DNA from: an uncultured bacterium | Lineage (GTDB): Bacteria > Abyssobacteria > SURF-5 | Length of the DNA: 64,000 nt | Assembly (NCBI GenBank): GCA_964607485.1 | Contig: CAZSKP010000016.1 | Coordinates: forward strand, 1 to 64,000 | Reading direction: 5' to 3' | Shown: piece by piece, positions 1 to 64,000 of the stretch | Layout of the letters: each line of letters starts with the position of its first letter | Numbering within the stretch: position 1 is the stretch's first letter | Made by a program: the position numbers and the translations under genes | Notes under the pieces: generated by a model | The model's database searches: none | What the model saw: the letters and a program-made list of their open reading frames with translations, nothing else | What the model was told of the DNA's origin: nothing

Positions 1-601
1 GGAGAACTACGAGGTGGGCCTGAGAAAGAGATTCCGCGATTTGTTCGACGCACAGCTCACGTATTTCATAATGAACGTTGACGGCGAAATCCTGTTCGAT
101 CCGACCGTCGGACCGTTCGGCACGAACGTGAACAGGGACACCAGGCGCGAGGGCGTCGAGCTTTCGGTCACGGGCAAAATCGGCGAGAGGACCGGCTGGT
201 TCGCGAACTATACGTACACTGACGCGACGTTCGATGCCGGCGTCAACAAGGGCAACACCATTCCTTTGGTTCCGAAGAACAGGTTCAGCGCCGGCGTGAA
301 TATCAAGCTGTCGGAAGAGTTCACGTTTTATTTCGACGGGCTGTTCGTGGACGAACAGGTTTTCCAGGGCGATGAGGCCAACGCGTTTGACAAGCTGGAC
401 GATTACGTGGTCTTCAACGCGAAGCTCACCTTCGAGAAGGGCGACTTCACGGCGTACGTCGCTGTCAGGAACTTGTTCGACCGCGACTATGAGACGCGTG
501 GTATAATAGCAACGGACCCGTTTGCGGGATTCGCGCAGGTGCCGTTCTTCACGCCTGCGCCGCCCGCGACCGTCACCGTGGGAGCGAGCTATACGTTCTG
601 A
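1..601 (+). CDS. TonB-dependent receptor, C-terminal part (runs off window start)
   Basis: Beta-barrel strand pattern, NLFDRDY motif, C-terminal aromatic Phe (ASYTF); frame open from position 2; directly upstream of exbBD-tonB. Confidence 0.92.
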   Translation, partial: ENYEVGLRKRFRDLFDAQLTYFIMNVDGEILFDPTVGPFGTNVNRDTRREGVELSVTGKIGERTGWFANYTYTDATFDAGVNKGNTIPLVPKNRFSAGVNIKLSEEFTFYFDGLFVDEQVFQGDEANAFDKLDDYVVFNAKLTFEKGDFTAYVAVRNLFDRDYETRGIIATDPFAGFAQVPFFTPAPPATVTVGASYTF

Positions 602-659
602 GCGCGAGACGGAAATTCGCGCGCGTGAAGGTCCGCCGACGAAGAATGCGAGGAAACAG

Positions 660-1292
660 ATGTTTGATTTTTTCATAAAGGGTGGGCCGGTCATGTACCC
701 GCTGCTCTTGTGTTCGCTCGCCGCGCTCACGGTGATAATCGAGCGGATGATATTCTGGATGCGCGAGCGCCGCAACCGCAATCAGAAGCTCGTCGCCGAC
801 ATCCTCGAGCTCGCCGAGCGGGACGATTACAACGAGGCCGCCCGCGCGGGAAGTGGGTCGAGCGATTACGTCGCACGCATATTGGTGTGCGGGATCGTTC
901 ACAGAAACTTTTCGCTCAACAGCGCGCTCGAGATGGCCGCGGCCTCCGAAATAAAGCGGATGAAACGCTTCATGAACGTACTCGACACGATGGTCACGGT
1001 CTCGCCTCTTTTGGGAATATTCGGGACCGTCACCGGCATCATTCGCTCGTTCGAGGCGATGGGAATCTCGGGCGCCCAGAATCCCATCGCCGTCTCGGGC
1101 GGAATAGCCGAGGCGCTGATCACGACGGCGACGGGCCTGTCGATTGCCATCCCCTCGCTCGCATTCTTCAATTATTTCAACTCGAAGATAGAAGACGCAC
1201 TGCACGAGATAGAAACGTACAGCACAAGCCTCGAAATAGTGTACGAAAAGAACAAGACCAACGATGGACCTGAGCGACAAGGCACCCAATAA
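660..1292 (+). CDS. exbB: MotA/TolQ/ExbB proton channel protein
   Basis: GGPVMYPL start, SPLLGIFGTVTGII and GGIAEALITTATGL motifs; ATG 660 after AGGA. Confidence 0.93.
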   Translation: MFDFFIKGGPVMYPLLLCSLAALTVIIERMIFWMRERRNRNQKLVADILELAERDDYNEAARAGSGSSDYVARILVCGIVHRNFSLNSALEMAAASEIKRMKRFMNVLDTMVTVSPLLGIFGTVTGIIRSFEAMGISGAQNPIAVSGGIAEALITTATGLSIAIPSLAFFNYFNSKIEDALHEIETYSTSLEIVYEKNKTNDGPERQGTQ

Positions 1293-1683
1293 GCGGGCGC
1301 GCATCGAGATAGTCCCGCTCATCGACTGCATGTTTCTGCTGCTGGTGTTCTTCGTGTACTCGATGATGACGCTCACACAGCCGCACGCGATTCCCGTCAA
1401 CCTTCCCACAGCCTCAACGGCGCAGGCGGTCAAGGAAGAATTCCTGTCTATCTCCATCACGGACGCGGACGAGATTTATCTCGACAAGGAGGAGGTCGGC
1501 CTGGAAACGCTGGCTGCGCGCGTCGAGGCCGCCCGTTCGGCCGATCCTTCGCTTCGAGTGTTCATCAACGGCGACACGGATGCGCGCCACGGTGTTGTGG
1601 TGAAGGTGCTCGACATCCTTCGCACCCTGTCGGTGGAACACGTCGCAATCCAGACTGCTCCGGCAGAAGTCGATAGAAAATGA
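1264..1683 (+). CDS. exbD: Biopolymer transporter ExbD/TolR
   Basis: IEIVPLIDCMFLLLVFF, VNLP and INGD motifs. Confidence 0.93.
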   Translation: MDLSDKAPNKRARIEIVPLIDCMFLLLVFFVYSMMTLTQPHAIPVNLPTASTAQAVKEEFLSISITDADEIYLDKEEVGLETLAARVEAARSADPSLRVFINGDTDARHGVVVKVLDILRTLSVEHVAIQTAPAEVDRK

Positions 1684-2456
1684 AGGACCGAACGCTCCTG
1701 TTATCCGCGCTCATCGCATGCTGCATCCACGCGCTGCTCCTGCTCATCGACTTTGGCGTGCCGCGCCCAACCCTCGCCAGCGCGGTTCCTTCGATTGAGG
1801 TGACACTGGTCGGCCCGCCCCAGCCGGCGCTTCCGCCGGCGTCCGAGCCTGCGCCGCCTCCCAAGCCCGTCCCGAAAAAAGCACCGGAGGCGGAAGTAAA
1901 GGTTGAGAGGAAGCCCGCAGTGGCGCCCAAGCCGAAACCTCTCCCCGAGCCGGAGCCCATCCCCGAACCCGAGCCGATTCCAGAGGTCGAGATGCAGGTA
2001 GAACCTGTGGAAGAGGAGGCAGTCGAAGAAGTTCAGCCTTCGGTTGAGCCCGCCCCGTCCGAACCGGTTGTGGAAGAATCCGTCGAGGTCGCCACGGTTC
2101 CGTTAGCGGAGGGCGGCGTCTCAGGTGACGCCGTCGAGCAACCGCGAGCAAGCGCGCGGACGGAATTTCAGGAGGCAACAGTGGACGGGCCGCCCGCCTA
2201 CGTGTATAATCCAAAGCCGGCATATCCTCGGCAGGCGCGCCTTCGTGGCCAGGAGGGCACGGTGCTGCTGCTCGTCGAGGTACTCCCCAGCGGACGCGTC
2301 GGCGAAATCACCGTCGAGAAGTCTTCGGGCTATGAGCTGCTTGACGAAGCCGCAGTCAAGGCCGTTCGCAGATGGAGGTTCCAACCCGCGAGGAGGAGAA
2401 TTGGATCCGTGCGGGCATGGGCGAGGGTTCCGGTCGAATTCTCACTGAAAGATTGA
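1680..2456 (+). CDS. tonB: Energy transducer TonB
   Basis: N-terminal TM with His, Pro/Glu-rich linker, C-terminal PAYPRQAR..GQEGTV..SSG..LDEAA..WRF domain. Confidence 0.93.
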   Translation: MKDRTLLLSALIACCIHALLLLIDFGVPRPTLASAVPSIEVTLVGPPQPALPPASEPAPPPKPVPKKAPEAEVKVERKPAVAPKPKPLPEPEPIPEPEPIPEVEMQVEPVEEEAVEEVQPSVEPAPSEPVVEESVEVATVPLAEGGVSGDAVEQPRASARTEFQEATVDGPPAYVYNPKPAYPRQARLRGQEGTVLLLVEVLPSGRVGEITVEKSSGYELLDEAAVKAVRRWRFQPARRRIGSVRAWARVPVEFSLKD

Positions 2457-2459
2457 CGA

Positions 2460-3704
2460 ATGTCAACATGGGGAAGCCTCGAAGAACTGGCGAGCGCGGT
2501 CATTCTGGGCGTCATTTTGCTGGCAGCGCTGGTTCAGATCACGCAGCGCCGCAAGACGCTGGCGCATCCGGAGCCGATGCGGGGTTTCGGATGGTTGGCA
2601 GACATATTTCGGGAAGACCTGCAGATAATCCGCCGCTGCCCGTGGCTGTTCCTCGTGCCGCTCGCGGCGACTCTTGTCGGATTCGGAGAATCCCTCGCGA
2701 TCAATCATCTGTCTCTCAGGCGGCACCCCGAACTCCTTGAGCATCTGAGAGACCTGCCCAGTGGGTTCGGCAATTTCTTGAGCATGTTGCGGCATATCAT
2801 TCTGTTACGCTATCTGGAAATCGCGGGCAGATTGAGCAGGGCCATATTCGTGAACCTCTATTCGTCCACCGTGATGATAGCGGTCCTGTTTGGTATCGCC
2901 TGCATCGTTCTGCGTCCTTTTTTCGGAAGGAGCGAAACTCCATGCAGCGGCGTTGGCAAAGGATGGAGAATAGCTCTCGGATTTGTGTCGGGCCTGGCCG
3001 GTCTGTTTCTGCTTACGATGTTTGTCCTTGTGTGGGGCTTCGCATTTGAGCCCAAGCCTGACTCCTTCACGATTAACGCCCTGTTTATATCGATGGGATT
3101 CATATGCTCCCTGCTCTTTTGGAGCTTCATTTACGCGGTCTTCCTGCCGGCGATCGACGCCGCAGTCCGTGACCGGTATCTTTCGTTCGGAAAAGCCGTA
3201 TCGCAGTGGGATGCGAATTTTGTTCCGCTGCTCATCTTTGCCCTCGCCTTGATCGCAATAGAGGCGGTGGCACAATTGTCACTTTACCTGCCGCTGTTTT
3301 CTATCGGTTCCGGAATGCGCGGCGGGCTGTTACAACGCATGGTGAGGTATGAACAGAGTGTCTTGCTTGCGCTGATCTGTTTTGTCCCCGTGGTCATCGT
3401 AGTTCGAGGAGAACGAGCCCGTCGCGCCTTCGACGAATGCATCGGATTCTGGGCTCGACACGCCAAGGAAGCCATTGTGTTCGTCGCCGTGAGCGCGTTC
3501 ATCCTGCTGATTCCGGAGGTATTGCAGGATCTCTCACGCAACCTGCTCCCACGTTTCGGATTCGCCGCGCGCTCGGTGTCGCTCCTCCTTTCTCTTCTGA
3601 AGGCTGCCGTCGGAGTGCTCGTCTTTTGCGGTCTGGTGGTATTCTATGAGAAAATGGAAGGCGTAAGAAAGAATGAGGAGCAAACCGAATTTTCGGATTC
3701 TTGA
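2460..3704 (+). CDS. Hypothetical polytopic membrane protein
   Basis: 414-aa ORF with many hydrophobic segments, 3 nt after tonB. Confidence 0.7.
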   Translation: MSTWGSLEELASAVILGVILLAALVQITQRRKTLAHPEPMRGFGWLADIFREDLQIIRRCPWLFLVPLAATLVGFGESLAINHLSLRRHPELLEHLRDLPSGFGNFLSMLRHIILLRYLEIAGRLSRAIFVNLYSSTVMIAVLFGIACIVLRPFFGRSETPCSGVGKGWRIALGFVSGLAGLFLLTMFVLVWGFAFEPKPDSFTINALFISMGFICSLLFWSFIYAVFLPAIDAAVRDRYLSFGKAVSQWDANFVPLLIFALALIAIEAVAQLSLYLPLFSIGSGMRGGLLQRMVRYEQSVLLALICFVPVVIVVRGERARRAFDECIGFWARHAKEAIVFVAVSAFILLIPEVLQDLSRNLLPRFGFAARSVSLLLSLLKAAVGVLVFCGLVVFYEKMEGVRKNEEQTEFSDS

Positions 3705-4703
3705 ATGATTGAGATGAACGAGCGCGAGCGCTTCATAAAGACGATGCGGTTTGAGAAGCCCGACCGCGTCCCTTACTTCGAGCAGTACATCCGCGACGAC
3801 ACCATCGAGCGATGGCGCAAGGAAGGGCTCCCGCGCGGCGTTGACGTCGAGGAATATTTTCATCTCGACCACCGCGAAGTCCTGCCGCTGAAACTTTCGT
3901 ACAAAGACCTCGACAAACGGTTCAGATACCCCATAGAGAACGAAAGCGACCTGAGCCGATTCCGCAAGTTTCTGGATAAGACCTTGCAAAAATCGTATCC
4001 GCGCAATTGGGAAAGTCTCGTCAAGCGGTATCGAAAGCGCGACTATCCGGTCGGCGTGGGAGCGTGGGAGTCGGGCCTGCTGTTGTTCTGGGGAGTTCGC
4101 GATTCGCCGTCGTTCGAGCGTGTGTGCCTGATGCTGTGCGACAAGCCGGACCTGGCCGACTCGATCATCGAGATTGCAGCCGATTATCTCGTGCAGGGCA
4201 TCGCGCGCGCGCTCGATGAGGTCGAGCTGGATTTCGCCTATTTCACCGAGCCGATTGCGGGCAGCTTCGGGCCGGTCATCTCGCCAGAAATGTTTCGCAG
4301 GTATGCCATCCCGCGATACAAGAGGATAGCGGCGCTCTTGAGGGAACAGGGGATCGATATCATCATCATGCGGTCGTTCGGAAACATCGAGGTGCTGCTG
4401 CCCGACATGGTCGAGGCGGGAATCACAGGTTTATGGATGACCGACACGATTCCATCCAACATGGATTACATGGCTCTGAGAAAAGAATATGGGAAAAAGC
4501 TCGCGCTCATCGGCGGCATCGACGCCAATGTGCTCACGCGCGACGAGGAAGCCATCAGGAAAGAGATTTATGAGAAGGTCCCGCCGCTGCTCGAATCGGG
4601 CGGCTACATTCCCACCATCGACAACCGCGCCCGCGCTCACATCCCCTTCAAAAACTTCGCTTACTACCGCAAGCTCCTCGAAGAAGTCTGCGGCAGCGCC
4701 TGA
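3705..4703 (+). CDS. Uroporphyrinogen decarboxylase (UroD/MtaA-like) family protein
   Basis: MNERERF..PDRVP N-terminus, ISPEMF, GGID, GGYIP motifs. Confidence 0.85.
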   Translation: MIEMNERERFIKTMRFEKPDRVPYFEQYIRDDTIERWRKEGLPRGVDVEEYFHLDHREVLPLKLSYKDLDKRFRYPIENESDLSRFRKFLDKTLQKSYPRNWESLVKRYRKRDYPVGVGAWESGLLLFWGVRDSPSFERVCLMLCDKPDLADSIIEIAADYLVQGIARALDEVELDFAYFTEPIAGSFGPVISPEMFRRYAIPRYKRIAALLREQGIDIIIMRSFGNIEVLLPDMVEAGITGLWMTDTIPSNMDYMALRKEYGKKLALIGGIDANVLTRDEEAIRKEIYEKVPPLLESGGYIPTIDNRARAHIPFKNFAYYRKLLEEVCGSA

Positions 4704-4945
4704 GACACGGTGGGCGACGAATCCATCAAGAGGGTCCCGGCCCACAGAATATCCGCAATCCGAAATTGATGCGCCGATGAACGCGGATATTTTTCACGCA
4801 GAGGCGCCAAGCCGCCAAGAAGTTCTTATCTTTTCGACTTCGCGGCTTGGCATGAGGAATCTCCTTTGCCCTTCCCCATCTTTCCCATTTTCCCCGGCGA
4901 AGCTCCTTCGATAGGCTATCCGCAAACCAATCCGTGTGATTGTGC

Positions 4946-4974
4946 TTGAAAATATTTACTCGCTTTGCTATATT
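4946..4974 (+). promoter_or_regulatory. Putative sigma70 promoter for the AT-rich islet
   Basis: TTGAAA-N17-TATATT with TGn extended -10. Confidence 0.5.
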
Positions 4975-5111
4975 ATCTCTGTGATTTATATTTATGTACG
5001 CAGTGCGGCATGGCAGTAATGGAAGGCTCTAGTGGACGCCAAGTGCGTAGTCGGCGTGAAACTATTATGTCCCAGAGATTCCCTTGACAGAGAGATGAGG
5101 AGGATCGACTG

Positions 5112-5417
5112 ATGGGCAGACGCAAAGCAGGAGCTGGAGAAGCTATCGGCTGTCTGGTCCTGATTAGTGTAATCGTGTGGCTGTTCGCGGAACATCCTAG
5201 GTGGGCATGGGTGGGCGTGGGCGTCATTATTCTCGTCGGCGTCGGCTATCTCTTTGGTGGTGGTCCAGCGTCCTGCCAGCTTTGCGGAGGGGAGTTGAAG
5301 AAGACGAGATACACCTGGGAAATCAAAGGAGAGAAGAAAACTGTTTGCCCGACATGTAATCGTCGTCTCCAAAGCAAGCGGAGCAAGAAAGTCGTAGACG
5401 AACTGTTTGAAAAATGA
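5112..5417 (+). CDS. Small membrane protein with CxxC...CxxC zinc ribbon
   Basis: GAGGAGG RBS, two TM helices, CQLC and CPTC. Confidence 0.7.
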   Translation: MGRRKAGAGEAIGCLVLISVIVWLFAEHPRWAWVGVGVIILVGVGYLFGGGPASCQLCGGELKKTRYTWEIKGEKKTVCPTCNRRLQSKRSKKVVDELFEK

Positions 5418-5582
5418 GGATCGTCTTGAGGTCATCAATTATGGATACGCCTATTAAGAATGCACGACAATTCCCTTCGCAAGCGGGGAGATTCTGAAAT
5501 TCGCTAAGATTCAACGTCGACCGGGTCCTATCGGATCGGCAAGCCCAGCAACATCCTTACAAGGGTGTTGCGAAGGTGTGCG

Positions 5583-6065
5583 ATGAAGGTTTTGAAGCGT
5601 TTTTCCTCCAACTTATTGCCCCTCCTCATTCATGTAATCATGCCTATTGCATTCGGAGGTGCAATCTATCTTCTTTTTAGGGCCAAGTCGATGTTGGTGT
5701 TTCGTTGCATACGCGGTCTTGGGATGGAAACAACTCTAGATACTATTCGCAGTCGATTCACGATAATCTCGACAGGCGAGTTCCCTTGGCTCTTCTATTC
5801 GTTGCCAGATGCCATGTGGGTCTATTCATTGACTGCCTATATGGTCCTCATTTGGAGAGGGAAATTGACAAGAGGAGGCTTCGTGTGGATATCCATTGGG
5901 CCGCTGCTAGCCTTGGGTGCTGAACTCGGTCAGGCATTGGGTTTGGTGGGTGGAACTTACGATATAGCAGATGTAGTTCTCTGCTTGATCGGGACAATCC
6001 TGCCGCTCCTACTATTGTCTCCGAAGAACCAGCGACAATTCCGAAACTGGGGAGAAGTAACATGA
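5583..6065 (+). CDS. Hypothetical membrane protein (LPDAMW...ELGQ...GTYD, VanZ-like tail)
   Basis: Hydrophobic ORF, ATGA overlap with next gene. Confidence 0.7.
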   Translation: MKVLKRFSSNLLPLLIHVIMPIAFGGAIYLLFRAKSMLVFRCIRGLGMETTLDTIRSRFTIISTGEFPWLFYSLPDAMWVYSLTAYMVLIWRGKLTRGGFVWISIGPLLALGAELGQALGLVGGTYDIADVVLCLIGTILPLLLLSPKNQRQFRNWGEVT

Positions 6066-6601
6066 AATCACAAAAAACGCTTCGGCATTTGGCGTCATTC
6101 ATTGGTTTGCTTGTCTTTGTCATGCTGGCGGTTGGTAGTGTGGATGACTCCGCCACATCTTCCAGATCAACACCTCGCGCACCGGCTGCTCCTGCCCCTG
6201 CAATTGGTACCAGAAGCCGCCTTGAGTATGAGATCAAACAAGCACTTCGCACGTCCAATAGAAAAGTGATGCGGGTCTCGGAAATACAGATCGAGGACCA
6301 GACCATATATGTCTGCTTCAGCATTAATGACAATCTCACAGAGGGCTTTATTAAGACAGGCGCAAAAATGGATGTCGAGGACATTCTCAAATCCGTCCAG
6401 AAATCGGGGTACAACTACTCCGAAGTCACTGTGGTAGGCACGTTCTCTATGCAGGACAAGTTCGGTAATTCCAGTGAGGACAAGGTTCTTCAAGCGAGCT
6501 ACAAGCGTTCCACAGTGGATAGGATCAACTGGGCAGGCTTCCTTACAGACAACATGTACGCTGTTGCGGATGATGTATGGCTTCACCCGGCATTCCGGTA
6601 G
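6062..6601 (+). CDS. Hypothetical exported/membrane-anchored protein
   Basis: GGAG RBS, N-terminal hydrophobic helix, low-complexity linker, globular C-terminus. Confidence 0.7.
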   Translation: MKSQKTLRHLASFIGLLVFVMLAVGSVDDSATSSRSTPRAPAAPAPAIGTRSRLEYEIKQALRTSNRKVMRVSEIQIEDQTIYVCFSINDNLTEGFIKTGAKMDVEDILKSVQKSGYNYSEVTVVGTFSMQDKFGNSSEDKVLQASYKRSTVDRINWAGFLTDNMYAVADDVWLHPAFR

Positions 6602-6649
6602 GAGGGAAACCTAGGAACCGGATAGTTACCCGAATTAGAGAACTAAACC

Positions 6650-6922
6650 TCACCCGGCCTTGAGTTCTTCGCGGATTTTCTCCGCCAGGAAGGTCTTCAT
6701 GAGCGACTGATAGGGCACGTCGCGCTTGTTTGCGAGCATTTTCAATTCGGCGAGCATCGACTCGGGCAGCCTGAGCGAGATGGTTTTCACCGACGGCTTG
6801 AGGTTCGGGAGGACTGTCCGTTTTGCTTTGCGCCAATCCACGAATTCGGTCGAGTCACGGTTCGCCCAAAACGCCCGCTCCTTGTCTTCGCTCTTGAACT
6901 TAGGTATCTTCTTCTTCTTCAT
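6650..6922 (-). CDS. brnA: BrnA/CopG-family antitoxin
   Basis: PKFKSE..ERAFW...ISLRL...A.KRDVPYQSL RHH pattern; overlaps toxin end. Confidence 0.88.
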   Translation of the reverse strand: MKKKKIPKFKSEDKERAFWANRDSTEFVDWRKAKRTVLPNLKPSVKTISLRLPESMLAELKMLANKRDVPYQSLMKTFLAEKIREELKAG

Positions 6923-7220
6923 GAGAGAGGTACACGTTCCTTTCCTTGCGGCTCATATCTCTGGCCGAGATGATGCGAATCAAGTTCCCACGCACAGTAA
7001 AAACTATGAACAGAAACCTGCTACGGCTCGTTTGGCCGAGACAGTAATATCGACACTCCTGCTCGGAATGGCCTGTATCTTCCGCAACGATGAGAGGGAG
7101 ATTGAAGAATACCTCCTCGCATTCTTCGGGTGACACATGATGCTTTAGCCAATTCTTTTCCGCATTGTGCTCGTCCCATTCGAACCCTGTGCAACCCCAC
7201 AAGAGATCGTAATGCGCCAT
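6900..7220 (-). CDS. brnT: BrnT-family ribonuclease toxin
   Basis: FEWDE.N..KN..KH.V...E.EEVF, HS..E.R, IRIISAR motifs. Confidence 0.92.
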   Translation of the reverse strand: MAHYDLLWGCTGFEWDEHNAEKNWLKHHVSPEECEEVFFNLPLIVAEDTGHSEQECRYYCLGQTSRSRFLFIVFTVRGNLIRIISARDMSRKERNVYLSHEEEEDT

Positions 7221-7226
7221 AGATTA

Positions 7227-7255
7227 AGTATATATTAGACATATACATTTGTCAA
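7227..7255 (-). promoter_or_regulatory. Sigma70 promoter of brnTA with overlapping inverted repeat
   Basis: TTGACA-N17-TATACT, 6 nt before ATG; GTATAT-N7-ATATAC inverted repeat across spacer and -10. Confidence 0.8.
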
Positions 7256-7339
7256 GCCTCGAAGGGAGTCTGGAGTCTTTAGTCAGGAGTCTAAGGGTTG
7301 GGTAGTTCCGCAAATCTTGACCTCCGGACTTCGAACCTC

Positions 7340-8050
7340 TCAATTGCGCAATTGAACTTGCTTTGTGAAAAGACGTGTCGTCACCTCGTTGCGCTCATCC
7401 ACAACTTTGTATCTGATGTTTACCTCGAGAGCTTTAGCACCGGCGGCGACCATGTCAAACGATTCGACCCCGTTAACGACCGGAACCGGCGTTGCGAACG
7501 ACGGCGTCGCTCCCACGGCGCCGGTTGTCCGGCTGATATTGATTGTATTTCCAAAGCTGTCAACGATGACAATGTCCCCGTCCGCATACGGAGCCGCTGA
7601 AAGGGCGAACGGTGGAGTGTACATGGACAAGTCGTCGGCGTAGTACAACTGGTGTCTCACAAGCTGGCGTATGCCCTCGGGGGAATCGTTCACATAGAAC
7701 AGAACGAGGGATTGAGCGGTCGAGAAACCGCTCCCGTCCACTCCGAAACTTCCGTCGGACTTGCGAGCCGACTCGAGCAGGAGAGCATCCATCGCGGAAG
7801 CCTCGGGAGGCGCGAGTGCCGGATCGACCAAACTGAAATCGGTGCACTCGCGTATGTCGGACGCAATGGTCTCGAGACACTGGTCCGCGCGCCTGAATGC
7901 GTACGTGTTGTAGGACACCCGCTTGTAGGTACTGGTCGTCTGGACAAGCAGGGCCGCCACAATAAGCGTCAGGACACCCAATATTCCTGTCGCTATCGCT
8001 ACTTCGACAAGCGTGAATCCTTTGCAGTTCAGCCGAGTTTGTGAGGGCAC
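7340..8050 (-). CDS. Prepilin-type N-terminal cleavage/methylation domain protein (minor pilin/pseudopilin)
   Basis: KGFTLVEV class III signal then hydrophobic helix; GTG 8050 preferred because the ORF-track start overlaps a sigma54 box. Confidence 0.82.
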   Translation of the reverse strand: MPSQTRLNCKGFTLVEVAIATGILGVLTLIVAALLVQTTSTYKRVSYNTYAFRRADQCLETIASDIRECTDFSLVDPALAPPEASAMDALLLESARKSDGSFGVDGSGFSTAQSLVLFYVNDSPEGIRQLVRHQLYYADDLSMYTPPFALSAAPYADGDIVIVDSFGNTINISRTTGAVGATPSFATPVPVVNGVESFDMVAAGAKALEVNIRYKVVDERNEVTTRLFTKQVQLRN

Positions 8051-8141
8051 AATTATCCCGATCAATCTGCTCCGAAATGGAGCTGGACCCGAGTCCTTGT
8101 CAGCAGGACACACAGCTATGCACCACACCACACACGTAAAG

Positions 8142-8158
8142 AGCACCTTTCATGCCAA
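8142..8158 (-). promoter_or_regulatory. Putative sigma54 (-24/-12) promoter
   Basis: TTGGCATGAAAGGTGCT = GG-N10-GC upstream of pilin-like gene. Confidence 0.6.
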
Positions 8159-8407
8159 AAAGGAGAGAAAACAGCGAGCGACGCGCATCCCGCAAGCTTC
8201 ATAAGAGCTTGTCAATATTAGCATTATGAACAGACATGACCTTCCGCTTCCAAAGCACTATCCTTCTGTTCATGAGAGTGGAAGAGGATAATTCTTATGA
8301 ATCCGAGATAATCAGGCGACGGATTTTGGCAATTGGGTTCTCTTTTTGTCGGCAAATCAGACCGAGGATGCCGCCACGGCAACTGCGGGCACGAGCCTCG
8401 TGCCGTT

Positions 8408-10252
8408 CTATTGAGGCAAGGGCAGGACGATGCCGTCGAAGTCGTCCGAAGCGCTTTCTTTTTCCATCAGATGCAGAAACGTGGGCAGGATATCCACGGT
8501 GCGCGAGTACTGGATCACGCCGCGCCTCAGCCCCGGGCCCGAGATGGCGAACACGGTGTGCATCTCGCCGGCACTCAGGCCGCCGTGTTTCGACCAGACG
8601 CGCGAATTGAATGAGTGCCGGTCGTCGGGCACGAGGATGATAGAGGCGGTGCGGTCCAGGTCCATGATTTGAGCTATTTGCACGAGCGCGTCGGGATAAC
8701 GGGTCTGGGCAGTCGCCCGGAGCCACTCGCGGTCGCCGTGGTATCCCGAGGCGATCATGTCGGCCAGCTTTGCGTTTTCGGAATAGCCGAGCGGGTCGGC
8801 GCCCTGGATTACTTCGTATCGCAGTTCGACCGGTTTGTTCTTCTCAAAACGAGCGCTGATGAGCGACGAGCCGTGGGGGCTGACGATGCGCGTAAGCTGC
8901 GGCTCGCCGGGCAGGCGTTCGTTCTCCCGCACAAAGAAGAGGTTTATGCCTTCGATGGAATTAATGAAATCCTCGACATTGACGCAGGTGTTTTCGTCAG
9001 CCGCATATTGCAGGAGGTCTCTGTGATAGACCTCCTGCCTCCATGAGTCCGCGTCGGTTCCGCCGTTTTTTGCGAGATATACGCTCACCGAGCCGCCGCC
9101 CGCGCTGCCGATAACACAGTTGTATCCGACGACCGGCCCGCTGCCTGCCAGAAGAGAGCCGACGCGGAGCAGTCCGGAGAGCCCCGCCTTCGCCATGAGC
9201 TCATGCGAGATGAATTTAACCTTGAAGCCTTTTAAAGAGAAGATCTTGTCTATGCGCACGTAACGCGGGTCGAGCGGCATCTGGCCGTGGTCGGAGAGCA
9301 GCATGAAATATGTATTCTCATAAAGCCCCGCGTTCCGATACACATCGACCAGCCTGCCGAATTGAGTGTCGGCATCGATGAGCGCCTCGAGTGTTTCCGC
9401 GCTCGCGGGCCCGTCCTCATGTCCGCAGTGGTCGACGGCCCAATCGTAGTACAGCACCACTTCGGGGACCTGCCCGCGTTTCTTGAACTCGGATTCCGAA
9501 AAGGAGGAGATGGTGTACTTGAGAACACCCGACTGGCTGAGGGGATTCAACAGTGAGATTGCATTGACATCACGCGCCGGGTTGAACAGCGAGAGAAATT
9601 TCATCGGCCTGAAGAGCATATCGGGTGCGATAGTGCTCTCCTGCTCGACCGCCTTCGAAATGTAATCGAGGTCCCTCGATTCCCTGAAGATGTCGATGAA
9701 CGAGCCTTCCACGTCGCGTTTGCGGTCGGCGCCGATATTGATGGGCAGGCCGAAGGAGAGCGTGCGGCCCTCGGGAAAGTACTCGAAAATGAGACGCACC
9801 CTTTGACTGACATCCCGCTGATATTCGCCCACGCTCGTGCTGAGGTAGTTCTTGTACATGGCATGTTCGCGATCGACCCAGTAGAAGGTGGGAATTCCGT
9901 GGGTGGAAGGGTAGTAGCCGCTGAATATGCTTGCCATCGCGGGAAACGTGAGCGGCGGGAACACGGTGAAATGATTGACGGAATGCACGCCCCTCTCGTA
10001 TATATGCTCCCGGAAGTTGGGCAGCTTCCCCCTCTCCATCAGTTCGCCGAATTGAGGGTTCGGGATGCCGTCGACTACAAATATGAGAGCGTATCGACAT
10101 TCGCTCTCAGGAATATCCGCTGTCTCGGCTGTCGCCGCGAAAGGGCTGGCGATTAGCAATACCATGGCCGCAAGAAAACTCCATACACGCTTCCGCTCCG
10201 TCGCCGTGGGATTTCCGGCCCCGTAACGACGAATCCGGAACAATTCGATCAT
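8408..10252 (-). CDS. Alkaline phosphatase superfamily (type I phosphodiesterase/nucleotide pyrophosphatase), exported
   Basis: VVDG, FPPLTFP (Thr nucleophile), DHCGH, SDHG, HGG motifs; signal-like segment; start uncertain (ORF open to 10330). Confidence 0.85.
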   Translation of the reverse strand: MIELFRIRRYGAGNPTATERKRVWSFLAAMVLLIASPFAATAETADIPESECRYALIFVVDGIPNPQFGELMERGKLPNFREHIYERGVHSVNHFTVFPPLTFPAMASIFSGYYPSTHGIPTFYWVDREHAMYKNYLSTSVGEYQRDVSQRVRLIFEYFPEGRTLSFGLPINIGADRKRDVEGSFIDIFRESRDLDYISKAVEQESTIAPDMLFRPMKFLSLFNPARDVNAISLLNPLSQSGVLKYTISSFSESEFKKRGQVPEVVLYYDWAVDHCGHEDGPASAETLEALIDADTQFGRLVDVYRNAGLYENTYFMLLSDHGQMPLDPRYVRIDKIFSLKGFKVKFISHELMAKAGLSGLLRVGSLLAGSGPVVGYNCVIGSAGGGSVSVYLAKNGGTDADSWRQEVYHRDLLQYAADENTCVNVEDFINSIEGINLFFVRENERLPGEPQLTRIVSPHGSSLISARFEKNKPVELRYEVIQGADPLGYSENAKLADMIASGYHGDREWLRATAQTRYPDALVQIAQIMDLDRTASIILVPDDRHSFNSRVWSKHGGLSAGEMHTVFAISGPGLRRGVIQYSRTVDILPTFLHLMEKESASDDFDGIVLPLPQ

Positions 10253-10481
10253 AAACGTCTTCACTGAACGCATCATCATGTGTAACGATATCCGATGAAA
10301 CTCTCGAAAATGGCTCACATCCATCCGCATTCTATTATCTAAAAGTTAACACCATCCTCGTAGGAGCGAAAGTCGTTGAGAGATCGACGCCGGATTGTTC
10401 CTCACTCCCGCCTTGACTTTTCCGCTTATTGTCAAGATAATATCCGAGAATCTGAACGATAGTGAAGAAGGAACCGTTCCG

Positions 10482-11276
10482 GTGTCAGCGAAATTTTCAG
10501 GCGAGCGAACTCCCTCGGATGACCCGGCATTCAAGCCCATCCGAGAGCTGCAACTGGCGGCATATTATAATGCCCTGGAATATGTCGAAGGACGTCGGGT
10601 GCTCGAGATAGGCTGCGGCGAAGGTATCGGGACCTCGATCCTGGCAACAAAGGCCGCGTCGGTGCTTGCGGTTGACCATTCGGAAGAAGCCCTTCGCGCC
10701 GCCCGGACGAGATGCAACGCGGGTAACCTGGAACTCGCCTTGATGAGAGTTCCCCCCATCGATCTCGCTGACGGTTCATTTGATGGGGTGATTTGTTTCC
10801 AGATGATAGAACATCTTGAAGAGCCCGACGGACTTGTCGTGGAAATCAAGAGGGTCTTGCGCGATACCGGAGTCGCCCTGATTACCACGGTGAACAAAGA
10901 AGAGACGATAACCGACAACCCATACCACCTGCACGAGTTTTCACACCAAGAGTTGCAAAGACTCCTGGAAGATCATTTTGGCGGGGTCGAAATGTATGGA
11001 GTGTTTGGAGACGAACTGTTCATGCGGTATCGGGAAGATAACCGCAAATGGGTGAATACCCTCATGCGGGCCGACATATTCAACCTTTCCAGCCGCTTGC
11101 CCCTCGCGTTCAAGCGGCGATTGTACGAGACGGCGGGCCGATTCATGAGGGTCCGCCTGAAGCGACGCGACCCGCAGTTGTGCGACAGCATTACGCACGA
11201 GAATTTTATCTTCCGTCCCTCCGAATTCACGGGATGTATGGATATCTTTGCCGTCTGTCGCAAGACACCCTCGTAG
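10482..11276 (+). CDS. Class I SAM-dependent methyltransferase
   Basis: VLEIGCGEG, FQMIEHL, NPYHLHEF motifs. Confidence 0.88.
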   Translation: MSAKFSGERTPSDDPAFKPIRELQLAAYYNALEYVEGRRVLEIGCGEGIGTSILATKAASVLAVDHSEEALRAARTRCNAGNLELALMRVPPIDLADGSFDGVICFQMIEHLEEPDGLVVEIKRVLRDTGVALITTVNKEETITDNPYHLHEFSHQELQRLLEDHFGGVEMYGVFGDELFMRYREDNRKWVNTLMRADIFNLSSRLPLAFKRRLYETAGRFMRVRLKRRDPQLCDSITHENFIFRPSEFTGCMDIFAVCRKTPS

Positions 11277-11321
11277 CGCTGCGCGCATCCGGTCATGGAT
11301 TGAGTGAGTCTCTCGAAAGGG

Positions 11322-12005
11322 TCACGTTTCGATGAGCGGCTGGAGTTGAGAAACGTGCTCGATTGAGTAGTCGGGCTCCTGTGACCGCTCCAGCTCCTGC
11401 TCTTCGGGCGAGATGAATCCCGTGACGAGGACCGTTGTCATCCCCATACGCCTTGCCCCCGCCAACTCCTGAAAAGCGCCGTCACCGACGAACCAGCATG
11501 CCTCCGGCACGACCGACAGGGCGGAGCAGGCGGCGGCATAGATTTCCCTCTCCGGCTTTATGTGTCCGACACGGCAGGAAGCTATGACGCAATCGAAAAG
11601 AGGGTGGAACGGGCTCCGCTCCAGCAAGGACGCCTCCTCGGGTACGCAGTTGCTCACCAGGGCGAGGCGGAACCCGGCGGAGCGAAGCTCTTCCAGCGCC
11701 GCCACGACGTCCGGGTCCGGCTGCATGAGCATTATGCGGTGCTGTTCGAGGTAGCGCTCCAGAACGAGCGGGATCTGCGAGACGTCTCCTCCCGTCTCCT
11801 CGCATATCGTCTTCAATACCTCCGCTATCGGGAGGGAACGCAGCCGCACCGGTTCGTAGTGGCGCCAGCGCGCGATGAAGGCATCGTAAGGGATTCCCAG
11901 CGCATGGGCCCGCTCTTTCGACCCCCAGCCGGGGATCGAATCCATATCGACGAGCGTGTGGTACAGGTCGAACAGAAGCGCCTGGGGTCTTCGGCCTGCG
12001 CTCAT
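11322..12005 (-). CDS. HAD-superfamily hydrolase
   Basis: FDLYHTL, VSN, KP, FVGD motifs; ATGA overlap with upstream gene. Confidence 0.88.
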   Translation of the reverse strand: MSAGRRPQALLFDLYHTLVDMDSIPGWGSKERAHALGIPYDAFIARWRHYEPVRLRSLPIAEVLKTICEETGGDVSQIPLVLERYLEQHRIMLMQPDPDVVAALEELRSAGFRLALVSNCVPEEASLLERSPFHPLFDCVIASCRVGHIKPEREIYAAACSALSVVPEACWFVGDGAFQELAGARRMGMTTVLVTGFISPEEQELERSQEPDYSIEHVSQLQPLIET

Positions 12006-12784
12006 CTCTCTTTCTTCACGCCCACGGGGCAGGCTCGCTGGCATTCGAAACAGCAGTAGAACAACCCGAGACTGAGCGCCTGGTAGTAGTTCCAGAAGTC
12101 GGGACTCTTGATGAACTTCTTCCAATCCTCCGGCGAGCCTTCCATCGTGAGGTCCGAAAGGCGCTTGATTAGGGTCGAGAGGCCGTAAGGAAAATTGTTG
12201 CGAGTGCAGGCGATCACGTCCACCTTGCCGTCATCCGTGATGGCGGAGACGGGACAGGCGCTCACACATTCCATGCAGTTGTCGCACGGAGATTCGGAAA
12301 CGAGCGGGTCGGGCGCAAGGTCTGCGTCGGTAACAACGCCACCCAGCCGCACGCGTGCTCCCAACTCGCTGCTTATGAACAGCCGGTTCAGTCCAAGCTT
12401 TCCCAAGCCGGCGGCTTCCGCTGCGTGTCTCAGAGAGACGGGGCCGCGCAACCCCTTCGTCTCCCTGCTCATCTCGATGGGAAGGTGCGGCGGAATGGTC
12501 GAGGCGCGGCAGCCGGCCTTCTCCAACTCTCTCGCCAGTTTGAGGCCGATGCGATTGAGCTCGTCGTATATTGTCATCAGGTGCTGCGACTGCACGACCT
12601 CGCTCGGGCTTTCTATCGCGCCGTCGCCCATCCATATTCCGAAAACCACGATGGACCTGGCGCCCGATACCATCGCATCCAGGTTCGCCTTCGGCTCGAT
12701 GCTCTCATAGGCCTCGCGGCCGGCTATGCCGATACAGTCGGCATCGAGCGAGAGGCCGAGTCGTTTCACCTCTTCCGCATTCAT
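12002..12784 (-). CDS. Epoxyqueuosine reductase (QueG)-like cobalamin/4Fe-4S protein
   Basis: SLRHAAEAAGLG..G.N, CxxCxxCxxxCP and CCFECQRACP motifs. Confidence 0.82.
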   Translation of the reverse strand: MNAEEVKRLGLSLDADCIGIAGREAYESIEPKANLDAMVSGARSIVVFGIWMGDGAIESPSEVVQSQHLMTIYDELNRIGLKLARELEKAGCRASTIPPHLPIEMSRETKGLRGPVSLRHAAEAAGLGKLGLNRLFISSELGARVRLGGVVTDADLAPDPLVSESPCDNCMECVSACPVSAITDDGKVDVIACTRNNFPYGLSTLIKRLSDLTMEGSPEDWKKFIKSPDFWNYYQALSLGLFYCCFECQRACPVGVKKER

Positions 12785-12876
12785 GAATTTTCCCTCTTAT
12801 TATTCCGGCTGCTGATTCTGGGGTGAATTGTAGCACGGCATACACTGGAAAGCGGGACGTCAGCTCTCCTGAATTT

Positions 12877-13188
12877 TCAGCTCGGACCGATCAGATGTGA
12901 AAAGAAGCTCGTGAGAAAACTTTCCTCGTGCCCGGCCAGAACCTCCAGTTCACCGTTGTCGAGCCATACGCCTCCGCACTGCTGGCATTTGTCGATCTTG
13001 ACCTTCTTCTTGAAAACTATCTCCTTCAGGTCTCCGTAGCATTTTGGACACTTGCAGTAATGAAGCTTCTTGGAACGTTCTGCTTCGTCGGTTTTCTGCC
13101 GGGCTTCTCGCTCTTTCTCGAATTTCCTGAGCAGATCTATTTCCTTCTGCTTAAAATATTCTTCTTCTATTTCGCTTGGCTTATCCAT
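12877..13188 (-). CDS. zf-TFIIB-type zinc-ribbon protein
   Basis: CPKC...IDKCQQCGGVWLDNGELE; GGAGG RBS. Confidence 0.85.
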   Translation of the reverse strand: MDKPSEIEEEYFKQKEIDLLRKFEKEREARQKTDEAERSKKLHYCKCPKCYGDLKEIVFKKKVKIDKCQQCGGVWLDNGELEVLAGHEESFLTSFFSHLIGPS

Positions 13189-13518
13189 CCTGAGTTTCGC
13201 CTCCTACTTTCTTTCCGCTATGTTTCAGATCTAAAGCTATGAATCCGCCTGTCACATTCAAGATTCAAGTTATGTCCGGTTGTTTCTCCTCGGCTTTTCT
13301 GTAATTATCCCGGAAATTGCACCCTGTCTCTTACATATTTATATCAGTATTGGACATGAAACGCAATCATAGAGAGTCTCCGCTCGTTTCAACTGCCTGC
13401 CGTTTCTTGTTTGAAAGAGTGCGGAGACATGAAATCAAGTCGAACAGAAACAATGAAAAGAGGAGAGGGTCCTGAGGGCAAGACGGTCGCCGGACAGCAG
13501 AAAGCTACATGGTTGTTC

Positions 13519-13604
13519 GTAGGGCCAGGCCCGCGTGCCTGCCCTGCTCGCGAATAGTTGGGGCATTATGAGGAAAGCGGGCAACCGCGGAGGGGTGTCC
13601 CTAC
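13519..13604. repeat. GTAG-type REP doublet (degenerate)
   Basis: GTAGGGCCAGGCCCGCGTGCCTGCCC ... GGGCAACCGCGGAGGGGTGTCCCTAC. Confidence 0.6.
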
Positions 13605-13724
13605 TGATGGTCCAGCGGGAAGCAGAAGGGTGGGCGAGGCATTATCGGATGTCTGGAACAGCATGGAAGAATTATCTTTCCGGATACTGCTGGGAGGAGC
13701 ACGGTGGTATTCGGGTGAGAGAGC

Positions 13725-13895
13725 TCAGGAGTCTCGTAGCTTCTTACCCCGCCAATGCTTTCTTGTCTTACCTTCTCTGCGTTCTCCGACCCGCCTCTCC
13801 ATTCCTGTATGCGATTGGGCCGACTCGATGTCCCATCGGCGCTCCCCAATTCGGCGTTCTATCTTTCGGCGCTTTGCTTTCGTCTCTCTTGCCAT
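13725..13895 (-). CDS. 56-aa basic microprotein with two ERRxGERR repeats (below ORF-track cutoff)
   Basis: MARETKAKRRKIERRIGERRWDIESAQSHTGMERRVGERREGKTRKHWRGKKLRDS; GAGAGG RBS; consensus promoter upstream. Confidence 0.75.
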   Translation of the reverse strand: MARETKAKRRKIERRIGERRWDIESAQSHTGMERRVGERREGKTRKHWRGKKLRDS

Positions 13896-13942
13896 ATCGA
13901 ACCTCTCTCATATAACCTCTGGACTTGGACACTTATAGAATA

Positions 13943-13971
13943 ATTATAATCTATAGGAGAATTTTTGTCAA
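13943..13971 (-). promoter_or_regulatory. Consensus sigma70 promoter of the microprotein
   Basis: TTGACA-N17-TATAAT; TATAGA/TCTATA inverted repeat (13934-13955) around the -10. Confidence 0.85.
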
Positions 13972-13983
13972 GTCAAATCTGCA

Positions 13984-14445
13984 TTATGTGCCTTTTTCGA
14001 GAGACTGGAACATCGCATCGGCCACGGCCTTGTCCTTGGCGATCACGACAAATACGATGTTATTCGTCACATAAGCGTGCCACTCTATGTCGGGCGAAGA
14101 CGCTATGCCGCGCGGTGTTCCCAGCAGAACATCGGCCGGATTTGCCAGAGCGGCGACTTTCTCGCCCTGAATTTCGACCTCCGCCCGAGCAGCCGCATCG
14201 TGGTTTTCGAAGCTGAAAATCTTGACCTGACGATTGTCTACCTTCGCATGTATCCCCTCAAGCGCCCGGCCTTGAAAGTAGTTGTCCGGCTCGGCAGGGC
14301 CCACGACGTGGCCAGACTGCCGCAGGGAGGCGAGAACGTCGGCGGCCGTCAGGTGCTTCGGAAACAGTCTGTCACACGCACAAGTTATTGCCAGCCAAAA
14401 GCATAGAGTAAGAAGGCCCGCCTTCTGAAGACGCATTTCATTCAT
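13984..14445 (-). CDS. Hypothetical lipoprotein
   Basis: Signal peptide ending LAITCAC; GAGGGG RBS. Confidence 0.65.
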   Translation of the reverse strand: MNEMRLQKAGLLTLCFWLAITCACDRLFPKHLTAADVLASLRQSGHVVGPAEPDNYFQGRALEGIHAKVDNRQVKIFSFENHDAAARAEVEIQGEKVAALANPADVLLGTPRGIASSPDIEWHAYVTNNIVFVVIAKDKAVADAMFQSLEKGT

Positions 14446-14715
14446 ATTTTCGTGCACCCCCTCTAAGAAGCTCATCGTTCGAAGACTCAGCAACGCCCAT
14501 CCCAGCTATACTATAGCATGTCCAGTCGACCATGGCACCCAGAGCTTTCTCGACACCCGGTTCTTCTCGGCCAAGTTCAGGAGTGAGGAAAAACCCTCCA
14601 TTACCCGTCTGGGTTCCGATGACAAAGTTGTCAAGGGGCGCGGTCTTATGCTATATTGAGAGCACCTTTACGCTTGTTTCTTCCCTATTCATGGTGAATA
14701 TGAGGCGATTCGGAC

Positions 14716-16161
14716 ATGGCATATCATGGATTAAGCGATTTCGTCGCCGAGCTTGAACGGGCGGGCGAGCTCAAGCGCATCACAGCTCCCGTCTCCGCCG
14801 AGCTTGAGATAACCCAAATCGTGGACAGGGTTTCAAAGACGAATGGGCCCGCTCTTCTGTTCGAAAATGTCAAGGGAGCCTCTGTACCCTTGCTCATAAA
14901 CGCCTTCGGGTCATACAAGAGGATGGCGATGGCGCTCGGCGTGGACGACATCAACGCGATAGGCCGCGAGATAGAGGAAATCCTTCATCTTCCGCTGCCG
15001 ACCAGCGTCGTTGACAAGCTGAAGATGATCCCCAAGATCGCGCGCTTTGCAAAGTTTCCGCCCAAGCTGGTATCGCGCGGGCCATGCCAGGAGGTCGTTG
15101 TAAACGAGCCCTCGCTGTCGTTTCTCCCCATACTGAAATGCTGGCCGCAGGACGGCGGAAGGTTCATCACGCTCCCGATGGTCTTCACAAAGAGTCTCGC
15201 GAGCGGGCTACGCAACTGCGGCATGTACCGCATGCACGTCTACGACGAGCGGACCACCGGCATGCACTGGCACATTCACCACGACGGCGCGCGCCATTTC
15301 CGCGAATACAAGAATGCCGGCAGGCGGATGGATGTCGCCGTCGCGCTCGGGGGCGACCCGGCTGTCACGTACGCGGCGACCGCACCGATGCCGCCCGACG
15401 TGGACGAGATGCTGTTCGCGGGTTTTCTCCGGAAGACGCCGGTCGAGATGGTCAAATGCAAGACCATCGACATGGAGGTTCCGGCCGACGCGGAAGTGGT
15501 GCTCGAGGGCTACGTGGACCCGTCGGAGGAACGCGTCGAAGGCCCGTTCGGCGACCACACTGGCTATTATTCGCTCGCCGACAACTATCCCGTCTTTCAC
15601 ATTCAGTGCATCACCCATCGTCAGAACCCCGTCTATCCCGCCACCGTGGTGGGCAAGCCTCCGATGGAGGACTGCTACATGGGGAAGGCGACCGAGCGGA
15701 TATTCCTTCCGCTTGTGAGGACGCAGATTCCGGAACTCGTCGACATGAATCTTCCCCTGTTCGGCGTGTTCCACAACTACGCCTTCGTTTCCATAGACAA
15801 ACGGTACCCCTATCAGGCGAAGAAGGTCATGCACGCCATGTGGGGACTGGGGCAGATGATGTTTACAAAGATAATCGTCGTGGTCGATAAGGAAGTGGAC
15901 GTCCAGAACGTCGAGGAAGTGTTGTGGCGCGTGGGCAACAACGTGGACCCCCGGCGCGACATCATGATAGTGGACGGCCCGCTCGACGTGCTCGACCACG
16001 CATCTCCGCTTCCGCGCGCGGGCTCGAAAGTTGGAATCGACGCCACGAAGAAGCGGCCCGACGAAGGCCACACGCGAGAATGGCCGGACGAGATAAAGAT
16101 GGCCGACGACATCATACAGCTCGTCGAGCGACGCTGGCGCGAGTATGGGTTTGACAAATGA
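14716..16161 (+). CDS. ubiD: UbiD-family decarboxylase (menaquinone futalosine pathway, MqnL-like)
   Basis: GPALLFEN, GMYRM, EGPFGDHTGYY, LDHAS motifs. Confidence 0.95.
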   Translation: MAYHGLSDFVAELERAGELKRITAPVSAELEITQIVDRVSKTNGPALLFENVKGASVPLLINAFGSYKRMAMALGVDDINAIGREIEEILHLPLPTSVVDKLKMIPKIARFAKFPPKLVSRGPCQEVVVNEPSLSFLPILKCWPQDGGRFITLPMVFTKSLASGLRNCGMYRMHVYDERTTGMHWHIHHDGARHFREYKNAGRRMDVAVALGGDPAVTYAATAPMPPDVDEMLFAGFLRKTPVEMVKCKTIDMEVPADAEVVLEGYVDPSEERVEGPFGDHTGYYSLADNYPVFHIQCITHRQNPVYPATVVGKPPMEDCYMGKATERIFLPLVRTQIPELVDMNLPLFGVFHNYAFVSIDKRYPYQAKKVMHAMWGLGQMMFTKIIVVVDKEVDVQNVEEVLWRVGNNVDPRRDIMIVDGPLDVLDHASPLPRAGSKVGIDATKKRPDEGHTREWPDEIKMADDIIQLVERRWREYGFDK

Positions 16162-16979
16162 GAGACGCGGCAAAAATCCGTTCGATGTTCGCCTCGATTT
16201 CACGCCGGTACGACTTGTTGAACCATCTGCTCAGCCTCAACCAGGATAAACGATGGCGCAGGAAGGCCGTCGAGATGAGCGGTCTCGACCGGGGAGGTTC
16301 CAGGCAGGGCGAGATGGTGTTGGACGTCTGCACTGGGACCGCCGACCTCGCGCTCGCGTATTCGGAATACATCGGGCCTGCGGGGCTCGTGGTCGGCGCC
16401 GATTTCTGTCCCGAGATGCTCTTTATCGGGAAAAGCAAGCTCGCGGCCCGCGCTGACGGTTCTCCGGCCTATGCTCCCGTGCGGGCGGGAAGCAAGGTCG
16501 CGCTGATGGCCGCCGACACGCTCGCGCTCCCGTTCGCCGATGGAACGTTCGATGTCGTCTCGGTCGCGTTCGGCATCAGGAACGTTTCCGACCTGAAGGC
16601 CGGAACAGCGGAGATGGCGCGCGTCGCGAAGGAGGGCGGCCGCGTTGTGATACTCGAATTCAGCCTGCCCGAGAACAGGCTGGTCGGCGGGATATACAAG
16701 GCCTATTTCACGCGCCTGCTGCCGGTGATAGGCCGAGTTGTATCGCGCGCCGGCAACGACGCGTACTCATACCTGCCCGACTCGGTGTTGAAGTTTCCGG
16801 ACAAGAGCGAGATGTGCGACATGATGAGAGAATGCGGGCTCGCCGATGTCTCGGCAAAGGAGCTCAGCCTCGGCATCGTCACGCTTTACGTCGGGAAGAA
16901 ACTCGAACGCAAGCTTCAGGCGACGGGCTCGGCGGCCGCGCCGGGCCATTCACAAGAGAGGATGGAATGCCGGCAATAA
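16158..16979 (+). CDS. ubiE: Demethylmenaquinone methyltransferase UbiE/MenG
   Basis: YDLLNHLLS, LDVCTGTADLA, FGIRNV, AYSYLPDS. Confidence 0.92.
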   Translation: MRDAAKIRSMFASISRRYDLLNHLLSLNQDKRWRRKAVEMSGLDRGGSRQGEMVLDVCTGTADLALAYSEYIGPAGLVVGADFCPEMLFIGKSKLAARADGSPAYAPVRAGSKVALMAADTLALPFADGTFDVVSVAFGIRNVSDLKAGTAEMARVAKEGGRVVILEFSLPENRLVGGIYKAYFTRLLPVIGRVVSRAGNDAYSYLPDSVLKFPDKSEMCDMMRECGLADVSAKELSLGIVTLYVGKKLERKLQATGSAAAPGHSQERMECRQ

Positions 16980-17560
16980 TCGTCGCAATCAGCGGCGCCA
17001 GCGGCGCGCCGTATGCGGTCAGGTTGGTCCAGGTTCTTGTTGAGAAGAAGTGCAAGGTGCATCTGACCATCTCGAGGCCGGCCGCTCTCGTGTTGAAGCA
17101 CGAGATGGACATCGACGTTGACCTGCGGAACTTCTCTGCAAAGTCGCTCATCGGCCGGGCGACGAAGCAGATAAGCTACCATCATTACGACGACATATCG
17201 GCGCCCATAGCGAGCGGCACGTTTTCGGCCGACGGAATGGTGATAATCCCGTGCAGCATGTCCACGCTTGCGGGCGTGGCGTCGGGGCTTGGGAACAACC
17301 TCATCCTGCGCGCCGCCGACGTGACACTGAAGGAAAGGCGGCCGTTGATTCTGGTGCCGCGCGAGACGCCGATCGGGACGATTGCGATCGAAAACATGCT
17401 GAGGGTGTCGAGGGCGGGCGCGTGCGTGTTGCCGGCGATGCCCGCATTTTATCAGGGCCCGCAAACGGTAGAGGACATGGTCGATTTCGTCGTCGGAAAA
17501 GTTCTAAACCAGTTGCGTGTTCCGCACGACCTCTTCCGCCGGTGGGAGGGCGGCGCATGA
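16967..17560 (+). CDS. ubiX: Flavin prenyltransferase UbiX
   Basis: SGASGAPY, IASG, PCSMSTL, RAADVTLKERR, PRETP. Confidence 0.95.
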   Translation: MPAIIVAISGASGAPYAVRLVQVLVEKKCKVHLTISRPAALVLKHEMDIDVDLRNFSAKSLIGRATKQISYHHYDDISAPIASGTFSADGMVIIPCSMSTLAGVASGLGNNLILRAADVTLKERRPLILVPRETPIGTIAIENMLRVSRAGACVLPAMPAFYQGPQTVEDMVDFVVGKVLNQLRVPHDLFRRWEGGA

Positions 17561-18420
17561 GGCAGGTCCTCAGAAAAATCGCCACCATACTGGAAATGAT
17601 AAAGTTTCCGCACACGCTGTTCGCGCTGCCGTTTGCGATTATGAGCGCGTTTCTGGCCGCGAACGGCCTGCCCACTGCGCGGCAGCTTTTCTGGATACTG
17701 ATGTGCATGGTGGGCGCTCGAAGCGCAGCGATGTCGTTCAACCGGATAGTTGACGCCCGGCACGACGCGATGAACCCAAGGACCGCTGAGCGGGCGATTC
17801 CCGCGGGGAAACTCACCGTGCTTCAGACGGCCGCGTTCATGACGCTGATGATCGCGCTGTTCGTGTTCTCGGCCTACCAGCTCAATCGGCTCGCGTTCAT
17901 CCTGTCGCCCGTCGCGCTCGCGATCATCCTCGGGTATTCGTACACGAAAAGATTCACGAATTACTCTCACTTCGTGCTCGGCCTCTCGCTCGCCATCGCG
18001 CCCGTCGGGGCCTGGATAGCCGTGAACGAGGAGTTCCACATCGTGGCGCTTCTGCTCGGGCTCGCAGTGTTGCTCTGGACCGCCGGATTCGATATCATCT
18101 ACGCCTGCCAGGACGTCGAGTTCGACAAACGGGCGGGACTCTACTCGCTGCCCAAGCGGCTGGGCACAGCGAGAGCGCTGGCGCTTTCGGCGGCCCTTCA
18201 CGCGGCGATGGTGCTTGTGCTGCTGGCGGTCTTCTTCACGGCACATCTGGGCACGGCATTTCTCATTGGTATCCTCCTTGTGGGCGCGCTCCTGCTGTAC
18301 GAGCATTCCCTCGTCACACCACACGACCTCTCGCGCGTCAACGCCGCCTTTTTCAACGTCAACGGAGCAGTCAGCCTGCTGCTGATGGCGCTCACGATAG
18401 CCGACATCACGTTGCGCTAA
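17557..18420 (+). CDS. ubiA: UbiA-like polyprenyltransferase (MqnP-like)
   Basis: IKFPHTLFALPF, NRIVDARHDAMNPRT, GFDIIYACQD. Confidence 0.93.
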   Translation: MRQVLRKIATILEMIKFPHTLFALPFAIMSAFLAANGLPTARQLFWILMCMVGARSAAMSFNRIVDARHDAMNPRTAERAIPAGKLTVLQTAAFMTLMIALFVFSAYQLNRLAFILSPVALAIILGYSYTKRFTNYSHFVLGLSLAIAPVGAWIAVNEEFHIVALLLGLAVLLWTAGFDIIYACQDVEFDKRAGLYSLPKRLGTARALALSAALHAAMVLVLLAVFFTAHLGTAFLIGILLVGALLLYEHSLVTPHDLSRVNAAFFNVNGAVSLLLMALTIADITLR

Positions 18421-18604
18421 CGACGCCCCTCGGACCGGAACTCTCTGCCTGCCGCAACAAGGCAGAAAATGCCGTTTTGTTCCAAAATGTACGATACTGA
18501 AATCACACCAGGGAAAGGCGTATGCCGGGTAATGACATACGTAAACCGTTGCTGGTCAGATGCTTATAGCCAAAAATCGTGTGAAATTGCCGGGCATCAC
18601 GGGG

Positions 18605-18621
18605 TCGGCACAAAAAATGCC
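18605..18621 (+). promoter_or_regulatory. Putative sigma54 promoter
   Basis: TCGGCACAAAAAATGCC = GG-N10-GC about 85 nt upstream of the VWA gene. Confidence 0.55.
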
Positions 18622-18706
18622 ATAATATGTGTGTTCCCAAGTAGATTGAGGAACAGCAAGGCGCGGCAGGGCAACTATCGCCGAGAAATTCTCGAGGCGA
18701 CATCGG

Positions 18707-21115
18707 GTGAATCGTATGAGCTGCACTAGTGCCGGCAGGCGCTCCCGTCAGATTCTTGTTGGTTTCCTTGCGGCATTCCTGCTCGTTCTTACGAGCACGG
18801 GCGTGTATGCCGCCGCGAAGGGCCGTGAGCTGATAGTGGTCATCGACGTGAGCACCAGCATGGCCGACATTTTCGAGACGGCGAGGTCGGAGGCAAAGCA
18901 ATTCATCTCGTCCGCGCAATTGGGCGACAGGGTCACCCTCATAACGTTCGGTGAGTCATCACACCTCCTCGAACGCGCGCGCATAAAGTCCTCATACGAT
19001 ATAGCAAGGATTTTGTCGAAGATAGAGGAGCTCGAGCCGACGGAGTATGCCAGCAATCTGCCGCTTGGAATGGAGCGCGGTCTGAAGGAGATGCAGCAGT
19101 TCTACGAAGACCACCCCGAAGGGCAGAGGGTGCTCCTGTGGCTCAGCGACGACAAGAACAATCCGCCCAAGGATATCCCGAACCTCATCACGTTTAGCAC
19201 CCTGAAACAGAGGGAGGCCGATCGGCTGCCCGACCACAACTGGTTTGTGTTTGAGGCTCCCATCGAGCCCGAGGCCGAATCGGACGTGAAGTGGTTTGTC
19301 GATTGGGCCACGCGAACGAAGATGCAACTGAGAGTCACACCTCTCAGCGACGATCTGGGAACTATTTTCGCTTCGACAACGGAAGGCGAGTTCCGCGTTC
19401 GTTTCGAACCGGACACGCAGGCCGTATGGGGGACATCGTTTTCGGTCGTCGCCGAAGTGAAGGAGCTCAGCGGTAGAAACTATTCGGCCACGGTTCCCGT
19501 CACTCCCCCGATAATCGTTTGTGGAGGCAGGACGTGGGACCAGACCTTTCATGTTGCGCTGCCCGACAGGCCCGGCGAGTATGAGTGCAGGATAAGCTTT
19601 GTCTTGCCCTCCGACAAGCTGCTCGAAATCTCGCCGCCGCAGGCGATAATGAGGGCAAGGGTTCAGCCGGAAATGGAAACCGTCGGAACCCGGGTCGCCG
19701 CCGTCGACGAGATCGTTTCGGAAGATTCGGAAGGTCGTGAGAGGCCGTCGCGGAAGAGGCCCGCCACCCGAACGGCGTTCTCGCCGGAAATTCGCGGCAA
19801 GTTGGGCGAAGGGGCGAGGCGGCCGGGAACGACAAGCAATTTGGTGTTCGGCCCGATAGTCGCCGGTGGTCAATACCGCGAGAGCATATCGCTGTTCCCG
19901 AGCAAGAACATTCCGCTCGAATCGATACACATGAAAACCAATTTCGAGCTTCCCGACGGACTTGAGCTTCAACCCAGCTATGCCGTATCGGAGGGCACGC
20001 TGGTCGCCGACCTCTGTCTGACCGCGGGGGACAACCCCAAGCTCAGCGACGGCTGGGAGATGAGGGGTACTATCTTCTTCCTTTCCAATGAGAATGGCGT
20101 AAGCATCAATCCGGGCAAGATTCAAGCAAGGTTCTACAGCAAGAATGTCATGGCGCGCTGGGGCAGACGCGAGCTTGCCGCGACCGGAGCCTACGAACAA
20201 TTCGCCAACATCGTGGGAGGCGCGATATCTTACGCCCTAACGGCCGTGAAGGTGCTCATGGTGATTCTGGCCGTGTGGCTTGTGTACCGGCTTGTGATAA
20301 GATACGCCTTTGCCTCCACAGAGCTTGTGGGGACGCTCGAAATCGTCAAGTGTCCCGCCGACCGCAAGAAGAGACTCTTCAATCTGCCGCGGCTGGGCAG
20401 GCTCAAGAGAACCGGCTCCATCACGATCGGAAGCAGCGGCAAGGCCGACATCGTGCTGGCCCATCCCTCCGTCGCCGACATACACGCGAAAATAACGACG
20501 GCCCGTACCGATGCCGGTGTCATAGTCTTCGTGCAGCCGGTCCCGCTCAAGCACATTTTGGTCAACGACGTCGCATACAGCCGCCAGAAGGAGATCGGCG
20601 ACCAGGACATCCTAGGCATCGGCGAATTCGCGCTGCTCTATGCGCGGCCGGAGCTCTACAGAGAAACAATCGTCCGCTTCGCCGACGGCAGGGCCGTCAG
20701 GGGCTCGCTCGTCTCGTGGGACATTGATTCCACCAGCTTCGAGTTCCTTCCCAAGGGCGCGCCGTCTTTGGACACGAGGATGCTCGTCGAGTTCTCCGAG
20801 CTGAAGACGGTCTCCTTCATTCGGAAGGAGGCGCGTTTCTCCGCCAGCCGCTTCCTCGGCTCCGAAAATCTCAGCGCGGGGCGTCCCGTCGAGATATTCT
20901 TCAAAGACGGGGAACTGCTCGAAGGCTCGATCGTGGGCGAGAGCGGGGAGTGGAGCAAGCGATTCTACCTCATCCCAAAAGAACGCGGAGAGGCCGCCCT
21001 GATACTGGTGGAACACTCGGCCGTGCAAAACATATTCCCGCGTGAGGTGTCGAAGGAGCCGCTGTTCCGCATCCGCCGTGCGCTCCGAAGTCTCACAGGT
21101 CAGACTCGGCATTGA
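18707..21115 (+). CDS. Signal peptide-VWA-TM-FHA-like-DUF6982-like multidomain membrane protein
   Basis: DVSTSM MIDAS, LSD; TM near aa 510-530; ITIG...DIVL.HPSV..HA FHA-like; two F.DG...G repeats at C-terminus. Confidence 0.75.
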   Translation: MNRMSCTSAGRRSRQILVGFLAAFLLVLTSTGVYAAAKGRELIVVIDVSTSMADIFETARSEAKQFISSAQLGDRVTLITFGESSHLLERARIKSSYDIARILSKIEELEPTEYASNLPLGMERGLKEMQQFYEDHPEGQRVLLWLSDDKNNPPKDIPNLITFSTLKQREADRLPDHNWFVFEAPIEPEAESDVKWFVDWATRTKMQLRVTPLSDDLGTIFASTTEGEFRVRFEPDTQAVWGTSFSVVAEVKELSGRNYSATVPVTPPIIVCGGRTWDQTFHVALPDRPGEYECRISFVLPSDKLLEISPPQAIMRARVQPEMETVGTRVAAVDEIVSEDSEGRERPSRKRPATRTAFSPEIRGKLGEGARRPGTTSNLVFGPIVAGGQYRESISLFPSKNIPLESIHMKTNFELPDGLELQPSYAVSEGTLVADLCLTAGDNPKLSDGWEMRGTIFFLSNENGVSINPGKIQARFYSKNVMARWGRRELAATGAYEQFANIVGGAISYALTAVKVLMVILAVWLVYRLVIRYAFASTELVGTLEIVKCPADRKKRLFNLPRLGRLKRTGSITIGSSGKADIVLAHPSVADIHAKITTARTDAGVIVFVQPVPLKHILVNDVAYSRQKEIGDQDILGIGEFALLYARPELYRETIVRFADGRAVRGSLVSWDIDSTSFEFLPKGAPSLDTRMLVEFSELKTVSFIRKEARFSASRFLGSENLSAGRPVEIFFKDGELLEGSIVGESGEWSKRFYLIPKERGEAALILVEHSAVQNIFPREVSKEPLFRIRRALRSLTGQTRH

Positions 21116-21193
21116 GGACAAAGACCCGGAGCGCTGAGAGCCCTACCCTTCCCCTTTTGCTCAGGGTCGTGTAATGTGCTGTAATCGAAGCTA

Positions 21194-21360
21194 GGTTTTT
21201 GCTCGGCAACCTTATCAGAAATGTCATTCTGAGGAGCGACGGGTCGCAGACCCGGGCGACGAAGAATCTCTTATTTTCACGCGAGTTTACGCTTGTCACT
21301 AGGAGATTCTTCGCTTCCCTCAGAATGACAAATCGGCAATTGCCTTTTGGGCGACACGCC
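21194..21360. mobile_element. MITE-like cruciform element, CATTCTGAG variant
   Basis: TGTCATTCTGAG..CGAAGAATCT..AGATTCTTCG..CTCAGAATGACA core (21222-21330); right end TTTGGGCGACACGCC resembles family TIR; outer bounds approximate. Confidence 0.6.
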
Positions 21361-21421
21361 GGTATAATCTTACGAATTCCCCTAATCGAACCGGAGGGAC
21401 GCCGCCTTTTTCGGAGACGCC

Positions 21422-22726
21422 ATGGACGCAGACGAACAGAAGCGCTATCGCAAAACCATAAACGCATGGTGCATGTATGACTGGGCAAACTCGGCGTTCG
21501 CAACGACGATTCTCGCCGCCGTCTTTCCGATCTATTACGGCACCGTGGCGGGAGCGACGCTTCCGGGCAACCTTGCGACCGTCTATTGGGGCTACACTGC
21601 GTCGGCGGCGCTGTTGACAATCGCCGTCTTCGCTCCCGTGCTGGGGGCGATAGCCGACCATACGGGATCGAAGAAGAAGTTTCTCATGACGCTCGTTGCT
21701 CTTGGCGTCGTGTTCACCGGCATGCTGGCCGGGGTCGGTCGGGGCGATTGGCGCTCGGCATCGTTCTTCTTCATCCTGGGCTACATCGGATTCGCCGGGA
21801 GCATCATATTCTATGAATCGCTTCTGCCGCACATTTGCGGCCCGAACGACATCGACCACGTTTCTTCCAAGGGGTATGCCGTCGGCTACCTCGGCGGCGG
21901 ATTGCTCCTCGCGGTGAACCTTGCCTGGATACTCAAGCCCAAGATGTTCCTCATGGACAACGCCGAGGTCGCATCCCGAATCTCTTTCCTGAGCGTCAGC
22001 ATATGGTGGGCCGTTTTCTCCATTCCGCTTTTCCGGCATGTCTCCGAACCGGCGACCGTCGAGCTCTCCGCGGAACAGATCAACCCGGTTCGGGCGGGAT
22101 TTCAAAGGCTCGCCCGCACGTTCAGCGAGGTTCGCAAGTATAGGGAACTCACGAAATTCATCGTGGCCTTCTGGCTCTACAGCGACGGCATAGGCACCAT
22201 CATAAAGATGGCGACGATATACGGCACCGAGATAGGCATCGGCAGGTCGACCCTCATCGGCGCGATTCTGGTCGTGCAGTTCGTCGGCATTCCGTGCACG
22301 ATGGCGTTCAGCCGGGTGGCGGGGCTGCTCGGCACGAAGCGTGCCATCTTTCTCACGCTGGGAATCTATTGTGTTGCGGCCGTGGGCGGATATTTCATGA
22401 CAACGGCCTGGCACTTCTGGGCGCTGGCGCTGCTGGTGGCCACCGCGCAGGGCGGGGCCCAGGCGCTCAGCCGTTCGCTCTTCGGTCGGATGGTTCCGAA
22501 GGCGAAGTCGGCGGAGTTCTTCGGATTCTACAGTGTGAGCAGCAAGTTCGCCGGCATCTTCGGGCCGTTTCTCTTTGCTGTGGTCGGCCAGTTGACGGGG
22601 ACCAGCCGGCTCAGCATCCTCTCACTGATCTTCTTTTTCGTCGTGGGGGGAATCCTGCTCTCGCGGGTGAATGTTGAAGAGGGCGTCAGGGTCGCCGCCG
22701 CCGAGCCGCCTCCGACGCTGGGATAG
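21422..22726 (+). CDS. MFS transporter, UMF1/ATG22-like family
   Basis: WCMYDWANSAF, GAIAD, SRSLF...EFFGFY motifs. Confidence 0.92.
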   Translation: MDADEQKRYRKTINAWCMYDWANSAFATTILAAVFPIYYGTVAGATLPGNLATVYWGYTASAALLTIAVFAPVLGAIADHTGSKKKFLMTLVALGVVFTGMLAGVGRGDWRSASFFFILGYIGFAGSIIFYESLLPHICGPNDIDHVSSKGYAVGYLGGGLLLAVNLAWILKPKMFLMDNAEVASRISFLSVSIWWAVFSIPLFRHVSEPATVELSAEQINPVRAGFQRLARTFSEVRKYRELTKFIVAFWLYSDGIGTIIKMATIYGTEIGIGRSTLIGAILVVQFVGIPCTMAFSRVAGLLGTKRAIFLTLGIYCVAAVGGYFMTTAWHFWALALLVATAQGGAQALSRSLFGRMVPKAKSAEFFGFYSVSSKFAGIFGPFLFAVVGQLTGTSRLSILSLIFFFVVGGILLSRVNVEEGVRVAAAEPPPTLG

Positions 22727-22750
22727 GCGAGAGGCCTTCCGAGATTTCGC

Positions 22751-23350
22751 TCAGCCGCCGGCTTCGCGCGACCTGCGCGCGACTTCCACCATCTGTCCGA
22801 GCGCGCTCAGCAGGTCGCGTTCGGTGAGGCTGTCGAGCGGGTGGAGAAACGCGACCCAGACGACGTGGTTGTTCAGGCAGAAGCGGACGTCCCCCGTAGC
22901 AAGATAGTCGGCCTTGAGCAATTTCTGCAGCAGCTCGACCTCGTTGAAGTCCGGATCGCTGCGAAGCAGGTCCAGTCTCGTAAGAGGGGTCACAAGGCGG
23001 ATTCGGTTGTGTTCGGAATCGATGAGCAGGAATATCTGCATTCCCTCATAGAGAAACTGCCACCGGCCCACCTCGCCTTGAAGCGTGATGCCGCGCTTGC
23101 CGAGTATGTCCGCAACCTTTTCGGGGGTCATCCCGGCGGCGCTCGCGTCTGCGGTGGGCGGCTGCGCCGACGGCTCCTCTTTCGCCCCGGACGGCGTGGC
23201 GGCGTCCTGTTCAGGAGCAAGCAGCGTGTTGTAGATGATGTGGGTCTTCTCGGGCGGCAGGGGCTTCTGGTCGGAACCCGTTTCCGCGCTCGCGGCGATG
23301 GGAGACGCCAACAGAACACCTGCGATGAGCAGCAACCGGCACAATCTCAT
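22751..23350 (-). CDS. Exported protein with YbjN/CesT-like domain
   Basis: Signal peptide; NRIRLVTP, LLKADY, FLHPLDSLT pattern. Confidence 0.65.
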   Translation of the reverse strand: MRLCRLLLIAGVLLASPIAASAETGSDQKPLPPEKTHIIYNTLLAPEQDAATPSGAKEEPSAQPPTADASAAGMTPEKVADILGKRGITLQGEVGRWQFLYEGMQIFLLIDSEHNRIRLVTPLTRLDLLRSDPDFNEVELLQKLLKADYLATGDVRFCLNNHVVWVAFLHPLDSLTERDLLSALGQMVEVARRSREAGG

Positions 23351-23390
23351 CTCTCATTCTCCTTGTGCAATCTCTTTGAACTCCGGCGGG

Positions 23391-24545
23391 TCATGCGAGC
23401 GCCGACATCTTCCTGAGCCGCTGGACGATTTCAGGAAGAACTTCGGCGACATAATCCACGTCTTCGCGCGTGTTTTCCACTCCGAGTGAGAATCTCAGCG
23501 AGCCGTGGGCGATCTCGTGAGACAGGCCGATGGCCAGGAGCACGTGCGAGGGGTCGAGCGAGCCGGAGGTGCACGCCGAGCCGCTCGATACGGCCACTCC
23601 CTTCATGTCGAGCATCATGATCATCGACTCGCCCTCGACGTATCGGAAGCACATGTTCAGGGTGTTCGGCAGCCGATCGGTCGGATGTCCGTTGACGACG
23701 GTATCCTCGATGCGCTCGACGAGCTCGTTCTGAAGACGGTCGCGCAGCTCGACGAGCTTTCGGTAATTTTCCTCCATCGATTTCTTCGCGAGGTCGCAGG
23801 CCTTGCCCATCCCGACGATGCCCGGCACGTTCTCGGTGCCCGCGCGTCGGTTCGATTCGTGGTGTCCGCCGTGTTGGAGGGGGAAGAGGCGGGTTCCCTT
23901 CCTAATATATAGCGCGCCGACTCCTTTGGGTCCGTAAATCTTATGGCCCGACATCGACATCAGTGTCGGGTTCGACTTCGACACATCGATGGGTATTTTG
24001 CCGCTGGTCTGCACGGCATCCGTGTGGAAATAAACGCCCTTCTCGGCGGCGATCCTGCTGATCTCGTCGATGTCCTGGATGGTGCCTATTTCATTGTTGC
24101 CGTGCATGATTGAAATCAGGGTCGTGTCCTTGCGAATCGAGTCGCGCAGTTGGTCGAGGTCTACCTTTCCATACTTGTCCACCTTGAGGTAGGTGACCTC
24201 GAATCCTCGTTTTTCGAGAAACTGGCAGGTATTCAGGACGGCGTGATGTTCTATCTGCGACGTGATGATATGCTTGCCCTTCTTCTCGTTCGCGTACGCG
24301 ACTCCCTTTATCGCGAAATTGTCCGACTCCGTGCCGCCGCTCGTGAAGACGATGTTTGCTGGCTCCGCTCCGAAGAGGTTCGCCACTTGCTCGCGCGCTT
24401 TCGACACAGCCTCATGCGCCTCGCGCCCGAAGCTGTGAACGCTCGAGGCGTTGCCGAACTTCTGCTCAAAATAGGGGAGCATGGCCTTGAGGACATCCGG
24501 GTTCATCGGTGTGGTGGCGTTGTGGTCAAGGTATATTCGTTTCAT
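23391..24545 (-). CDS. nifS: Cysteine desulfurase NifS/IscS
   Basis: YLDHNATT, TSGGTES, SGHKIYGPKG, SSGSACTS. Confidence 0.96.
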   Translation of the reverse strand: MKRIYLDHNATTPMNPDVLKAMLPYFEQKFGNASSVHSFGREAHEAVSKAREQVANLFGAEPANIVFTSGGTESDNFAIKGVAYANEKKGKHIITSQIEHHAVLNTCQFLEKRGFEVTYLKVDKYGKVDLDQLRDSIRKDTTLISIMHGNNEIGTIQDIDEISRIAAEKGVYFHTDAVQTSGKIPIDVSKSNPTLMSMSGHKIYGPKGVGALYIRKGTRLFPLQHGGHHESNRRAGTENVPGIVGMGKACDLAKKSMEENYRKLVELRDRLQNELVERIEDTVVNGHPTDRLPNTLNMCFRYVEGESMIMMLDMKGVAVSSGSACTSGSLDPSHVLLAIGLSHEIAHGSLRFSLGVENTREDVDYVAEVLPEIVQRLRKMSALA

Positions 24546-24781
24546 TCCGTGTGTTCCCCACAGTACCGAAGCTTCAGCAAGTCAGTTGAATCGCGCTGCG
24601 ATACCGCCGAGGTCGCGCTCGCGGGCCGCAGCTACTTTCCTCTCTACTTATATATTGTCCAGCCGGTTCAGATCCGGCTATGCCCCGGTGAACGTTCCAG
24701 CCCCGAAACCCGTCCAATAGCGTGTCGGAAAGGAATGTGCGGCGTTGTCCGGATATATCATCGCCGACGCCTCCGGACGAA

Positions 24782-26224
24782 TCAGGATATTTCCATCGTC
24801 CGCCAGAACGTCCCGTCGGGCGTGTCTTCGAGAGTGATGCCGAGGTCGGCCAGGCGGGCGCGGATGGAGTCGGCGAGTTCGTAGTCCTTGCGTGCGCGGG
24901 CTTCGGCGCGCATGGTTATCAGCAGATCGAGAAGCTTTCCGCTGATCTCGGAATCGGCGCGAGACGCGGTCTGCTGAAACAGCCCGATTACCGCCCCCAG
25001 CCTGCGCGTTTCCTCGACGATGGACCGGAGCTCGTCGGGCTTGCATTTCCATGCCTCGGGTCCGTCGAGAATCTTGTTCAGGTTCCGTATCATATCGAAA
25101 AACGCCGCCATGGCTTTGGGCGTATTGAAGTCATCGTCCATCGCCTCTTCGAATTCGGCCGTGAGCTTCTCGCGCAGACCTTCGAGCGACACCTCATCCG
25201 AAGCCGGCTTCCCCGCCTTCTTCTCCAGCAGGCGGGCCTGGCGCTCGGCCTTGTCGAGCGCGGTATAAACCCTCTTGAGCGCCGATTCGGATTCCACAAG
25301 AGAATCTTCGCTGAAATCGAGCGGCCTGCGGTAGTGAGACGAGAGGAGGAAATGACGAATGACCTCGGGGCCGCTCGCCTTCAGCAGTTCCCGGACGAGC
25401 GTGATGTTGCCGATCGATTTCGACATCTTCTGCCCGCTGATGTTCAGGTAGCCGTTGTGCAGCCACACTTTCGCGAAGCCCTTTCCCGTGGCCGCGCGGC
25501 TCTGGGCGATTTCGTTCTCATGATGGGGGAAGATGAGGTCGTGGCCGCCGCAGTGGATGTCGAAGTCTTCGCCCAGATACTTGCTCGACATGACGGAGCA
25601 CTCGATGTGCCATCCCGGCCTGCCTTTTCCCCATGGGCTGTCCCAGCTCGGCTCGCCGGGCTTGGCGGACTTCCACAGCGCGAAATCGAGCGGGTGACGA
25701 CGCCGTGGGTCAACCTCAATGCGCACGCCCTCCATCAGCTCGTCGAGGTTCTGGTGCGAGAGCTGTCCGTAATCCTCGAACTTCGAGATGTCGTAGAAAA
25801 CGTCTCCGTCCACGACGTAGGCGAAGCCCTTATCGAGCAGTTTCTCGATGAACGAGACCATCTCGGCGATGAGGTCGGTCGCGCGGGGATGATAATCGGC
25901 GCGGTATATGCCCAGCGCGTCGGCGTCCTCGAAGTAGTGGCGGATGTATTTCTCGGCCACCTGCGACGCCGCGACTCCCTCCTCGTTGGCCTTGTTGATG
26001 ATCTTATCGTCCACGTCCGTCAGGTTCTGCACATACTTGACCGCGTATCCCCTGTATTGAAGGTAGCGGCGGACGACGTCGAAGAGCACGAAGGCGCGGG
26101 CGTTGCCGATGTGGATGAAATTGTAAACCGTCGGCCCGCACGTGTAGATGCCGACCCTGCCCGGCTCGATGGGCTCGAGCGGCTCTTTCCTGCGGGTCAA
26201 GGTGTTGTAGACCATCACGGGCAT
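24782..26224 (-). CDS. cysS: Cysteine--tRNA ligase
   Basis: CGPTVY, HIGN, GRPGWHIEC, KMSKS. Confidence 0.97.
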   Translation of the reverse strand: MPVMVYNTLTRRKEPLEPIEPGRVGIYTCGPTVYNFIHIGNARAFVLFDVVRRYLQYRGYAVKYVQNLTDVDDKIINKANEEGVAASQVAEKYIRHYFEDADALGIYRADYHPRATDLIAEMVSFIEKLLDKGFAYVVDGDVFYDISKFEDYGQLSHQNLDELMEGVRIEVDPRRRHPLDFALWKSAKPGEPSWDSPWGKGRPGWHIECSVMSSKYLGEDFDIHCGGHDLIFPHHENEIAQSRAATGKGFAKVWLHNGYLNISGQKMSKSIGNITLVRELLKASGPEVIRHFLLSSHYRRPLDFSEDSLVESESALKRVYTALDKAERQARLLEKKAGKPASDEVSLEGLREKLTAEFEEAMDDDFNTPKAMAAFFDMIRNLNKILDGPEAWKCKPDELRSIVEETRRLGAVIGLFQQTASRADSEISGKLLDLLITMRAEARARKDYELADSIRARLADLGITLEDTPDGTFWRTMEIS

Positions 26225-26403
26225 GAAAGCCTCCACGGTGGAAAGCAAGCGGGAAGCACCCCGGGCGGAAAAGCCTGCATCCTTCGCTCTACTGAGACGC
26301 GAAGCTTGCGAAGGCGGTCGCCGACTGTATATATACTATCCCGATTCCGCCCATTCCGCCAGTCAGGCGCGGAGCCGGGCGGTTCTTGAGGACGAGGTTG
26401 ACG

Positions 26404-26793
26404 CTACTGAATCTCGACGGTCGCGCCGACTTCGGCGAGCTTCGCCTTGATTTTTTCGGCCTCTTCCTTGGAAGCGCCTTCCTTGATCATCTTCGGAGCC
26501 TCGTCAACGACGGCCTTTGCCTCTTTCAGGCCGAGCCCCGTCAGCGCGCGAACCTCTTTGATGACCTTGATTTTTTCCGATCCGACCTCCTTCAGAAGCA
26601 CGTTGAATTCGGTCTTCTCCTCGGCCTCCGCCGCACCGGCCTCCGCCGTTGCCGCCGGGCCCGCAGCCACCGCCACCGGCGCGGCGGCGCTCACGCCGAA
26701 CTTGTCTTCGAGCTTCTTCACCAGCTCGGACAACTCGAGCACGGTCATCTCCTCGATTGCGCTCAGAATCTGATCCATATCCAGTTTCGCCAT
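26404..26793 (-). CDS. rplL: 50S ribosomal protein L7/L12
   Basis: [39 protein letters not shown]. Confidence 0.98.
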
Positions 26794-26831
26794 GTTCCCG
26801 ATTCCTCCTTGATTATTTGCGGAAACGCTGC

Positions 26832-27350
26832 CTATGCCGCTTCCTTTCGTTTGCGCAGGTCCTCAAGCGCGTACACCAGCTTCCGGACTGGTCCGCTCAG
26901 CACGGTGACCAATCCCGATATGGGCGCATTCATCTGGCCCAACAGTTGTGCCAACAGTATTTCCCTCGGGGGCAGGTTGGCGATTGCCCGCACCTGTCCC
27001 GCATCGACCAGCTTGCCGTTCAGGATGGCGCATTTTATCTTCATGTTGGGATTCGACTTCATGAAGTCCGCGAGCACTTTTGCGGGCGCCACCGGGTCGT
27101 TCGAGAACGCGTAGCCGGTCGGTCCCTCGATGAATTCCAGTATGCTCTCCAGCCCGCTCTTCTTCGTGGCGATGCGGGCAAGCGTGTTCTTGAAGACGCG
27201 GTAATCGACCGACGCCTTCCTGAACTGGTCCCTGAGGTACGTCATGGCCTCGACGTTGAGGCCCGTGTAATCCGTGAGGATCGACACCTGACTCTGCGAG
27301 AGTCGTTCCGACAGTTCCTCAACCAATTTCTCTTTATCCGGCCTTGGCAT
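26832..27350 (-). CDS. rplJ: 50S ribosomal protein L10
   Basis: [29 protein letters not shown]. Confidence 0.97.
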
Positions 27351-27420
27351 CTCACTCGCTCCTTACAACCATTCCGCGCTTTCGTTCTTCGCCGGAACAA
27401 TCCGGCTCATGAACACAGAA

Positions 27421-27565
27421 ACAAAAAACCTCCGCCGCATTCGACGACAGAGGTTGATTCTCGGCAAGTGCTTCCTTACCCCTTGCCGGCGTCTCGGAAG
27501 GCGAAGTTTAAGTCCCTCGAAGGGACGCCCTCTGTCTCAGACGAATGGACCGCTTGGGGTCTGCA
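27421..27565 (-). ncRNA. L10 ribosomal-protein leader with attenuator terminator
   Basis: CTGAGACAGAGGGCG-hairpin-CTTAAA..CCTTCCGAG core like L10 leader; terminator ACCTCTGTCGT/GCGGCGGAGGT+TTTTT at 27421-27455. Confidence 0.7.
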
Positions 27566-27572
27566 AGGAAAA

Positions 27573-27601
27573 AGGATAGCAGAATTATTCCTGTTTGTCA
27601 A
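27573..27601 (-). promoter_or_regulatory. Sigma70 promoter of rplJL overlapping the DUF502 stop
   Basis: TTGACA-N17-TATCCT with TGn extension. Confidence 0.75.
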
Positions 27602-28265
27602 GCTGTTTTGACGCGGAAGCGATTTCGGGCGGATAGGAGGGCGTGACCACCCCGCCCGAGATGACCAGCTTGAGCCCGTCCTCGGTCGTCATGTCGAGGT
27701 AGATGAGGTCTTCGCGCGGGACGAATATCAGGACGCCCGAGGTGGGGTTGGGGGTCGTCGGCACAAACACGCATACCATCTGCTTGGCCGTCTTATGTTG
27801 CACTTCGCCTTCGGCCTCGGAGGTGACGAAACCGATGCTGTGCACGCCCTTGCGCGGATATTCGACGAGAACGACCTTGTTGAAAATGGAGCGTTGCGAG
27901 CCGATGAACGCCGTGCTTATCTGCTGCACCGCCTTGTATATCCTGTTGGCGAAGGGTATCCGGGCCATTATCCTCTCGCCAAACGAGATCAAGCGCTTGC
28001 CGATGAGATTGGTGGCGAAGATGCCCACCAGTATGATGACCGAGAAAAACAGGATGACGCCGACGCCGGGAATCCGCGAGAAGGGCTCAACGAGGACCCT
28101 CTTCGCAAGCCCGTCTATGAACGCAAACAGGTTCCACAGCACCCAGATGGTGACGACGGCCGGGAGTATCACGACTATGCCGGTGATGAGATACCGGCGC
28201 AGGTGAACGAGAAGCGAGCGCAGCAACCTAAACCTCTTTCCTGTCGCCTGTTCTTCGGTATCCAA
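27585..28265 (-). CDS. DUF502 domain membrane protein
   Basis: LVEYPRKG, FVPTTPNPTSG, LVISGG; TTG start after AAGGAG. Confidence 0.92.
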   Translation of the reverse strand: MDTEEQATGKRFRLLRSLLVHLRRYLITGIVVILPAVVTIWVLWNLFAFIDGLAKRVLVEPFSRIPGVGVILFFSVIILVGIFATNLIGKRLISFGERIMARIPFANRIYKAVQQISTAFIGSQRSIFNKVVLVEYPRKGVHSIGFVTSEAEGEVQHKTAKQMVCVFVPTTPNPTSGVLIFVPREDLIYLDMTTEDGLKLVISGGVVTPSYPPEIASASKQLDKQE

Positions 28266-28275
28266 TGAGTTCTCC

Positions 28276-29559
28276 TTACCTTTTTGCCTCCGGCCCGCCT
28301 CTGCCGGCAAGGGGACTGAGTTTGAACTTCAGTCGCGTGACGGCGCGCTCGGTCGCCTCGAGGATCGTCACCTCGAAGTCGTCGTACTGAAAGCTTTCGC
28401 CCTTTCTGGGAATTCTTCCGAGCTGCTCGAAGATGAACCCCCCCATCGTCTCGTATTCGCCCCTGGGCAGCGTGATGCCCAGCAGTTCTTCGGCCTCATC
28501 CCTGTGCATTCTCGCGTCGAGCACGAACAGGCCTTCGCCGAGGTTGGTGACGGGCGGCTTCTCTTCATCGTATTCATCGTGTATCTCGCCGAAAATTTCT
28601 TCGATGAGGTCCTCAAGCGTGACGAGACCCGCCGTTCCGCCGTACTCGTCCACGACGATGGCCATGAACATCTGTTTCTGCCTGAAATCGTGCAGGAGGT
28701 CAAGAACCTTCTTCGATTCGGGAATGAAGGCGACGGGCCTGATGAATTCCCTGATCGACTCTCCCTCGGTCGGCTTGCCCGCGCGCATGAGGTCGAATAT
28801 ATAGATGATTCCCAGGATTTCGTCAACCTTTTCGTGGTACACGGGCAGGCGGGAGTGGCCATGCCTTTCGAAAATCTCGAACACCTCTTCCCACGTGGAG
28901 TCATCCCTCACGGCCACCATGTCGATGCGCGGCACGATTATCTCTCGCACCGTGGTCATGCCGAAATCGATGACCCCCTTTATCATCTCCCGCTCCTCTT
29001 CCTCGATGACGCCGTGCTCCTCTCCCTCGATGAACATCAGGCGAACGTCCTCTCGGCTGATAAACGGAGAATGCTTTTCGACGCCTCCGAAGAGTGAGGT
29101 CAGCCGATTCGTCGCCTGCCTGAGCGCTGCCACGACCGGCGAAAAGAACACCACCACCGCCTGTAACGGACGCGCGAAGGTGGGCGAGAGCGTGTCGGCC
29201 TTGTGCCGGAAGACCGCCTTGGGAAGTATCTCGCCGAACACGAGGACCAGCGGCGTGAGCACCAGCGTCGTCATGAACTCGGCACGCGTGATTCCCCAGA
29301 CGCCCCGGGCCCATATGAGGAATATCATTGTCGCGGTCACGTTGACAAGATTGTTCCCCACCAGAATCGTGGCGAGCAGCTGTTCCGGTCTGCGGAGGAG
29401 ATTGCTCAGGATGGCGGCGCGGCCGTCGCCTTGCTCCTCTTTCTGCCTGAGTGTGATGCGATTCAGCGAGATCAGGCCCGTTTCCGCGCCGGAAAAGCAG
29501 GCCGACATGAGAAGAGCCGCGAGCAACCCGACGAGGAGCACGGTATCCGCGAGAGGCAT
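28276..29559 (-). CDS. Hemolysin/CNNM (DUF21-CBS-CorC) family protein
   Basis: FSGAETG, GEILPK, HSRLPV, VDEYGGTAGLVTLEDLIEE. Confidence 0.93.
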   Translation of the reverse strand: MPLADTVLLVGLLAALLMSACFSGAETGLISLNRITLRQKEEQGDGRAAILSNLLRRPEQLLATILVGNNLVNVTATMIFLIWARGVWGITRAEFMTTLVLTPLVLVFGEILPKAVFRHKADTLSPTFARPLQAVVVFFSPVVAALRQATNRLTSLFGGVEKHSPFISREDVRLMFIEGEEHGVIEEEEREMIKGVIDFGMTTVREIIVPRIDMVAVRDDSTWEEVFEIFERHGHSRLPVYHEKVDEILGIIYIFDLMRAGKPTEGESIREFIRPVAFIPESKKVLDLLHDFRQKQMFMAIVVDEYGGTAGLVTLEDLIEEIFGEIHDEYDEEKPPVTNLGEGLFVLDARMHRDEAEELLGITLPRGEYETMGGFIFEQLGRIPRKGESFQYDDFEVTILEATERAVTRLKFKLSPLAGRGGPEAKR

Positions 29560-30863
29560 CAGGACGTCACCTCCTCGCCGCTTTCCCGGCCGTGTTCGGA
29601 GGCGGGCGAAACTCGCACGGTGCGGATGCGTCGCTTCTTGATGTCTTCGACCAGGAACCTGAAGCCCGCCTGTTCCACGAATTCGCCCTGGGCCGGCACG
29701 TGCTCCAACAGCTCGTACACGAGGCCTCCGACCGTCTCGCAGTCCCGCCCCCTGACGCTCGCGCCCAAGATCCTGGACAGGTCGTCCAGCCGCAGCCTCG
29801 CATCCACCCGCAGCGTGCCGTCGGGCAATCGTTCGAGCTCGCTCTTCCTCACGTCGTACTCATCGAATATCTCGCCGACGACTTCCTCGACAAGGTCTTC
29901 GAGCGTCACGATTCCCGAGGTGCCGCCATGTTCGTCCACCACGATCGCCATGTGTATGCGGCCGCTCTGAAACTCCCTCAGCAGGTCGCGCACCTTCTTT
30001 GTTTCTGGCACATAGTATGCGGGTCGGATGAACAGCGAGATGGGAATCATGGTCCGTCCCCGCCGGAAATACGGGAAGAGGTCCTTTGCGTACACGATTC
30101 CCCTGATGTCGTCCACCGTCTTGCCGAACACGGGGAACCGCGAATGACCGGTCTGTTTCATTATGTCCGTGAGCTGTTCTATCGTGATGTCGAACTTCAC
30201 GCGCACCATGTCCGTCCGGGGAATGTAAACGTCCCGAACGAGCGTGTCGCCGAACTCGAAAATCCTGTGGATCATCAGGCGCTCGGTCGATTTCAGGACC
30301 CCCTCTTCCTCTCCCATGGCAACGAGCGTCTTCAGCCCTTCCTCCGTGACGACGGTCCCGTCTCCTTCCTGGCGCACGCCGAGCAGGCGAAGGACCGAAT
30401 CGGTCAGAAGCAGAATCACCCGAAGCAGCGGAAATACGGCCTTGGAGAAAAGGCCCAGAGGAATTGCCACGCCGAGGGCAAAGCGTTCCGGATTATTTAT
30501 CGCGAGCGTCTTGGGCGCGATTTCGGCCAACAGGAGCAGAATGGCCGTGGTGAGCACTATGGCGGCGACGCTCCCCAGGTAGAGCGAGTAACGAAACGGC
30601 TCGAACATCCGCAGCACCCATGAGCCGATAATGGCGGAGATGAGGATGTTTGCGGTCAGGTTGCCGATGAGTATCGTCACGAGCAGCCGGTTGGGCTCCT
30701 CGAGGAGGCTTGCCACCTGCTTGCCTCTCGCCGAAGTCTGCCTGAGCCTCTCGACAACGACGCGCGGGAGTGAGAAGAGCGCCGTCTCGGAGCCGGAGAA
30801 AAAAAACGAGAGGGAGAGGAGAAACAGAAGCAGGATGGCGTGTTCCAGGAACAGGGTTTCCAA
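29559..30863 (-). CDS. Hemolysin/CNNM (DUF21-CBS-CorC) family protein, tandem paralog
   Basis: FSGSETALFSL, EIAPK, HSRFPV, VDEHGGTSGIVTLEDLVEE. Confidence 0.93.
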   Translation of the reverse strand: METLFLEHAILLLFLLSLSFFFSGSETALFSLPRVVVERLRQTSARGKQVASLLEEPNRLLVTILIGNLTANILISAIIGSWVLRMFEPFRYSLYLGSVAAIVLTTAILLLLAEIAPKTLAINNPERFALGVAIPLGLFSKAVFPLLRVILLLTDSVLRLLGVRQEGDGTVVTEEGLKTLVAMGEEEGVLKSTERLMIHRIFEFGDTLVRDVYIPRTDMVRVKFDITIEQLTDIMKQTGHSRFPVFGKTVDDIRGIVYAKDLFPYFRRGRTMIPISLFIRPAYYVPETKKVRDLLREFQSGRIHMAIVVDEHGGTSGIVTLEDLVEEVVGEIFDEYDVRKSELERLPDGTLRVDARLRLDDLSRILGASVRGRDCETVGGLVYELLEHVPAQGEFVEQAGFRFLVEDIKKRRIRTVRVSPASEHGRESGEEVTS

Positions 30864-30876
30864 AATGCCTCAGCCC

Positions 30877-31329
30877 TTACGGACCTTCACCTCCGGATTT
30901 GCGCGCGCCTTTCAGATATTTCCGCGTGAGCCTCCGCATGAGGGCGCGGCCCGAAGCAGTCTCGTCCTCGTGGCCGAGCAGGTGAAGCGTTCCGTGGACC
31001 GCAAGCAGCCCGAGCTCGTCCTCCAGCCCGTGGCCGGCGCGCCCGGCCTGGCTCTCCGCCCTATCCGCGGAGATAACGACGTCGCCGAGAAGCTCGGGGT
31101 GAAGATGCGCAGACTCACCCTCGGCCATGGCGAACGCGAGCACGTCGGTCGCCGAATCGACTCCGCGGTACGTTCGGTTGAGCTCGCGGATGCGCGCGTC
31201 GTTGACGATGAGCACGCTGACTTCGGCGTCGACTCTTTTTTCGCCCTCGAGCGTTCTCTCAATTGCTTCGCGGATTGGTGCGAGGCTTATTCGCGGCCTT
31301 CGCACCGACTTTCGTATCAGCACCTTCAA
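30877..31329 (-). CDS. ybeY: rRNA maturation RNase YbeY
   Basis: LNRTYRG.D.ATDVLAF, LGDVVIS, HGTLHLLGH. Confidence 0.93.
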   Translation of the reverse strand: MKVLIRKSVRRPRISLAPIREAIERTLEGEKRVDAEVSVLIVNDARIRELNRTYRGVDSATDVLAFAMAEGESAHLHPELLGDVVISADRAESQAGRAGHGLEDELGLLAVHGTLHLLGHEDETASGRALMRRLTRKYLKGARKSGGEGP

Positions 31330-33547
31330 ATTTTTCTTTAATTTCGGGAATCGTCTGTTCCTCGGGGTATTCGACGCGCGAGTGGAGATAGCCCGCCAGC
31401 ACCCTGACGAAGCTTTCGGCTATCTTGTGCAGGTTCTTGAGCGTGAGATCGCATTCGTCCAACTGAGAGTCGACGAACTTGTTGTTGATTATCTTCTCGA
31501 CCAGTCCCTTGATGCGGCCGTGCGTGGGGTTGACGAGCGTTCGCGACGCCGCCTCGACGCCGTCGGCCAGCATGCAGATGGCCGCCTCGCGGGATTGCGG
31601 CTTGGGCCCGGGATACCGAAAGTTTTCCTCCTTCACAGAGTGGGTCGGGTCCTGCTCGAGCGCCTTCTGGTAGAAGTACGGCATGAGGCTGGTGCCGTGG
31701 TGCTGCTGTATGAACTCTATTATCGGCTGGTTGAGCCGGTGTTCGCGCGCCAGCTCGACGCCCTCCTTGACGTGTGCAATCAGCACCAACGCGCTCATGC
31801 TGGGCGTGAGCTCGTCGTGCTTGTTCTTGCCGCCGCCCTGATTTTCGCTGAAATACAGAGGCTTGTTCATCTTTCCGACGTCGTGGTAATAGGAGCCCAC
31901 CCTCGCCAGAAGGCTGTTGGCGCCTATCTGTTCGGCCGCCGCCTCGGCCATATTGCCGACCATCAGGCTGTGGTGGTACGTGCCGGGGGCTTGCATGACC
32001 AGCCGCTTCAGCAGCGGATGGTTGAGGTCCGACAGCTCCAGCAGGCGAATGTTGGTCGCTATTCCGAGCAGGCTCTCGAGCGGAATAAGAGAGCCGGGGA
32101 CGATTCCGATTGCCGTGATCAGCCCGTTCAAGGTTCCCGCAATTATCGCCGAAGCGAAGTCCTCACCCATATCGCCGATGAAATTCAGGGCGACGATGGT
32201 GACGATGTTGACGCCCGACACGACGATGCCGGGCCAGAAGATGTCGCTCCGCTTGCGGATTGTCTTCATGTAGTAAATGCCCGCCAGGCTGCCCAGCGTC
32301 CCCATCACAAACAGGTCGAACCGATTGTTGCCCTGCACGGCATACAGCAGGCTGATGAAGAAGGCATAGATGAGCGCGAGCCGGTCATCGACCAGTGTCG
32401 AGAGCAGGATGCCCCCGGCCGCGACGGGCACCAGGTAGAGCCACACGTCGGGTATCGGCAGGAGGATGAGAAGCCTGCCGGTCGCGAGCGTCAGGAACGC
32501 CAGGATGGCGATTAGCAGGAGCGCCCTGTTGTTCCGATAAATCTCCTGGCGGTAGCGGTAGAGGTAGAACAGGAAGCAGACGAACACCATCGCGAGCAGG
32601 ATGGCGTTGCCCAGGTAGATCTGAAACCGGTTCGCCCTGCTCAGGGCATGCGCGTGCGCCCGGAGCTCCTCCAGGTCCTGCTTCGTGACCTTGTGGCCCG
32701 CCTGCACGATCTCCTGATTCTTGCTGAACGTCTTCATGACGGGCGGCGTGAGTTTTCGCTGCTCCTCTTGCGCGAGCTCGGTGAGTTTTTCATCGAATAT
32801 GAGTGTGCTCCGCATGAACGGAGCCGACAATTCCACGAGGGCGCGTCGAAGGTCGGGGGCGTTGGGAAACTTCTTGGCGGCCGCCTCTTCGAGCGCGGCG
32901 GGCGCTTTCTTTAGCGTCAACACCCCGTCCACCGCCACCGTGTGCTCCTGCCGGCTGTCCTTGTCGTGCACGATAATTTCCTTCGCGCTGCCGGGCACGT
33001 CGCTCAGAACGCCCTTGTTCAACACTTCCCGGATTGTCTCGAGCGACGCCCCGCGCAGGGAGTCGAGCCCCTGCTGATCGAGCCCCGCAAGGAGGTTGAG
33101 AGTCTTTTCGGAGGTGGAGGTGGGCAAGTATTTAGAGATGAGAGCGATTCGCTCCTCGGGGGAGAACACGGGGTTGAGCGCGTCCTGTCCTATCTTGTCG
33201 AACAGGTTCTCCGCATCGGCGACAGCAGAGCGGACGAGTTCCTTATCGAGCACGTAAACGGGCGGAGTGAGGCTTGCCGCTCTGTCCCGAGCGAGTCTTG
33301 TGGCTTCGAGGTCGGTGACCTCGAACTTTACCTCGGCAAGGATGGATTTCTCGGGGAAATCGCCCTCTTTGAATCTCACCCAGGGCAGCACCAGCGGAGG
33401 CGAGATGAGGTACAGGGTCACGAAAAACAGGAGAACGATGATGAGGTTGTTCAGCGTGAGGATGCTCTTAGGCTGCACCTTGGGAATCCGGTCTTCGAGT
33501 CCGGGCCTCGACGTCTTCTTCTTCGGCCTTTGAACGTGGTTGACCAT
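31259..33547 (-). CDS. pgpH: 7TM-HDIG phosphohydrolase (PgpH-like cyclic-di-AMP phosphodiesterase)
   Basis: Extracytoplasmic domain, TM block, APGTYHHS, YYHDVGK, QHHGTS, ADGVEAA. Confidence 0.9.
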   Translation of the reverse strand: MVNHVQRPKKKTSRPGLEDRIPKVQPKSILTLNNLIIVLLFFVTLYLISPPLVLPWVRFKEGDFPEKSILAEVKFEVTDLEATRLARDRAASLTPPVYVLDKELVRSAVADAENLFDKIGQDALNPVFSPEERIALISKYLPTSTSEKTLNLLAGLDQQGLDSLRGASLETIREVLNKGVLSDVPGSAKEIIVHDKDSRQEHTVAVDGVLTLKKAPAALEEAAAKKFPNAPDLRRALVELSAPFMRSTLIFDEKLTELAQEEQRKLTPPVMKTFSKNQEIVQAGHKVTKQDLEELRAHAHALSRANRFQIYLGNAILLAMVFVCFLFYLYRYRQEIYRNNRALLLIAILAFLTLATGRLLILLPIPDVWLYLVPVAAGGILLSTLVDDRLALIYAFFISLLYAVQGNNRFDLFVMGTLGSLAGIYYMKTIRKRSDIFWPGIVVSGVNIVTIVALNFIGDMGEDFASAIIAGTLNGLITAIGIVPGSLIPLESLLGIATNIRLLELSDLNHPLLKRLVMQAPGTYHHSLMVGNMAEAAAEQIGANSLLARVGSYYHDVGKMNKPLYFSENQGGGKNKHDELTPSMSALVLIAHVKEGVELAREHRLNQPIIEFIQQHHGTSLMPYFYQKALEQDPTHSVKEENFRYPGPKPQSREAAICMLADGVEAASRTLVNPTHGRIKGLVEKIINNKFVDSQLDECDLTLKNLHKIAESFVRVLAGYLHSRVEYPEEQTIPEIKEKFEGADTKVGAKAANKPRTNPRSN

Positions 33548-33550
33548 CGT

Positions 33551-34525
33551 TCATTCTCCTCCGCGCGAGGCCGACTCGTGACGCTCGTAGGCGTCCACGA
33601 TCTTCGCGACGACCGGATGCCGGAATATGTCGCGGCTGGTGAAATACACGAACCGAATTCCCTCTATCTCGCTCAAAAGCTGTTGCGCCTCTACGAGTCC
33701 GGAGGCTTTTCCCGTCGGGAGGTCGATCTGCGTGACGTCGCCCGTGATTATCACCTTCGAGTCGTGTCCCAGACGCGTCAGGAACATTTTCATTTGCTCG
33801 TGGGTCGTGTTCTGCGCTTCATCGAGAATCACGAAACAGTGGTTGAGCGTGCGCCCGCGCATGTAGGCGAGTGGCGCCACCTCGATCTGGCCGCGGCTTA
33901 AGAGCCGGCTGATCGTTTCGGCCTCCATCATATCGTACAGGGCGTCGTAAAGTGGTCGCAGATAAGGGTTCACCTTCTCCTGCAGGTCGCCGGGAAGGAA
34001 TCCGAGCTTCTCGCCCGCCTCGACGGCGGGCCGCGTGAAGATCATCCGGCCATACTCGCGCTTGATGAACGAAGATACCGCCATCGCGACGGCCAGGTAG
34101 GTTTTGCCCGTTCCTGCGGGCCCGATTCCGAACACGACGTCGCACGCCCGGATGGCCTCGACGTACTCGCACTGGCCCTTGCTCTTCGGCCGGATGGGCG
34201 CGCAGCCGCTCGACACAGGAATCGTTTCGCCGATGGTGCCCGATAGGGACGGTTGAGAGCTGTCGGCTGCCGCCTTGAGAGCGTACTTGAAGTCTTCCGT
34301 GTTCACCGGATCACCGCGGCGCACTATCTGGAGCACTTCTCCCAGAAGCTTGTGGACGGTTTCGACATCCTCGTTCGAGCCGCTCACCAGGACCTTTTCA
34401 CCCCGGTCCACTATTTTCACGGGATACCGCTTCTGAACGAGCCTGATATGCTCGTGATTTTTCCCCAGAAGCCTTATGGCCTCGTTCTTGTCACGCAGAA
34501 CAATCTGTTTGGACGCATTGCCCAT
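33551..34525 (-). CDS. phoH: PhoH-family ATPase
   Basis: GPAGTGKT, RPAVEAGEKLGFLPG, LAYMRGRT, LDEAQN. Confidence 0.95.
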   Translation of the reverse strand: MGNASKQIVLRDKNEAIRLLGKNHEHIRLVQKRYPVKIVDRGEKVLVSGSNEDVETVHKLLGEVLQIVRRGDPVNTEDFKYALKAAADSSQPSLSGTIGETIPVSSGCAPIRPKSKGQCEYVEAIRACDVVFGIGPAGTGKTYLAVAMAVSSFIKREYGRMIFTRPAVEAGEKLGFLPGDLQEKVNPYLRPLYDALYDMMEAETISRLLSRGQIEVAPLAYMRGRTLNHCFVILDEAQNTTHEQMKMFLTRLGHDSKVIITGDVTQIDLPTGKASGLVEAQQLLSEIEGIRFVYFTSRDIFRHPVVAKIVDAYERHESASRGGE

Positions 34526-34790
34526 ATAAGATTAGTCTGGCCCGCCCGGCCAAAGCCGGGCGAACCGAAAGATTGCCTTCCTCCCATCTGTCTTTATCCC
34601 TCATTCAACACAGTAGCGCGCCCCCGCGCCCTCGGGTGTTTCCTTTCACCCGGCGGGGCGATGAGGACTCGCCAAAACGCTCAGGGGACTGCCCCGAGAT
34701 TGCGAACCGACGGCTTCATCTGCGCAAATTCGGGACTGTCCCCATATCCTGAGGGAGAACTGAGAAAAAAGTTCCCGTCTCCTGAACCGG

Positions 34791-35210
34791 TTACTCTCCC
34801 AAGCTGTTCGGCTTGAATATGGCGTCAAGTTTCCTGTTCAAAGAGTATATGGTCTGGTTCGCGTCGAGCAGCGACCGTTGCAGCTTAATCACTTCGAGGC
34901 GAAGCCAGTCGTTTTCTTGCTTCAGCATATCGTTTTCCCACCGCATCCGTTCAAGCTCGTCCTCAGTGTCTTCGGCGTTTCGTTTGGCATACTTTCTTCC
35001 GGACGAAGCCGAACTCTCGGACGCAGTGTTCGGCGCGGCCGCCGGGCCGGCATACGATTCCGCACCCGTCGAAATGGTCTCCTTCCCCGACCCCAGCGAG
35101 GCATTGTGGGCGCACGATACGGCGGTAAAGAGCACAGCGACCGCCAAAATCAATGGGCTCCCACAAAAAAATAGCGCCCACTTCCGGGCAACCGGCCATT
35201 TCCGATGCAA
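34791..35210 (-). CDS. Hypothetical lipoprotein with C-terminal coiled coil
   Basis: Lipobox-like AVSC; heptad Leu pattern; start uncertain. Confidence 0.6.
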   Translation of the reverse strand: MHRKWPVARKWALFFCGSPLILAVAVLFTAVSCAHNASLGSGKETISTGAESYAGPAAAPNTASESSASSGRKYAKRNAEDTEDELERMRWENDMLKQENDWLRLEVIKLQRSLLDANQTIYSLNRKLDAIFKPNSLGE

Positions 35211-35434
35211 CGTTCGCTTCTCCCGGCAATCAGGCTGAAATTATGGCCATATCTTCAAACAAATATACCACGAACTTTCCAAGCATGTCAAATGAGAGGG
35301 CCCCTCGGAGGGGCGAATTCCCTCCTCCTCTCCGGTCAATCTCCATGCATCTTCTTTTCAGACGCTGAAGGGTGCTGTACTACCATTTGTGAAGATGAAG
35401 AATACTTGTCGCAATTTTCTTGCCGCGTCTTGTT

Positions 35435-35462
35435 GTAGGGGCGCACGGCCGTGCGCCCCTAC
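35435..35462. repeat. GTAG-type REP palindrome
   Basis: Perfect 28-nt palindrome GTAGGGGCGCACGGCCGTGCGCCCCTAC. Confidence 0.8.
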
Positions 35463-35485
35463 GGAAATATCCGCGCGGCGGTGGG

Positions 35486-35526
35486 TTATATCGGGGACAC
35501 CATGTGGCAAGGTGTCCCCGATATAA
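35486..35526. repeat. Perfect 16-bp inverted repeat, 9-nt loop
   Basis: TTATATCGGGGACACC / GGTGTCCCCGATATAA. Confidence 0.75.
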
Positions 35527-35678
35527 TCAATGATTGCGGCTGTGCTGCGCTGAGCATCTCTGCGGTCGCCGCCGGAGATTGACTTTTGTCCGCATGCTTG
35601 CTACAATGAGCTTACTTCTTCTCCCATTTACGTCGGCAGCCGGCGCACAAACTCCGGCGGCGGCGCCGAGGGAATTCC

Positions 35679-36449
35679 ATGAAGGCGGTACAGGTAGCCT
35701 CCCAACAGTTGTTCTTCGAGGATGTCCACCCTGAGAACAAGGACCCGCTGGCTACGCTCTTGCTCGTGCACGGCGCAGGGGGCAGCCACCTGAGCTGGCG
35801 GCGCCAGGTCGAAGGCATCTCGGACAAATTCCGCATAATAGCCGTTGACCTGCCGGGGCACGGGCAGTCTGAGGGAGGGGGCGAGGCCACCGTATCGGGC
35901 TATGTCCGGTACGTTGTCGGATTGATGGAATCGCTCGGGCTTCGAAACGTGATACTCGGCGGGCACTCGATGGGGGGAGCCGTGGCGCTCGAGATAGCAT
36001 TAAGAGCCCCGGCCAGAGTCGGCGGGCTGCTCCTTGTGGGGACGGGAGCTCGGCTGCGCGTGCTTCCGGCAATCTTCAACATCATTCGCCAGGATTTTGA
36101 AGTCGCGATGCAGGGGATGGCAAATTTTGTGCTCGGTTCGGATGCGTCGGCGGAGCTCGTCGATGAAGAGAAGCGACTGCTGGCAAGCAATTCGGCCGAC
36201 ATCATGCTCAAGGACTTCACGGCGTGTGATTCCTTCGATGTCATGAACGAGGTGGGCTCTGTCAAAGTGCCCACGCTGATTCTGTGCGGGAACGAGGACA
36301 GGCTCACGCCGCCGAAGTATTCGGAGTTCCTGCACGAAAAAATCCGTGGCAGCGAAATCGCTCTCTTCGACCGGTGCGGTCACATGCCGATGCTCGAACG
36401 AAGTGTCCAGTTCAACGAGCGCGTCTCATCCTTTCTGATGAGACTCTGA
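35679..36449 (+). CDS. Alpha/beta fold hydrolase
   Basis: HGAGG, DLPGHG, GHSMGG, D and GH triad residues; TTGACT-N17-TACAAT promoter at 35579-35607. Confidence 0.92.
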   Translation: MKAVQVASQQLFFEDVHPENKDPLATLLLVHGAGGSHLSWRRQVEGISDKFRIIAVDLPGHGQSEGGGEATVSGYVRYVVGLMESLGLRNVILGGHSMGGAVALEIALRAPARVGGLLLVGTGARLRVLPAIFNIIRQDFEVAMQGMANFVLGSDASAELVDEEKRLLASNSADIMLKDFTACDSFDVMNEVGSVKVPTLILCGNEDRLTPPKYSEFLHEKIRGSEIALFDRCGHMPMLERSVQFNERVSSFLMRL

Positions 36450-36461
36450 GCAGAAGAACGC

Positions 36462-37010
36462 ATGGCAACAAAGCGCCGGGTTGGCCGGATAGCCGGAATT
36501 CAATACATCGTTGACCCACTTCCGAAGGGATATGCGTATCCCTGCACCATCGAGGACATCCGCGAGAAGCTTGCCTCCCTCCCTGCGGAAATGCTCCGAA
36601 ACATCTCTGTCGTTCATTTGTGCAACCAGGTCAAGATGAATCCGGGCGTGGACGCCCACATCTACGATGGTTCGCACATCCGAATCTATCCCGTCCCCGA
36701 AAAACTCAGACGGAACTACGGCAGAAGAAGGCCCAACCCCGCCTGCGCGCAGGAACGGCTGGAGTTCGGCGCCTACTGGCAAAAGGTCGACAATCAGTGG
36801 TTCCTCTGCTGGGACAAAGACTCGCTCAGCGATTACATCTTGAACCATGTCCTGCTCCACGAGATCGGGCACAGCCTCGATGATATTCACTACGGCACAG
36901 GCAGGGGCGAGAAGCTCGCGGAGGCGTTCGCCCATCGTGTGGGCAGAAACGACGAAATCAAACGGAGGGCGAAAAAGCGCAAGAGGCGGCTGCGGCGCTA
37001 TGGCCGGTGA
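36462..37010 (+). CDS. Hypothetical zincin-like protein (HExxH)
   Basis: LLHEIGH...E..AE.FA; Arg/Lys-rich tail. Confidence 0.7.
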   Translation: MATKRRVGRIAGIQYIVDPLPKGYAYPCTIEDIREKLASLPAEMLRNISVVHLCNQVKMNPGVDAHIYDGSHIRIYPVPEKLRRNYGRRRPNPACAQERLEFGAYWQKVDNQWFLCWDKDSLSDYILNHVLLHEIGHSLDDIHYGTGRGEKLAEAFAHRVGRNDEIKRRAKKRKRRLRRYGR

Positions 37011-37081
37011 GGGAGCGGCCTCCCCTCTACCAGCCGCAATCCCGAAACATCGGAGCAGTCGGTCGGACCGGGAGGGGTGAG

Positions 37082-37693
37082 ATGCAGGGAACACGCGACC
37101 GCGCAGTGGTCAAGCAGGGTCTGAAGCTTCTGCTTGTGAGGATTATCCTCGGGGCGGCGGCGGCCGGAGCGGCCATCGCCCTGATGAGGGTCGTGAACAG
37201 GGGCGAGATTCTCGTAGCGCTCTTCGTCGGCCTCGTGCCCGGCATAGTGGACAGGTCGCTCAAGAAGCTTGTGGCCGGCGCGGTTCTCGGCTTAGTCGGC
37301 TACAACGTGGGCGCCCGCGTCGGCGTGCTCATCGCGAAGTCGGCCAGCGGAGTGCCTTTGGGCCACTGGGCGATAACCGGCGCCTTCATCGGAATGACGG
37401 CTGGCATCTCCCGCAAGCCGGGGCAATGGTTCTCGTTTCGCGTGATGGTGCGATCGTTCGGAATCGTTTACGGCTTTGTCCTCGGCCTGATATTCGGCGT
37501 GATGGGCGATATAGGGGGATTCGTTACAATCCCGGCTTACAAACTGCCTCTATTCTATTATATGAGAGAGGTCTCGCTCGTCTGCGCCGGCGTGTTCATC
37601 AACCTCGGCGTTGGCGTGGCGTGCATACTCACGGCCTCGCTCAACAACGGGCTTTGGCGCGTTGCCAGGGCCGTCGAGAAAATCGAGGCGTAA
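37082..37693 (+). CDS. Gly-rich hypothetical membrane protein
   Basis: About six TM segments; GGAGG RBS. Confidence 0.7.
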   Translation: MQGTRDRAVVKQGLKLLLVRIILGAAAAGAAIALMRVVNRGEILVALFVGLVPGIVDRSLKKLVAGAVLGLVGYNVGARVGVLIAKSASGVPLGHWAITGAFIGMTAGISRKPGQWFSFRVMVRSFGIVYGFVLGLIFGVMGDIGGFVTIPAYKLPLFYYMREVSLVCAGVFINLGVGVACILTASLNNGLWRVARAVEKIEA

Positions 37694-37780
37694 GCGGCGC
37701 GGCTGGAATGGCCGCTTCGAGATAAATGGGGCACACTTAGGAAACACATGGGGCGGGCAAACCGCCTCCAGGGGAGCACC

Positions 37781-38836
37781 ATGAAACAGAAATTTCTCTG
37801 CGGCGAGACTCTCGGCGGCGCCGACCGCGCAAGGTTGGTGTCGCGCCGTGATTTCATACGGGCCGCCGCCGTAGGCGCCGCCGGCGCGGCGTTGGCGGGA
37901 CCGCACGTGGCGTGCTCGGCCGGTTCACATTCACCCCGAAAGGGCCTGGGAAACATCTTCATGCAGGACGACAGGCCGCTGCTGGTCGTCGTCGAGGGCA
38001 CCGACCTCCGCACAATGCTCGAGGCGGGACTCGATGCGCTGGGCGGATTGAACAGGCTCGTCGAGGGAAAGAAGGTCGTGCTGAAACCGAACGTGGTCGC
38101 CTCGCAGCCTCCGCCCGTGACGACCGACATCGAGCTGGTGACGGCCCTCGCCGGACATGCTCGCGAGTCGGGAGCACACTCGGTATCGGTCTGCGACTCC
38201 AACAGCAGCGGCGTCAGCAAGGCCGGAAAATTTGAGGCCGTGCACTATCCCGCTCGTCTGAAAGAGGCCGGGATCGAGCTCGACGCGGTGGACTTCGGCG
38301 ACAGGATGGCCCATGTCTTCGTCAGCAACGAGAACTGGCGTTCGCATCCGACCATCGGAGTCGTGAAAACGCTGTACGAGGCCGACGTCATCGTCAATCT
38401 TCCGATGATAAAGCGGCACGACGCCGCCCGGTTCACCTGCGCGCTCAAGAACCATTTCGGGTCGGTGTACGGGCCGCTCAGGTTCGTCGCGCACAGTAAG
38501 CTGCGCATAAGCGATAAGGGCAGGAAATTTTTCGACAGGGCGCTTGCCGAGTTCGCGGATTCGGTGCGGTCGGAGTTGAACATCGTGGACGCACGCACGC
38601 TGCTCGTTCGTGACGGCCCGACGCTTGGCGGCAGGTCCGAGGTCAAATCGGGCGTCAACAGGATAATTCTCTGCGGCGACATGCTGGCGACCGACGTTTA
38701 CTGCTCGCAACTCATGCAGGAGCACGACGACACGTTTTCGCCCGACATGATTTCTATCCAACACGAAACCGCCGAGAGGCTGGGGCTCGGCGAGAGGGAT
38801 TTGAAGAATGTGGTTATCAAAGAAATCATCGCGTGA
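37781..38836 (+). CDS. Tat-exported DUF362 domain protein
   Basis: SRRDFIR twin-arginine signal; VVLKPN, VTTD, NLP..K.H, T.ALKN.FG. Confidence 0.88.
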   Translation: MKQKFLCGETLGGADRARLVSRRDFIRAAAVGAAGAALAGPHVACSAGSHSPRKGLGNIFMQDDRPLLVVVEGTDLRTMLEAGLDALGGLNRLVEGKKVVLKPNVVASQPPPVTTDIELVTALAGHARESGAHSVSVCDSNSSGVSKAGKFEAVHYPARLKEAGIELDAVDFGDRMAHVFVSNENWRSHPTIGVVKTLYEADVIVNLPMIKRHDAARFTCALKNHFGSVYGPLRFVAHSKLRISDKGRKFFDRALAEFADSVRSELNIVDARTLLVRDGPTLGGRSEVKSGVNRIILCGDMLATDVYCSQLMQEHDDTFSPDMISIQHETAERLGLGERDLKNVVIKEIIA

Positions 38837-39836
38837 GCGAATCGCCCGCCTGACGTTGCTCTGTCCCTTCCTGTTCGCGCTGGCGCTTTTCGCCGCCGCT
38901 TCGTGCGGGGGCGAGCCTTCTACGCAGGGGACGGAAACTTCAAAGAAAGCTGGCTCGGAAGAGCAGATGGTCGAACGCCTCTTGCCCACCTCGGGCGAGG
39001 TCGGCGGCTGGGAGCGCGAGGGCGAGCCAATGAGCTTCCGGGGAGAGGGCCTCTTCGACCACATCGACGGCGGAGCCGACATCTATTTCGAATACGGATT
39101 CGTCACGGTCGTGACGCAAGAGTATAAGAAGGAAGACGAGGCCGTCTCCATCGAGATATACTGCATGGACGACCCGGCGGCGGCGTTCGGAATCTATTCT
39201 TACAACCGGCATCCCACGCTCTCTCCGGTCGAGGTGGGAAGCGACGGCGCGATTCACCCTTACGGCCTCTTCTTCTGGCAGGACAGGTACTATGTGGACA
39301 TCCGCCAGCTTGGCGCGGCGACGATATCGAGCGAGGAGTTCGTGGCCCTCGCGAAAGCAGTCGAGAAGAAGATCGGAACGAAGGTGGACGCACCCGGCAT
39401 CATGAAGCTCTTGCCGGAAGAGAACATGGTCCCGCGAAGCATGGTGTTTGCCCGGGGCAAGCTCGGAATAAACAATCAGGTGTATGTCGCGCGCGAGGAC
39501 CTCTTCGGGCTCGAAAAGGGCGAGGCCGCGGCTATTGCGCGGTACAGAATCGGCCAGCCGGAGTTTTCGGTCATAATCGCGCAGTACGCGAGCAAGGAAG
39601 CCTGCCGAAAGGCGTTCCTGCGGCTTCGCGAGCATTTCCTCGGCAGCGAAAGCACGAACGAGAATGAATTCGTCGTTGTCCCCAGGCCGGCAAAACACTA
39701 CGCCGTCCGCAGGGTGGGGGACAGGTTGGTCGTCGTCGCCAACGCCGACAGCCGGGAAAACGCGCTCAATATGCTCGACCGTGTTTCGGAGCGGCTGGGC
39801 TCACAGGCCCCCGTCGCCGGCGCGTCGGCTGAATAG
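38808..39836 (+). CDS. DUF6599-like lipoprotein
   Basis: Lipobox AASC; LFDHIDGGADIYFEYGF, IEIY.M..AAAFGIYS. Confidence 0.8.
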   Translation: MWLSKKSSRERIARLTLLCPFLFALALFAAASCGGEPSTQGTETSKKAGSEEQMVERLLPTSGEVGGWEREGEPMSFRGEGLFDHIDGGADIYFEYGFVTVVTQEYKKEDEAVSIEIYCMDDPAAAFGIYSYNRHPTLSPVEVGSDGAIHPYGLFFWQDRYYVDIRQLGAATISSEEFVALAKAVEKKIGTKVDAPGIMKLLPEENMVPRSMVFARGKLGINNQVYVAREDLFGLEKGEAAAIARYRIGQPEFSVIIAQYASKEACRKAFLRLREHFLGSESTNENEFVVVPRPAKHYAVRRVGDRLVVVANADSRENALNMLDRVSERLGSQAPVAGASAE

Positions 39837-39843
39837 AAATCTT

Positions 39844-39999
39844 ATGGGCAAGCTGATCGACAAACTGAAGAGATACCTGTGGCTGCTGGCCCTCATTGCC
39901 GCCCTCGTCGTCGGCGGCTACGGCCTGTACCGCGGGGAGGCCATCGAGGTGTTCGAGAAGGCTCGAACCATCTGCCTCGAGTGTATAGGTATCGGATGA
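39844..39999 (+). CDS. CD1871A-family small CXXC membrane protein (51 aa)
   Basis: TM helix then GE..VF.KA..ICLECIGIG. Confidence 0.85.
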   Translation: MGKLIDKLKRYLWLLALIAALVVGGYGLYRGEAIEVFEKARTICLECIGIG

Positions 40000-40853
40000 A
40001 GCGCCGCCCCTTCCAGCTCATAAGCACAATAATCACAAATTCTTACGTGCAAGGCCTCTTCGTGGGGCAGATCCTCTACAGGGGCCCGCTCAAGTACTTC
40101 TGCGTGCCGAGCTTCAACTGCTACTCCTGCCCGCTGGCGATCTTCGCATGCCCCATCGGCGCAATGCAAGCCGTGGCGGCCGGATTCGCCTACCGGTTCG
40201 CATTTTACGTGGTCGGGATTCTCGGTGTCGTCGGCGCGGTCGTCGGGCGGATGGCGTGCGGCTGGATATGTCCGTTCGGCCTGCTGCAGGAATACCTCTA
40301 TAAAATCCCCTCGCCGAAACTTAGGATTCCCCGCTTCCTGAACTATGCGAAGTACGTGTTTCTGGTCGTGATGGTCATCCTCATGCCGGCGTTTCTCGTC
40401 AACGAATTCGGAGTTGGCGAGCCGTATTTCTGCAAGCTGGTGTGTCCGGCGGGCACGCTCGAGGCCGGCATCCCGCTTCCTTTGATTGAGCCGGCGCTGA
40501 AGAACCAGCTCGGCGGGCTGTATGCGCTCAAGATAGGCATCCTGGTGTTCTTCCTCGTTTGGATGGTCGTGAGCCGCCGCGCGTTCTGCCGGACGACCTG
40601 TCCGCTGGGCGCGATTTACTCGCTCTTCAATCGGTTCAGCCTCTACAGCATGAGCTGGAACGCGACCACCTGCATAAAGTGCGACGAGTGCTACAAGCAG
40701 TGTCCGATGGACTTGAAGGTGTACGAAAGCCCCAACGCCGCGAACTGCATCCGCTGCCTCAAGTGCCGCGACAATTGTCCGACCGGTTCCATCGCCTACT
40801 CGCACCGCCTCCTCCACACCCCGCCCGCCGAAACCGAACCCCAGCCGAACTAG
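39996..40853 (+). CDS. Membrane 4Fe-4S binding protein (NapH/MauN-like polyferredoxin)
   Basis: NCYSCP..ACP.G, CGWICPFG, CKLVCPAG, FCRTTCPLG, two CxxCxxCxxxCP. Confidence 0.9.
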   Translation: MKRRPFQLISTIITNSYVQGLFVGQILYRGPLKYFCVPSFNCYSCPLAIFACPIGAMQAVAAGFAYRFAFYVVGILGVVGAVVGRMACGWICPFGLLQEYLYKIPSPKLRIPRFLNYAKYVFLVVMVILMPAFLVNEFGVGEPYFCKLVCPAGTLEAGIPLPLIEPALKNQLGGLYALKIGILVFFLVWMVVSRRAFCRTTCPLGAIYSLFNRFSLYSMSWNATTCIKCDECYKQCPMDLKVYESPNAANCIRCLKCRDNCPTGSIAYSHRLLHTPPAETEPQPN

Positions 40854-40998
40854 CGGACATATCGCAAGGCCCCAAGCCGCCCCAACCACAGACAAATTCG
40901 GACAAATACAGACTACTCTAAACAAATACAGACGATTCTAGAATAATAAAGCATAATCAGCACAATTCGTGCGCATTCATGAAATTCGTCGTCTAAAC

Positions 40999-41184
40999 GG
41001 CCTGTTGCCCGAACCATTTCTGGGTCATTGCGAGGGAGGGTCAACGACCCGACCGAAGCAATCTCGAAGGCGTCTTCCACTTATTATCGGGATTGCTTCG
41101 TTGCTCGAGCCTATGGCTCTTCGCTCCTCGCAATGACGAGACATAGGAACTTTCTTGTGCGCGAAATTACTTTGGCAACACACC
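40999..41184. mobile_element. MITE-like cruciform element copy A
   Basis: Ends GGCCTGTTGCCC / TTTGGCAACACACC; core GTCATTGCGAG..CGAAGCAATC..GATTGCTTCG..CTCGCAATGAC. Confidence 0.75.
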
Positions 41185-41309
41185 GCAAGATACTTATTGT
41201 TCGTCTGGTTTACCGCTTGCATTCCTATCTCGCCTTGGAGTAGAATTGTGCGGGGATTGGGGGCGGATTTTTTTCACTGTTCCTCAGTCGAACAACACGG
41301 GAGGTTGCT

Positions 41310-42662
41310 GTGACGAGCACGTTCAGGAAGAAGGAAGCGGATGTCGTCGTGGTCGGCTCCGGGCCTGGCGGCGCGACGGTCGCGCGCCAGCTCGCGCGTG
41401 CGGGCAAGAACGTCGTTCTGCTTGAATACGGGAAGGACCATCGCGGCAAATTCTATTACGGCACTCATTTCGGATGCCTGCTCTATTGCGACAAGATGGG
41501 CCTCCTGATGACGAAGGAGGGCCTGAACATCATTCGCCCGCTCATGGTCGGCGGCGCGACCAACCTTTTCTGCGGATGCGCCTCGCCGCCGCCGCCGTGG
41601 TTCAAGGAGAAGTACAAGGTCGATATCGATGATCAGGTGAACGAGACCATCGAGGAGCTGAAGATCGCTCCGTTGCCCGACCACCTGCTCGGCTCGGCGT
41701 CGAGGCGGATGATGGAGGCCGCCAACGAGCTTGGCTACGCCTTTGAGCCGCAGGCGAAGTTTATGGACGCGTCGCGCACGCAGTTCGACTGCGGCGCGAA
41801 GTGCATGCTCGGCTGCCGGTGCGGCGCGAAATGGTCGGCGAGCGAGTTCGTCGACGACGCCGTCGCCGCCGGCTGCGAGCTGATGACGCAGGCGAAGGTG
41901 AGCGACGTGATGATCGACCACGGCCAGGTCATAGGCGTCCGCGGCAAACTCAAGCGGAAGGACCCGTTCGAAATATACGCCGACACGGTCGTCGTGTCCG
42001 CCGGCGGCATCGGCACGCCCATCATCCTCCAGCACTCCGGCCTGTTCGACGCGGGCAAGGGGATGACGATGGACACGACCGCGATGGTCTATGGCGTCGC
42101 CAAGTTGCGGGGCAACTCCGCCGACGCGCCGATGACCGTCTCGTGGTGCGACGACGAACACGGATACATGCTCAGCACGCTCATCGACCCGTGGATGCTG
42201 TACCCGATGATCATGACGCTCAAGGGGCCGAAGTATCCGTTCACCGCCGTCCATTACCGCCGCACGCTCGGCATGATGATAAAGGTGAAAGACGAGATCG
42301 CGGGCGGCATCACGATGGAGGGCAAGATAAGCAAGCCGATGACCGACCGCGACCAGCAGCGGCTCAATCACGCCTCGATCGTGTGCAGAAAGATTCTGAT
42401 GCGGGCGGGCTGCGACTCGGAATCCGTCTTCGTCACGCCGCTTCGCGGAACGCATCCGAGCGGCACGGTGCGCATCGGCGAGATGCTCGACACCGACCTG
42501 CAGACCGAGGTCAAGGGGCTTTACGTGTGCGACGCGAGCACGTTCCCCGAGGCGCTCGACAGGCCGACCGTGCTCACCATCATCAGCCTCGCCAAGCGGC
42601 TTTCTGAACACCTGCTGAAAAAGAAACCACCCGCCAAAGCGAAGGCGAAGGCGGCCCGATAG
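41310..42662 (+). CDS. GMC-family oxidoreductase
   Basis: VVVGSGPGG, VGGAT, SAGGIGTP, HPSGT, LYVCDASTFP. Confidence 0.9.
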   Translation: MTSTFRKKEADVVVVGSGPGGATVARQLARAGKNVVLLEYGKDHRGKFYYGTHFGCLLYCDKMGLLMTKEGLNIIRPLMVGGATNLFCGCASPPPPWFKEKYKVDIDDQVNETIEELKIAPLPDHLLGSASRRMMEAANELGYAFEPQAKFMDASRTQFDCGAKCMLGCRCGAKWSASEFVDDAVAAGCELMTQAKVSDVMIDHGQVIGVRGKLKRKDPFEIYADTVVVSAGGIGTPIILQHSGLFDAGKGMTMDTTAMVYGVAKLRGNSADAPMTVSWCDDEHGYMLSTLIDPWMLYPMIMTLKGPKYPFTAVHYRRTLGMMIKVKDEIAGGITMEGKISKPMTDRDQQRLNHASIVCRKILMRAGCDSESVFVTPLRGTHPSGTVRIGEMLDTDLQTEVKGLYVCDASTFPEALDRPTVLTIISLAKRLSEHLLKKKPPAKAKAKAAR

Positions 42663-42671
42663 CCAGTGAAA

Positions 42672-42707
42672 CAAAAACGCGCGGCGGCACGGATGCCGCC
42701 ACGCGTT
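42672..42707 (-). terminator. Intrinsic terminator between convergent GMC and BON genes
   Basis: AACGCGCGGCGGCA/TGCCGCCACGCGTT hairpin with A-tract on the left (U-tract on minus strand). Confidence 0.7.
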
Positions 42708-42738
42708 GGCCTCTCCTCTCCATCGGCGCTGGGGCTGA

Positions 42739-43347
42739 TTATGAGCCGATAACGAATATCTCGTTCTTCACGTCTTTCACGCCGGGAACGCTTCTTGCAA
42801 TCTGTTCCGCGGCCATCTTTTCTTTCACATTATCCGCCGAGCCTCTGAGTGTCACGAAGCCGTTGTATGTGTGCGCGCCTATCCACGTGCCCGTTACTCT
42901 CGGGCTCGCGATAAGATCCGCCTTTATCCTTCGTGAAATCCAGAAGTCGTCCAAGCCCTGCTCAAAGGACCGTTTCTCGGCCGGCTTGGCCTTGTAGTTC
43001 GGGTCCACTCTCAGCATGTCCACGACACCCTTCACGCCGGATGTGTTCTTGGCTATCTGCAGAGCGCGGTCCCGTTCGGCCACGTTGGGTACGTACCCGT
43101 ACACATACGCGATGCCGTTTTCCGTCTTCACATCGACGTCGAACGTGTTGATCTTTCTGTCGAGGAAATATTCGGACTCCAGCCGTGTGGAGAGCCACCC
43201 GTCGGAGAGCCGGGCTCCGAGCGTCTTCTTGGCCGGCGCCTCGGCCTCGCCCTTGGCCATCACAGCCGTCGCAGGCAACATAAGCGCCACGGCAAGCACC
43301 AGCGCCGCCGCATATTTCCCGATTTCAGCCTTTGTTAGTGGAAGCAT
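42739..43347 (-). CDS. Dual BON-domain protein (OsmY-like)
   Basis: Signal peptide; two D..I/L...V...G.V.L.G...A...GVK.V repeats. Confidence 0.9.
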   Translation of the reverse strand: MLPLTKAEIGKYAAALVLAVALMLPATAVMAKGEAEAPAKKTLGARLSDGWLSTRLESEYFLDRKINTFDVDVKTENGIAYVYGYVPNVAERDRALQIAKNTSGVKGVVDMLRVDPNYKAKPAEKRSFEQGLDDFWISRRIKADLIASPRVTGTWIGAHTYNGFVTLRGSADNVKEKMAAEQIARSVPGVKDVKNEIFVIGS

Positions 43348-43493
43348 CTTTCAGCCCCCCTTTCTTTACTGCAAACCTCTTTACCTAAGTATGCTCTCGA
43401 CCGCCCCACGGAGGCAATAGGCGGCGTTTCGGGTAGTCATTCAGCCGATGGGCGCACGACATGGTAGTGGGTTTGGGGGTCGGGCTGTTCGGC

Positions 43494-43521
43494 GTAGGGG
43501 CGGTTCGCGAACCGCCCCTAC
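43494..43521. repeat. GTAG-type REP palindrome
   Basis: Perfect 28-nt palindrome GTAGGGGCGGTTCGCGAACCGCCCCTAC. Confidence 0.8.
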
Positions 43522-43705
43522 AATGCTGGCAACGGCCTCCTTAGAGCACCCGCAAAGGTGACCAGAAATCGTGCATTCCTATCTATTGTTTCGCACATCC
43601 CTTGCCGATTTTTCCGTTGACTTCTCCCATGACACATGGTAAGTTTGTTCAACGTTCGAGAAGTCGTGAAATGGGCCGGATTGTCCGCGTAGCTGGAGAC
43701 AAATC

Positions 43706-44689
43706 ATGAAAATTCTCGTCACCGGTGGCTCGGGATATATCGGTTCCGCCGTCGTGAGGGAACTTCTGAAGGGCAAGAACAAGGTTAGGGTGCTCGTGAG
43801 GGAGTCCGACGACCTCCGCAACCTCGAAGGGCTCAAGGTGGAGCTGGTGTACGGCGACATCACCGACTTCCATTCGGTAATGAGCGCGCTCGACGGGTGC
43901 GGCCGAGTGTTCCATCTCGCGGCCATCTATGCAATCTGGCTGCCCGAGCCGAGGATGATGTACTGGGTGAACGTCCAGGGAACGAAGAACGTGCTCGAGG
44001 CGTGCATGCAGACGAAGATAAAGAAGGTCGTGTACACAAGCTCCGTCGCCGCGCTCGGCGCGCACGGGAAAGACCACCCCGCCGACGAATCGGCCCAGTT
44101 CAACCTCTGGCATACGAAGGACAACTACTACATATCCAAGTTCCGGGCCGAGCAGGTGGTTCTCGACTATTTCCGGCGCGGCCTGCCCGTTGTGATTGTG
44201 AACCCCACGAACCCCTGCGGCCCGCGCGACATGATGCCGACCCCCAACGGCGAGCTCATCATCAACATCATCAAGGGAAAGCTGCCCGGCTACGTCGACG
44301 GCGGCATCAACGTGTCCGACATCGGCGATACGGCGAAGGGGCACGTGCTCGCGATGGAAAAAGGGACGCCGGGCGAGAAATACGTCCTCGGCAACACCAA
44401 CGTGTCGGTCAAGGAATACTTCGACCTGATAGCGCAGATAGGAGGCGGCAAGTCGCCGTCGATAAGGATTCCCAGGTCGGTCGCCGTTTTTTCCGGATAC
44501 CTGTACCAGCTCTTGGCGGCGGTCACGCGAAAGCCGCCGGTCACCACTGCCGCCTGGGTGCGCGTCGGCAGCGAATACTCGTTCTGGGATTCCTCGAAGG
44601 CGGTGAAAGAGCTCGGCATGCCCCAGACTCCCATCCGTGAAAGCATCGAGAGCGCCATCGGCTGGTTCAGGGAGAACGGATACTTGTGA
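43706..44689 (+). CDS. NAD-dependent epimerase/dehydratase (dihydroflavonol reductase/HpnA-like)
   Basis: TGGSGYIG, HLAA, YTSS, YYISK. Confidence 0.9.
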   Translation: MKILVTGGSGYIGSAVVRELLKGKNKVRVLVRESDDLRNLEGLKVELVYGDITDFHSVMSALDGCGRVFHLAAIYAIWLPEPRMMYWVNVQGTKNVLEACMQTKIKKVVYTSSVAALGAHGKDHPADESAQFNLWHTKDNYYISKFRAEQVVLDYFRRGLPVVIVNPTNPCGPRDMMPTPNGELIINIIKGKLPGYVDGGINVSDIGDTAKGHVLAMEKGTPGEKYVLGNTNVSVKEYFDLIAQIGGGKSPSIRIPRSVAVFSGYLYQLLAAVTRKPPVTTAAWVRVGSEYSFWDSSKAVKELGMPQTPIRESIESAIGWFRENGYL

Positions 44690-44750
44690 GGAACGACAGC
44701 GCGGAGCGGTGTGTGCCTGCGAGGAAATGCTAGTCGGAGCTGTTAGTAAT

Positions 44751-44851
44751 TGTCATTCTGAGCGCAGCGAAGAATCTCAAAGAAGATTGCGGCAGGCCGA
44801 CGAAAGAGGAGATCCTTCACTTGGGCCTGCGGCCCTTCGTTCAGGATGACA
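44751..44851. repeat. Cruciform repeat, CATTCTGAG variant
   Basis: TGTCATTCTGAGCGCAGCGAAGAATCT..AGATCCTTC..TTCAGGATGACA. Confidence 0.7.
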
Positions 44852-44922
44852 AGAGAGTGAAGCATTTTGTGCTTCCCGTGGCAAAGTCGGAATAATGGCG
44901 ATGATCTGACATAATCCCCTTC

Positions 44923-46098
44923 ATGAATCTGAGTGAAATCGTCGATAAAGTAATTCAGTTGCGGCAGGGGCCATCGCCCGACGAGCACGTCGCCGAGTAC
45001 ATCGAGTCAACCCTGAGGGCTTCCGGCGCGCAGGTTCACACGCAGGCGTTTGTCTTTTCGGATCGAACGCTCGCCTTAGTCGGCGCGGCAGTCTTCCTGC
45101 TGTCGGTATTGTTCCTTTTGAGCCTATGGAAATGGTGGCGTCGCGCCGCGTTTCTGTCGGGACTCGCAATCCCTCTTATTCTCCTGATGGAACTCTCGCT
45201 CGGTTTCCACGTGGTGAGCTGGCCGGGCCAGAAGAAAGCGGTAAACATTGTCGTGGACTTCCCCGTTCAGGACACCGCACGCACGGTCATCGTGGGAACC
45301 CATATATCGGCAACCGACCATAGGGGAGCCGCAACGCCTCCGGGACGATTCGCGGAGACGGTCTCGGCCTTTTTGTTGCCGGTGACGCTGGTAATGGCGC
45401 TGCTGGGACTCTGGCAACTCGCCAGGTATTTTGGTAAGATTGATTTCGAGGATGCGCACACGATTGTCCTGATTATGGGGGCCGTGTGTGCCGTTTACTA
45501 CGCGCTGTGGTTCGGAATGCTGTTGGATCGCGTGGGATTGCGGGTTGCGAAATCCGACCTGAGTGATAATGCCGGTTCAATCGCCGTGCTGACCGGACTC
45601 GCGCAGGAATTGCCGAAAAAATATCCGCGGCTCGAAAACACATGGGTTACGGTCGCGTTTTTCGGCGGAACCGAACGGGGCGACTACGGAGCTAAGTCGT
45701 TGGCAAAAAGTCTTTCGAAGAAAACGGGCCAGAAGCGGCCGACGTATTACATAGGATGCGACGGAATGGGTAGGGGCGGCCCGCATGCGTACGTGATTCC
45801 CGGCAATGAACCCCCTGGGGCGCTTTATGCCGACCGCGAGTTAATCCGCATTATGGATCGCGCCGCCGTCGCCGTTACCGGTCGCCAGCCCGAAACGGAG
45901 CTCTCGACGGTATCAGACGCCGAGGAATTCGCCGCATATGGCTATCCCGCGGTTGTAATCACGACACTGCCGACGCCGGCAGACGACACGGGCGGCGGCC
46001 CGTCCGGATTTAATCCGATAGATAGAGGTCAGCTACTGCTCAGCCTGCAATTAGTCGAGAGGACGCTCTTGGAATTCGAGAAACCGCTGATTCGTTGA
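44923..46098 (+). CDS. M28-peptidase-like membrane protein with degenerate metal ligands
   Basis: NIV..P...VIVGTH, SDNAGS.AVL, SDA..F...GYP layout with TM inserts. Confidence 0.7.
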   Translation: MNLSEIVDKVIQLRQGPSPDEHVAEYIESTLRASGAQVHTQAFVFSDRTLALVGAAVFLLSVLFLLSLWKWWRRAAFLSGLAIPLILLMELSLGFHVVSWPGQKKAVNIVVDFPVQDTARTVIVGTHISATDHRGAATPPGRFAETVSAFLLPVTLVMALLGLWQLARYFGKIDFEDAHTIVLIMGAVCAVYYALWFGMLLDRVGLRVAKSDLSDNAGSIAVLTGLAQELPKKYPRLENTWVTVAFFGGTERGDYGAKSLAKSLSKKTGQKRPTYYIGCDGMGRGGPHAYVIPGNEPPGALYADRELIRIMDRAAVAVTGRQPETELSTVSDAEEFAAYGYPAVVITTLPTPADDTGGGPSGFNPIDRGQLLLSLQLVERTLLEFEKPLIR

Positions 46099-46181
46099 GG
46101 AAGGTCTGCAACCCATGGCCCGGAGCATCCGGAAAGGTGCGACACCGAGAAGCGTTAGTTTCGATTAATGGGAGGTGCCGA

Positions 46182-46988
46182 ATGAGACGTTCAGTCAAGC
46201 TGATCGCTCTTCTTGTTCCCGTCTTGCTGATTGCGAGCGCCTGCGAGACGACGGGCATAAACAGGGGCCAGATAAATATCGTCTCGACCAACGACGAAAT
46301 AGAGCTGGGGAAGAACCTGGCGGTCGAGGTGGAAAAAGAACAGACCGTCCTGAACAACCCGGCCCTCACCCAGTACGTGAACGAAATCGGCCAGGCGGTC
46401 GCCGCTCAGAGCGACCGGCCCGATGTGCCCTACAGTTTCAAAGTGATCGATAACGACGAAGAGGTCAATGCGTTCGCCCTGCCGGGGGGCCCGATATATG
46501 TTTACACCGGACTGCTCAAATACGCCGACAACGAGGCCGAACTGGCCAGCGTGCTCGGACACGAAGTCGCCCATGTGGCCGCCCGTCATTCCGCCGAACA
46601 GTTGACGAAGGCATACGGGTTCTCCCTCGTGGCCCAAATAATACTCGGGGAGGACCCCGGCGCCACGGCCCAGATGGCGCGCGACATCGTCGGCTCTTTG
46701 GGGATGCTCAAGTTCTCGCGCGACGACGAAATCGAGGCCGACCGTCTGGGAGTCCGCTACATGTTTCGGGCGGGATACAACCCGAACGCCATGACCTCGT
46801 TTCAGAAGAAGCTGGGCGAGCTTACGTCGAGCAGCCCGAGCCGCGTGCTCAACCTTCTCAGCACGCATCCGATGTCGCAGGATAGGATAGAAGCGGTCAG
46901 AGCGGAGATAGCGACTCTGCCGCCGGGCAAGAAGGTGGAGTACTACCCGGAACGCTACAAAGAGGTCATCGGCCGCGAGCTGAGGTAG
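46182..46988 (+). CDS. M48-family metalloprotease lipoprotein
   Basis: Lipobox ASAC; VNAFALPGG, HEVAH, FSR.DE.EAD, STHP. Confidence 0.92.
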   Translation: MRRSVKLIALLVPVLLIASACETTGINRGQINIVSTNDEIELGKNLAVEVEKEQTVLNNPALTQYVNEIGQAVAAQSDRPDVPYSFKVIDNDEEVNAFALPGGPIYVYTGLLKYADNEAELASVLGHEVAHVAARHSAEQLTKAYGFSLVAQIILGEDPGATAQMARDIVGSLGMLKFSRDDEIEADRLGVRYMFRAGYNPNAMTSFQKKLGELTSSSPSRVLNLLSTHPMSQDRIEAVRAEIATLPPGKKVEYYPERYKEVIGRELR

Positions 46989-47073
46989 CGGGCGGCGTCC
47001 AGCAAAAAATTTGGAGCTTCATTCCATGGGTGGTTGTTTGGTCGGGAGGATAGCTTAGAGGAGGAGTTTTCAG

Positions 47074-47463
47074 ATGAATCGAAAAGCTCTCACACTCTTC
47101 GCAGCGATCATCACGATGTGCGCGCTCGTTTACGGTTGTGCCTCGGCCGACGCCGGCGCGGCGGGAGGCGCGAGCGGATACACCTGGTCGCGTGGCAAGC
47201 TTAGCTTCGCTGTCTCACACGACATAGGCACATGCCATAATGCAACGGTCCTCGCGCTCACCGACCTCGGGATAACCGTTGTGGGCGACACGACCGACAG
47301 GCTGGCGGGCAGGATTATGGGAGAAACCAGCCTGGGCGAGTCGGTCATTGTGGACCTTGAGCCGAAGGGGTTGGAGGCTACCAAAATAGAGATTCGCGTG
47401 GGTGTCGTGGGCAACGAGGGCCAGTCGAAGATAATAGCCGACGCCATCAAGAGGCAGCTGTAG
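47074..47463 (+). CDS. DUF3568-like lipoprotein
   Basis: YGC lipobox, GAAGG..Y...GKL, IRVG..G. Confidence 0.75.
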   Translation: MNRKALTLFAAIITMCALVYGCASADAGAAGGASGYTWSRGKLSFAVSHDIGTCHNATVLALTDLGITVVGDTTDRLAGRIMGETSLGESVIVDLEPKGLEATKIEIRVGVVGNEGQSKIIADAIKRQL

Positions 47464-47535
47464 CGGCCACCTCTTCGCAGGGCTGCTGTTTTCCACAGTC
47501 GGAGACGTTCAGAAAAAGGAAGGAGCAATGCGACA

Positions 47536-47928
47536 ATGAATCGCAAGACTCTCACAATCCTGGTAGTACTCGCCGGAATGTCGATGATAGTATCGGGCTG
47601 CATCGCGGCATTCGCCGCGGGAGCGGCCGGGGGCGCGGGCGGTTACGCATGGGCAAGCGGGAAGCTCACCTTCACCGAGGCTTATGGCATAGGCGCATGC
47701 CATGACGCGACGCTCTCTGCTTTCAACGACCTCAAGATAATCGTTGCGAGCGACAATACCGACAGGCTGTCGGGCAGAATCAAGGGGAAAACCCAGACGG
47801 GCGAATCGGTCGCCGTGGACCTGGAGCCGCAGGCGTCGAACATCACCAAGATAGACGTGCGCGTGGGCTTTGCGAACCGCGAGCAGGCGACTAACGTGGC
47901 GGACGCCATCAAGCGACACTTGCGCTAG
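47536..47928 (+). CDS. DUF3568-like lipoprotein, tandem paralog
   Basis: SGC lipobox; aligns by eye with the upstream gene (GKL.F, CH.AT, TDRL.GRI.G.T..GESV.VDLEP, ADAIKR.L). Confidence 0.78.
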   Translation: MNRKTLTILVVLAGMSMIVSGCIAAFAAGAAGGAGGYAWASGKLTFTEAYGIGACHDATLSAFNDLKIIVASDNTDRLSGRIKGKTQTGESVAVDLEPQASNITKIDVRVGFANREQATNVADAIKRHLR

Positions 47929-47934
47929 CGGCGC

Positions 47935-49095
47935 TTATGAGCCGATGACCGTCTCGAGTGCATCGACGAGACGGTCCATCTCCTCGCGCGTGTTGAAGTA
48001 GTTGACAGAGATGCGGAGATACGACGGCGGCGGGGTGTATCGCACGACGATGCCCTTCTTCAGGAGCGCCTTGAAGACGGTCTTCGGCTCTTTTCCTTCG
48101 ATTTGTATCGCGACCAGCCCGGCCGAGCATGCCCAATCCGTGGGCGTCACCACCCGTATTCCTCTCACGCGCGCGAGTCGTCGTTTCAGGTAGTTCGTGT
48201 TCTTCTTGATTGCGGATTCGATGTTGATGACGCCGACCTCGTCGATGAATTCCAGCGCCTTTAACCATCCGGCGATCAGCGCGGCATTGAAATCGCAATA
48301 CTCGAACTTCTTGGCGCTCGTGTTATAGGTTACGTTTCCCTCGCGGTCGAACGTTTTGGCCGATTCGTTTCCGGCGAACGAGAGCGCCAGCCCGGCGAGT
48401 CTGTCTCTCCTCACGTACAGCGCGCCGGTCGAATCGGGGCCGAGCATCCATTTGTGGCCGGGAAAGGCGTAATAATCGCAACCGGTGTCGTGCAGGTTTA
48501 TCTGCAGGACTCCGACCGATTGCGCGCCGTCTACAAGCAGTTCCGAGCCGCGCTCGGCCACAAGCGCCGCGAGTTGTTTTAGGGGCAGGCGAAGGCCGGT
48601 GTTGAAGCTGACGTGGCTGACCAACACCAGCCTGGTGCGGTCGTCGATGGCGCCCGCCATTCTTCGGAGAGCGTCGCGGCCGTCGCCGAGGTCGACGATT
48701 TCGACCTCTGCTCCAAACCTGTCGCGGACGTTGTAGGCAGGAACCAGTCCGGCTCCGTGCTCAATGTTCGTCGTGACCATCTTTTCGCCGCGCCGCCAGT
48801 CGATGCCGCCGAGCACGATGTTAATCGCTTCGGTCGTGCTTCGGGTCAGCGCGATTTCGTCGGCATCCGCCCCGAGAAACGCAGCCAGTCGCGAGCGGAG
48901 GAGGTCGATGTTCTTCGTCTGGCGCTTGTAAACGTGATGCGAGACGCCCTCGGCCGAGAGCCGTTCGAGCATCCGTTTCTGCTCTTCCAGCACGCGCCTT
49001 GGCGACGGGCCCGACCAGCCGGTGTTGAAAAACAGCTTCCTCCCCACCACCGGAATCTCCGCCCGGATGCGCTCAAGAACGTTTCTGTGACTCAC
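47935..49095 (-). CDS. Class V aminotransferase (cysteine/cystine lyase-like)
   Basis: FNTGWSGP, TRSTTE, EH, DGAQS, PGHKWMLGP. Confidence 0.88.
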   Translation of the reverse strand: MSHRNVLERIRAEIPVVGRKLFFNTGWSGPSPRRVLEEQKRMLERLSAEGVSHHVYKRQTKNIDLLRSRLAAFLGADADEIALTRSTTEAINIVLGGIDWRRGEKMVTTNIEHGAGLVPAYNVRDRFGAEVEIVDLGDGRDALRRMAGAIDDRTRLVLVSHVSFNTGLRLPLKQLAALVAERGSELLVDGAQSVGVLQINLHDTGCDYYAFPGHKWMLGPDSTGALYVRRDRLAGLALSFAGNESAKTFDREGNVTYNTSAKKFEYCDFNAALIAGWLKALEFIDEVGVINIESAIKKNTNYLKRRLARVRGIRVVTPTDWACSAGLVAIQIEGKEPKTVFKALLKKGIVVRYTPPPSYLRISVNYFNTREEMDRLVDALETVIGS

Positions 49096-49283
49096 AGTTT
49101 TGCGAACGATTGCTCTCTCCTTTTCTCTTCGGCAAAGTCCGGGAGCGAAATTTCCGCAATTCTAGCAGGACGGAACCGGTACGTCAAGGAAGGCTTGGCT
49201 GCGACGGCGCGCATCAGGTTGACTGGCGGCGGGACGATGTGGTATAGAACGGAGGCCGGAAAATGCAATCATATATATCTTGA

Positions 49284-49458
49284 CGGCGTGTTGCCAGAAC
49301 CATTCGGTGTCATTGCGAGGGAGGGTCAAAAACCCGACCGAAGCAATCTCGGAGGCGTTTTCCTCTCTTGCCACCAGGATTGCTTCGTCGCATTGCTCCT
49401 CGCAATGAAGAGGCGGAGCAACGATGTTGTGTGTAGAAACCATTTCGGCAACAGACCG
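49284..49458. mobile_element. MITE-like cruciform element copy B
   Basis: Ends CGGCGTGTTGCC / GGCAACAGACCG; both flanks read TTGA (candidate 4-bp target duplication). Confidence 0.75.
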
Positions 49459-49489
49459 TTGAGAAATTGAAGCGGGGAAGCGAACGGCT

Positions 49490-50401
49490 TTGTTGACAAC
49501 TCTGATAATCTTTCTCGTGGTGCTCGGCGCTCTGGCCGTATATGCATTGTATGTGGAGCCGGGGCGGTTTCGCTCCGTTCGTGTTCGGATGAAGACAGCC
49601 GGAAACCTGAGTGGAAAGCTCGACATCCTCCATATCTCTGACCTTCACCTCAAGAAGGGCGAGGAAGCCAAGCTGAATTTTCTGCGCGGGCTTCACAAGA
49701 ATCTCATCGACATGGTCTTCGTGACCGGCGACATCATTGAGGACGACTCCGGCATCAAATACTGTGTCGATGTTCTGAGCGGCTTCAAAACCCGCCTGGG
49801 AGTGTTCGTCGTGTTCGGGGCGCACGACCACTGGGACACCCGCTTGTGGAACGTGGTGCGAGACCTTTCGCTGGGCGGATACCGCAAGGGCGGGCCCAAC
49901 GATTTTGCACGGCTCAAGCGCGAGCTCGAGCGCGCGGGAGTCGTCTGTCTCGACAACAGGTCGCGACGGGTAACGCTTCCCGACTCTTCCGGGATTGGAA
50001 CTTCCGGCGGAACGGAACTGTGGATTGTGGGCGTGGACGACCTCTTCGTCGGGCTGGACGATTTTCAGAAGGCGCTCGCCGGCGTGCCGGCCCATGCGTT
50101 CAGAATCCTCCTGACCCACACCGTCGAGGATCCCGAGGAGATAGCCGCGCGCGCGTTCGACGCCGTCTTCGCGGGCCACTCCCACGGCGGGCAGGTGAGG
50201 ATTCCTTTTATCGGTCCGATTATCACGCGTTCGAGCCTGCGGAGGGAATACGCCTCGGGAGTGTTCAAGGTAGGGGGCACACCGTTTCACATAAACAACG
50301 GCATCGGAACCGGAAATTGGACGGGCTTTCGGTTTCTCTGTCCGCCGGAGGCGTCCTACGTCGAGCTGACCGGCCCCGCACCCGCAAACAAGGCGACGTA
50401 A
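49490..50401 (+). CDS. Membrane-anchored metallophosphoesterase (YkuE-like)
   Basis: SDLH, TGD, GAHD, H, GHSHGGQ. Confidence 0.9.
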   Translation: MLTTLIIFLVVLGALAVYALYVEPGRFRSVRVRMKTAGNLSGKLDILHISDLHLKKGEEAKLNFLRGLHKNLIDMVFVTGDIIEDDSGIKYCVDVLSGFKTRLGVFVVFGAHDHWDTRLWNVVRDLSLGGYRKGGPNDFARLKRELERAGVVCLDNRSRRVTLPDSSGIGTSGGTELWIVGVDDLFVGLDDFQKALAGVPAHAFRILLTHTVEDPEEIAARAFDAVFAGHSHGGQVRIPFIGPIITRSSLRREYASGVFKVGGTPFHINNGIGTGNWTGFRFLCPPEASYVELTGPAPANKAT

Positions 50402-50411
50402 TCCTGCCTCT

Positions 50412-50921
50412 TCACGCAAAGAAGTGATAAACTATCAGTCCGACCATCAGGAGGCCGATCGCTTCTTTCGCAATCACGGCAGCCGTCCGGCCGAGGAAGG
50501 CGCCCAGGCCCGCGCGGAGGGCCTGGCGGAGGTCGTTGAGCCTGAAATATTCATAGCCGAACGCGCCCAGAAACGCGCCGAGGAATGCCCCGACTATCGT
50601 GCCCAGAATCGGCACGATTCCCGAACCGACGGCCAACCCGACAATAGAGCCGACGATGGCCGCGATCGTGCCGCCCGTTGAGGCGCCGTACTTCTTCGCG
50701 CCCACCGCCGAGGACAATACCTCGACTATCTCGCCCACAAGTGCGGCTATCGCGAACACGAGGAGAAAAGGCCAGCCGAATTTCGTCCAGTGGATCGCCA
50801 GCCCATAGACAACCGCGCAGCCGAGGATCACCCAGTTGCCCGGCAGTCCAAGCGGCGTTATTAGAAGCCCTGCCAGCATCGACAAGCTAAGCAGCGTGTA
50901 GCCGATTATCGCCAGAACCAT
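50412..50921 (-). CDS. DUF456 family membrane protein
   Basis: GLPG, GAKKYGAS..G...G, G.IVGAFLGA. Confidence 0.88.
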   Translation of the reverse strand: MVLAIIGYTLLSLSMLAGLLITPLGLPGNWVILGCAVVYGLAIHWTKFGWPFLLVFAIAALVGEIVEVLSSAVGAKKYGASTGGTIAAIVGSIVGLAVGSGIVPILGTIVGAFLGAFLGAFGYEYFRLNDLRQALRAGLGAFLGRTAAVIAKEAIGLLMVGLIVYHFFA

Positions 50922-51006
50922 CTTCGCACTCCATGGATTCAGGTTGTCAAGAAGAGGGACGCCATTCTGAACAACGACGAAACTCGACGGATAAGAAGCG
51001 GGCGGC

Positions 51007-51741
51007 CTATACCGTCGGGATAACTTCGACCTTTACCCTCGCCGTGCCCTTTTCATAGAACCCCAGCCTCTTGGCGGCGCCCATGCTGAGGTCTATGATT
51101 CTGTCGCCCGACCTCGGATTCTGCCTGCACGGGAAAGGGCCCCTGTCGTTGACCCTCACGATGATCGAGCGGCCGTTCTCAAGGTTTGTGACCCTGACAT
51201 TGGTCGGGAGCGGCAGATACTTGTGGGCGGCGGTCAATCCGTTCGGATCAAACGCCTCGCCGTTGGCGGTCATGTGCCCTCCGCGTTTCCTGCGGGTCTC
51301 GTGGCCGTACCATGAGGCGAGGCCGACCTCCTTGTGACTCTGGGCCGCCTCGACCGACATGGGATAATATTTCTTTCCATTGACCGTATAGGGAGAGTTT
51401 TTCACCCGGCCCTGCCGGATGGCCTCCTTGACCGGCAAACCATCTACGGTCTCGATATCCTCGTTGGTGAGCGGCCAGTCCAGCGGGGCCTGCACGACCT
51501 CGAACGTGAATTCTCCGATCTTATAGACGGTTTTCGTCGTGCCGGCGGCAACCCTGTAGGTCCCTGTGACAACCGATACACCGGTTTTCACGGTCTTCTG
51601 CGTCACCCTCACAGTCTTCTTGGTCACTCTGTAAGGGGCCGTAATCACCGCGCAACCGGCAAGAACAAGGCACCCGACTACTATTCCGAGAATATAATAC
51701 CGATTTCTCTTTGCCGCAACGGTCTTCTTGCCAGAGTCCAT
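51007..51741 (-). CDS. rlpA: Septal ring lytic transglycosylase RlpA-family lipoprotein
   Basis: LAGC; ASWYG, TANGE, TAAHK.LP, VRVNDRGP, RIIDLS. Confidence 0.92.
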   Translation of the reverse strand: MDSGKKTVAAKRNRYYILGIVVGCLVLAGCAVITAPYRVTKKTVRVTQKTVKTGVSVVTGTYRVAAGTTKTVYKIGEFTFEVVQAPLDWPLTNEDIETVDGLPVKEAIRQGRVKNSPYTVNGKKYYPMSVEAAQSHKEVGLASWYGHETRRKRGGHMTANGEAFDPNGLTAAHKYLPLPTNVRVTNLENGRSIIVRVNDRGPFPCRQNPRSGDRIIDLSMGAAKRLGFYEKGTARVKVEVIPTV

Positions 51742-51966
51742 CTCTCAGTCCCATGCATGCTTCAGGAAAGCTCGGCCCTCGGGCCTCTACATCATGCGGT
51801 GTGATGTGTAAGGGCCACAATCTATGCCACTGCACACATGTATAAGATACCATCCTCCGTTCGATTAAGTCAAACGGTGTGCCCCTGACTTGCCAAAGAA
51901 CCTGCCACTGTCCATATTTTAAGCAAATGTAACTGTCATTTCCGGATTGAGCGCAGGAGGCATTCC

Positions 51967-52293
51967 ATGAAAGAACCCATACGCGTCAGCCCCGACGAGA
52001 CTCACCGGAAGCTGGAATCCGGCGCCGCGATCCTCGTGCGCGCATACGAGGATGAGGAAAAATTCAGAATGATGCAGCTAGAAGGAGCGATTTCGCTCAG
52101 CGAATTCGAGTCCAGACTGCCCACGCTGTCGAAGGACCAGGAGATCATCTTCTACTGTGGTTGACCGCAGGAAAAGACGTCCGCCGGTCGGGCGGCGCAG
52201 TATATAGAGAAGGGATACGCGAATGCGAAGGCTCTCGGCGGAGGAGTGGAAGGCTGGAAGAAGGCCGGGTACCGTCTCGTCGTCGCGAAGTGA
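51967..52293 (+). CDS. Rhodanese-like selenoprotein (Sec at TGA 52162-52164, CGU motif), 108 aa
   Basis: Rhodanese fold continues in frame after UGA (SAGRA...GY.NAKALGGGVEGWKKAGY); SECIS-like hairpin 52181-52195; AGGAGG RBS. Confidence 0.85.
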
Positions 52294-52404
52294 GGCTTCA
52301 TCGGCTTCTTTCGTGAGAATACCAAGAGGAAAGACCTCAGGCGATTGACAAGGGGAGATGATGTAACGCTCCGCCCGCGGAAAGGGCGGCAAGAAGAATC
52401 ATTG

Positions 52405-52434
52405 TTGACATTGCGGAACCCGAGGTAATATAAT
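52405..52434 (+). promoter_or_regulatory. Sigma70 promoter upstream of the glyQS leader
   Basis: TTGACA-N18-TATAAT. Confidence 0.75.
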
Positions 52435-52500
52435 GCCATCGAAGCGATGGTGTGTCTGGCCGCGGCTAGATTCGCCCGGGGTGAAACCGCATACAGGTTC

Positions 52501-52546
52501 GCCCTTTTCGTCGAGACCGTGAGCGGTTTGGCGAGAAGGGCTTTTT
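52501..52546 (+). terminator. Intrinsic terminator inside the glyQS 5' leader
   Basis: About 18-bp stem GCCCTTTTCGTCGA.ACCG/CGGTTTGGCGAGAAGGGC followed by TTTTT. Confidence 0.75.
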
Positions 52547-52589
52547 GCTATCACATGATTTTGAGAGAGGGGAGGTGGGTGTTTACCTC

Positions 52590-53915
52590 ATGGCCAAGAA
52601 AGTTCCCAGTGAGGCCGATAAGAAGATGGAAGAGCTCGTCTCGCTCTGCAAGAGGCGCGGGTTTATCTTTCAGAGCAGCCTGATATACGGCGGCATAAAT
52701 AGCTGCTGGGATTACGGCCCGCTGGGGGTCGAGCTGAAGAACAACATCAAGCGCCACTGGTGGAAGACGATGACCCAGGAGCGCAACGACATCGAGGGGC
52801 TCGATGCAAGCATCATAATGCACCCCCGCGTATGGGAGGCCTCGGGCCACGTCGAGGGGTTCACCGACCCGCTGGTCGACTGCAAGCAGTGCAAGCACCG
52901 CTTTCGCGCCGACGAGCTGAGCGGCCCAAAGTGTCCCGACTGCGGCGGCGAGCTGACCGAGGCGAGGCTGTTCAATCTGATGTTCAAGACGTTTGTCGGA
53001 CCCGTCGAGGAAGACGCGGCGGTCGTTTACCTCCGGCCCGAGACCGCGCAGGGCATCTACGTGAATTTCCTGAACGTGATGGGTCCCTCGCGCCAGAAGA
53101 TTCCATTCGGCATTGCGCAGATAGGCAAGGCGTTTCGCAATGAGATAACGCCCGGCAATTTCGTCTTCCGCATGCGCGAGTTCGAACAGATGGAGATGCA
53201 GTACTTCGTCCGGCCGGGAACGGACGAGGAATGGTTCGACTACTGGAAAGAAAAGCGGCTGCAGTGGTATCGGGACATCGGCATAAACGAGGAGAAGCTC
53301 CATCTGCACGAACACGAGCACAAGGAATTGGCCCACTATGCCCGCAAGGCGTTCGACATCGAGTACGAATTCCCCTTCGGCCGGAAAGAACTGGAAGGAA
53401 TCCACAACCGGACCGACTTCGACCTGTCGCGCCACCAGGAATACTCGGGCAAGGACCTCTCCTACTTCGATCAGGAGCTCAACCAGCGGTATGTCCCGTA
53501 CATAATCGAGACTTCCGCGGGCGTTGACCGGACGCTGCTGACATGCCTCGTCGATGCCTACGCGGTGGAGAACCCCGGCAAGAAAGAGGAGCGTAAGGTG
53601 CTGAGGCTGTCGCCCAAGCTGGCGCCCATCAAGGCGGCCATCCTCCCACTGGTCAACCGCGACGGTATGCCCGAACTGGCCAAGAAGATAGCCGACGAGC
53701 TCAGGCCGCATTTCAAGATATTCTACGACGACGGCGGCTCCATCGGGCGTCGCTACAGGAGACAGGACGAAGCCGGCACGCCGTTCGGAATAACGGTCGA
53801 TTCGCAAACGCTCGAAGACGAAACGGTCACCCTGCGCGAACGCGATTCCATGAAACAGGAGCGAGTGAAAATATCGGCGCTCAAAGACGAGCTTCTCCAA
53901 CGCACCGCAATCTGA
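52590..53915 (+). CDS. glyQS: Glycine--tRNA ligase (single-chain, homodimeric type)
   Basis: [48 protein letters not shown]. Confidence 0.97.
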
Positions 53916-53937
53916 GGGTCGCTACCGAAAGTGGAAC

Positions 53938-54423
53938 ATGCGGGTTGGCGTAATATCTGATACACATGGCTATGTAAACCCCAAGCTGTTCGACGTATTT
54001 GCAGGAGTCGAACAGATCATGCACGCGGGCGATATCGGCGCGATGAGTGTGATAATCGAGCTGAGCGCCATCGCCCCCGTCATCGCCGTCCACGGCAACA
54101 TGGACCTGCCCGAAATCGTTGCGCGCTATCCGGAAGACCAGCGGGTGCAGTTGGCGGGAGCCGACGTGTTGATGACGCATAACGGCGGCATGTTGCTCCG
54201 TAGCCCATCGATGTTCGACGCCAGGTGCGGCTCGAAACGACCCGACGTATTCATCTGGGGACACACGCACAGGGCCGAAAGCAAGATAATTGAGGGCATG
54301 CTCAGCTTGAACCCCGGCTCGGCGTCGAGACCGCCGATGCTCGACCTGCCTCCCTCCGTCGCCATTCTCACACTGGAGCCGAACAGAGAACCGCAGGCCG
54401 AAATAGTAATATTGGAATCGTGA
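53938..54423 (+). CDS. YfcE-family metallophosphoesterase
   Basis: ISDTHG, HAGD, GNMD, GHTH, NPGS. Confidence 0.9.
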   Translation: MRVGVISDTHGYVNPKLFDVFAGVEQIMHAGDIGAMSVIIELSAIAPVIAVHGNMDLPEIVARYPEDQRVQLAGADVLMTHNGGMLLRSPSMFDARCGSKRPDVFIWGHTHRAESKIIEGMLSLNPGSASRPPMLDLPPSVAILTLEPNREPQAEIVILES

Positions 54424-54579
54424 TTGCCCTCGAGAAGGAACGAGCCGAAAAGCAAATCCTTTTCCGTCGCTCCTTTCGCCTGATAGAAGGCTTGCAGTGA
54501 AAGCGTAGAGCGACTTATAATGTACCGACACCTCACAGTCACCCCACAGCACGGTAGCTGATATCGCGGCGAGGGACAG

Positions 54580-55893
54580 ATGCAAGGCAATGTTGTCATC
54601 ATCGGCGGCGGCTTCGGAGGGCTTTCGGTAGGAGCGCTGCTCACGAAGAGGGGGATAGCGGCGACCATATTCGAGTCCGATGCCGATTTGGGAGGTCGAG
54701 CCAAGTGCGTCGATAAAGAGGGATACGTCGTTGACCTCGGCCTGCACGCAAACCGGTTTGGACACGACGGCCCTGCTGCGACCGTGCTCAAGATGGTGGG
54801 TCAGTCAATCGCGTTCGCCAAGAAAAGGGACAAGACTTCCTACGTTTACCAGGACGGCAAGCTCATAAAAAGACCCAACGCGGTTGAGGACTTCATGGAA
54901 ACCGAACTCGTGCCCGAGGAGAGCAGGCAGGCGCTCTTGCAGACCGTCTTCGCGATGGTCGGCGAGGACCCCGATGATTGGTACGACAAGAGCCTTCTCC
55001 AGTTCATAGAACAACATACGCAGGATGAACACGTGAAGCGGTTCTTCCGGATGCTCGGGTTTACCATCATAGCCCCGGACATCGAGACCGCCTCGGCGGG
55101 TGAGGTCATGAGCTTCATCAAGAACGCTCAGATGGCCGAAGAACCGCTCGCCGAGCCGGTCGGAGGAATGAGGCAAATAATCAATAAGCTCGCGAGTGTC
55201 ATCGAAAGCAACGGAGGCGAGATCAAGACCGGTTGCAGGGTCGAACGAATCGAGGTGCAGGGCGGCAGAGCCATAGGGGTGACCGCAGGAGGAGCGTTGC
55301 ACGCCGCCGACGCGGTCGTCTTCACGCCGCCCGTACAACACCTCTTCAAGTTCGTGCGCAAAGAGCATTTCCCGCCGGATTTCATCGCCTACGCCGAGAA
55401 CCTGGAGCCGACCTCGGGAGTGAGCATCGATTTTGGGCTCGCCGAGCCCATCACCGACATTGAGGGGAACATCCTCTGCCTCGACCCCGTGGTGCTGGGA
55501 AGCTTCCCGTCGAATTACGATGGGTCGCTTGCGCCGGCGGGCAAGCAGCTCTCCACGTGGCTGATGATTGTCCCTTTCGAGGAAGCGAAAAAAGGACCCA
55601 CGCTCAAGTCGGCGCTCGGTTCGTTGCGCACGTTCATACGGGGGCTGTATCCGACGTTCTTCGAACGCGTCGAGTGGGAGCGCCCGCTCGCTTACCTGAT
55701 TCTTGACGGAGTTCACCTGAAAGTCGGCCAGACGAGGGTGGACAGACACAGCATACAGTCGCCTCACGTGAGCAACTTGTTCTTCGTGGGAGACACGGCA
55801 AAGGGGGAAGGCTGCAGCGGCGACATCGCTTTCGATTCGGCCGTCAAGGCCGCTCCGATGATTGAAGGCTATCTCAACAACCTGAGGGAGTGA
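54580..55893 (+). CDS. FAD-dependent oxidoreductase, phytoene desaturase-like family
   Basis: IIGGGFGGL, GGRA, D.GLH, NLFFVGD. Confidence 0.85.
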   Translation: MQGNVVIIGGGFGGLSVGALLTKRGIAATIFESDADLGGRAKCVDKEGYVVDLGLHANRFGHDGPAATVLKMVGQSIAFAKKRDKTSYVYQDGKLIKRPNAVEDFMETELVPEESRQALLQTVFAMVGEDPDDWYDKSLLQFIEQHTQDEHVKRFFRMLGFTIIAPDIETASAGEVMSFIKNAQMAEEPLAEPVGGMRQIINKLASVIESNGGEIKTGCRVERIEVQGGRAIGVTAGGALHAADAVVFTPPVQHLFKFVRKEHFPPDFIAYAENLEPTSGVSIDFGLAEPITDIEGNILCLDPVVLGSFPSNYDGSLAPAGKQLSTWLMIVPFEEAKKGPTLKSALGSLRTFIRGLYPTFFERVEWERPLAYLILDGVHLKVGQTRVDRHSIQSPHVSNLFFVGDTAKGEGCSGDIAFDSAVKAAPMIEGYLNNLRE

Positions 55894-55897
55894 GTCG

Positions 55898-57592
55898 ATG
55901 AAGAAATTACTCAGGGTCGATATGACAAATCTTGAAGCGCGCCTCGAAAAGGCTCCGGCCGAGTACGCGACGCTCGGCGGACGCGCGCTGAGTTCCACGA
56001 TTGTCAGCAAAGAGGTTCCGCCCACGTGCGACCCCATCGGTCGGCACAACAAGCTCGTGATAGCTCCCGGCCTCTTCTCCGGCACGGGTGCGCCGTGCTC
56101 GGGCCGGCTTTCGGTCGGCGCGAAGAGTCCGCTCACGGGCGGCATCAAGGAAAGCAACGTCGGCGGCACGGCCTCGCCGAAAATCGCGCGCCTCGGGATC
56201 GCGGCCATTGTGGTCGAAGGACAGCCGAACGACGACAAGCTCTATGTCCTGAAAGTTGACAAAGGCAACTGCTCGCTCGAGCCGGCCGATGAACTCGCCG
56301 GACTGGGCAATTACGCCGCATGCGAGCGGCTTCGCAAGAAATACGGCGAGAAGGTCTCGATAATCTGCATCGGGCAGGCGGGCGAGATGAGGCTCGCGGG
56401 CGCGAGCGTCGCCGTCACCGACATGGAAGGCTTGCCCAACCGACACGCGGGCCGGGGCGGGATGGGCGCCGTCATGGGCTCGAAGCGGCTCAAGGCGGTC
56501 GTCGTGGACGACTCCGGCGCGGGCGTCGTCCAGCCGAAGAACAAGCAGGCATTCACGAAAACCGCGCGCGAGCTTTCGAAAGCGCTGCGCGAGGGCAAGG
56601 GCTTTCTCGAACAGCTCAGGTATTACGGCACTCCGGGCGGAATCCCGAACTTCAACGCCTTCGGGACGCTCCCGACGCGAAACTTCGGCGCGGGCTGCTA
56701 CGAACACATGGACGAAATAGAGGGCGCGGCCATTGTCGCCGTGGCCAAGAGCCGGGGCGCAAAGCTGCACAGTTGCACGCCGAGCTGTCCCATCCGGTGC
56801 TCCATTGTCTATCACGACGAGGCCCACAAGTTCCTCGTCGGCGGCGTCGAATACGAAACCGTCGCGATGCTCGGCTCGAACCTGCTCATCCACGACATCG
56901 ACGCGATCGCGCGGATGAACCGGTTGCTGAACGACTGCGGACTCGACACGATCGAGACGGGCGCCGCGCTCGGAGTGGCGATGGAATCAGGCTACATCAG
57001 GTTCGGCGACAGCGAGAGCGCGATAGAGATGATCGAGGAAGTGGCGAAGGGGACGATTCGCGGAAGGATGATAGGCAGCGGCGCCGTCGTGACAGGGAAG
57101 CTTCTGGGCGTGAAGCGCGTTCCGGCGGTCAAGGGCCAGGCGATTCCCGCGCATCATCCGCAGAGCAACAAGATCGTCGGCGTCACCTACTGCACCAGCC
57201 CGATGGGCGCAGACCACACGGCGGGCATCCTGTACGACGACACGATACACAATCCCGAGGGCAAGGTGGAAAAATCGCGCGGCATCCAGACACTGATGGC
57301 GTTCGTCGATTCGCTCGGCGTGTGCATGTTCTCATCGAGAGGACTGCCCAACTACACCGATTACGCGACCGCGCTGATGGCTGCGCTGACCGGCAAGCCG
57401 TGCACCGAGGCCGATCTCGCCGAGCTCGGCAAGAGAACGCTCAGGACGGAGCACGAATTCAATGTGCGTGCCGGCTTCACACGCGCCCACGACCGGCTGC
57501 CCGAGTTCATGACCGAGGACAAAATCAAGCCCCACGACCTCGTGTTCGACGTGCCGTACGACGAGGTCGACAAGCTCTACGACGAGATTTAG
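55898..57592 (+). CDS. aor: Aldehyde ferredoxin oxidoreductase family (W-pterin, 4Fe-4S)
   Basis: KSPLTGGIKESN.GG, GR.G.GAVMGSK.LKA, CxxxCxxxC, EYET, GLDTI, GADH. Confidence 0.93.
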   Translation: MKKLLRVDMTNLEARLEKAPAEYATLGGRALSSTIVSKEVPPTCDPIGRHNKLVIAPGLFSGTGAPCSGRLSVGAKSPLTGGIKESNVGGTASPKIARLGIAAIVVEGQPNDDKLYVLKVDKGNCSLEPADELAGLGNYAACERLRKKYGEKVSIICIGQAGEMRLAGASVAVTDMEGLPNRHAGRGGMGAVMGSKRLKAVVVDDSGAGVVQPKNKQAFTKTARELSKALREGKGFLEQLRYYGTPGGIPNFNAFGTLPTRNFGAGCYEHMDEIEGAAIVAVAKSRGAKLHSCTPSCPIRCSIVYHDEAHKFLVGGVEYETVAMLGSNLLIHDIDAIARMNRLLNDCGLDTIETGAALGVAMESGYIRFGDSESAIEMIEEVAKGTIRGRMIGSGAVVTGKLLGVKRVPAVKGQAIPAHHPQSNKIVGVTYCTSPMGADHTAGILYDDTIHNPEGKVEKSRGIQTLMAFVDSLGVCMFSSRGLPNYTDYATALMAALTGKPCTEADLAELGKRTLRTEHEFNVRAGFTRAHDRLPEFMTEDKIKPHDLVFDVPYDEVDKLYDEI

Positions 57593-57654
57593 CAAGACCG
57601 CCGCGCCCTGGACCACTCAGGCCGACGCCTCATGATGGGACGAGGAGGGGGTTG

Positions 57655-58341
57655 TTGATTGATTCGGCAATAGTCAAAGAGAAAGCGATTCAGAAAGGGG
57701 CGGACATCTGTGGGATCGCGCCGGTGGACCGGTTCACGAGCGCTCCGAAGGGCTTTCATCCGCGCGACGTCTATCGTGACTGCCAGTCGGTTGTCGTGCT
57801 TGCCGCCCGTTTCCCCTTGAGTGCGCTTCAGGCTGGAACCAATGCCCCATATACCTTTGTAAGGAATATGATGGTTGACAAACTGGACCACATCTCTTTT
57901 CATCTATCCAAAGAGTTGGAAGCGGAGGGCATTGCATCGATTCCCATACCCTCGGCGGAACCGTATGACTACTGGGATGCGGCTCAGAGGCACGGCAGGG
58001 GGATTCTCTCGCTGAAGCATGCGGGATTTCTCTCCGGCATCGGCGTGCTTGGTAAGAACACCCTTCTTGTTAATGATATATACGGAAACATGATCTGGCT
58101 CGGAGCCGTTCTCGTGTCTGCGGCGCTGGAACCGGACCCAATTGCATCCTATGAAGGTTGCATCCCCGAATGTACATTGTGCATAGATTCGTGTCTGCAA
58201 CATGCCCTTGATGGGACAACTATCAACCAGAAACTCTGCAGGGAACGCTCCATTTCTTCCACTGAGGGCGGCGGGTGGCTTCTCTCCTGTAACACGTGTC
58301 GGATTATCTGTCCCAATCACACGGGCCTTCACTACGGATGA
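57655..58341 (+). CDS. Epoxyqueuosine reductase (QueG)-like 4Fe-4S protein
   Basis: GADICGIA, SLKHA....GIG..GKN, CIPECTLCIDSC, CNTCRIICP; GAGGAGG RBS (ORF track fuses it to a shadow ORF). Confidence 0.85.
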   Translation: MIDSAIVKEKAIQKGADICGIAPVDRFTSAPKGFHPRDVYRDCQSVVVLAARFPLSALQAGTNAPYTFVRNMMVDKLDHISFHLSKELEAEGIASIPIPSAEPYDYWDAAQRHGRGILSLKHAGFLSGIGVLGKNTLLVNDIYGNMIWLGAVLVSAALEPDPIASYEGCIPECTLCIDSCLQHALDGTTINQKLCRERSISSTEGGGWLLSCNTCRIICPNHTGLHYG

Positions 58342-59135
58342 CCCCTATCCGTTCGCTGCACGCAAGACCCCAAGCGCTGTGATGAGATTTCCGAGAGAGA
58401 AGGATTGACCGCTCCCGCCTCGGCCAAGAGCTCGCTCTTGAGCGGACGGGTGTGGATTCCGCACTCGCCGCCGCACTTGCTCGTCCCCACCCATCGGCCG
58501 GCCCGCTCGTTTGGCCCCGTGGTGATGCGCGTGCACGGCGCGCATCCGAGCGAGCGGTAGCCGCGCTCATACAGCGGGTTCACCGGCACGCCGTGTATGG
58601 CCAGGTACTGCCACACCTCGAGCTCTTTCCACAGCAGGATGGGATTCAGCTTGACGAGCCCCTTGTCGCGCTGTTCGACCTCGCGGAAATCGGTGCGGGT
58701 GCGCCCCTCGGTGCATCGCAGGCCCGTCACCCAGCACGCCACGTTCATCTCCTCGATTGCCCGGCGGGTTGGCCGGACCTTCAGTATCTCGCAGCAGCGG
58801 TCGGGATTGGTCGTGCAGAGGTCTTCGGCGACGGGCTCGTCGCTTCGGAAGACCCTGAGTTCTGGATAACGCGCCACCTCGCGTTTCATGAACTCCACCG
58901 TCTCCGGCGGCTTGAATCGAGTGGTGACGATGAACCCGCGTATGCTCGGGGATACGCGTTTGGCGAGGTGCCAGACGGCGACCGAATCTTTCCCCAGACT
59001 GTTGGCGACGACGAGCCGGTCGCCGAACTGTTCGTACGCTTCCCGCATGAGGCCGAGGGAGCGGTCAACTTTCTGCGCGAAGTTGAGCTCCTCCACGAGG
59101 CAATGGGTGTCCTGCGCGATTTCCCTGACAGCCAT
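58332..59135 (-). CDS. cysH: APS/PAPS reductase (4Fe-4S APS-reductase type)
   Basis: S.GKDS, RCCEILKVRP, GYRSLGCAPCT, ERAGRW, ECGIH. Confidence 0.92.
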   Translation of the reverse strand: MAVREIAQDTHCLVEELNFAQKVDRSLGLMREAYEQFGDRLVVANSLGKDSVAVWHLAKRVSPSIRGFIVTTRFKPPETVEFMKREVARYPELRVFRSDEPVAEDLCTTNPDRCCEILKVRPTRRAIEEMNVACWVTGLRCTEGRTRTDFREVEQRDKGLVKLNPILLWKELEVWQYLAIHGVPVNPLYERGYRSLGCAPCTRITTGPNERAGRWVGTSKCGGECGIHTRPLKSELLAEAGAVNPSLSEISSQRLGSCVQRTDRGHP

Positions 59136-59164
59136 GTTGAATCCTCCTAGAGTTACGTGTTGCC

Positions 59165-59332
59165 GGTCTGTTGCTCAAAACGGCTTCTCTCTCAACAACG
59201 TTCCCCTGCCTCGTCATTGCGAGGAGCGTAGTGACGAAGCAATCCCGATAGCATCAGGGAAACGCTGAGATTGCTTTGGTCGAGTCTGTGACTCTTCCTC
59301 GCAATGACTCCGAATCGTTTGGGTAATGCTCC
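59165..59332. mobile_element. MITE-like cruciform element copy C (opposite orientation)
   Basis: GGTCTGTTGCTCAAA left end, same core, decayed right end TTTGGGTAATGCTCC. Confidence 0.7.
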
Positions 59333-59394
59333 GTCATTGGCGTTATGTCCCTACGGTAAGTGCGTTGAGTTTTGCATCGGTCAGAATTTATCAT

Positions 59395-59419
59395 TATTTC
59401 GACCGAAATAGTCGAGAAT
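59395..59419. promoter_or_regulatory. Putative Rrf2 operator upstream of cysH
   Basis: Pseudo-palindrome TATTTCGACCGAAATAGTCGAGAAT; its reverse complement matches the box at 59957 at 18/25. Confidence 0.6.
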
Positions 59420-59487
59420 TGGGGAAAATAAAAATGACTCTCCTCAACTTCTTTCTCTCCTAGCTTTGGGTGGCCCACACTTTGTGT

Positions 59488-59937
59488 TCAAATGCTGTAC
59501 TCCGGCACGTACTTCTTGCGTCTCAGCCGCTCCTGTTGCACGAGGTCTTCGAACGTCGTCGAATCGTACACCTCCGACAATGCGTCCTTCACTCTCTCCC
59601 ACATGGGAAGAAACGCGCAATCGTTGTGCAATGGGCATTGGTCGCCGCCGCTGCCCGCGATACACTGCACTGGCGATAGGGGTCCCTCGATGAATCGTAT
59701 GATTTCGCCCACTGTCAACGCAGCGGGGGATCGAGTAAGTACGTATCCACCGGCGCTCCCGCGCCTGGATTCGACAAATCCCCCCTGCTTCAATTGATTC
59801 AAGATGACCTCAAGAAAGCGGGTGGGAATCGCCTGAGTCTTGGCGATGTCGGCAATTTTCACAGGTCCTTCGCCCTGGTGTTTGGCCAGTTCGAAGGTAG
59901 CTCGCAGTGCGTACTGGCATTTTTGGGACAACGACAT
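59488..59937 (-). CDS. Rrf2-family regulator with three Cys (IscR/CymR-like)
   Basis: YALRA, IA..Q.IP..FLE.IL, S.RG..GGY, C-x8-C-x5-C. Confidence 0.93.
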   Translation of the reverse strand: MSLSQKCQYALRATFELAKHQGEGPVKIADIAKTQAIPTRFLEVILNQLKQGGFVESRRGSAGGYVLTRSPAALTVGEIIRFIEGPLSPVQCIAGSGGDQCPLHNDCAFLPMWERVKDALSEVYDSTTFEDLVQQERLRRKKYVPEYSI

Positions 59938-59956
59938 CTGGCGGTCTCCGCGAGGG

Positions 59957-60007
59957 ATTCCTGACTAAGTCAATCAAAATAGTATCATAATTCCGGTCGC
60001 TTGTCAA
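59957..60007 (-). promoter_or_regulatory. Rrf2 promoter with overlapping autoregulatory operator
   Basis: TTGACA-N17-TACTAT (TGn extended); box ATTCCTGACTAAGTCAATCAAAATA at 59957-59981. Confidence 0.7.
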
Positions 60008-60053
60008 GACTCCCGGAGATTATCCCAAGACTGGCGTGGGGAGGCGGCTTCGC

Positions 60054-60293
60054 TCAGCCGCCGCCGACGGGAGGGAAGACGCCCACGTGGTCGCCGTCAC
60101 GCAACCTGTAGTCCGATGGCTGCATGGTCGAGTTGACAAACGCGGTCTTCACTTCGTCGGCCGGAATGCCGAGCCGGTCATAGAGGTTGCTCAATGCCGA
60201 GCCCTCGGGCATTTCGACTTCAATCGCCTCGTGCATTATTGAGCTTCCCGCGTACTTTGTGAGAATCGCATAGAGCTTCACATAGACTCTCAT
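60054..60293 (-). CDS. MoaD/ThiS-family sulfur carrier
   Basis: V.LYA.L, FVN, L.DGD.V.VFPPVGGG C-terminus. Confidence 0.9.
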   Translation of the reverse strand: MRVYVKLYAILTKYAGSSIMHEAIEVEMPEGSALSNLYDRLGIPADEVKTAFVNSTMQPSDYRLRDGDHVGVFPPVGGG

Positions 60294-60361
60294 GGAAGAT
60301 CTCTCGTGCATCACCGGCCAACCAGTTCCGCGCAGCGCTTCCGTTGTCTTTCCCGCGTCGC

Positions 60362-62095
60362 TCAGAAATTGTACACCGCGTCGAGTTCCTCGTGGGAAAC
60401 ATCGAAGACGGTATTGTGCGGGGGCAATTTCTCCTTTTCGAAAAACGTCGGCAGCCTGTCGTCCTCGGCGGTGAATCCGGCCTTCGAGTTGAATTCCCGC
60501 TCCGCTCTGAGAACGGTCTTACCGAGCTCCGTCACGCTGTTGGCGGTCAGGTCGAGTCCGTACTGCGCGTTGATCATCTCATAGACGGCCTCGAACGCCG
60601 CTGGAATATCGAGCACGGCGAACGCTACGAACAGGCACAGCCCCGTGCTGTCGATCGCGGCGGTCGCAACCTGCAGGTCGCGGGAAAGCTCGACTTGCCC
60701 CTTCGTCTTCAGGGGGTTCACCTTGTCGCCGACGCCGAGCACGTTGGCCGTGAGGCTGTAGCCGGCCGTATGGTCGGCGCCCATTGTGGAAGTCGCGTAC
60801 GTGACCCCCATTCCCTTAATGGCGCGCGGGTCGTAGGCGGGAAGCGCCTGTCTCTTGACGACGGGAACCCGATCGACGCCGAACACCTGGCCGGTCACGG
60901 CGGCGCCGTTGCCCAGGATGCGACCGAGCGGAGTCGCTTTGCCGACCTCTTCCCTGAGGAGTCTGATGGCGCCCTTGCCGTCGCCGAATTGGATGAATCC
61001 CGATTCCATCAGCACGGCGAACGTCGCGCCCATCTCGATCGTGTCGAGTCCGATATCGTCATACAACCGGTCCAGTCTGGCGATGACGTCGAGGTCGCTA
61101 ATGCCGCAGTTTGGGCCGTTCGCCCAGACGGTTTCATACTCGGGTCCCTTGGTAAGGTACTTCTTGTTCCTGTCCATGTAAACCCGCGAGCATTGAATGA
61201 TGCATCCGCGATGGCACGGGTGGGTCGCCACGCCGCCGCGTTTCAGTATTATCTCGCGCTGCATCTCGCCGCTCACCTTGGCGGCGTCCTCGAACTGGCC
61301 GGCGCTGAAGTTGCGCGTCGGCAGTCCGCCGGCCTCGTTGACGATGTTGGTGAGGATGTTGGTCCCGTACGTGGGCAGCCCCTCGCTCGTGATGGCATGC
61401 TCTCTGAGCGCCTTTGTGAACTTGTTGACAGCCCGCTTGAACGCGGGCTGGTCCTTAATGGGGACCGGCGGGGCACCCGTGTCGTCCACCACGATCGCCT
61501 TCAGGCCTTTTGCTCCCATGACCGCGCCAAGGCCGCCGCGACCCGCGTGCCTCGTGGGGCGGTTCTCAAGGTCGGTGACGGCCACGCTTGCCGCCGACAT
61601 CAGCCGTTCGCCCGCCGTCCCGATGGTGATGTAGGAGACCTTCTGCCCGTACACTTTCGAGAGCTTTTCGACCGCCTTATAGTTGTTGGCGCCTTTCAGC
61701 TCATCCGCCGGCAGAAGCTCCGCTCCATCCTTATTTATAACGAGCTTCCAGAGAGTTCCTTTCGGCGGCTCGCCCGAAACTGCGATTGCGGCGATGCCGA
61801 GCCGGGCGAGCTTCTGCGCTGCGGTACCGCCGGCGTTGCTCTCCTTGATTCCGCCGGTCAGGGGGCTCTTCGCGCCCACCGAGAGTCTGCCCGAGCAGGG
61901 AGCGATGGTGCCGGACAGGAGCCCGGGCGCAATCACGAGTTTGTTCTGCCGACTGAGAGCATGACAAAGCGGCGGCACTTCCTTGCCCACGACCGTCGAG
62001 GTGAGCGCCCGCCCCGCGAGGCCGGCATACTTGGCGGCGACCGGCTTTTCGGTTACCTTGCGTGACGTCATGTTTACGCGAAGTATTCTGTCCAT
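60362..62095 (-). CDS. aor: Aldehyde ferredoxin oxidoreductase family (W-pterin, 4Fe-4S)
   Basis: KSPLTGGIKESNAGG, CHRGCIIQC, PEYET, AYDPR, GADHTAG, DSTGLC. Confidence 0.94.
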   Translation of the reverse strand: MDRILRVNMTSRKVTEKPVAAKYAGLAGRALTSTVVGKEVPPLCHALSRQNKLVIAPGLLSGTIAPCSGRLSVGAKSPLTGGIKESNAGGTAAQKLARLGIAAIAVSGEPPKGTLWKLVINKDGAELLPADELKGANNYKAVEKLSKVYGQKVSYITIGTAGERLMSAASVAVTDLENRPTRHAGRGGLGAVMGAKGLKAIVVDDTGAPPVPIKDQPAFKRAVNKFTKALREHAITSEGLPTYGTNILTNIVNEAGGLPTRNFSAGQFEDAAKVSGEMQREIILKRGGVATHPCHRGCIIQCSRVYMDRNKKYLTKGPEYETVWANGPNCGISDLDVIARLDRLYDDIGLDTIEMGATFAVLMESGFIQFGDGKGAIRLLREEVGKATPLGRILGNGAAVTGQVFGVDRVPVVKRQALPAYDPRAIKGMGVTYATSTMGADHTAGYSLTANVLGVGDKVNPLKTKGQVELSRDLQVATAAIDSTGLCLFVAFAVLDIPAAFEAVYEMINAQYGLDLTANSVTELGKTVLRAEREFNSKAGFTAEDDRLPTFFEKEKLPPHNTVFDVSHEELDAVYNF

Positions 62096-62246
62096 GGAAA
62101 CGACCTCCCCCCGCCTAAGAAGACAGATGACCGCTCTGTTGACATCGACTGAATTATGCCACAGACGAGGCCGTCAATTCAAGCTTCTGAAACGTCGGGC
62201 AGTGGAGGCAGGCTGGGGCGAAGAGGTATCCGAGGTCACGATATAA

Positions 62247-62433
62247 GAGCCCGTTGTCCAAATGATTTCTTGTGCAACAACATTCTCCTGGCGCGTCATT
62301 GCGAGGAGCAAAGAGCTGCAAGCTCGAGCGACGAAGCAATCCCGACGGCATGGGGGGAATGCCTCCGAGATTGCTTCGGTCGAGTCTGTGATTCTCCCTC
62401 GCAATGACTCCAAATCATTTGGGCAACAGGCCC
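62247..62433. mobile_element. MITE-like cruciform element copy D (opposite orientation)
   Basis: Ends GAGCCCGTTGTCCAAATGATTT / AAATCATTTGGGCAACAGGCCC; same core. Confidence 0.78.
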
Positions 62434-62458
62434 GTAAGGCCTGACCCCACTTTCCTGC

Positions 62459-64000
62459 TTACTGAATGTTGGCGCTCAAGCGGGTCTGTTCGACGATGCG
62501 GAGTATCCTTCTTATCCTGGTCCGCAGTTCCTCGTCCTGCGCCGAGGCGGGATAGGTGAGCGCTTCTCGGCAGATGAGCTCCGCCTTCTTGTAATCCCCT
62601 TTGAGGTAGTAAACAACTACCGTGTTGTAGGCCGAAACGAGCGAGCGGGGATTGATTTCGCGAGCCGCCTCGAAGACGTCCAGCGCCGCGTCGTATTGAC
62701 CCCGTTCTCCGTAAATCAAGCCCAGATTATTATAGGCGGGCTCGAAGTCCGGCTTGAGTTCGATCGCTTTCCGATACATCTCGATGGCGACGCCGGGATT
62801 CTGGATTTTTTCGCAGAAGGTGGCCATGTCGAAGTAGCCGGCGTGATTGTTCGGATTCTCTCTCAGCCGAGCGAGCCGCTGGTTCCATTCCTGTTCGACG
62901 GTCTTCTGTGTTACTCCCAGCATGTAGTGCGCCGCCGGGTTATCGGGGTCGGCGGCCAGCGTTCTTTTCCACTGCCTCGCGGCCGCGATGTACTCCTCGC
63001 GCCTGAACAAGTAGCTCGCTTTGATCAGTCCGCGGGCAATCATGTTGTACGAGTCAACCGAATGTCGCACGGCCCTTTTTTGCTCGCCGGTTTTGCCGAG
63101 GTTGACCAGGAGCGGCCTTCCCGCGGGCGCGTCGATGGGCAATTGGCCGAAGGCCGCATAATCATATTTCCCGAAGAACTCGATGCGCGGCTGATCGTAT
63201 GTGTTGATCTCCGCAGTGTCGCACACATAGTTCTCAATGCCGGTCTTGTCCATCGCGAACGTGTTCACAAACTCCACCGGGCCGGGCATGCCGATTTCTC
63301 TCAGGTCTTCGGCGACCTTGGGATTGCTCAGGTCCTCGACCAGCCGGGCATAGTCTATGACGATTTCATCGGGCGAGCCCACGAGGATGAAGTAATTATA
63401 GAGCGGTGTGAACCAGAGCTGGCAGTCGGGGAACACGTGCGCGAATGATTTCAGTATGATCTTCAACTCCCTCTCGGAGAGGAGATGGTAGGGAATCCAC
63501 TCGGCCATGATGCCGCCCGGGTTTAATTTCGACAGGCAGTCCTCATAGAATTCGACCGCGTACAGGTTTCCGTTTCCGGCATGCTTCGGGTCGATGGAGT
63601 CAACGGTGATGACGTCGTAGGTTTTCTCGGTCGCGTGCACGTAATTCCGGCCGTCATCGATGATGGCGTGGAAGTTTGGGGCATTCAACACGCCGTGGTT
63701 CACCTCGTCCAGATATGAGGCCGCCTTCAGGACTGCGGGCACGATCTCCACGAGGTCGATCCGGTCCAGACCGTATTGGCTGATCGCCCACGAGGTGCCC
63801 CCCGCGCCGAACCCGACGATCAGGACGGTCTTGGGGTCGGCGTGCAGGAGAACGGGGTAGTGGCCGAGCGCCTTCTGTATCTCATGGAGCGACACGCGCG
63901 CTCCCGCCACCTCGTAGCCGTTGATGCTGATCGACTTCTTCTCGTCGGGAAGCTCGTACACCTTCACGGTCGCCGTGTTGTCTTCTTCGTAAAACAAGAG
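62459..64000 (-). CDS. Spermidine-synthase-like domain plus TPR repeats (C-terminal part; runs off window end)
   Basis: VGFGAGGT, VEI, DDGRNY, YDVITVD, LY..EFY; TPR motifs AYNNLG. Confidence 0.88.
   Translation of the reverse strand, partial: LLFYEEDNTATVKVYELPDEKKSISINGYEVAGARVSLHEIQKALGHYPVLLHADPKTVLIVGFGAGGTSWAISQYGLDRIDLVEIVPAVLKAASYLDEVNHGVLNAPNFHAIIDDGRNYVHATEKTYDVITVDSIDPKHAGNGNLYAVEFYEDCLSKLNPGGIMAEWIPYHLLSERELKIILKSFAHVFPDCQLWFTPLYNYFILVGSPDEIVIDYARLVEDLSNPKVAEDLREIGMPGPVEFVNTFAMDKTGIENYVCDTAEINTYDQPRIEFFGKYDYAAFGQLPIDAPAGRPLLVNLGKTGEQKRAVRHSVDSYNMIARGLIKASYLFRREEYIAAARQWKRTLAADPDNPAAHYMLGVTQKTVEQEWNQRLARLRENPNNHAGYFDMATFCEKIQNPGVAIEMYRKAIELKPDFEPAYNNLGLIYGERGQYDAALDVFEAAREINPRSLVSAYNTVVVYYLKGDYKKAELICREALTYPASAQDEELRTRIRRILRIVEQTRLSANIQ

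Follow-up and report, generated by a model that had tools for sequence, protein, structure and literature searches.

The 64,000 nucleotides analysed here (the window) very probably hold, at 51967-52293, an intact and unannotated selenoprotein gene. Its predicted product is a cytoplasmic single-domain rhodanese of 108 residues with an active-site loop that reads Cys64-Gly-Sec66-Pro. The in-frame UGA at 52162-52164 is itself almost certainly recoded as selenocysteine. The arrangement is more than chance because the TGA column is conserved, the part of the gene that lies 3' of the TGA is under purifying selection and the hairpin that follows the TGA covaries. The parts of the gene are as follows.

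51955..51960, plus strand: Shine-Dalgarno-like AGGAGG, 6 nt upstream of the ATG at 51967, read directly from the sequence
51967..52293, plus strand: predicted selenoprotein gene in full, coding for a single-domain rhodanese of 108 aa whose residue 66 is Sec; the span includes the terminal TGA
51967-52164, plus strand: ORF under translation table 11, 65 aa, ending ...FYCG-TGA
52156-52158, plus strand: TGT codon of Cys64, the catalytic-position Cys at the head of the active-site loop
52162-52164, plus strand: in-frame TGA, predicted Sec66 of the C-G-U motif
52165..52290, plus strand: 42 sense codons 3' of the TGA, encoding the remainder of the rhodanese fold (...TSAGRAA...GGVEGWKKAGY...)
52178..52197, plus strand: predicted SECIS hairpin, with core stem 52181-52185/52191-52195 and apical loop GGUCG at 52186-52190
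52291..52293, plus strand: terminal TGA, the true stop; homologues stop with TAA, TAG or TGA within a few codons of the same point

The codons TTC TAC TGT GGT (F-Y-C-G) stand immediately 5' of the TGA at 52162-52164, and translation of the read-through frame with TGA as U yields exactly 42 sense codons before the second TGA, for a product of 108 aa. An earlier note on this DNA had remarked that the ORF stops at FYCG-TGA and that 42 further sense codons complete a rhodanese, with its Cys at the catalytic position. The coordinates are as it gave them, and the Pfam Rhodanese profile PF00581 matches residues 8-100 of the read-through product straight across the TGA (profile positions 1-102 of 102; 36 bits against a cut-off of 22.2). 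The place of the Cys also holds: the YC of the profile aligns with the YC that heads the loops of both domains of PDB 6mxv, so that Cys64 falls in the catalytic-Cys column, which is C or U in 76 of 76 aligned clade members. The gene is monocistronic. On one side it is flanked by an RlpA-like gene, which is divergent, and on the other by the gene for glycyl-tRNA synthetase, with a perfect promoter of its own. Upstream, TTGCCA-17-CATATT at 51890-51918 weakly resembles a promoter (9/12, a match to consensus only). Inspection of the sequence, without folding, noticed no SECIS-like hairpin directly 3' of the terminal TGA, and a search for RNA runs with the locus found none.

The hairpin 3' of the UGA

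The distance from the UGA to the start of the hairpin is 13 nt. Two pairs (52178-52179 with 52196-52197) extend the core stem beneath a bulged U52180 in the minimum-energy fold, and the fold energy of 52178-52197 is -12.2 to -12.4 kcal/mol. The G and U of its loop presumably correspond to the bases that SelB contacts in the fdhF element of E. coli. The bacterial SECIS model, as set out in PMC13188914 (Fig. 2 legend), has a loop of 3-9 nt on a stem of 4-16 bp, a distance of 16-37 nt from the UGA to the loop and an energy of -7.5 kcal/mol or lower; it also has a G at loop position 1 or 2, with G or U as the usual next base. All the constraints of this consensus (the bSECISearch model), as that text gives them, are shared by the window hairpin, which agrees with all four bSECIS criteria: the loop is of 5 nt and the stem of 5+2 bp, G stands at loop positions 1 and 2, the spacing is 21 nt and the energy -12.2 kcal/mol. 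The earlier note had picked out CCGCC-GGTCG-GGCGG, with its loop about 21 nt after the UGA, as having the bacterial SECIS layout. The element is found at 52181-52195 with its GGUCG loop beginning 21 nt after the UGA, and the layout is borne out both by the published model and by the covariation of the hairpin over 85 homologues.

Energy is no guide here. Dinucleotide-shuffled versions of the stretch, which is rich in G+C, fold about as well (z -0.82, -1.22 and +0.29), and with the energy inside the shuffle range single-sequence thermodynamics is not usable as evidence. An Rfam scan of 51800-52600, with E up to 1, gave no match.

The evidence for the hairpin is comparative. Over 85 distinct homologous stretches, aligned without gaps and set against 500 shuffles, pairing is kept in 90.9% of the stem cells, compared with 83.7 +/- 0.9 in the shuffles, and changes on both sides of a pair are seen in six of the seven stem pairs (46 cells). 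When the partner is shifted by 1-3 columns, pairing in the same 85 homologues drops to 26-49%. None of the 500 shuffles reaches any of four covariation measures; one shuffle reaches a fifth.

It is nevertheless conceivable that a hairpin at this place is something other than a SECIS, being either a by-product of coding for Ser-Ala-Gly-Arg-Ala-Ala or a terminator that belongs to the opposite strand. The likelihood of this is very slight. A simple scan does mark the hairpin as terminator-like on the minus strand, but no minus-strand gene can credibly be placed with its end upstream of the hairpin, and relatives lack a conserved T-run. As to coding, synonymous third positions covary: pair 36:48, which is made of two of them, is U-A in 65 sequences, C-G in 11, U-G in six and G-U in two, with one mismatch. 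A codon swap of Ser/Ala for Ala/Leu turns a C-G of the stem into G-C. Moreover, 71 of the 73 Gly codons in the loop are GGT (97%), as against 130 of 713 (18%) elsewhere in the same metagenome genes. Protein coding explains neither the third-position covariation nor the GGT bias. RNAalifold, when given 12 sequences, favoured a different stem, a long-range one that joins the region of the UGA to the loop; on 85 sequences 387 of 500 shuffles match that stem, which thus shows no covariation, and it was rejected. The hairpin at 52178-52197 is, on this pattern of substitution, the predicted SECIS recoding signal.

Conservation of the TGA and the genetic code

Gene callers stop at 52162, and the 65-aa product of the window appears as such in the public protein collection (P0008). 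This, with the unremarkable energy of the single-sequence hairpin, is what a nonsense pseudogene or an assembly error might be expected to present: a gene broken at 52162, from which a 65-residue fragment or nothing is made. The comparison with relatives makes that reading hardly credible. The phylum is represented in the collection by 11 species genomes, and close homologues are found in seven of the other ten. Cys-x-TGA occurs in the same alignment column in every homologous gene of the phylum (10 of 10), amid synonymous codons that vary, and the domain resumes 3' of the TGA in these homologues to end with TAA, TAG or TGA at the same place as the window gene. The motif is FYCGU in the window and FYCAU in the relatives from the phylum. 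Among contigs from three DNA runs, one from an independent study, about 93% identical, likewise keeps the TGA, with the preceding Gly changed to Ala. A recent lesion would not be common to several genera, nor would a covarying hairpin be kept beside it.

The 42 codons that follow the TGA are also under purifying selection. Codon differences between the window gene and eight relatives number 104 synonymous and 85 non-synonymous over 38 codons 3' of the TGA, compared with 146 synonymous and 193 non-synonymous over 60 codons 5' of it; as protein, the part 3' of the TGA is at least as constrained as the part 5' of it. A metagenome scan extends this. Its pattern requires TGA at the Sec column but allows TGA, TGC or TGT as the Cys codon; there are at least 120 such stretches, and 80 loci were returned. 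The set was selected for TGA, and so provides no ratio of TGA to Cys and says nothing about the frequency of Cys forms. What it does show is that the frame stays open and that the remainder of the domain is kept, as far as the GGxxxW region, in 75 of the 75 loci that are not ended early by the end of a contig. The same 80 loci divide into 33 of the CxU form and 47 of the UxU form, in which the Cys64 codon is itself TGA.

The public protein collection holds this family mostly in truncated form. Among the best 120 hits, 114 cover only 56-65% of the query, most of them being 63-66 residues long, and those short hits that were fetched end ...FY or ...FYC[AG]. Six of the best 120 are full-length and have W at the Sec column (FYCGW, FYCAW), two of them with W at both columns (FYWGW, FYWAW). 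We read this W as the probable product of gene callers that translated TGA under another code.

The genome is equipped for selenocysteine. The earlier note had reasoned that a gene of this kind implies selA, selB, selC and selD, and that lack of the machinery would count against it. In the 4.7 Mb assembly (93 contigs, 97.5% complete) all four are found above curated cut-offs. selA (577 bits) and selB (386 bits) are adjacent on contig C71, and a tRNA-Sec (selC, on contig C19) scores 67 bits and is typed SeC by ARAGORN, with anticodon TCA. selD (392 bits) has an in-frame TGA of its own in the sequence GGUACK, which we take to be the canonical N-terminal loop. Release factor RF2 is present, with its usual internal TGA. 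Of the 51 open frames in the window with 300 codons or more, TGA terminates 34, including those of four neighbouring genes with Pfam matches, and it also ends the Sec-rhodanese gene. RF2, the Sec machinery and the common use of TGA as a stop together exclude a code in which TGA is generally sense. The chance that TGA here specifies Trp or Gly (genetic code 4 or 25) and not selenocysteine is accordingly negligible, in spite of the W in the public gene calls for six relatives and of a paralogue in a related genome (L038) with TGA at a conserved Trp column, for the tRNA with the TCA anticodon is a tRNA-Sec, relatives with a sense codon at this column have Cys, Ser or Asp there, and no verified Trp codon has been seen.

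Place in the rhodanese family and exchange of Cys and Sec

The best NCBIfam family for the window protein is NF041203 (rhodanese_LYCAU, rhodanese-related (seleno)protein), which also ranks first for every clade member (76 of 76). The likeness is close: both have a single rhodanese domain, C-x-U at the head of the active-site loop (FYCGU in the window protein, in agreement with the motif test of the family), Sec two residues after the catalytic Cys and a SECIS directly downstream. The scores are lower than those of equivalog members. The window protein reaches 60.8 bits, compared with the curated cut-off of 115, the seven relatives with listed scores reach 42-72 bits, the best E-value among the 76 clade members is 1.5e-26, and none of the 11 genomes of the phylum has a protein above the cut-off. 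The window clade also differs in its motif, FYC[AG]U in place of LYCAU, and its match misses roughly the first 20 of the 126 model positions. We file the window gene as a probable sister clade to NF041203 within the known CxU group, and not as an equivalog member.

That group is an established prediction. PMC13188914 and PMC9312934 tabulate a rhodanese selenoprotein "form 3 / COG0607 form 2" whose motif is CxU, and passages in these two papers and in PMC1976440 enter the rhodanese CxU family under predicted selenoproteins. The surmise of the earlier note that related Sec-rhodaneses might already be predicted elsewhere was correct, on the strength of these tables and of NF041203. The 2007 paper of Zhang and Gladyshev on the Olavius symbionts describes eight rhodanese-related selenoprotein genes and a new UxU form, and reports no Cys homologue of the rhodanese-related selenoprotein in that data set (PMC1976440). 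The UxU form, as described there, shares family and loop with the window protein, and among the relatives of the latter two (G036 and G016), together with the 47 metagenome loci already referred to, have TGA in place of the Cys64 codon; the window gene differs in keeping a TGT Cys first, and so would have one Sec and not two. The kind is thus already known, its double-Sec variant included, and the window gene adds a member and no new principle. No biochemistry of the CxU rhodanese family was found in the main texts of the freely readable papers searched.

Two further groups of rhodaneses invite comparison. GlpE and PspE are alike in having the rhodanese fold in about 105-110 residues, with the catalytic Cys after the central strand, and PDB 1gmx is matched at E 1e-6. 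In contrast, the window protein scores 25 bits with the GlpE model, for which the cut-off is 102, and its loop is two residues longer and holds a second chalcogen residue; a classical thiosulfate sulfurtransferase of the GlpE/PspE kind is ruled out by the score and the longer loop. The canonical rhodanese loop has six residues after the Cys. The extra two, which are seen in the profile alignment to PDB 6mxv, mean that classical thiosulfate:cyanide chemistry cannot be assumed. A search of PDB sequences found no solved CxC or CxU rhodanese; the best matches, 6mxv and BH2092 (3o3w, 3nhv), have other loops. The Cys-only C-x-C-P rhodaneses are of the same length and fold and have the same longer loop, with Cys where the window protein has Sec; unlike the window gene they are without the TGA and need no SECIS. 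Neither a characterised member nor a solved structure with this Cys-only loop was found.

The residues found at the two loop positions were collected in a profile search of 1.84 billion representatives, of which the best 150 hits were kept. Forty-eight of these are single-domain proteins, and they divide as follows.

CxC: 26 of the 48 single-domain representatives among the best 150 hits
CxS: 10 of the 48
CxW, read as TGA: 4 of the 48
CxD: 3 of the 48
WxW: 1 of the 48
CxT, CxG, CxF and AxT: 1 each of the 48

The earlier note had proposed that homologues be checked for Cys or TGA at the Sec column, and had held that any other sense codon there would speak against selenocysteine. The check came out in its favour, with TGA in 10 of 10 genes of the phylum and Cys in 26 of 48 representatives (best 150 hits). 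Cys is the commonest sense residue at the column, which is also occupied by Ser, Asp and a few other residues. The 16 of 48 representatives (best 150 hits) with Ser, Asp, Thr, Gly or Phe at this +2 column show that the residue in the Sec66 column is not indispensable to the fold.

Real Cys codons (TGY, in the motif FYCSC) are present at the Sec column in three genomic loci, L042-L044. The first of these, from a deltaproteobacterial MAG, is a Cys form with 50% identity to the window protein and an example of the C-x-C-P group. The search of genome contigs used a pattern with Cys codons and could yield Cys forms only; its 39 pattern matches led to four loci. The Cys and Sec forms interleave on a tree of 94 sequences, which is weakly resolved (108 columns; 49 of 91 inner forks are unresolved). 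A CSC form lies beside a CSU form, and a CAU form beside a UAU form with 95% support. Such mixing is what repeated exchange of Cys and Sec would usually produce.

Proposed chemistry and what the gene means

In the standard bacterial manner a hairpin of this type is bound by SelB with its Sec-tRNA(Sec), and the comparative evidence points firmly to insertion of Sec at residue 66 by that route. On the chemistry proposed here, Cys64 would be loaded with sulfane sulfur (or selenium), giving a persulfide or perselenide. Sec66 would serve as the resolving or relay nucleophile, with formation of a Cys64-Sec66 selenenyl-sulfide such as the earlier note had suggested, and a thiol reductant such as thioredoxin would reopen the bond. 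Redox or sulfur/selenium-relay chemistry of this sort at Cys64 and Sec66 is a tentative assignment, possible rather than probable. Among relatives the +2 column is U, C, S or D and column 0 is nearly always C or U; a near-constant column 0 beside a variable +2 column is the pattern expected of a catalytic residue that has a helpful, dispensable resolving partner. The disulfides of short C-x-C peptides are strained and relatively oxidising, as would suit a redox role. A more far-reaching suggestion, and a doubtful one, concerns the whole FYC[AG]U/FYUxU clade outside NF041203, its lipoprotein (exported) paralogues included: its members might be strained Cys-x-Sec or Sec-x-Sec redox switches or sulfane-sulfur reductases, and not sulfurtransferases, and in the UxU members a single SECIS might serve two UGAs that are 6 nt apart.

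The main rival to sulfur or redox chemistry is a role as a selenium carrier. The protein would then be a real Sec-rhodanese in which Sec66 handles selenium, with reduced selenium, as Cys-S-Se or Se-Se, being carried towards SelD. There is a precedent of sorts, known only from the title of Ogasawara et al. 2001, in which a rhodanese is said to carry selenium as perselenide in a proposed selenium-delivery system. The family is also confined to Sec-using organisms, because the Sec machinery is needed, and the two-Sec UxU forms are common among the metagenome loci returned (47 of 80). Genomic context, however, does not join the gene to selenium metabolism: selD, selA and selB are on other contigs and unlinked to it, and 12 homologous loci have no conserved neighbourhood (Pfam scan of 92 ORFs). 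Cys-only CxC relatives exist as well, and on balance we regard the selenium-carrier role as improbable.

Context is no more informative about other substrates. The neighbours in the window (a class-V aminotransferase, DUF456, the RlpA-like protein, glycyl-tRNA synthetase and a phosphoesterase) suggest nothing specific, and since the neighbours differ in every one of the 12 loci there is no operon-based functional lead and no particular substrate is supported.

Rhodanese selenoproteins have been predicted as a family since the 2000s. Standard annotation nevertheless ends this gene at 65 residues instead of 108, and readings of the proteome or of the metabolism of this small and poorly known phylum should use the corrected gene. 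The comparative set, with its 85 covarying SECIS hairpins and its exchange of Cys and Sec at two neighbouring positions of one active-site loop, is a clean starting point for experiment.

Family members within the phylum

TGA-containing members of the rhodanese clade are present in seven of the 10 other genomes of the phylum, which is represented in the collection by 11 species representatives, G000 (the genome of the window gene) included. In most phylum genomes there is also another CxU rhodanese, a second paralogue that begins with a signal peptide and has a lipobox-like Cys (in contexts such as ...FGCAT, ...VAGCAG and ...ISACAT). Judged by these sequence features, such paralogues would be exported lipoprotein selenoproteins. 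G000 itself has the cytoplasmic CxU copy only, with one match in a homologue search of the genome.

Lipoprotein-type CxU paralogues: loci L021, L023, L025, L037, L038 and L173, in genomes G003, G004, G005, G006, G007 and G009
L038: G005 contig C30, 1486-1809, + strand, lipoprotein-type rhodanese paralogue

Besides its Sec TGA, L038 has another in-frame TGA (GGVNR-TGA-THEGY), which falls precisely where the GGVxxW motif has its conserved Trp. A TGG-to-TGA truncation, an error in sequencing or some stranger cause may lie behind it.

At 52039-52041 the window gene encodes Arg (residue 25) in a column that is Cys in at least 90% of the 76 aligned clade members (ILVRAY in the window protein vs LLVCAY in relatives), and the window protein therefore lacks a third cysteine that most of its relatives keep.

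The selD gene of G000 is itself a selenoprotein gene with an in-frame TGA (...SGG-TGA-ACK...), and a candidate hairpin, different from that of the window rhodanese, lies ~12 nt after that TGA.

selD (L007): G000 contig C18, 62527-63453

Metagenome relatives and forms with two TGA codons in the loop

Among the matches listed for the metagenome relatives (L046-L125), 47 of 80 have TGA at both loop positions (U-x-U), as do two loci in distant genomes, L026 (G036) and L028 (G016). The UxU form of the rhodanese selenoprotein had already been reported in 2007 (PMC1976440). A single hairpin stands behind the two TGA codons of these relatives, its loop spaced 27 and 21 nt from them, so that, on the sequence, one SECIS would have to serve both UGA codons, 6 nt apart.

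On contig C60 of G036, the genes for E2 and E3 of a 2-oxoacid dehydrogenase flank L026 together with a second, TGA-free rhodanese; on contig C62 of G016, L028 adjoins a TauE/SafE sulfite-exporter gene. At metagenome loci L093, L114 and L118 the frame stays open past the end of the rhodanese domain and into further sequence, which in L114 and L118 contains a GGGxHG-type motif, an extension that suggests candidate fusion proteins.

Downstream of the window gene

About 52369-52388: G+C-rich hairpin, just upstream of the promoter consensus
52405-52434: sigma-70 promoter by consensus match, TTGACA-18-TATAAT, 12/12 (perfect consensus)

The hairpin may be the terminator of the rhodanese transcript. 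A glycyl-tRNA synthetase gene begins ~110 nt downstream of the promoter consensus; an Rfam scan of a stretch including 52369-52434 found no match to a leader before that gene.

Tryptophan in public gene calls

In public gene calls, some relatives (proteins P0002-P0007, P0010 and others) have Trp at the Sec columns (FYCGW, FYWGW). The most likely source of these residues is short contigs called under a code that reads TGA as Trp, and the Trp calls are most probably a systematic annotation artefact for the CxU/UxU rhodanese family.
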